The position numbers and the translations under genes are program-made. The notes beneath the pieces were generated by a model. The model saw nothing but the letters and a program-made list of their open reading frames with translations, was not told where the DNA came from and searched no databases. From an uncultured archaeon (GTDB taxonomy: Archaea > Thermoplasmatota > Penumbrarchaeia > JASLWR01): 10,284 bases of DNA. Below are positions 1 to 10,284 of the stretch, piece by piece. The stretch is taken from contig CAYSHM010000011.1 of assembly GCA_964430885.1 (NCBI GenBank), forward strand, positions 85,384 through 95,667, given 5' to 3'. Numbering within the stretch: the stretch's first letter is position 1; each line of letters opens with the position of its first letter.

Positions 1-1962
1 TTCACTCTGTGGACCATACCTGATTCTGATACTATCAAGAATTATATGGAGGAAAATGAACCAAAATCCGCGGTTGTCATAGGGGGAGGTTTCATAGGTC
101 TTGAAATGGCGGAAAATCTCATTGCCCAAGGATTGAACGTTACCATTGTGGAAATGCTGGATCAGGTATGTCCCCCCTTGGATTCCGAGATGGCATCAAT
201 AATCCATTCTCACATAGCTGCCTCTGGTTGCAGGCTCCATCTTTCAGATGCGGTCCAGTCCTTCCACAAAGAGGATGGTCAAACAGTTGTTACTACAAAG
301 AGCGGTGCTGAATTGAAATGTGATATGGTCATCCTATCCATTGGAGTTAAACCCAATAACGACCTGTCCCAGAAGGCAGGACTGGAAATGGGTGACAGGG
401 GTGGGATCAAGACCGATGAACATATGTGTACCTCAGTGTTAGACATATACTCAGCTGGAGATGTTGTTGAGGTGACCGATTATGTATCCGGTCAACCGGC
501 AATGATTCCTCTAGCAGGTCCGGCCAATAAGCAGGGGCGCATTGTCGCGGATAATATATTCGGAAGGGACTCGGTCTTCAAGGGAACTCAAGCATCCTGC
601 GTGGTCAAGGTCTTTGATATGACGGTGGCATGCACCGGGAACAATGCCAAGATACTTGACCGGTATGGTATCCCGTATATTTATTCATATACTGAATCCG
701 GTTCTCATGCTTCATATTATCCTGGAGCCCAAATGATGAATCTCAAGCTACTGTTCAGTCCGGAGGATGGTAAAATTCTAGGAGCCCAAATTGTCGGTAT
801 GGAGGGTGCAGATAAGCGTATCGATGTACTGGCTACAGCTATAAGGGCAGGTATGACAGTGTACGACCTTGAAGAACTCGAGCTGGCCTATGCTCCACCT
901 TACTCCTCGGCTAAGGACCCTGTGAATATGGCTGGATTTGTTGCAAGCAACATCCTGCGCGGGGATGTTGAGAATATCCACTGGTACGAAATGGATTCTT
1001 TGGATATGGATGCCAATGTGCTGTTGGATGTACGTGACGACGAGGAACTAGAGATGAACCCATCTATCGATGGCTCGATCCAGATTCCCCTGAATCAGTT
1101 GCGGAAACGTCTGATTGAATTGGATAAGACCAAGACCTACATAATCTACTGTGCAATGGGTCAGCGAGGCTATATTGCCTACAGAATGCTAAGACAGAAC
1201 GGTTTCAATTGTAAGAATCTAAGCGGAGGCTATCATATTTATATGGCACCAAGGGCGGAACTGAAGGTGCCGGCCGCCCTTCCATCTATGATGGGTATGG
1301 TTCCCGAATCGGATGATGTTCATTTTGATCATATGGTGAACGCCTGCGGGGTGCCATGCCCAGGTCCCATAATGAAGCTCAGTAAGAAGATGGGCGAGAT
1401 GGAAGATGGAAAAGTACTGAAGATAACTGCTTCAGACAGAGGTTTTGCTTCGGATGTTCCGGGCTGGTGCGAGAAAAGCGGAAACCAGCTTTTATCCCTG
1501 AGTTCCGACAAGGGGATCTATACGGCAATAATCAGCAAGGGGAGGATAAGAGCCCCATGCGAAGGATTGGATACAGTTTATGATGAAGAGGAAGAAGGTG
1601 AATATATGGTGAACAAAACAGCAATAACAATAAACAGTTCGAAGGCGAAGGACCTGTTCCCCGCTTTCATACTGGCATCCAGCGCTGCCGCTTCAGGGGA
1701 AGAAGTTATACTCTATTTCACCCCCAACGCGGCCTCTGCACTGAAGAAGGGCGTGCTGGAGAGCATGGAGATGAAGGGTATGCCCAATATGGAGGATCTG
1801 GTGGAGGGCGTGGTATTCATGGATGGGCGTTTCCTGTTGTGCGAACTGGCTTTGAAGACGGGAGAGCTGACTGCGGAGGAATTGAGAGAAGAGGTGGAAG
1901 TGGTGGGGGTTACCACCTTTGTAATTGCTGCAGCGGGAGCGAAGATGACCTTTTCCTTCTGA
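1..1962 (+). CDS. CoA-disulfide/persulfide reductase (Cdr/Npsr family flavoprotein) fused to rhodanese, TusA and DsrE-like domains; 5'-partial
   Basis: Frame 1 is open from base 1 (FTLWTIPDSDTIK, resembling the FTLRxxxD segment that precedes the NAD(P)H-binding fold), so the ATG at 46 is internal and the N-terminal FAD-binding/catalytic-Cys region lies upstream of the window. Motifs: VVIGGGFIGLEMAE (NAD(P)H binding), TSxxDIYSAGD (FAD), PLAGPANKQG, ELAYAPPYSSAKDPVN (CoADR dimerisation domain). Then rhodanese (~970-1245; LLDVR, IIYCAMGQRG with Cys at 1150, NLSGG), TusA (~1327-1542; CGVPCPGP, DVPGWC) and a DsrE-like domain (1606-1959; LLCELAL with Cys at 1840). Confidence 0.92.
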   Translation, partial: FTLWTIPDSDTIKNYMEENEPKSAVVIGGGFIGLEMAENLIAQGLNVTIVEMLDQVCPPLDSEMASIIHSHIAASGCRLHLSDAVQSFHKEDGQTVVTTKSGAELKCDMVILSIGVKPNNDLSQKAGLEMGDRGGIKTDEHMCTSVLDIYSAGDVVEVTDYVSGQPAMIPLAGPANKQGRIVADNIFGRDSVFKGTQASCVVKVFDMTVACTGNNAKILDRYGIPYIYSYTESGSHASYYPGAQMMNLKLLFSPEDGKILGAQIVGMEGADKRIDVLATAIRAGMTVYDLEELELAYAPPYSSAKDPVNMAGFVASNILRGDVENIHWYEMDSLDMDANVLLDVRDDEELEMNPSIDGSIQIPLNQLRKRLIELDKTKTYIIYCAMGQRGYIAYRMLRQNGFNCKNLSGGYHIYMAPRAELKVPAALPSMMGMVPESDDVHFDHMVNACGVPCPGPIMKLSKKMGEMEDGKVLKITASDRGFASDVPGWCEKSGNQLLSLSSDKGIYTAIISKGRIRAPCEGLDTVYDEEEEGEYMVNKTAITINSSKAKDLFPAFILASSAAASGEEVILYFTPNAASALKKGVLESMEMKGMPNMEDLVEGVVFMDGRFLLCELALKTGELTAEELREEVEVVGVTTFVIAAAGAKMTFSF

Positions 1963-2044
1963 AGATACAAGCTCAATATAAAACCGATGTGGTTGACCAT
2001 ATTATCTGATTATGGTAAGACTGATAACAAGAAATGAATTGTGT

Positions 2045-2049
2045 GGTGA
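2045..2049 (+). promoter_or_regulatory. Ribosome-binding site GGTGA for tusA
   Basis: GGTGA lies 6 nt before ATG 2056, and the same motif recurs before the next two genes. Confidence 0.7.
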
Positions 2050-2055
2050 AAAAAA

Positions 2056-2286
2056 ATGACAAAAATAGATAAGAAACTGGACTGTAAGGGGCTGTCATGT
2101 CCCATGCCGATCTTAAAGCTGGCCAAGACCATGAAGGCCATGAATGGCGGAGAAGTGTTGGAAATGCAGGGTACTGATCCCGGTTCAAAATCGGATGTGC
2201 CCGCATGGTGCAAGAAGATGGGCCACAAGTTCCTAGGATTGAAAGAGGAGTCAGGCGTCAATAAATTCTATATTCAGCATAAATGA
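2056..2286 (+). CDS. tusA: TusA/SirA/YedF-family sulfur carrier protein
   Basis: 76 aa with LDCKGLSCPMP (CPxP motif, Cys at 2098), GEVLE, TDPGSKSDVPAWC and a C-terminal FYIQHK strand. GGTGA at 2045-2049 lies upstream of the ATG. Confidence 0.93.
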   Translation: MTKIDKKLDCKGLSCPMPILKLAKTMKAMNGGEVLEMQGTDPGSKSDVPAWCKKMGHKFLGLKEESGVNKFYIQHK

Positions 2287-2399
2287 TATGTATTTATGTA
2301 TGATCCATTGGAAGGCAGTTGTGCCTGGGATATCTGAAGAAATTAAAGGAGATGGAATCCTTTTTCGCAGCAGTATTCCTTTGTTTCAATGTTGATCCA

Positions 2400-2431
2400 G
2401 TTATAAATAATGTGTATAAAAATTTAAAAAT
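2400..2431 (+). promoter_or_regulatory. Possible AT-rich TATA-type promoter region upstream of the transporter and multi-rhodanese genes
   Basis: TTATAAATAA (2401-2410), TATAAAAA and TTTAAAAA in the 158-nt gap after tusA. No start site can be verified. Confidence 0.3.
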
Positions 2432-2433
2432 AG

Positions 2434-2440
2434 CAGGTGA
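2434..2440 (+). promoter_or_regulatory. Ribosome-binding site CAGGTGA for the YeeE/YedE gene
   Basis: Lies 4 nt before ATG 2445. Confidence 0.7.
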
Positions 2441-2444
2441 AAAT

Positions 2445-3794
2445 ATGCCGAATTTAAGTAAAAACAGTTTGGACGAGTCCGATATCGAAGAGGGAGTAGA
2501 TAATCTCGATGATGATGAAGTCCCAGACTTTGATAATGTTGTTCCCGATTTCGGAGATGACGAGGTTCCGGATTTTGGTGAGGTTAAACTGACCGATTCA
2601 GGAACTGATGAAGGAAAAGAGCAGGGTATTCTATCAGAGCTCTACTGCAGGTTATTCGGAAGCTCGTGGGAAATGTGGTTGGGAAGCATTCTTCTGGCCA
2701 CACTGAGCATTTGTCTTTTCGTGATCTCATCTCCATGGGGTTCCAGCGGGGGTCTTGTGAACTGGGGTGACAATCTGTTTGGAGTTTTGGGTGCCTCATT
2801 CGGAAAGGAAGCTGTCGATATAGTTGATAACAAGTATGCAATGCTGTCTCTGTTAATGCTGATAGGGGCTTTTGGAGCCGCTCTTATGAGCAAGGAGTTT
2901 TCGGTTAGGGTTTCCCCTATACCGGAACTTGGAAAAGGTATTTTCGGCGGTCTACTTATGGGTTTGGGCTGCGTTCTGGGAATGGGATGTACTGTTGGAA
3001 ATTTCTTTAGCGGATTTGCGGCCTTGTCAGGCGGTGCAATTGTATTTGTTATCGGCCTCTTGATAGGAGTTTTCCTAGCGGTAAAATATCTACTTTGGGA
3101 AATGGAGAAGCATCCGAACTGGAGTTCCGGCAAGTCCTGGACATTTCTGAAACCTAAAACTGAAGGCAGGTCACTTCAGCCCTTAATAGGAGTTGTGGTC
3201 CTTCTCCTTGGAGGAGCTTTGGCTTTGACCTATGATGCTGCAGCTGAAAAGGTCCTCATTGGTTTTGTCTTGATAGGTCTGCTTATAGGTATAATACTTC
3301 AGCGCTCCCGATGGTGCATAGTAAGAGCTCTCAGGGAGACCTTTATGACTGGTGACGCCACGCCTACCATGGCAATAATAGCTGGAATAGTAGTAGGTAC
3401 AATAGGATTCACTACAATAAAGGCAATGGGTATCAGAAGCGAGATGACAATGGTTGCTGCGAACTTCTGGGTGCCGGCAATAGTAGGTGGAATCATATTC
3501 GGTTTCGGTATGACCATTGCCGGGGGCTGCACAGTAGGTTCTACCTGGAGGGCGGCAGAAGGACATGTTAAGCTCTGGTTCTCCCTTTTGGGAATAGTGA
3601 TAGCAGGCCCGCTTACAGCGGAATACATCAAACCCGAATTCCTGGATATGCTGCCTGCTTCAATGAACAAACAGGTGTTCCTTCCGGAACACTTCACTTA
3701 CACAGGTTCGTTCATCATTATGATGCTGATACTTCTGTTATGGTACATATTTGTGAACTGGAACGAACGGACGGGGAAATTATCAGCTTTGTAG
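2445..3794 (+). CDS. YeeE/YedE-family sulfur/selenium-compound transporter (YedE/FdhT-type half order) with acidic N-terminal extension
   Basis: Many Gly-rich hydrophobic helices. Family motifs: GGLLMGLGCVLGMGCTVG (Cys 2988), GIILQRSRWC (Cys 3315), GGIIFGFGMTIAGGCTVGSTWRAAEG (Cys 3528). Start moved from the TTG at 2319 to the ATG at 2445 because CAGGTGA (2434-2440) precedes it and the stretch just upstream is AT-rich and intergenic-like. Confidence 0.9.
   Translation: MPNLSKNSLDESDIEEGVDNLDDDEVPDFDNVVPDFGDDEVPDFGEVKLTDSGTDEGKEQGILSELYCRLFGSSWEMWLGSILLATLSICLFVISSPWGSSGGLVNWGDNLFGVLGASFGKEAVDIVDNKYAMLSLLMLIGAFGAALMSKEFSVRVSPIPELGKGIFGGLLMGLGCVLGMGCTVGNFFSGFAALSGGAIVFVIGLLIGVFLAVKYLLWEMEKHPNWSSGKSWTFLKPKTEGRSLQPLIGVVVLLLGGALALTYDAAAEKVLIGFVLIGLLIGIILQRSRWCIVRALRETFMTGDATPTMAIIAGIVVGTIGFTTIKAMGIRSEMTMVAANFWVPAIVGGIIFGFGMTIAGGCTVGSTWRAAEGHVKLWFSLLGIVIAGPLTAEYIKPEFLDMLPASMNKQVFLPEHFTYTGSFIIMMLILLLWYIFVNWNERTGKLSAL
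2508..2585 (+). repeat. Three in-frame acidic VPDF peptide repeats (DDDEVPDF-DNVVPDFG-DDEVPDFG)
   Basis: VPDF is encoded at 2520-2531 (GTCCCAGACTTT), 2541-2552 (GTTCCCGATTTC) and 2565-2576 (GTTCCGGATTTT). Confidence 0.85.
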
Positions 3795-3802
3795 AGGGGT
3801 GA
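3795..3802 (+). promoter_or_regulatory. Ribosome-binding site AGGGGTGA for the multi-rhodanese gene
   Basis: Directly follows the transporter's TAG (3792-3794) and lies 6 nt before ATG 3809. The 14-nt gap between genes suggests co-transcription. Confidence 0.7.
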
Positions 3803-3808
3803 AATGAT

Positions 3809-6800
3809 ATGACAAAAGAAGATAAGATAATCACAGTTGTTTGTGTAATAGCTTTGATCGCATCCGTAATTCTTTTCTCCTTCATAGATACAGAAGGGGA
3901 CGGGAACAAGAAGGCGGATATCACAGAAGCCGAGGGAATGCTAGGTGCAACACGTTCATTCCTTTCATCAGGAAAAAATACCATGGTAACTGCAGAGGCT
4001 CTATATGCCAATCTCAACGACGGTTATTCCGGAAACGATCCCTTTATACTCAGCGTTAGAGGTGAAGAAGAATATGCAAAGGGTCATATTCCGGGCGCAG
4101 TGAACATACCTTGGAGAAGTGTTTTTACCGAGGACAACATCAGTAAATTACCCAAGAACAAGGAGATAGTTGTCTACTGCTACACAGGTCATACGGCCAG
4201 CCAGATCACTGCACTATTGAATATGGATGGATATGATGCGGTCTGTTTGAAATGGGGAATGTGCTCATGGACCACAAATGCCTCAGTTACAAAGGATATG
4301 TACTATACGCCGCCTTCTGTAGGCTACAAGACCATCTCCGGCAGTCAGCCGGGAGTTTGGTCTGGAACTAGATGCGGCGGTGATGAACCTGCTCCTGCAG
4401 CGGTTGGTGAAGATATTTCGGGGACGGAAGATGTTGACCTTAGAGGTGACATACATAATTATCTTGCATCCGGCAAATCACCAGCAATATCTGCTGGTGT
4501 CCTATACGATAATCTGAACGACGGTGACAGTTCCAATGATCCCTTTATTCTAAGTATTCGTTCCGCTGCTCAATATGAAATAGGTCATATACCTGGAGCA
4601 GTGAATATTGGATTCAAATCCCTTTTCACCGATGATAATATCTCAAAGCTTCCTGAGGATAAACAGATAGTCGTAGTATGCTACACTGGCCACACAGCCA
4701 GCCAGGCCACGGCACTTCTGAATGTGAATGGATATGATGCCATAGCCCTTAAGTTTGGAATGACGGGCTGGTCCTCAAATTCCACAGTAGCGCCTTCGGC
4801 TTTTGTGAAGGCTACGGCAGCTCACAACTATGAGATATCCCTTGGAAATGAAACTGGAGATATGGAAACAGCGGTTATAGCAGATACATCTGAGGTCATA
4901 CTAACAGCCACCCAGGATTTCCTGAAAGCGGGGAAATCCACGATGATAACCGCGGAAGCGCTCTACAACAACCTGAACGATAACTACGCTGGAAACGATC
5001 CCTTTGTCCTCAGCATCAGGAGTCCCGAGCAGTACGCAATCGGGCACATCCCTGGGGCAGTGAACATACCTTACAGGAGTGTTTTCACTGATGAGAACAT
5101 ATCCATGCTTTCAGAACAAACTGGGAACAAGGATGTTGTTGTGGTATGCTACACAGGTCACACGGCCAGCCAGGTTACAGCAATGCTGAATGTGCTGGGA
5201 TTCAACGCACAATGCCTCAAGTGGGGAATGTGTTCTTGGACAACCAACACCACAGTAGCTCCTAGCCATTATACCGCACCTACTAACGATTATCCTGTTG
5301 CAGCTGGCCCCTCACCGGGCTCCTGGCCGGCTTCAGGGACTAGACAGTGCGGCGGGGACGATACGGAGGGCGGAGGAGTTGAGGAAGATGCGCTGGCAGG
5401 TTCTGTATTCGATATAGTCAGGCCAGCCTGTAATAACTATCTTGCAGAAGGTAAAGCGCCTGCTACTTCCGCATCATCACTCAATGAGGTCCTGAATGAC
5501 GGTAATGACACCAACGATCCATATCTCTTGAGCATTCGTTCCTCATCTCAGTATGATATAGGACATATTCCAGGCGCAGTGAACATAGGTTTTACCTCAC
5601 TTTTCGATGAGGACAAACTTTCCATGCTGCCTACAGACAGGCAGATAATTGTGATCTGTTATACAGGACATACAGCCAGTCAAGCTACGGCTCTCCTAAA
5701 CATAAATGGGTATGATGCCATCGCCCTGAAATGGGGTATGACTGGCTGGACGTCTGATGCAGTTGTAGCTCCATCTGCATATAATAGGGATACTGCGGCA
5801 ATGAACTATCCGGTGGTCATGGGTGATCTGCCTGGGGGGATGGACGAGGGAATTATAGCTGACCCAGATGCCCAGGTAATCGATGCTACCAATGCATTTC
5901 TTTCCGCCGGCAAAGGGACCATGATAACTGCTGAAGCCCTATATTCGAACTTGAATGACGGATATTCTGGCAACGATCCATTTATCCTTTCAGTGAGAAG
6001 TGAAGAGCAGTATGCCAAGGGGCACATTCCCGGAGCAGCCAATATACCCTGGACGAAGGTATTTACCGAGGAAAACATTTCCAAACTACCCATGAACAAG
6101 GATATTATAGTATATTGTTATACTGGCCACACTGCCAGCCAGGTTACAGCCATGCTTAATGTGATGGGATATGATGCATTATGCCTGAAATGGGGTATGT
6201 GCTCATGGACATCGGACACCGCTATAGCACCTTCATGCTACCAGCCGCCTGCAATGGACTATCCAGTTGCTTCGGGTGATGATCCGGGAGCTTGGACCCG
6301 TACCCGGCAGTGCGGAGGAGAAACCGGAGATGGTAGCGGCGGAACCGAAATGGTTGGCGGAACCTCTACTGAAGTCATTAGGAAAACATGCAATAATTAT
6401 CTCATGGAAGGTAAACCCCCTGCAGTATCAGCTTCATCCCTCTATGAAAGATTGGAGGATAACGACACTGGAAATGATCCTTTTGTACTCAGTATCAGAA
6501 GCTCCGCTCAGTATTCATTAGGACACATTCCCGGAGCAGTTAATATTGGCATGAGCGGTTTGTTCGAGAAGGAGAACCTTTCAAAATTGCCCGCTGATGA
6601 TCAGCAGATAGTTGTGGTATGCTACACAGGCCACACTGCCAGCCAGGCTACGGCACTACTCAACATCAATGGTTACAACGCTACCGCTCTGAAATGGGGT
6701 ATGACTGGCTGGACCTCCAATGCTACTGTGGCCCCCTCAGCTTATGACCGTGCATCAGCCTGCTTTAATTATCCGGTCGTGATAGGTGAAAATGCCGGGA

Positions 6801-8743
6801 CCATGGAAGAAGGCATTATCGCTGACACAGCAGATGTGATACTTGAAGCTACCAATGGATTTTTATCTTCTGGGGGCAACGCCATGATAACCGCCGAAGC
6901 TCTATATGCTAACTTGAATGACGGGTATTCCGGCAACGATCCTTTTATCCTGAGCATACGAAGTCAAAGCGCTTATGAGGGCGGGCATATTCCTGGAGCG
7001 GTCAATATTCCGTATTCCAGTGTTTTCACTGAGGAGAACATTTCCGCCCTGCCGACAGATAAACCGATCGTGGTCTACTGCTTCACTGGCCATACTGCAA
7101 GTCAGGCCACAGCTATGCTCAACGTTCTTGGTTTCGATGCAGTATGCCTGAAGTGGGGAATGTGCTCCTGGACGACTAACACCACAGTTGCTCCTTCCTG
7201 CTATGATCCAAATACAGTAGAGGATAGGCAGGTTATTTCAGGCTCCGAACCGGGTACATGGACACGCACTAGACAATGCGGGGGCGAGATTGGAGAGGGT
7301 GGGACAGTAGAAGCAGTTTCAGGATCTGTTTTCGACATAACAAGGGCTGCATGTAATAACTATATGGCGGAGGGCAAACCTCCTGCCAAATCCGCAGCGG
7401 ACATCGAGTCTCTTCTGGATGACGGAGATCCCGGAAACGATCCCTTTGTGCTCAGTATTCGTTCCTCTGCCCAGTATGCTATTGGACATATTCCTGGAGC
7501 AATAAATATTGGCATGTCCGATCTATTTACTGAGGAAAATATGGCCTTGCTGCCGGACGATGATACATTGATAGTAGTGGTGTGTTATACTGGACATACA
7601 GCCAGCCAGGCCACGGCGCTTCTCAACATCAACGGATATAATGCCACTGCACTGAAATGGGGAATGACGGGCTGGACCACGAATTCAACAGTGGCTCCTT
7701 CCGCTTACCAGAGAGGCAGCGCATGCCATAATTATCCTGTTATGGTCGGTTCCGAAGCTGGATATCTGGATGGAGCCGAACTCGTGGCTCCGACAGATGA
7801 GGAGATAATCCTTGAGGCGTCAAGCACGTATCTGGAGGGCGGTGCCAAGTTCATCACGGCTGATAGTCTTTATTCCAACCTAGATGACGGCAATAGCTCC
7901 AACGATCCCTTTATCCTAAGCATTAGGAATTCTGCTGATTATGTATTGGGCCATATACCCGGAGCGGTCAACATACCCTGGAAAAGCTTATTCTCAGTGG
8001 GGAATCTCTCACTTCTGCCCCAGAACGACACACAGGTGGTTGTAGTTTGCTATACTGGTCAGACTGCAAGCCAGATCACCGCACTTCTTAATGTGCTGGG
8101 ATTCAATGCATCCGCCCTTAAACACGGTATGTGTTCCTGGACCACCAATACTACTGTGGCACCCAGTTGCTTCAATAACACAACTCACCAGAACTCCTAT
8201 CCCACAGTAGAGGGGAATACTAGGGACGGCTGTGGAGGCGAAGGAGGTTCCGGCGGAACCTATGAGGGCAGTGCAGATGAATGGGAGATGCTGAGGCAGA
8301 GCTGCGAGCGGTATGTGAACGAAGTGGATACGATGTATATTACTGCCGAGGCTTTGTATGCCAACCTCAACGACGGTTACGGCAATAATGACCCATATAT
8401 CATCAGTATTCGAGGTTCAGCAGATTATCAGGTTGGGCATATAGAGGGCGCTGTCAACATACCGGCTGGAAGCATATTTTCGGAAGAGTTTCTATCGGAT
8501 CTCCCCATGGATAGGCCGATAGTTGTCTACTGCTATACTGGTCAGGGGGCGTGTCACGTTGCGGCTCTCCTGAACCTCAACGGCTACGACGCCCTGTCCC
8601 TGAAATGGGGAATGTGTTCTTGGACCGACAACTCCACAGTGAACATGAACAAGTGCTATGACTCAGCTACCTCTGGACATAATTACCCCGTTTACGTTGG
8701 CGGGGAGGTTGGAACTTGGGAAGAAGGTGTTGAGGTAGCCTGA
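3809..8743 (+). CDS. Large membrane-anchored or secreted multi-rhodanese (sulfurtransferase) protein with 10 tandem domains
   Basis: N-terminal charged residues plus a hydrophobic helix (IITVVCVIALIASVILFSF). Then ten copies of NDP-F/Y-x-LS/IS-I/V-R ... GHI(P/E)GAxNI ... C(Y/F)TG(H/Q)xA ... LKxGMxxW, which correspond to the rhodanese GHIPGA, active-site-loop and LxGGxxxW motifs. Catalytic Cys codons are at 4178, 4679, 5147, 5657, 6116, 6620, 7079, 7583, 8048 and 8531. GGGGTGA at 3796-3802 precedes the ATG. Confidence 0.93.
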   Translation: MTKEDKIITVVCVIALIASVILFSFIDTEGDGNKKADITEAEGMLGATRSFLSSGKNTMVTAEALYANLNDGYSGNDPFILSVRGEEEYAKGHIPGAVNIPWRSVFTEDNISKLPKNKEIVVYCYTGHTASQITALLNMDGYDAVCLKWGMCSWTTNASVTKDMYYTPPSVGYKTISGSQPGVWSGTRCGGDEPAPAAVGEDISGTEDVDLRGDIHNYLASGKSPAISAGVLYDNLNDGDSSNDPFILSIRSAAQYEIGHIPGAVNIGFKSLFTDDNISKLPEDKQIVVVCYTGHTASQATALLNVNGYDAIALKFGMTGWSSNSTVAPSAFVKATAAHNYEISLGNETGDMETAVIADTSEVILTATQDFLKAGKSTMITAEALYNNLNDNYAGNDPFVLSIRSPEQYAIGHIPGAVNIPYRSVFTDENISMLSEQTGNKDVVVVCYTGHTASQVTAMLNVLGFNAQCLKWGMCSWTTNTTVAPSHYTAPTNDYPVAAGPSPGSWPASGTRQCGGDDTEGGGVEEDALAGSVFDIVRPACNNYLAEGKAPATSASSLNEVLNDGNDTNDPYLLSIRSSSQYDIGHIPGAVNIGFTSLFDEDKLSMLPTDRQIIVICYTGHTASQATALLNINGYDAIALKWGMTGWTSDAVVAPSAYNRDTAAMNYPVVMGDLPGGMDEGIIADPDAQVIDATNAFLSAGKGTMITAEALYSNLNDGYSGNDPFILSVRSEEQYAKGHIPGAANIPWTKVFTEENISKLPMNKDIIVYCYTGHTASQVTAMLNVMGYDALCLKWGMCSWTSDTAIAPSCYQPPAMDYPVASGDDPGAWTRTRQCGGETGDGSGGTEMVGGTSTEVIRKTCNNYLMEGKPPAVSASSLYERLEDNDTGNDPFVLSIRSSAQYSLGHIPGAVNIGMSGLFEKENLSKLPADDQQIVVVCYTGHTASQATALLNINGYNATALKWGMTGWTSNATVAPSAYDRASACFNYPVVIGENAGTMEEGIIADTADVILEATNGFLSSGGNAMITAEALYANLNDGYSGNDPFILSIRSQSAYEGGHIPGAVNIPYSSVFTEENISALPTDKPIVVYCFTGHTASQATAMLNVLGFDAVCLKWGMCSWTTNTTVAPSCYDPNTVEDRQVISGSEPGTWTRTRQCGGEIGEGGTVEAVSGSVFDITRAACNNYMAEGKPPAKSAADIESLLDDGDPGNDPFVLSIRSSAQYAIGHIPGAINIGMSDLFTEENMALLPDDDTLIVVVCYTGHTASQATALLNINGYNATALKWGMTGWTTNSTVAPSAYQRGSACHNYPVMVGSEAGYLDGAELVAPTDEEIILEASSTYLEGGAKFITADSLYSNLDDGNSSNDPFILSIRNSADYVLGHIPGAVNIPWKSLFSVGNLSLLPQNDTQVVVVCYTGQTASQITALLNVLGFNASALKHGMCSWTTNTTVAPSCFNNTTHQNSYPTVEGNTRDGCGGEGGSGGTYEGSADEWEMLRQSCERYVNEVDTMYITAEALYANLNDGYGNNDPYIISIRGSADYQVGHIEGAVNIPAGSIFSEEFLSDLPMDRPIVVYCYTGQGACHVAALLNLNGYDALSLKWGMCSWTDNSTVNMNKCYDSATSGHNYPVYVGGEVGTWEEGVEVA
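3938..8740 (+). repeat. Intragenic tandem repeat: five two-domain units with a period of about 950-980 nt
   Basis: Spacings between successive catalytic Cys codons alternate: 501, 468, 510, 459, 504, 459, 504, 465, 483 nt. One exact DNA match is CTGAAATGGGGTATGACTGGCTGGAC at 5726-5751 and 6689-6714, 963 nt apart. Boundaries are approximate. Confidence 0.9.
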
Positions 8744-8757
8744 ACCAAACCAAATAT

Positions 8758-8783
8758 GGGGGTTTAAACCGCCCCCTTTTTTT
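8758..8783 (+). terminator. Probable transcription terminator (GC stem-loop followed by T7)
   Basis: GGGGG(8758-62)-TTTAAACCG-CCCCC(8772-76)-TTTTTTT(8777-83), starting 15 nt after the stop codon of the multi-rhodanese gene. Confidence 0.7.
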
Positions 8784-8939
8784 ATATTATTATTAAATAT
8801 CCATACCTTGCCTGCTCATATCTCTTCTTTTAACCTATTTATTAATGTGGTTTAGATAAATAGGGAAGAAGAAATATCATCAAATCCACAATTATCATTG
8901 TTTCTAATATCCACCCTAAATTGCGGTTCGGTAATAAAA

Positions 8940-9932
8940 ATGGGACGGAATCGGAGTATTGATCAGTTCAGAGGCGTCGCCATTGTTTCAATGGTATTCT
9001 TCACAATGACCCTTAAGCTCAGTTCAGATCTGCCCGAACTACTTAAGCACAATGTCCCTGGCTCAGTCCATGTAGGGGATTTTGTCCTACCTATGTTTTT
9101 GTTTGCCAGTGGATTATCATTGGCGTACTACTTTGAGAATAATTTATCGAGAGGATCTCTTTGCAGCAGCAGTGCTCTTAAGGATATTATTGGACGTTTT
9201 ATCAAATTGGCATTTATTGGACTATCACTATCTTATTTCTCTGCATACCGACTCCTTGAAATGGACGAGGTCATGTTAAGCGCCATTTGTTTCTTGGCAT
9301 GTATATTCCTGTCTAGATTTAAATGGAAATTTGGTTTATTAATTATAATTCTTATCAACCTTTCTTATCTATTGCTCATCAAATTTGATCACACCTATAT
9401 TTTTTCACAACACTATCTTGGAGGATATCTATCAGTCCCCTATTATCTGCCGATTATGTTAAGCGGTTTTTTTGTAGGTCAGGATATGATCCTCAGAAGT
9501 GAAATGAATCATCTGACAGCTTCAACGAATAATGCCTCTGAAAACCCCATATCTGCAAATAATCTTTTATTAATGGTAGGAGTTATGGTTCTTTTTCTTC
9601 TATCCATGCTATTTGCCCAATTGGACAAGTTAACGGCTTCACCTTCATTTATGATGCTATCGATTTTGGTTTCTTTCTTTCTGTATATCGCATTTATTAA
9701 ATTCAAACTAAGTAATCCCATCGCTGCGCAGATAGAGTATATTGGTAAAAATCCCCTCCGTTTTTGGGTAATGATGTACGTGCTGCTGATCATCCCTGGA
9801 ATTATATATGTCAAAACTAAAGATGGCTCTTTCCCTCTTGAAATACCGTGGCTTGCAGGAATTACTATCAGCTCGGCAGCTATTTTTTTATTATGGAGTA
9901 TGTCAAAATTGGTCGATAGACTGAAGGATTAA
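8940..9932 (+). CDS. HGSNAT-like (heparan-alpha-glucosaminide N-acetyltransferase / DUF1624-type) multi-pass membrane acyltransferase
   Basis: N-terminal RNRSIDQFRG (RxxSxDxxRG motif), then LKHNVPGSVHVGDFVLPMFLFASGLS, which matches the H..G...D.V.P.FLF..G.S motif, followed by many hydrophobic segments. The ATG at 8940 is preferred over the TTG at 8898 because the family motif begins right after it. Confidence 0.75.
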   Translation: MGRNRSIDQFRGVAIVSMVFFTMTLKLSSDLPELLKHNVPGSVHVGDFVLPMFLFASGLSLAYYFENNLSRGSLCSSSALKDIIGRFIKLAFIGLSLSYFSAYRLLEMDEVMLSAICFLACIFLSRFKWKFGLLIIILINLSYLLLIKFDHTYIFSQHYLGGYLSVPYYLPIMLSGFFVGQDMILRSEMNHLTASTNNASENPISANNLLLMVGVMVLFLLSMLFAQLDKLTASPSFMMLSILVSFFLYIAFIKFKLSNPIAAQIEYIGKNPLRFWVMMYVLLIIPGIIYVKTKDGSFPLEIPWLAGITISSAAIFLLWSMSKLVDRLKD

Positions 9933-10222
9933 TTGCTTCCATGCAAAAAGGTGGTATAGGAAAAGATTGTTCCATTTTATTTGAAAAACTGGATTCAATA
10001 AATCAGCATGTATGAAGGCCACAAATACTAAAACCGAATATACTCGGGATAATTATTATATAACAAATTTGAGTTTACATGAACCCCGCTCTAACTAGGT
10101 TATGGCCGGGATGCGATACTAGAAGAAGATCGAATTGGATATTGACTTAAAACACTTATTTTTACGGGAATGAATTTGACAAAATATTGACCTATACACA
10201 AACTGAACAGTAGGGATAGACC

Positions 10223-10284
10223 ATGAAAGTAATAGGAAAGAATGATTTCGGGGCTTTTATCGACAAGTTGATAGAAGAAGGGGA
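10223..10284 (+). CDS. 3'-truncated CDS start (MKVIGKNDFGAFIDKLIEEG...), tentatively an AsrA/HydB-like 4Fe-4S subunit
   Basis: ATG preceded by a purine-rich AGTAGGGATAGACC, with the frame open to the window end. The product guess rests on only 20 residues resembling the amphipathic N-terminal helix of sulfhydrogenase-beta/AsrA-like proteins. Confidence 0.4.
   Translation, partial: MKVIGKNDFGAFIDKLIEEG

Follow-up and report, generated by a model that had tools for sequence, protein, structure and literature searches.

The window analysed here, a stretch of 10,284 nucleotides, carries four co-directional open reading frames on the plus strand, encoding a reductase, a TusA protein, a YedE-type channel and a deca-rhodanese (Table 1), and sequence comparisons indicate that this cluster most likely encodes an archaeal version, not yet characterised, of a sulfur relay that has been proposed for bacteria only. 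Our favoured reading, to which we give somewhat better than even chances, is that of an outside-to-inside sulfane-sulfur relay whose last step would be catalysed in the cytoplasm by an NAD(P)H-dependent persulfide reductase. What the sequences show directly are the domains and their catalytic residues, the conserved gene order, naturally fused proteins and signs of membrane topology; the substrate, the direction, the order of hand-off and the physiological role are what we infer. The initial annotation had described four adjacent, co-directional genes for Cys-based sulfur-handling proteins, which was confirmed by the list of open reading frames and by Pfam, and its totals of 11 rhodanese, 2 TusA and 1 DsrE domains were reproduced in the Pfam count.

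Table 1. Features of the cluster and their positions in the window.
Feature	Position	Strand	Basis
CoADR-rhodanese-TusA-DsrE reductase, 3' 653 codons	1..1962, open at the 5' end of the window	+	Pfam, NCBIfam
Stand-alone TusA-family sulfur carrier, 76 aa, Cys in LSCPMP	2056..2286	+	Pfam TusA, 87.3 bits vs 28.6; GGTGA before ATG
YedE-type Sulf_transp channel, ~449 aa	2445..3794	+	Pfam Sulf_transp (PF04143), 143.7 bits vs 27, two stretches
N-anchored deca-rhodanese, 1644 aa, (A-B)x4 plus two divergent domains	3809..8743	+	Pfam Rhodanese, 10 stretches, 533 bits
Sole hydrophobic helix of the deca-rhodanese, residues 7-25, predicted signal anchor	3827..3883	+	Hydropathy scan
G+C hairpin followed by seven T, 3' of the rhodanese gene	8758..8783	+	Putative terminator, sequence scan
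HGSNAT_cat/Acyl_transf_3-like polytopic membrane protein, fifth cluster gene	8940..9932	+	Pfam, 35.8 bits vs cut-off 22

The DNA of the window belongs to a Thermoplasmatota archaeon that is not a methanogen and was sampled in a marine metagenome. Four DNA runs of one marine-metagenome study were compared, two of which are possible sources of the window DNA. No McrA was found in the host genome, which is 91.6% complete, and an ANME or methanogen host was dropped for this reason. A search of the same genome for NrfD/PsrC and DsrA found neither, and the failure to find NrfD/PsrC fits the initial suggestion that the pathway needs no molybdenum polysulfide reductase. The genome contains one [NiFe] hydrogenase, and the channel gene of the window is its only Sulf_transp gene.

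The catalytic Cys of rhodaneses sits in a loop of six residues that lacks the CX5R signature of phosphatases. The deca-rhodanese carries such a Cys in every domain (residues 124, 291, 447, 617, 770, 938, 1091, 1259, 1414, and 1575), with the motif C[YF]TG[HQ][TG]A in 10/10 of the rhodanese stretches, and its predicted model matches the rhodanese fold; the protein thus qualifies as a rhodanese on both counts. All ten Cys are retained in the four full-length orthologues (4/4), and the catalytic Cys is invariant in 32/32 aligned AB units. The AlphaFold model has a pLDDT of 87.2, falling below 50 in the linker, and its domains, taken one by one, are similar in structure to 3FOJ and 3MZZ (target-normalised TM-scores, 0.81-0.83). 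The model does not support a two-lobed tandem rhodanese of the classical bovine rhodanese or SseA type, whose two domains adopt the packing of 1RHD or 1URH with activity in the C-terminal one alone: the TM-score on tandem rhodaneses was ~0.3 with an rmsd of 15-20 Å, and both Cys are kept. The ten domains share 44-73% mutual identity. Tandem Repeats Finder detected no DNA-level repeats in the window, and the domains therefore stem from old duplications. Arrays of this kind vary in length; the one seen here has 10 domains, and a relative has up to 16.

The location of the rhodanese array outside the cytoplasm, as the initial annotation had placed it, is supported by three indications, namely the single N-terminal helix, the lipoprotein or signal N-termini of bacterial homologues, and the fusion of some homologues to multihaem cytochrome c or PKD domains. 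Attachment of c-type haem takes place outside the cytoplasm, and the cytochrome c-rhodanese fusions therefore place this type of rhodanese there. Prediction of a complex between residues 60-448 of the channel and the first 345 residues of the rhodanese gave a score of 0.00 (mark, 0.32), a result that weighs neither way.

Translation of the channel more likely starts at the ATG at 2445, which stands behind AGGTGA, than at the TTG at 2319. The protein begins with an acidic low-complexity extension and contains about 9 hydrophobic helices according to the hydropathy scan, and its Pfam halves run in the order C-half, N-half. Three cysteines (C181, C290, and C361) are invariant in 10/10 aligned orthologues and align with the QRGRIC, AGGCASG, and AGGCNIG stretches of the solved YeeE structure (6LEO), so that the three-Cys channel of the initial annotation stands. 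The channel is colinear with the NCBIfam family YedE/FdhT (NF033796) at 155.1 bits without reaching its cut-off of 350; with TsuA (NF041049) the score was 78.5, and the cut-off of 645 was again not reached. Likewise, the stand-alone TusA, whose Cys motif is known as the C-P-x-P loop, scored 61 with the NCBIfam TusA equivalog, short of the cut-off of 78.

Gene 1 was initially read as a reductase. The CoADR, rhodanese, TusA, and DsrE domains bear this out (Pfam: Pyr_redox_2/Pyr_redox/Pyr_redox_dim, Rhodanese, TusA, and DrsE_2/DsrE), although the window holds the 3' part of the gene only; the first 149 codons, including SYANCGLPYY, lie upstream beyond a 100-N scaffold gap. Both edges of the gap carry an identical overlap of 55 bases, and a contig from run X3 spans it without a break, from which it follows that gene 1 is continuous and encodes about 784 aa. 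The orthologue in genome G002 is intact at 787 aa. Pfam detected the pyridine-nucleotide-disulfide oxidoreductase fold with FAD, NAD(P)H, and dimerisation domains in gene 1, and TIGR03385 scored 335.8 bits on the truncated piece, under the full-length cut-off of 578.8. The redox Cys motif S-x-A-N-C-G-L-P-Y occurs in the N-terminal piece as SYANCGLPYY, and the G002 orthologue was aligned at this motif to SFANCGLPYY of 3ICR. The rhodanese domain spans residues 337-412 (Pfam), and its IIYCAMGQRG stretch falls on the Cys loop of 3ICR when the orthologue is aligned. The DsrE part scored 33.8 bits with DrsE_2 (cut-off 25) and 27.0 bits with DsrE (22.7), and the putative sulfur-binding Cys in its LLCELA stretch is also found in the stand-alone DsrE proteins of four loci (L020, L021, L022, and L023). 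In the comparison with PDB sequences, the G002 orthologue matched 3ICR with an E-value of 1.7e-193; the solved relatives of the core are 3ICR, 3NTA, and 8A56, the last named 'CoA-persulfide reductase'. These alignments place the reductase core close to the persulfide/CoA-disulfide reductases with a rhodanese tail. The four-domain fusion is common in bacteria: of 8000 candidates scored, 975 were relatives at E <= 1e-10. Runs X1 and X2 contain a junction contig in which position 1555 of L001 is followed by position 1723, skipping 167 nt out of frame, at a depth of 6.1 and 3.8, respectively, versus 9.3 and 10.3 for the full-length path. Because this deletion shifts the frame, a working reductase may be absent in part of the population.

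Gene order was analysed in 80 loci found by a YedE alignment search. TusA is encoded directly upstream of the YedE-type gene in 12/13 archaeal and 57/57 bacterial loci, and a rhodanese ORF starts <=1 kb downstream of it in 9 of the 11 archaeal and 42 of the 52 bacterial loci. Full-length deca-rhodanese orthologues with 67-71% identity occur in identical gene order in the genomes G002, G010, and G014, and the TusA-YedE-rhodanese arrangement was seen again in loci of Thermoplasmatota, where the rhodanese has 3, 4, 6, or 10 domains, and in Clostridia and Dehalococcoidales, where it has 2. In addition, five natural single-chain YedE-rhodanese fusions were found, in the order Sulf_transp, K/R-rich loop, TM helix, and rhodaneses; one of them, P0165, retains a helix of the deca-rhodanese type after the K/R-rich loop. 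The initial annotation had proposed a synteny search, and TusA, YedE, and exported rhodanese indeed proved syntenic in archaea and in many anaerobic bacteria. Gene order and fusions thus give good support to the view that transporter, TusA, and exported rhodanese array belong together as a single conserved module.

This module is the part of the initially proposed outside-to-inside relay that stood; the CoADR-type reductase is, as gene content indicates, an interchangeable accessory. Many homologous clusters lack the gene, and in L022 it has the divergent orientation. A redox partner in the cytoplasm is encoded close by in every case but varies, being of the CoADR type in six archaeal loci and represented by DsrE-TusA-MvhD-HdrA-like genes elsewhere; in many archaeal loci, TusA is joined by a DsrE gene or domain. 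A variable reductase beside a constant module fits a constant import module that feeds interchangeable reductases. The import module is also widespread in uncultured anaerobic bacteria, beside uncharacterised HdrA/MvhD-type flavoproteins.

The cluster extends beyond the four genes. The fifth gene lies 3' of the rhodanese gene in G002, G010, G014, G008, and other genomes, and this gene order indicates that it is a conserved part of the cluster in Thermoplasmatota. Its product had no match in NCBIfam, and its 196 relatives are unnamed or called 'predicted acyltransferase'. The rhodanese array is present at 7/9 of the Thermoplasmatota-type loci of the fifth gene versus 0/26 of the Micrarchaeota-labelled or unclassified archaeal loci; these loci were counted via an alignment search, a single-protein query having given one distant locus only. 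Upstream of the reductase gene lies a gene for an HTH_10 regulator, a putative target of which is the candidate operator CCGAACATATTCGG. As for the single terminator with which the initial annotation had closed the four-gene cluster, the hairpin and its seven T are present, but such a bacterial-type call has an uncertain meaning because the host is an archaeon; a sigma-70 promoter scan of the window was set aside for the same reason.

On the relay reading, the one N-terminal helix of the deca-rhodanese would tether the protein to the outside of the membrane, and its ten active sites would take up sulfane sulfur as Cys-persulfides, the source being polysulfide, elemental sulfur, or thiosulfate. 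The membrane-proximal rhodanese domain may then pass the sulfur to the YedE-type channel, in which the three invariant cysteines would line the path, and cytoplasmic TusA would receive it from the channel. The fused TusA, DsrE, and rhodanese domains are presumed to carry it further to enzyme-bound CoA on the CoADR core, where the FAD/Cys centre would use NAD(P)H to reduce it to H2S. In agreement with this reading, Npsr enzymes catalyse the NADH-driven reduction of persulfides and polysulfide (PMC7969121). The pathway as a whole would serve as a sink for reducing equivalents and would control reactive sulfur inside the cell, and the setting that we propose is a fermentative archaeon in marine sediment or water.

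Several observations count against this reading. NAD(P)H-driven cytoplasmic reduction by itself conserves no energy. With intergenic spacings of 93 nt and ~158 nt, the genes may or may not be co-transcribed, and the module is rare and patchy, being present in 12/401 sampled genomes of the phylum and 6/37 of the class. The deletion variant of the reductase, the clusters that lack a CoADR gene, the commonness of the four-domain fusion in bacteria, and the selenium-linked nature of the curated channel family closest to ours (YedE/FdhT) weigh in the same direction. So does the literature on related enzymes: in the paper on the A. fulgidus Npsr, this type of enzyme is argued to confer no S0 respiration and perhaps to be protective (PMC7969121), and the four-domain reductase BF638R_0572 of Bacteroides fragilis is tied to thiol/disulfide balance (PMC6158253).

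A rival reading, which we regard as unlikely but worth consideration, is a relay that serves assimilation and trafficking. Imported sulfane sulfur or thiosulfate would load TusA for thiolated tRNA, molybdenum cofactor, and Fe-S clusters, and the CoADR fusion would do no more than clear surplus persulfide. The deletion of the reductase gene in part of the population and the single Sulf_transp gene in the genome agree with such a role. YeeE/TsuA and YeeD/TsuB are described as jointly taking up thiosulfate that is then assimilated, and TusA as a central hub for sulfur (PMC11582611), and the link of the B. fragilis CoADR fusion to redox homeostasis (PMC6158253) points the same way. In contrast, the ten-site array intact in 4/4 full-length orthologues, the DsrE, and the adjoining flavoenzyme reductases (CoADR or HdrA/MvhD) suggest a high flux and not a supply in traces. 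Moreover, such habitats are rich in sulfide, from which anaerobic archaea usually obtain their sulfur, and this also disfavours an assimilatory relay.

We give little credence to the idea that sulfur from the module goes into disproportionation or oxidation, as has been suggested for the YTD (YedE-TusA-DsrE) cluster of bacteria. That cluster takes its name from its core of YedE, TusA, and DsrE, and YTD proteins are reported to be more abundant during thiosulfate disproportionation (PMC9751629, PMC12998232). However, DsrA was not found in the 91.6% complete genome, the enzyme attached to the module is a relative of reductases, and the window cluster holds the YedE/TusA/DsrE trio with no further small conserved ORFs and, as judged from its list of ORFs, apparently no Chp-type conserved hypothetical genes. 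Flux in the opposite direction, with cytoplasmic sulfane sulfur exported via the channel and then stored on the surface rhodaneses or let go by them, for detoxification or donation to partner organisms, seems slightly less credible still. In principle, sulfur transfer by rhodanese and TusA can run both ways, and the direction of flux is not readable from the sequence, but a cytoplasmic reductase partner would already dispose of persulfide as H2S, and the characterised family members, namely TsuA, SoxT1A, and the zero-valent sulfur transporters, are described as importers (PMC11582611). Selenium uptake, to which YedE/YedF-type pairs are tied and for which rhodaneses could act as carriers, has the slimmest chance: although YedE/FdhT, a 'selenium metabolism membrane protein', is the best NCBIfam match of the channel and the stand-alone TusA weakly matches the YedF models of NCBIfam, the channel score is far under the curated cut-off (155 vs 350), the neighbouring genes are those of sulfur relay and persulfide reduction, and a selenium role is judged unlikely because SelD exceeded its cut-off in 0/6 cluster-bearing Thermoplasmatota genomes (G000, G002, G010, G014, G081, and G231), with the E. 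coli and M. jannaschii controls positive.

The cluster offers a testable list of parts, comprising a ten-site surface array, a three-Cys channel, small cytoplasmic carriers, and a soluble reductase, and the natural channel-rhodanese fusions are ready-made constructs for structural and transport work. The capture and membrane passage of poorly soluble zero-valent sulfur in anaerobes is a largely unsolved problem, and non-methanogenic Thermoplasmatota are common in anoxic sediments with an unclear energy metabolism. As a speculation that we ourselves rate as rather doubtful, the tethered array might act as a 'sulfur wire' reaching from the membrane to solid or colloidal sulfur, along which persulfide would hop from site to site down to the Cys-lined channel; with interchangeable reductases (CoADR or HdrA/MvhD), this would amount to a widespread, molybdenum-independent cytoplasmic sulfur reduction. 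Such a route, if true, would be common to Thermoplasmatota, Asgard-labelled archaea, and many anaerobic bacteria (Bacteroidales, Cloacimonadota, Fermentibacteria, and Zixibacteria). The presence of the module beside HdrA/MvhD-type flavoproteins hints at overlooked sulfur reduction, which genome surveys keyed to Psr, Dsr, or sulfhydrogenase would miss.

The individual parts of the cluster have known counterparts. The rhodanese-fold proteins Sud of Wolinella and SbdP of Aquifex hand polysulfide sulfur to sulfur reductase, and the surface array probably works by analogy with them in binding and delivering polysulfide sulfur; Sud and SbdP are single-domain soluble proteins that serve membrane molybdoenzymes. 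Neither name appeared among the 25 PDB sequence matches of the AB unit. Gene 1 resembles the CoADR-RHD/Npsr/CoAPR enzymes (3ICR, 3NTA, and 8A56) in fold, redox Cys motif, and Cys-bearing rhodanese tail, and BF638R_0572 in the added TusA and DsrE domains; the known examples are stand-alone or belong to stress/RSS regulons and, as described in their sources, have no exported rhodanese array and YedE channel alongside. The channel shares with YeeE(TsuA)-YeeD(TsuB) (6LEO/8J4C) and SoxT1A the Sulf_transp fold family, the three conserved Cys, and an adjoining gene for a TusA-like partner, as far as these are described, but differs from YeeE(TsuA) and SoxT1A in its swapped halves of the YedE type, its acidic N-terminal extension, and its extracytoplasmic rhodanese partner. 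The YTD cluster of sulfur-disproportionating bacteria is defined by genes for a YedE-related protein, TusA, and DsrE together with 2-3 conserved hypothetical (Chp) genes. The window shares the trio with it, and a rhodanese array and a reductase apparently stand in place of the Chp genes; reports of the YTD cluster in its complete form are limited to Desulfobacterota and Nitrospirota (PMC12998232).

The closest precedents are bacterial. A periplasmic rhodanese -> YeeE/YedE -> TusA relay with co-localised genes has been proposed for Desulfurivibrio dismutans (PMC12142623), clusters of Pmp/YeeE-type transporters and sulfurtransferases have been described in candidate phyla (PMC9324843), and these two papers between them mention a secreted protein with three rhodaneses as well as a fusion of a transporter to a sulfurtransferase. 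These systems likewise place exported or lipoprotein rhodaneses beside YeeE/YedE-family channels that deliver sulfur to cytoplasmic carriers, and they are described as genome- and proteome-based proposals tied to Psr/Phs molybdoenzymes and Dsr-based oxidation. The initial statement that the combination was undescribed was therefore too strong, since the four-domain reductase and this bacterial relay, the latter as a proposal, are already in print. Our literature search, which covered papers without their supplementary tables, found none on an archaeal multi-rhodanese surface protein or on this cluster. In contrast to the D. dismutans type, the cluster of the window is archaeal, stands in a genome in which Psr/Dsr were not found, and combines ten active domains with YedE-order halves and a CoADR-type partner. 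What appears new here is the archaeal ten-domain array, the YedE-rhodanese fusions, the fifth conserved gene, and the candidate operator.

Four ORFs, all on the plus strand, fill positions 1–8743 of the window, and their domain matches agree with the 11 rhodanese, two TusA and one DsrE domains counted in the initial annotation. A fifth, polytopic gene lies 3' of them. With its 10,284 bases, the window forms the end of contig C11 in the host genome (3.13 Mb, 91.6% complete). The upstream part of this contig encodes aIF5A, ribosomal proteins S13/S4/S11, RNA polymerase subunit D, mevalonate kinase, and HypA/D/E, as assigned from N-terminal sequences, and these genes led us to conclude that the host is an archaeon. 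Public genomes contain related loci, which bear the labels Thermoplasmata, Thermoplasmatales, or Methanomassiliicoccales archaeon. The window DNA was present in four sequencing runs, all from one marine-metagenome study. The host genome carries one [NiFe] hydrogenase large subunit, and no McrA was found in it.

Genes of the cluster, with window positions and domain assignments
Feature	Position	Strand	Domains or family
ORF 1	1–1962, open at window edge	+	Pyr_redox_2/Pyr_redox/Pyr_redox_dim, Rhodanese, TusA, DrsE_2/DsrE (Pfam)
ORF 2	2056–2286	+	TusA
ORF 3	likely start ATG 2445	+	Sulf_transp
ORF 4	3809–8743, 1644 aa	+	ten Rhodanese stretches
Fifth gene	8940–9932		HGSNAT_cat/Acyl_transf_3-like, polytopic, 3' of the rhodanese gene

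The reading frame of the reductase gene, ORF 1, is still open at base 1, and a 100-N run lies upstream. In L001 (the window plus upstream sequence; L001 1556 corresponds to window 56), this scaffold gap with its flanks occupies positions 1284–1500, and the N run is preceded and followed by one identical 55-base sequence. Such identical flanks are the signature of two overlapping contig ends, that is, of an assembly artefact within the gene and not of a true break. A contig from run X3 passes the left gap edge by ten letters, which are the sequence immediately right of the duplicated stretch; since it reads across the gap in this way, the reductase gene is continuous. The redox-Cys motif SYANCGLPYY is encoded within 149 codons upstream of the window. 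The orthologue in the related genome G002 is intact (787 aa), and its motif aligned to SFANCGLPYY of Bacillus anthracis CoADR-RHD (3ICR, E 1.7e-193), followed among its best matches by Shewanella Npsr (3NTA) and a CoA-persulfide reductase (8A56). A junction contig seen in runs X1 and X2 connects L001 1555 to 1723, skipping 167 nt (window 56–222) out of frame; its depths are 6.1 and 3.8, versus 9.3 and 10.3 for the full-length path. Some of the population seems to have this frameshift-causing deletion, which lies in the NAD(P)H-binding region and may break the reductase. A second CoADR-rhodanese-TusA paralogue, 36% identical and devoid of the DsrE domain, is located on contig C3 (120914–122866) of the same genome.

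A hydropathy scan of the deca-rhodanese detected a sole hydrophobic helix, at residues 7–25. The motif C[YF]TG[HQ][TG]A is found in all ten domains, and full-length orthologues in G002, G010, and G014 retain the same ten catalytic cysteines. Two domain types alternate (odd d1–d7 mutually 66–70% identical, even d2–d8 63–73%), and two divergent domains follow d1–d8 at the end of the array. Across 32 aligned two-domain units, both catalytic cysteines are invariant. The archaeal inter-domain linkers contain a further conserved cysteine (TRCGG/TRQCGG; window 4370–4380 and equivalents), which is missing in bacterial two-domain homologues. In the AlphaFold model of unit 1 (pLDDT 87.2, pTM 0.86; linker disordered), the single domains resemble single-domain rhodaneses. 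The modelled domain pair fails to superpose on classical tandem rhodaneses (TM about 0.3, rmsd 15–20 Å). N-glycosylation sequons number 25 in the array versus 17.1 ± 3.7 in shuffled sequences, a weak hint.

The likely start codon of the channel gene is preceded by AGGTGA. The Pfam Sulf_transp match falls into two stretches, of which the first corresponds to the C-terminal half of the model; the channel is colinear with the NCBIfam YedE/FdhT model, scoring 155 bits against a cut-off of 350, and the TsuA models gave lower scores. Compared with the solved YeeE structure (6LEO), the halves are in swapped order, but the three Cys stretches correspond. These three cysteines, already assigned to the channel from the sequence, proved invariant in 10/10 orthologues. 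The N-terminal extension (window 2445–2640) is acidic and of low complexity, with DDEVPDFG-like repeats; it is found in orthologues with variable sequence and is absent in the homologous locus L025. The acidic part in G002 (L015 13373–13879) is in another frame than the remainder (L015 12429–13553), which may be due to a frameshift or to misassembly of the repeats.

The linkage of these genes is real, and the cluster is conserved. The order HTH_10, reductase, TusA, YedE, deca-rhodanese, and HGSNAT-like gene in G002, of the same family, is that of the window and its upstream region. Full-length deca-rhodanese orthologues also occur in G010 and G014, from another family, and fragments were found where contigs end in G008 and G005. 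The module has a patchy distribution and is rare: a strong match was present in six of the 37 genomes of the class and, in a phylum sample, in 12 of 401 genomes, or 10 of 162 genera. Further Thermoplasmatota loci have arrays of three, four, or six domains adjoining TusA and a Sulf_transp gene, and secreted two-domain proteins take this place in loci of Clostridia and Dehalococcoidales. A YedE alignment search of species-representative genomes found 244 relatives; HMMs derived from our alignments were then run on the 80 best loci, of which 15 are archaeal and 65 bacterial. Among these 80, TusA lies directly upstream of YedE in 12/13 archaeal and 57/57 bacterial loci with upstream sequence, and a rhodanese ORF starts less than 1 kb downstream in 9/11 archaeal and 42/52 bacterial loci that have 1.5 kb or more of downstream sequence. 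Of the archaeal loci, the two that break this pattern carry the labels Heimdallarchaeota and Hodarchaeota. Lipoprotein or signal-peptide-like N-termini are present in most of the bacterial rhodanese ORFs.

The HGSNAT-like gene is also 3' of the rhodanese gene in G002, G010, G014, G008, and others. Its family accompanies a rhodanese array in seven of nine Thermoplasmatota-type loci and occurs without any relay genes in 26 loci labelled Micrarchaeota or unclassified archaea. Between the HTH_10 and reductase genes, the near-palindrome CCGAACATATTCGG appears twice in the host genome (L001 786–799 and 850–863) and once, exactly, in the equivalent G002 region (L015 16755–16768), with a chance expectation of 0.02 in L001; it may be the operator to which the HTH_10 regulator binds.

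Natural fusions were found among 50 long relatives inspected from a 5.8-billion-protein collection. Five are single chains with Sulf_transp followed by two to four rhodanese domains (P0165, P0168–P0171), three combine a multihaem cytochrome c with rhodaneses, one with PKD domains (P0166, P0167, P0174), and one (P0137, 2327 aa) has 16 rhodanese stretches. In P0165, the channel C-terminus is followed by a loop with seven K+R, a helix resembling the anchor of the window protein, and the rhodaneses, of which, from the sequence, solely the first, membrane-proximal one keeps its cysteine. K/R-rich loops are cytoplasmic according to the positive-inside rule, and this loop is therefore expected inside and the array outside.

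The cytoplasmic partners vary. Six archaeal loci (the window, G002, L022, L024, L053/L133, and L137) have CoADR-type genes with rhodanese and TusA domains inside the cluster or beside it, and a stand-alone DsrE precedes TusA in L021, L022, and L023. A DsrE-TusA-MvhD(FlpD) module with two HdrA-like genes occurs in 3/15 archaeal and 30/65 bacterial loci among the best 80 of 244, and in 25 of the 40 bacterial loci that extend 6 kb or more to one side; none was found in the host genome. The bacterial neighbourhood, in which TusA, YedE, and one to three lipoprotein rhodaneses are followed by TusA, MvhD, and a pair of uncharacterised HdrA-like genes, is widespread in Bacteroidales, Cloacimonadota, Zixibacteria, and others (L069, L073, L075, L076, L078, L081–L084, L091–L094, and further loci). 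The HdrA-like proteins score far under the HdrA cut-offs and below all NCBIfam cut-offs. The terminal reductases are interchangeable between loci.

We consider an outside-to-inside sulfane-sulfur relay ending in an NAD(P)H-driven reductase to be the most likely function, at slightly better than even confidence. Sulfane sulfur would be captured outside the cell and pass through the Cys-lined channel to TusA; the DsrE, TusA, and rhodanese domains would transfer it to flavoenzyme-bound CoA, and H2S would be released at the expense of NAD(P)H. The relay would act as an electron sink and keep reactive sulfur in check. Genetic coupling and predicted topology are supported by the comparisons above; the substrate, direction, and hand-off order are inferred. 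Our confidence stays near one half because of the deletion variant in the population and the interchangeable reductases, and because the four-domain reductase (975 relatives) is widespread outside such clusters and Npsr has been viewed as possibly protective rather than respiratory. Psr-type respiration is disfavoured, as NrfD was not found and only one molybdopterin oxidoreductase is present in the 91.6% complete host genome, and Dsr-based chemistry likewise, as DsrA was not found in it. A selenium role is disfavoured by SelD, which exceeded the cut-off in none of six cluster-bearing genomes, including this incomplete one, with control genomes positive. The cluster is of value mainly as a testable model for sulfur uptake and because it directs attention to a wider, uncharacterised YedE-rhodanese-HdrA/MvhD system of anaerobes.

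The initial annotation knew of no earlier description of the combination. For the archaeal multi-rhodanese array and the whole cluster, a literature search of main texts likewise found none. In a preprint on non-methanogenic Thermoplasmata, Hdr/Mvh acting on an unknown sulfur compound is discussed and rhodanese is unmentioned (10.1101/2020.03.09.984617). The components and the design, in contrast, have precedents. Bacteroides fragilis BF638R_0572 is a described four-domain reductase (PMC6158253), both the pairing of YeeE/YedE with TusA-like partners and the SoxT import that feeds oxidation are established or proposed (PMC11582611), the YTD cluster (YedE-TusA-DsrE) has been put forward as a possible marker of sulfur disproportionation (PMC9751629, PMC12998232), and candidate phyla have transporter-sulfurtransferase clusters and one fusion (PMC9324843). 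In a relay proposed for Desulfurivibrio dismutans, lipoprotein rhodaneses of the periplasm would pass sulfur through YeeE/YedE to TusA; the genes co-localise, and a secreted protein carries three rhodaneses (PMC12142623). In the cluster described here, a sulfur-relay design already proposed for bacteria takes a new, archaeal form, which has a ten-site surface array and a CoADR-type terminal enzyme.

Follow-up and report, generated by a model that had tools for sequence, protein, structure and literature searches.

A ten-domain rhodanese array encoded beside a YeeE-type channel in an uncultured archaeon, and its possible role in capturing external sulfane sulfur

Rhodanese folds joined in tandem within one chain are known from the classical multi-domain rhodaneses, among them bovine TST, RhdA and SseA (two domains), YnjE (three domains) and the P. 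aeruginosa protein 1yt8 (four domains). Classical tandem domains pack tightly, and in bovine TST, RhdA, SseA and YnjE only some domains carry the catalytic cysteine; the classical active-site loops read CRKGVT (TST) or CG[ST]GVT (MST). A six-residue loop marks a sulfurtransferase and a seven-residue CX5R loop the Cdc25/Acr2 phosphatases, and the loops of thiosulfate-specific TST enzymes carry Arg or Lys. Sud, a small periplasmic single-domain homodimer serving PsrABC, a bacterium's polysulfide reductase, carries sulfur to this membrane-bound partner; its single cysteine is reportedly needed for polysulfide-sulfur transfer in Wolinella succinogenes, to go by the title of a 1999 report by Klimmek.

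Sulfur import has been called "poorly understood" (PMC11582611), and rhodaneses are credited with an unresolved but prominent role in sulfur respiration (PMC6378623). Among the channels described, YeeE/YeeD (TsuA/TsuB) is reported to import thiosulfate, with YeeD docking on the cytoplasmic face of YeeE and also occurring as a natural fusion to the YeeE C-terminus (PMC11073785), and YedE1E2 is reported to import zero-valent sulfur (PMC10812762). Rhodanese-like proteins (RdlA; Halanaerobium) have been tied to sulfidogenesis in fermenters and are more abundant with thiosulfate (PMC5497025), and the YTD cluster of sulfur disproportionators combines yedE, tusA and dsrE with two to three conserved hypothetical genes (PMC12998232, PMC13047784). 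Here we compare these systems with a locus in a 10,284-nucleotide stretch from the genome of an uncultured marine archaeon (assembly GCA_964430885.1), hereafter the window.

Ten rhodanese domains, each with its catalytic cysteine

A single open reading frame with an ATG start encodes a 1644-aa protein of 171 kDa, which Pfam PF00581 (Rhodanese) matches in 10 stretches (E 1.3e-163, 533 bits). Its features are as follows.

3809..8743, + strand: ten-rhodanese-domain protein, 1644 aa (ORF, translation, Pfam, loop regex)
3827..3886, + strand: N-terminal hydrophobic segment, residues 7-26, putative signal anchor (Kyte-Doolittle)
3914..4321, + strand: rhodanese d1, type A, Cys124 (loop, alignment, model)
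4415..4822, + strand: rhodanese d2, type B, Cys291 (loop, alignment, model)
4883..5290, + strand: rhodanese d3, type A, Cys447 (loop, alignment, model)
5393..5800, + strand: rhodanese d4, type B, Cys617 (loop, alignment, model)
5852..6259, + strand: rhodanese d5, type A, Cys770 (loop, alignment, model)
6302..6349, + strand: example of an A-to-B linker, residues 832-847, around TRQCGGETGDGSGG (predicted disordered, conserved Cys)
6356..6763, + strand: rhodanese d6, type B, Cys938 (loop, alignment, model)
6815..7222, + strand: rhodanese d7, type A, Cys1091 (loop, alignment, model, VIA-align)
7319..7726, + strand: rhodanese d8, type B, Cys1259 (loop, alignment)
7784..8191, + strand: rhodanese d9, terminal pair, CYTGQ loop, Cys1414 (loop, alignment)
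8267..8674, + strand: rhodanese d10, terminal pair, most divergent, Cys1575 (loop, alignment)
8758..8783, + strand: terminator-like GC hairpin with a T7 run, 15 nt past the rhodanese stop (GGGGGTTTAAACCGCCCCC then TTTTTTT)

The initial annotation had proposed ten tandem rhodanese domains, each retaining its catalytic cysteine in loops about 160 residues apart that almost all read CYTGHTASQ, and this description holds throughout. The pattern C[YF]TG[HQ].[AS] matches the protein exactly 10 times (Cys124, 291, 447, 617, 770, 938, 1091, 1259, 1414 and 1575), at spacings of 167, 156, 170, 153, 168, 153, 168, 155 and 161 aa, and eight of the ten loops are C[YF]TGHTASQ, the last two being CYTGQTASQ and CYTGQGACH. 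Rhodanese folds, which the same annotation had left to be checked, were recognised in AlphaFold2 models of d5-d7 (pLDDT 89) and d1-d6 (pLDDT 84); VIA-align superposed the domain models on single-domain rhodaneses with Z 14-17 and rmsd 1.4-2.7 Å over 92-103 residues, and Foldseek gave TMt of 0.82-0.84. The domains fall into alternating types, A (d1, d3, d5, d7) and B (d2, d4, d6, d8), with identities of 64-71% between A domains, 63-73% between B domains and 46-57% between the types, so that the protein consists of four A-B units followed by a divergent terminal pair, d9-d10. The initial annotation did not mention this alternation.

Individually, the domains are of the single-domain type of E. 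coli GlpE and PspE and their relatives 3foj, 3iwh, 3gk5 and TSTD1 (VIA Z 13.7 to GlpE 1gmx, and 16-17 to 3foj, 3iwh and 3gk5), but GlpE and PspE are stand-alone proteins of ~100 aa, whereas here ten copies stand in tandem, each with an extra N-terminal helix. The array shares with the classical multi-domain rhodaneses the arrangement of tandem folds in one chain and differs from them in several respects. The inactive N-terminal domain of TST/MST is absent, both A and B domains having a Cys loop, and the loops are CYTGH or CYTGQ rather than CRKGVT or CG[ST]GVT. The best PDB sequence match, 1yt8 (E 2e-10), has Cys in two of its four aligned loops, in contrast to all ten here. The tight packing known from 1rhd, 1e0c and 1urh may also be lacking: superposition of a predicted model on two-domain structures gave rmsd of 10-25 Å and TMt of at most 0.37, and among the two-domain structures listed none aligned with a pair of neighbouring domains of the array. 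With six residues, no Arg at +6 and no CX5R, the loops (C-Y/F-T-G-H/Q-T/G-A) are those expected of domains that are probably catalytically competent in the sulfurtransferase sense. CYTGHTA, unlike TST loops, contains neither Arg nor Lys, and the loop therefore does not fix the substrate, a point that counts against the reading we prefer below.

Chance and artefact are excluded as sources of the array. DNA identity among the repeats is only 60-84%, and over all 45 domain pairs pS is 0.68-0.90 against a pN of 0.20-0.41; the saturation of synonymous sites between repeats, together with a locus that is unchanged in two other assemblies, shows that the array is not an artefact. Logan contigs from two runs carry positions 2056-8743 in one piece with 0 differences to the window, although these runs may be source samples and so provide independent assembly rather than independent DNA; sequencing runs X3 and X4 cover the same stretch in pieces only. 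No RNA runs carrying 2056-8743 were listed, and an Rfam search of the window returned no family at gathering score. In 12 ten-domain orthologues (57-72% identity) the catalytic Cys is present at 120/120 positions and the whole CxTG[HQ] loop is invariant at all ten sites, which with the low pN indicates that the ten active sites are maintained by purifying selection.

The protein belongs, as a long form, to an uncharacterised family of all-active and probably exported rhodanese arrays that number 2, 4, 6, 8, 10 or 16 domains and are present in archaea and several bacterial phyla. The initial annotation had allowed that the architecture might already be common and characterised. Within the family, all-Cys arrays of two to six domains are indeed common, but those of at least eight domains are very rare, making up 4 of the best 150 matches among 1.84 billion representatives, and none was found characterised in print. 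Leaving aside one protein with 16 domains, no well-conserved array found here is more extreme than the ten-domain archaeal form; relatives of 2878-5000 aa were not found at E <= 0.001, in a search that is itself weak evidence. A literature search on multi-rhodanese arrays, with subscription journals outside its coverage, found no paper, and the phrase "six rhodanese" matched one study of a Riftia symbiont. Relatives fused to YeeE have a catalytic Cys in only 0 or 1 of four domains, and its loss from most domains of this branch suggests that the rhodanese domains there work without persulfide chemistry.

Membrane anchor and linkers

Topology was assessed with a crude hydropathy scan rather than a dedicated predictor. 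Residues 7-26 form the only 19-residue window with a Kyte-Doolittle mean above 2.5, and the five highest-scoring windows all start at residues 6-10; outside this segment the protein is acidic (pI 4.35). The anchor recurs in the orthologues, and a hydrophobic segment at the N-terminus is found in 153 of 185 multi-domain relatives, 67 of the segments resembling lipoboxes; of the other 32 relatives, most are visibly cut at the 5' end or fused to YeeE. In four natural YeeE-rhodanese fusions (P0044, P0047, P0048 and P0050), one additional transmembrane helix separates the rhodanese domains from the final helix of YeeE. Taken with the cytoplasmic docking of YeeD, the single hydrophobic segment, the anchors of relatives and this extra helix suggest that the ten-domain protein very probably lies outside the cell on a membrane anchor. 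It contains 25 N-x-S/T sequons against 17.4 +/- 3.6 expected, an excess of only ~2 sd that is too weak as evidence for N-glycosylation.

A cysteine is also found in each A-to-B linker (C189, C514, C835, C1157 and C1475), within the glycine-rich motifs TR(Q)CGG or DGCGGEGGSGG; it is kept at 58 of 60 positions in the 12 orthologues, and only the archaeal clade has the motif. Every A-to-B linker has a pLDDT below 50 in the six-domain model, as do those in the d5-d7 model, and the six-domain model has a pTM of only 0.52. These values point to a flexible tether rather than a rigid rod or wire, and the rigid form that the initial annotation had put forward for structure prediction is unsupported.

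A tusA-yeeE-rhodanese cassette

The genes flanking the array are all on the same strand.

1..1962, + strand: CoADR/Npsr-like flavoprotein with fused rhodanese, TusA and DsrE domains, 3' part of the gene, 653 codons (Pfam, structure matches)
2056..2286, + strand: small TusA/YeeD-like sulfur carrier, 76 aa, with a CPMP Cys motif, LSCPMP (Pfam TusA PF01206, E 6.3e-25)
2445..3794, + strand: YeeE/YedE-family sulfur channel, 449 aa from ATG 2445, ORF open from 2319 (Pfam Sulf_transp PF04143, E 8.7e-42)
8898..9932, + strand: HGSNAT/acyltransferase-3-like membrane protein, likely start ATG 8940 (Pfam HGSNAT_cat, E 8e-9)

The rhodanese gene starts 14 nt past the end of yeeE, with GGGGTGA ahead of its ATG, and only behind the rhodanese gene does a terminator-like hairpin follow. 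The gene pair adjoins in 9 of 12 loci, namely the window, L001-L005 and L010 (archaea), L007 (Clostridia) and L008 (Dehalococcoidales). Among the scanned ORFs of L009 and L011 there is no yeeE, and in L006 the sequence breaks off within the rhodanese gene and does not reach its upstream side. The small tusA lies beside yeeE in all eight loci in which that DNA is visible. Downstream, an HGSNAT family protein is also encoded in L001, L004 and L010, and genes for DsrE, MvhD, HdrA-like and FrhB-like proteins occur near L008 and L010. PKD/CARDB surface proteins are encoded near the window locus.

The N-terminal tail of the channel is acidic and contains DDEVPDF repeats; three cysteines of the channel, C182, C291 and C362, are invariant in 26 sequences, and no other PF04143 gene was found in the genome. 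The channel resembles YeeE/YeeD (TsuA/TsuB) and YedE1E2 in belonging to the same superfamily, in its conserved relay cysteines and in an adjacent TusA-like partner. Unlike the YeeE/YeeD equivalogs, however, it falls below both the YedE/FdhT cut-off (155 bits against 350, its best NCBIfam model) and those of the TsuA models NF052577 and NF041049 (89.6 bits against 400 and 79 against 645), and the available text of the reports on YeeE/YeeD and YedE1E2 describes no extracellular rhodanese partner. The small carrier scores 61 bits against the NCBIfam TusA cut-off of 78. What is new here is the single N-terminal anchor and the conserved tusA-yeeE-rhodanese cassette beside an Npsr/CoADR-like enzyme.

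The gene for that enzyme starts upstream of the window (L012:14453), and immediately ahead of window base 1 the scaffold is interrupted by a 100-N gap whose ends are duplicated. Its product has the Pfam domains Pyr_redox_2, Pyr_redox_dim, Rhodanese, TusA and DsrE, and its N-terminal 149 aa include GGVAGG and the active-site motif SYANCGLPYY. Residues 2-400 of the flavoprotein (P0002) match CoADR-RHD 3icr (E 1e-123) and Npsr 3nta (1e-115), and the protein also matches the CoA-persulfide reductase 8a56 within the range 1e-109 to 1e-123; all three matches include the C-terminal rhodanese domain, whose loop, YCAMGQRG, has its Cys. It is thus an enzyme of the same type as these reductases, but extended by TusA and DsrE domains. 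Similar enzymes are encoded near the locus in L003 and L006. Of the YTD components, yedE, tusA and a DsrE domain, here fused to the flavoenzyme, are present, while no counterpart of chp1 or chp2 was noted.

Searches of the genome, which is 91.6% complete, found neither a NIR_SIR-type sulfite reductase nor McrA, and a methanogen or a sulfite reducer was accordingly rejected as an identity for the organism. Without a sulfite reductase, only the sulfane part of thiosulfate would be usable. The Halanaerobium systems, by comparison, pair rhodanese with the anaerobic sulfite reductase Asr, and the available account of them describes no multi-domain array. As to a partner of the PsrABC kind, no molybdopterin gene was seen at the locus, one PF00384 ORF being located elsewhere in the genome, on contig C35. 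A SelD-like sulfur family (PMC4210487) was considered and found not to be relevant here.

Capture of external sulfur and its alternatives

The position of the array beside a YeeE import channel suggests that it gathers extracellular sulfur and supplies it to the cell, and we put at about even chances a reading in which it is an antenna that captures sulfane sulfur and passes it to YeeE for cytoplasmic reduction. One N-terminal helix would anchor the array in the cytoplasmic membrane of this uncultured, non-methanogenic Thermoplasmata-type archaeon, with the ten domains outside, strung on a flexibly jointed chain. At each active-site Cys, zero-valent sulfur would be bound as a persulfide; its source could be polysulfide, colloidal or elemental sulfur, or thiosulfate, which would give up its outer sulfur. 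The loaded chain would deliver the sulfur to the putatively co-transcribed channel. The three conserved cysteines of YeeE would then relay it to the small TusA inside, from which it would go on to the Rhd-TusA-DsrE domains of the Npsr/CoADR-type flavoenzyme, to be reduced to sulfide with NAD(P)H, sulfide formation serving as an electron sink or respiratory acceptor. Compared with one or two sites, ten would offer a larger capture cross-section and a longer reach, by our estimate roughly tens of nanometres when extended. The sequences show the domain architecture, the conserved cysteines, purifying selection, a conserved gene order and the fusions; the outside location, the substrate, the direction of sulfur flow and the hand-off to YeeE are inferred from them. 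Besides the loop without Arg or Lys, several observations speak against this reading: the loss of most catalytic cysteines in the YeeE fusions, a channel that scores best against the YedE/FdhT "selenium" model and under every curated cut-off, and the two loci without yeeE among their scanned ORFs. The initial annotation's multivalent sulfane-sulfur store or wire survives in part: surface capture and relay fit the intact sites, the YeeE/TusA pair and the reductase, while a rigid wire is unsupported. Sud, a rhodanese-type protein that is exported, as the array probably is, and that depends on its Cys, would offer a likeness, but here an archaeon joins ten domains in one anchored chain whose putative partner is a YeeE channel. 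Neither the 17 sequence matches nor the structural matches listed include Sud, an absence that does not argue against relatedness.

Alternatively, the array might bind or cleave thiosulfate outside the cell for a YeeE/YeeD-type importer that feeds assimilation, as in E. coli TsuA/TsuB; the pairing of YeeE with YeeD for assimilatory uptake of thiosulfate is well established (PMC11073785). The tusA-yeeE pair is present and conserved, and the summed whole-protein scores of the ten-domain protein pass the cut-offs of the NCBIfam PspE and GlpE models. We nevertheless consider such scavenging unlikely, given that the channel scores far below the TsuA cut-offs and that the genome has no detected sulfite reductase domain to deal with the sulfonate half; a 171-kDa surface protein with a dedicated NAD(P)H persulfide-reductase fusion would also seem costly for trace assimilation where sulfide is presumably available as a rule. 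If sulfur instead moved outward or stayed in place, the array would be a sponge, store or redox shield for export, buffering or detoxification. Ten persulfide-capable sites on a flexible tether would suit this role, sequence neither fixes the direction of flow nor separates a store or sponge from an antenna, and bacterial rhodaneses are said, in the title of one report (PMC9163753), to limit sulfane-sulfur accumulation, which we count in its favour. It is made quite improbable by a cytoplasmic partner of the reductase type, which would consume persulfide, by the importer function of characterised YeeE-family members and by the neighbourhood, in which no sulfide-oxidising enzyme producing sulfane sulfur was seen.

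A mainly structural role, with rhodanese folds forming a cell-envelope fibre or an adhesin, for instance on sulfur or mineral particles, and cysteines engaged as disulfides, would be in keeping with a large, acidic, repetitive and anchored surface protein with a slight sequon excess, with the PKD/CARDB proteins nearby and with the Cys-less domains of the YeeE fusions, which are evidence that a non-catalytic use of the fold exists. Invariance of the Cys and the CxTG[HQ] loop at ten positions in 12 orthologues would be unexpected for a scaffold, however, and the tight operon link to a sulfur channel makes this role very unlikely. Least probable of all, in our judgement, is that the array captures selenium species for a YedE/FdhT-type channel and a YedF-like carrier. 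The best NCBIfam channel match is indeed the YedE/FdhT "selenium metabolism membrane protein", collinear over residues 70-443, the carrier weakly matches YedF (37.6 bits), and the rhodanese-like lipoprotein ExtH, reportedly linked to selenite uptake according to a title, can be counted in favour; but the YedE/FdhT score lies under its cut-off, the carrier scores higher as TusA, the neighbours bear the sulfur-relay domains DsrE and TusA and a CoADR-like enzyme, and selD was not found in the 91.6% complete genome, where the only match (70.7 bits against a cut-off of 125) is ThiL.

The capture reading could be extended to the linker cysteines. The C-terminal GGCGG arm of SoxY has a glycine-flanked Cys on a flexible peptide that carries sulfur covalently (PMC6067878), and the linkers here are similar by motif; the SoxY arm, though, ends an Ig-like carrier that works in an oxidative pathway, whereas the linkers lie between rhodanese domains and have no sequence relation to it. 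In a covalent conveyor, which we regard as improbable, linker cysteines would act as SoxY-like swinging arms between rhodanese sites, handing sulfur from cysteine to cysteine along some 15 stations. Sulfur would enter at the distal capture pair d9-d10 and exit at the YeeE channel, and the envelope distance to be bridged would govern how many A-B units are inserted (6, 8, 10 or 16 domains). If true, this would be a new way for an insoluble substrate to reach a transporter.

How anaerobes gain access to poorly soluble zero-valent sulfur, and by what route sulfur from outside reaches YeeE-type channels, are open questions of the sulfur cycle. The array family provides a concrete and testable candidate for an outer component that is linked genetically, and sometimes by fusion, to such a channel, and its ten-domain form is a good object for studies of sulfur-loading stoichiometry, multivalency and linker cysteines. 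For sediment archaea of the Thermoplasmata type, non-methanogens by our searches, the locus suggests the use of external sulfane sulfur; if they do use it, these archaea would have a role in sedimentary sulfur cycling.

Architecture and conservation of the ten-domain protein

The window encodes, in a single ORF of 1644 codons, a protein that the initial annotation described as ten tandem rhodanese domains each with its catalytic cysteine. This was confirmed by Pfam, which recognises ten PF00581 domains (E 1.3e-163, 10 stretches), and by a pattern search in which the loop C[YF]TG[HQ]x[AS] occurs exactly 10 times, between residues 124 and 1575 at a spacing of 153-170 aa. The genes lie in the window in the following order.

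1-1962: CoADR/Npsr-like flavoprotein gene, 3' part
2056-2286: tusA
2445-3794: yeeE
3809-8743 (+): rhodanese gene

Two domain types alternate along the chain, type A (d1, d3, d5 and d7, numbered from the N-terminus) with mutual identities of 64-71% and type B (d2, d4, d6 and d8) of 63-73%, against 46-57% between types. Since d1-d8 alternate in this way and d9-d10 are divergent, with Gln instead of His in the loop, the protein consists of four A-B units followed by a terminal pair. The active-site loops contain no basic residues. A hydropathy scan identified residues 7-26 as the sole strongly hydrophobic stretch, the rest of the protein having a pI of 4.35 and a mass of ~171 kDa.

The DNA repeats of the array are mutually 60-84% identical, and all 45 domain pairs have pS values of 0.68-0.90 (saturated) and pN values of 0.20-0.41. 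Positions 2056-8743 are covered by single Logan contigs in two runs with zero differences, which represents an independent assembly and not independent DNA because the two runs may be the source samples. The array is real and under selection. Twelve proteins including that of the window have ten catalytic loops, the others being 57-72% identical to it, and the catalytic Cys is present at 120/120 positions of their alignment; one of them (P0014) has an additional, fragmentary eleventh HMM match. In a tree built on 179 domains of 21 proteins, window d1, d2, d3, d7, d8, d9 and d10 each sit beside the domain of the same number in other ten-domain proteins, and d9-d10 neighbour d5-d6 of six-domain and d7-d8 of eight-domain proteins. 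These placements therefore indicate that the array lengthened by gaining units internally, N-terminal to a conserved final pair, and that it did so before the orthologues diverged.

Each domain is an ordinary GlpE/PspE-type rhodanese. In AlphaFold2 models of d5-d7 (pLDDT 89.1, pTM 0.76) and d1-d6 (pLDDT 83.7, pTM 0.52), every domain superposes on single-domain rhodaneses, with VIA Z of 16-17 for 3foj, 3iwh and 3gk5, 13.7 for GlpE and 15.5 for the Npsr rhodanese domain, and Foldseek TMt of 0.82-0.84. When superposed on rhodaneses of two, three or four domains, the models give an rmsd of 10-25 A, and the predicted packing of the domains therefore appears to differ from that of bovine-type tandem rhodaneses. 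All modelled linkers between a type A and the following type B domain are predicted to be disordered (residues 186-208, 508-524 and 832-846, pLDDT <50), and the short B-to-A linkers are modelled confidently in d1-d6.

Each A-to-B linker carries a Cys (C189, C514, C835, C1157 and C1475), set in sequence that is rich in glycine and predicted to be disordered (TRCGGD, TRQCGGD/E or DGCGGEGGSGG), and this residue is kept at 58/60 positions in the 12 orthologues, the linkers elsewhere being just 51-61% identical. The motif is confined to the archaeal clade; a CG[GDEN] or GCG linker motif of any kind is found in 31 of 138 all-Cys multi-domain proteins. A Cys in the first helix of the next domain (CNNY) is also conserved, in 9-12 of the 12 orthologues, and could be the partner with which the linker Cys pairs (for example C514 with C541 and C835 with C861). 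Alternatively, the linker Cys could work by analogy with the GGCGG arm of SoxY, described as carrying sulfur (PMC6067878).

A family of rhodanese arrays

A single-domain query of 1.84 billion representative proteins returned 8805 matches at E <= 0.001. In the top 150 of these, the matched stretches number 16 (1 protein), 10 (1) and 8 (2), the rest having 6, 4, 3, mostly 2, or 1; arrays of eight or more are rare in this set. A purpose-built HMM was applied to 198 proteins.

Domains and domains with catalytic Cys in 198 proteins
2 domains, 2 with Cys: 64 proteins
2 domains, 1 with Cys: 25 proteins
2 domains, 0 with Cys: 9 proteins
3 domains, 3 with Cys: 7 proteins
4 domains, 4 with Cys: 26 proteins
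6 domains, 6 with Cys: 23 proteins
8 domains, 8 with Cys: 6 proteins
10 domains, 10 with Cys: 11 proteins
11 domains, 10 with Cys: 1 protein
16 domains, 16 with Cys: 1 protein
Other combinations, including single-domain: 23 proteins

These counts indicate that all-active arrays are the rule in the family, in contrast to the Cys retention of classical multi-domain rhodaneses; the best PDB sequence match, 1yt8 (E 2e-10), has Cys in 2 of its 4 loops. A search of longer proteins found no relative of more than 2327 aa, which is weak evidence. The protein of that length, P0016, has 16 domains, and its linker at residues 435-527 holds two copies of the Cys-framed CTDP.ANNYNP.AT.DDGS, absent from its other linkers.

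An N-terminal hydrophobic segment is present in 153 of 185 multi-domain relatives (lipobox-like in 67 of the 153), the remaining 32 being mostly truncated fragments or YeeE fusions. Of the 37 species genomes in the window's class, 4, belonging to two families, have a full-length ten-domain ORF, and two more have fragments of this form. Named relatives come from MAGs labelled Thermoplasmata, Methanomassiliicoccales or Thermoplasmatales archaeon, and two-domain relatives from MAGs of Clostridia, Dehalococcoidales and Ignavibacterium. Three array relatives (P0045, P0046 and P0053) are fused to multihaem cytochrome c domains or lie beside them (PF14537, PF14522), and in locus L011 a multihaem cytochrome (L011:5208-6593) adjoins the rhodanese gene.

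Association with TusA, YeeE and other neighbours

Upstream of the rhodanese gene lie genes for a 76-aa TusA, below the 80-aa ORF filter, and a YeeE/YedE channel with three invariant cysteines. The yeeE stop is 14 nt from the rhodanese start, and beyond the rhodanese stop comes a GC hairpin plus a T7 run. In 9 of 12 loci yeeE adjoins the rhodanese gene; no yeeE was found among the ORFs scanned in L009 and L011, and L006, also not counted, starts within the rhodanese gene. A small tusA stands beside yeeE in 8/8 loci having that DNA. In four natural fusions (P0044, P0047, P0048 and P0050) YeeE is followed by one additional transmembrane helix and four rhodanese domains; the helix scan covered these four, and P0049 is a further fusion of YeeE and four rhodanese domains. 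The rhodanese domains of all five have lost catalytic Cys, with 0 or 1 of 4 left. YeeD is described as binding the cytoplasmic face of YeeE and as naturally fused to its C-terminus (PMC11073785), and because the extra helix follows YeeE, whose C-terminal partner is thus cytoplasmic, the fused rhodanese domains should lie outside.

The window channel scores below every curated NCBIfam cut-off, the nearest model being the YedE/FdhT 'selenium' model. Pfam Sulf_transp matches it with swapped halves (residues 66-211 to profile 168-310, the later part to 1-156) but YedE/FdhT is collinear (residues 70-443), which places the archaeal channel in the YedE/FdhT-like arrangement of the family; the bacterial channels in L007 and L008 match Sulf_transp collinearly. 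YeeE begins with an acidic tail (residues 1-70, window 2445-2660) in which (D)DEVPDF(G) occurs three times; the closest orthologues (P0200-P0203) have 3-4 copies, and most 400-aa relatives lack the tail.

The upstream CoADR/Npsr-type flavoprotein is fused to rhodanese, TusA and DsrE domains, its nearest solved structures being 3icr (1e-123) and 3nta (1e-115). Its N-terminus (SYANCGLPYY) lies just past a scaffold gap of 100 N on the window's own contig (L012:14901-15000), upstream of window base 1 and inside the gene, with ~55 bases duplicated on both sides; as this is a join of overlapping contig ends, the gene is intact, neither truncated nor frameshifted. Shortly upstream of these sulfur genes are hypB, hypE, hypD and hypA with an HTH_10 regulator (L012:9671-13072 (-) and L012:13554-14183), and in L002 hypF is beside the rhodanese gene (L002:5783-8032), which hints that H2 metabolism is linked to the rhodanese/YeeE system. 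At L012:5831-9529 (-), 5 kb upstream, is the gene for a typical archaeal surface protein of 1232 aa, containing PKD and CARDB domains.

The L008 and L010 neighbourhoods contain DsrE, MvhD, HdrA-like and FrhB-like genes. A second, distinct small TusA (LKCPxP) occurs within a few kb of the rhodanese gene in two archaeal loci and one bacterial locus (L004:9183-9407, L010:12898-13122 and L008:6274-6501), set among DsrE, MvhD, FAD-oxidoreductase and HdrA-like genes, and the set may represent a conserved module for sulfur reduction or bifurcation in the cytoplasm. Directly 3' of the rhodanese gene in four archaeal loci is an HGSNAT/acyltransferase-3-like membrane protein, in the window beyond the terminator-like hairpin; that it modifies a surface glycan is speculation.

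HGSNAT-like genes
window 8898-9932
L001:6328-6627
L004:7385-8362
L010:9519-10475

The genome is 91.6% complete and encodes a single YeeE, a NiFe hydrogenase and one molybdopterin oxidoreductase; at that completeness, neither McrA nor a NIR_SIR domain was found.

Proposed function

Members of the YeeE family are described as importing thiosulfate (PMC11073785) or zero-valent sulfur (PMC10812762). We consider the chances about even that the window protein is a surface capture array handing sulfane sulfur to YeeE for cytoplasmic reduction. With an N-in, C-out topology predicted from hydropathy, the anchored protein would hold out ten sites able to form persulfides along a flexibly jointed chain. 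The sulfane sulfur that it collects, whether its source is polysulfide, colloidal S0 or thiosulfate, would then go to YeeE. From there the cysteine relay of YeeE would deliver it to TusA and on to the Rhd, TusA and DsrE domains of the flavoenzyme fusion, where the Npsr-like enzyme would reduce it to sulfide with NAD(P)H. Counting against this reading are the absence of basic residues from the active-site loops, the channel's scores below the curated cut-offs with YedE/FdhT as its nearest model, and the existence of fused relatives that have lost their Cys. The relatives associated with multihaem cytochromes suggest that some family members feed extracytoplasmic reductases rather than a channel.

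An assimilatory uptake of thiosulfate is unlikely, and a role in sulfur export, or as a buffer or sponge, somewhat more so. We give very little weight to a structural or adhesive protein, and the least to selenium uptake, which the channel's nearest model would favour; however, selD was not found in the 91.6% complete genome, its weak match being ThiL, and we treat the genome as lacking it. The remaining probability falls to something not yet thought of.

Exported rhodaneses serving membrane sulfur enzymes, such as Sud, are already known. A literature search, with subscription journals outside its coverage, found no publication on multi-rhodanese arrays of this kind. What is new is the all-active tandem array, with as many as 10 domains and in one case 16, the presence of flexible, cysteine-bearing linkers between rhodanese domains, and the fixed partnership, at times fusion, of such arrays with a TusA-YeeE importer in both archaea and bacteria.

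Follow-up and report, generated by a model that had tools for sequence, protein, structure and literature searches.

Each of the five linkers that join the first to the second rhodanese domain within the modules of a ten-domain protein, encoded by an uncultured archaeon of the Thermoplasmatota, carries one cysteine. On the basis of sequence comparisons and structure prediction, we put at about one half the probability that this residue is under selection as a solvent-exposed thiol, borne on a flexible peptide: a built-in sulfur-binding arm. No published description of such an arm was found in the open-access full texts searched.

The ten-domain gene and its neighbors

The stretch of DNA analyzed (the window) is 10,284 nucleotides long. 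Each module of the protein comprises an A-type domain followed by a B-type domain. The features referred to below are as follows.

46..1962, + strand: 3' part of a gene for a CoA-disulfide/persulfide-reductase-like fusion, with rhodanese, TusA and DsrE domains fused (Pfam)
2319..3794, + strand: YeeE/YedE-family membrane transporter (Sulf_transp PF04143, E 1.2e-41)
3809..8743, + strand: ten-rhodanese gene with a 1644-aa product, an N-terminal anchor plus five A-B modules (Pfam, MAFFT)
3815..3898, + strand: segment read as a signal anchor, about residues 3-30, the sole hydrophobic segment of the 1644-aa protein
3923..4891, + strand: module 1 (A1-B1); linker Cys189, codon 4373-4375, TRCGG
4892..5860, + strand: module 2 (A2-B2); linker Cys514, codon 5348-5350, TRQCGG
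5861..6823, + strand: module 3 (A3-B3); linker Cys835, codon 6311-6313, TRTRQCGG; modeled with AlphaFold2
6302..6337, + strand: segment with pLDDT <50, residues 832-843 (TRQCGGETGDGS), module residues 148-159, the only such segment in module 3
6824..7792, + strand: module 4 (A4-B4); linker Cys1157, codon 7277-7279, TRTRQCGG
7793..8740, + strand: module 5 (A5-B5); linker Cys1475, codon 8231-8233, TRDGCGG
8898..9932, + strand: polytopic membrane protein with an HGSNAT_cat-like acyltransferase domain (Pfam PF07786, E 8e-9)

The reading frame at 3809-8743 (+) translates without stops into 1644 amino acids and is present as a single copy in the 3.13-Mb genome. Pfam recognizes ten rhodanese stretches in the product (PF00581, E 1.3e-163; 533 bits against a cut-off of 22.2), and all ten domains retain the catalytic Cys that opens the six-residue loop C-x-x-G-x-x-[STA], here in the forms CYTGHTA, CFTGHTA, CYTGQTA and CYTGQGA. 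The five modules are paralogues, 48-68% identical in pairwise comparison; no tandem DNA repeats were found beneath them. Kyte-Doolittle 19-residue windows above 1.6 begin at residues 3-12 and nowhere else in the protein, and relatives bear the marks of export: lipoprotein or Sec signals, LPXTG anchors and multiheme cytochrome domains. We infer that the protein is exported and anchored in the membrane, with an extracellular location. The count of N-glycosylation sequons (25, against 17.2 +/- 3.6 after shuffling, with 52 of 2000 shuffles reaching 25) is a weak enrichment and was rejected as evidence of export.

The reductase-like fusion contains Pyr_redox_2, Pyr_redox_dim, Rhodanese, TusA and DsrE domains (Pfam). 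Its frame is open to base 1 of the window and the gene extends upstream, the N-terminal part lying in locus L048; matches of the product to the NCBIfam CoA-disulfide reductase models fall below their cut-offs, and we presume that it acts as a cytoplasmic acceptor and reductase. An apparent split in this gene upstream of the window, where part of the DNA reads N, was rejected as a sign of a frameshift. The YeeE protein begins with an acidic extension of some 100 aa and scores 143.7 bits against PF04143 (cut-off 27). Its scores with the TsuA and YedE/FdhT subfamily models do not reach the cut-offs, so the transported species may be sulfur or selenium. A YeeE gene stands directly upstream of the multi-rhodanese gene in eight archaeal-type loci (L001-L005, L010, L024, L028), TusA and DsrE genes occur near the YeeE-linked rhodanese loci, and in five proteins (P0044, P0047-P0050) YeeE and rhodanese share one polypeptide. 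A search of genome contigs with P0048 found no locus related to these fusions. The HGSNAT_cat-like family encoded at the far end of the window is also found downstream of the homologue in L004.

A conserved cysteine in the A-to-B linkers

The initial annotation had described a TR-x(0-2)-CGG motif in every A-to-B linker, a Gly/acid-rich stretch behind it, and even-to-odd linkers from which the motif is missing. All of this is borne out by the translated sequence. The motif is present in five of five A-to-B linkers, at exactly the codons it had given; none of the four B-to-A linkers of the 1644-aa protein contains a Cys; and the 20 residues that follow the Cys are 50-60% G+D+E, compared with 21% across the protein. 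A MAFFT alignment of the five modules places the five linker Cys in one column. The string CGG occurs five times in the protein, while residue shuffles yield a mean of 0.35 occurrences and none of 5000 reaches five. Because the modules are paralogues, the repetition of the motif is to be read as conservation since duplication and not as five independent coincidences. Two further cysteines named in the annotation, those of CNNY and GMCSW, are both present in the protein.

Paralogy within one protein says less than conservation among many, and it was on the retention of the Cys in homologues that the idea had been staked beforehand. A set of 30 proteins (P0001, P0005-P0033) was split into 243 units, nine of which, being of odd length, were left out before alignment. 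Of 101 A-to-B junction units, 99 retain the linker Cys; of the 101 short-tail (B-to-A) units of the 30 proteins, none has it. The two exceptions are P0017, a misclassified B-to-A unit, and module 5 of P0008. CGG as a whole is not conserved in the homologues: the GG, in which the linkers most resemble SoxY, is found in 34 of 100 units. Of these 100 units, 86 have G immediately after the Cys, 11 have D and 3 have E; an Arg lies within the four preceding positions in 91 of 100; and the Cys alone is invariant around the linker position. Judged by these alignments, the motif proper reads R-x(0-3)-C-[GDE] and precedes a stretch rich in Gly and acidic residues. The architecture is regular: each A-type domain ends in a short extension (..YP..G..PG.W), after which come R-x(0-3)-Cys and a Gly/Asp/Glu-rich spacer.

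Predicted flexibility of the linker

The confidence scores of AlphaFold had been proposed as a gauge of linker disorder. The AlphaFold2 model of module 3 has a mean pLDDT of 92.7 and a pTM of 0.91, and Cys835 lies inside its sole low-confidence segment. The low pLDDT of residues 832-843 suggests a flexible arm, yet low pLDDT alone does not prove disorder. In this model the linker Cys stands a few residues past the last confidently modeled residue of the A domain, which gives it a short leash on that side.

A bacterial sister family with a C-terminal cysteine

Nine loci (L007, L008, L012-L017, L021) encode two-domain rhodaneses with a signal peptide that end in ...GGGxCG, followed directly by TAA. 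Of 119 further cluster representatives listed, 100 end in CG, four in CS, one in CGG and one in CGCP. When aligned by MAFFT with an archaeal-type protein (L024), the CG tail has its Cys in the column of the linker Cys, and in a CG-tail relative residues 340-346 have a pLDDT below 50, the tail being predicted to be disordered. On this alignment the Cys of the sister family is the same one, placed on a Gly-rich tail that truly ends the chain, as in SoxY.

The CG-tail proteins belong to the same rhodanese subfamily as the modules of the window, to which they are 42-44% identical, and have in common with them the YP..G extension, the aligned Cys column and a neighborhood of YeeE, TusA and DsrE; a YeeE gene adjoins in six of the nine loci, and also in the partial locus L027. 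They differ in carrying one arm per protein, at the true C-terminus behind the second domain, with no Arg before the Cys and no domain following it. Some of the CG-tail sequences come from Chloroflexota/Dehalococcoidia MAGs, and the titles of the loci name Clostridia and Dehalococcoidales MAGs. In the tail-less relatives L018-L020 a TGA stop is followed by a conserved hairpin; selenocysteine or a frameshift was considered at this point and rejected, the three downstream frames being not consistently coding.

Comparison with known carriers and rhodaneses

The arm Cys of SoxY (SoxYZ, in Sox thiosulfate oxidation) is described as covalently carrying sulfur intermediates (PMC5336275, PMC6067878), and one of these accounts gives its motif as a carboxy-terminal GGCGG (PMC6067878). 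The likeness to the linkers lies in a single, Gly-flanked Cys, which an exported protein bears on a flexible peptide, flexibility in the present case being predicted. The differences are several. Here the arm is attached to a rhodanese enzyme domain, whereas that of SoxY is attached to an Ig-like carrier; it lies within the chain and occurs five times, with a Cys preceded by R, Q or G; its motif is R-x-C-[GDE] as opposed to GGCGG; and its putative partner is a YeeE importer in place of the Sox enzymes. The SoxY profile PF13501 has no match in the 1644-aa protein (Pfam, E up to 0.01) and none in the 91.6%-complete genome. The proposal of a SoxY-like swinging arm is supported as an analogy, by a conserved, predicted-flexible Cys and by relatives with Gly-rich C-terminal tails; homology to SoxY, for which there is no profile match, is not supported.

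The single domains have the fold of classical tandem rhodaneses (Azotobacter RhdA, 1e0c; SseA, 1urh) with a Foldseek probability of 1.0. In contrast to classical TST/MST enzymes, where the N-terminal domain is inactive, the catalytic Cys is retained in the A and the B domain of every module. The packing of the two domains is also different (query-normalized Foldseek TM-score at most 0.31, rmsd 12-22 A over both domains), and the present protein is multimodular and apparently exported. Single domains of the protein match the NCBIfam model for PspE. PspE and Sud are exported, periplasmic single-domain rhodaneses for thiosulfate or polysulfide and are not known to be linked to YeeE; we know of no Cys arm described for either.

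Alternative explanations for the linker cysteine

The linker Cys could instead be paired, in a structural or redox-switch disulfide, with the Cys of C-x-K-W-G or CNNY, tying the start of the linker to the A domain or to helix 1 of the B domain, and have no role as a carrier, an explanation that we consider unlikely. Disulfides are common in exported proteins, and the GMC/APSC pair of these same domains behaves like one: 79 domains have both Cys, 11 and 1 have a single one and 143 have neither (A and B domains pooled), and over 766 domains the figures are 114 with both, 33 and 6 with one and 613 with neither. Statistically, the GMC Cys pairs with the APSC Cys rather than with the linker Cys. 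Since the first tables had pooled A and B domains, co-occurrence was recounted per junction and on a tree. Over 529 junctions the C-x-K-W-G Cys is found 80 times with a linker Cys following, against 0 of the 384 junctions without one, the pattern expected of a disulfide partner; a Cys in the CNNY column is preceded by a linker Cys in 63 of 72 cases; and 23-25 residues separate the linker Cys from that column in 77 of 99, a tight spacing that fits a disulfide too. The joint occurrence of C-x-K-W-G and linker Cys in 71 of 71 cases was rejected as a disulfide test for the archaeal set, where it is uninformative because the linker Cys is nearly invariant. That constancy itself counts against a disulfide: the linker Cys (99/101) is far more constant than C-x-K-W-G (71/101) or CNNY (58/101). 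Twelve junction units keep it with neither of these partners, which, given the few state changes in a FastTree phylogeny of the A units, 101 in all (three for C-x-K-W-G, 11 for CNNY, four for either and two for the linker Cys), amounts to about 3-4 independent events and not 12. In four of the twelve, from P0030, P0031, P0032 and P0033, the module holds no Cys beyond the two catalytic residues and the linker Cys, the Cys is retained in the YeeE fusions, and AlphaFold2 leaves the segment unordered although module 3 has both candidate partners, Cys792 and Cys861. In the sister family the Cys is the penultimate residue of a C-terminal tail predicted to be disordered, and the Cys of CYNY is present with the tail (eight loci) and without it (five loci) alike.

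A bond between molecules would make the five arms attachment points and not carriers; it might be a disulfide with YeeE, with a second copy of the protein or with some other protein of the envelope, or else a covalent link to an envelope component. A single exposed and conserved Cys, independent of the catalytic Cys, fits attachment as well as it fits a carrier, and one account of SoxY mentions arms that cross-link through their Cys (PMC5336275). We nevertheless give this explanation little credence: an anoxic, sulfidic setting, suggested by the hydrogenase-maturation and persulfide-reductase-like neighbors, would disfavor stable disulfides, the C-terminal ...CG tails belong to soluble secreted proteins, and no partner was identified. 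It is very improbable that the Cys, with its run of Asp, Glu and Gly, binds a thiophilic metal or selenium in a locus devoted to selenium or metal uptake. The best NCBIfam match of the YeeE neighbor is to the selenium-metabolism YedE/FdhT model (E 2.8e-45; 155 bits against a cut-off of 350) and several of the rhodanese hits are to models related to selenium, but every such match lies under its curated cut-off, and the neighbors (TusA, DsrE and the CoA-disulfide/persulfide-reductase-like enzyme) are sulfur-trafficking families. The initial annotation had itself raised a further alternative, in which the TR-x-C site is a processing or lipidation-like remnant; it may also be taken as a live site of lipoprotein-type processing, or of proteolysis between TR and xC, that releases the modules. 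Bacterial two-domain relatives are indeed lipoproteins, in which a G/S/D-rich tether of like kind follows the lipobox Cys, and the tail family ends exactly after C-G, as cleavage after CG would leave it. A lipobox, however, has the consensus [LVI][ASTVI][GAS]-C after a hydrophobic signal region, commonly L-[AS]-[GA] before the Cys, and the linkers have no lipobox at -3 to -1 and are hydrophilic upstream: the 20 residues before all five Cys have mean hydropathies of -0.5 to -1.6, and positions -3 to -1 are T/R/G, R/Q/T and G/Q/R in the homologues. The lipobox of the bacterial relatives, moreover, stands before the first domain and not the second, and a bare remnant would not persist in 99 of 101 units. 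We regard processing as scarcely credible.

A proposed sulfur-binding arm and the YeeE importer

The preferred reading, a sulfur-binding arm, is broader than the one first put forward, in which the Cys shuttles persulfide between active sites in the manner of an assembly line. That detail is too restrictive: relatives that have lost one or both of the flanking catalytic Cys still keep the linker Cys. The first linker of the YeeE-rhodanese fusions keeps GQCGF in five of five, while the catalytic Cys is gone from the B domain in all five and from the A domain in three; in P0023, P0066, P0073 and P0085 the arm Cys is likewise kept with loss of catalytic Cys.

If the linkers are sulfur-binding arms, then outside the cell polysulfide, thiosulfate or elemental sulfur would be the source of sulfane sulfur, which the active-site Cys of the rhodanese domains would bind in persulfide form. 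The arm Cys would receive or keep it as an adduct, either persulfide or polysulfide, the neighboring Arg favoring both the thiolate and anionic sulfur, and might then offer it to the YeeE importer encoded directly upstream. In the cytoplasm, the TusA, DsrE and rhodanese domains of the CoA-disulfide-reductase-like protein would take over the sulfur and reduce it. The Cys of C-x-K-W-G in the A domain and of CNNY in helix 1 of the B domain are possible partners for reversible parking or for resolution.

The presentation of sulfur to importers of the YeeE/SoxT type is discussed as an open question in one account of these transporters (PMC11582611). For the hand-over of sulfur to such an importer, exported rhodaneses offer a concrete candidate in their near-invariant Cys, borne on a flexible peptide. 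In Thermoplasmata the arm recurs within the chain, while at least 100 bacterial sequence clusters have it at the C-terminus; a YeeE gene adjoins both kinds. The arm may be the missing presenter for YeeE, with five arms forming a conveyor and the arm alone carrying out the chemistry where catalytic Cys have been lost. This wider reading is possible, and we advance it tentatively. Were it true, a tethered thiol would collect sulfane sulfur outside the cell and feed it to the YeeE pore; the bacterial tail form would end in Cys-Gly, as glutathione does; and five arms, each with two rhodanese loaders, would make up a membrane-proximal sulfur conveyor in Thermoplasmata. With an arm of this kind, the swinging-arm carrier principle of SoxY would reach an enzyme-borne, multimerized archaeal form.

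The multi-rhodanese protein and its gene neighborhood

The window carries four genes, all in the same orientation:

46–1962 (+): CoA-disulfide/persulfide-reductase-like gene, 3' part, with fused rhodanese, TusA and DsrE domains; frame open to base 1
2319–3794 (+): YeeE/YedE-family transporter gene
3809–8743 (+): gene for the 1644-aa multi-rhodanese protein (P0001)
8898–9932 (+): HGSNAT_cat-like membrane protein gene

The YeeE homologue begins with a very acidic N-terminal extension of ~100 aa (2319–2650), in which a D-D-E-V-P-D-F-G-like motif occurs three times ahead of the first membrane helix. Its matches to the TsuA and YedE/FdhT subfamily models score under the thresholds of those models. 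The HGSNAT_cat-like gene, encoding a polytopic membrane protein, also lies 3' of the multi-rhodanese gene in a homologous locus (L004:7385–8362). Upstream of the window are an HTH_10 regulator gene and hydrogenase-maturation genes; hypA, hypD, hypE-like and hypB-like genes lie on the opposite strand (locus L048, same genome), and hypF adjoins the homologous locus L002 (L002:5783–8032).

Residues ~3–30 form the sole hydrophobic segment of the 1644-aa protein. This membrane anchor contains Cys12 (..VVC.., 3842–3844), which recurs in the anchors of the relatives P0057, P0061, P0068, P0069 and P0152. The remainder comprises ten rhodanese stretches (Pfam, E 1.3e-163), each with its catalytic Cys within the loop C-x-x-G-x-x-[STA], and alignment of the parts resolves them into five modules, each an A–B domain pair, starting at residues 39, 362, 685, 1006 and 1329.

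As the initial annotation had reported, the sequence CGG occurs five times, with Cys codons at 4373, 5348, 6311, 7277 and 8231, in the contexts TRCGG, TRQCGG, TRTRQCGG (twice) and TRDGCGG. These fall in one alignment column and occupy all five A-to-B linkers, while the four B-to-A linkers contain no Cys; the 20 residues after each Cys are 50–60% Gly+Asp+Glu, compared to 21% overall. Residue shuffles of the protein gave a mean of 0.35 CGG, and none of 5,000 reached five. Because the modules are paralogues, the repeated CGG is to be read as conservation since duplication rather than as five coincidences.

Conservation of the linker cysteine

A search with the whole length of the protein found relatives with 10, 8 and 6 domains. 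There are also short relatives, some of them ending in ...CG. The multi-rhodanese loci are labelled as uncultured Thermoplasmata and Methanomassiliicoccales MAGs, and the gene is patchily distributed in the GTDB class of the window (5 of 37 genomes, that of the window among them, at E ≤ 1e-40).

Thirty proteins (P0001 and P0005–P0033) were split into 243 domain units, of which 234 were aligned and nine of odd length left out. Conservation in homologues, which the initial annotation had left to be checked, holds for the Cys: it is present in 99 of 101 long-tail (A-to-B) units and in none of 101 short-tail units. One exception, from P0017, is a misclassified B-to-A unit; in the other, module 5 of P0008, the Cys is replaced (TRSYGDNGGG). 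The CGG itself is found in just 34 of 100 cases, and is absent from the close homologues P0009 and P0015. The position after the Cys is G (86), D (11) or E (3), and the one after that is most often D (54) or G (35); 91 cases have an Arg no more than four residues upstream, and no other nearby position is invariant (n = 100). The conserved element is thus R-x(0-3)-C-[GDE] followed by a Gly/acid-rich spacer. One A-to-B linker of P0016 (2327 aa, 16 catalytic loops) has Cys-rich repeats, GCTDP.A.NYNP.AT.DDGS, inserted after the linker Cys.

Model confidence, which the initial annotation had named as the measure of linker disorder, is low at the linker of module 3. In an AlphaFold2 model of this module (44-row alignment, mean pLDDT 92.7, pTM 0.91) pLDDT drops below 50 solely at module residues 148–159, corresponding to residues 832–843 of the protein (TRQCGGETGDGS), with the linker Cys, Cys835, at the fourth position. 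By Foldseek, each single domain matches rhodaneses; the modelled packing of the two domains, however, is unlike that of classical tandem rhodaneses (query-normalised TM-score ≤ 0.31).

A C-terminal version of the proposed arm

At nine loci (L007, L008, L012–L017 and L021), including ones labelled Clostridia MAG and Dehalococcoidales MAG, two-domain rhodaneses with signal peptides end in ...GGGxCG followed directly by TAA. Among 119 listed representatives (90%-identity clusters) of L012-related proteins, the C-terminus is CG in 100, CS in four, CGG in one and CGCP in one; 13, comprising longer architectures or tail-less forms, lack Cys in the last six residues. MAFFT aligns the C-terminal Cys in one column with the linker Cys of L024, which encodes an archaeal-type protein, and in a model of the L012 protein (AlphaFold2, pLDDT 90.2) the last seven residues fall below 50.

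SoxY ends in a swinging arm with the motif GGCGG, whose Cys carries sulfur (PMC5336275 and PMC6067878). The CG-tail rhodaneses likewise bear a Cys on a Gly-rich C-terminal tail, which is predicted to be flexible. With these relatives, the SoxY-like arm of the initial annotation is supported as an analogy and not as homology: PF13501 (SoxY) has no match in the 1644-aa protein or in the 91.6%-complete genome.

Two further observations concern the C-termini. The single-domain lipoprotein relatives P0225, P0228, P0230 and P0232–P0234 end in ...E-C-P-[VT]-C-P(-H/Y), a C-terminal CxxC replacing the single Cys. Tail-less relatives carry a conserved 10-bp hairpin ~19 nt after the TGA stop (L018:2201–2260, L019:3784–3845, L020:1417–1466); the hairpins of L018 and L020 differ by a compensatory change. 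As the frames 3' of the TGA are not consistently coding, the hairpin probably serves in termination or regulation.

Disulfide bonding and processing as alternatives

The domain alignment contains five recurrent cysteines besides the catalytic and linker Cys:

C-x-K-W-G Cys: last strand region
GMC Cys: last strand region
APSC Cys: ~12 residues after the GMC Cys
CNNY Cys: B domains, helix 1
C[HF]NY Cys: B domains, close to the end

Gain and loss of the GMC Cys go together with those of the Cys ~12 residues on (4244–4264, with equivalents in modules 2–5 and in P0005–P0033): among the 234 aligned units both occur in 79, one alone in 11 and 1, and neither in 143; over 766 domains, counting APSC or AGKC, the figures are 114, 33 and 6, and 613. 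They are probably disulfide partners within the domain, and the GMC Cys was accordingly dropped as a partner of the linker Cys.

A reversible or structural disulfide between the linker Cys and the C-x-K-W-G or CNNY Cys is possible. Across 529 junctions in 198 proteins the former is restricted to junctions with a linker Cys (80, compared to 0 of 384), 63 of 72 CNNY-column cysteines come after a linker Cys, and the spacing from linker Cys to that column is 23–25 residues in 77 of 99. Against this, of the 101 A-to-B units, 71 have the C-x-K-W-G Cys and 58 the CNNY Cys, but 12 hold a linker Cys with neither, and the modules of P0030, P0031, P0032 and P0033 contain no cysteines beyond the linker Cys and the catalytic pair. 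The counts do not amount to independent events, given the few state changes required on a FastTree phylogeny of 101 A units with trait columns masked (minimum of 3 for C-x-K-W-G, 11 for CNNY, 4 for either and 2 for the linker Cys), so that partner-less cases represent few evolutionary events. The CYNY Cys is present in both tail-bearing (eight) and tail-less (five) loci.

An unlikely but possible reading is that the motif is a site, or the remnant of a site, of lipidation or of processing by cleavage: bacterial relatives are lipoproteins in which a lipobox Cys precedes a similar tether. The lipidation-like remnant suggested initially nevertheless fits poorly, because in the 1644-aa protein the 20 residues ahead of each linker Cys are hydrophilic, with residues at −3 to −1 that are unlike those of a lipobox.

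Retention of the linker cysteine beside lost active sites

A linker Cys is present at 145 of the 529 junctions (64 proteins), singly at 141; G, D or E follows in 123 of these, 102 also having an Arg nearby. In five proteins (P0044 and P0047–P0050) YeeE is fused to rhodanese modules. All five retain GQCGF in the first linker, yet the catalytic Cys is gone from the B domain in all five and from the A domain in three, and P0048–P0050 have no catalytic-loop Cys whatsoever. A linker Cys beside a domain devoid of catalytic Cys is found also in P0023 (three junctions), P0066, P0073 and P0085. The earlier proposal of shuttling between two active sites is thus too narrow: retention where flanking catalytic cysteines are lost argues, from sequence, for a role of the linker Cys in its own right.

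Elsewhere in the family, the protein sequences of single-domain P0182 and P0193 have the catalytic Cys replaced and a tail (..GTRQGCG.. or ..ATQCG) retained. P0045, P0046 and P0053 carry rhodanese modules behind multihaem cytochrome c domains and have no linker Cys.

A candidate sulfur carrier for YeeE

At eight archaeal-type loci (L001–L005, L010, L024 and L028) a YeeE gene immediately precedes the multi-rhodanese gene. A YeeE gene also adjoins the CG-tail gene at six of nine CG-tail loci and at the partial locus L027, and adjoins the tail-less relatives at L018 and L019; loci without one are mostly short contigs. The bacterial loci are accompanied by genes for TusA, DsrE and an FAD/Fe-S oxidoreductase. 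Lipoprotein or Sec signals, LPXTG anchors and multihaem cytochrome domains among the relatives indicate that the family is extracytoplasmic, and from its single N-terminal anchor we infer the same of the 1644-aa protein.

Extracellular rhodanese domains would acquire sulfane sulfur. The proposed arm Cys, mobile on its Gly/acid-rich spacer and made more reactive by the adjacent Arg, would bind this sulfur in a persulfide or polysulfide adduct and hand it to YeeE, with the cytoplasmic TusA/DsrE/rhodanese-reductase protein as next acceptor; accessory cysteines may act as reversible docking or resolving partners. Full-text searches of open-access papers turned up no account of exported rhodaneses with a cysteine arm, nor of multi-rhodanese proteins in Thermoplasmata. 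How sulfur is presented to YeeE-like SoxT transporters is described as unresolved in PMC11582611, where periplasmic thiol proteins with C-terminal Cys motifs are proposed as presenters. In the system described here a swinging-arm sulfur carrier would be joined to rhodanese.
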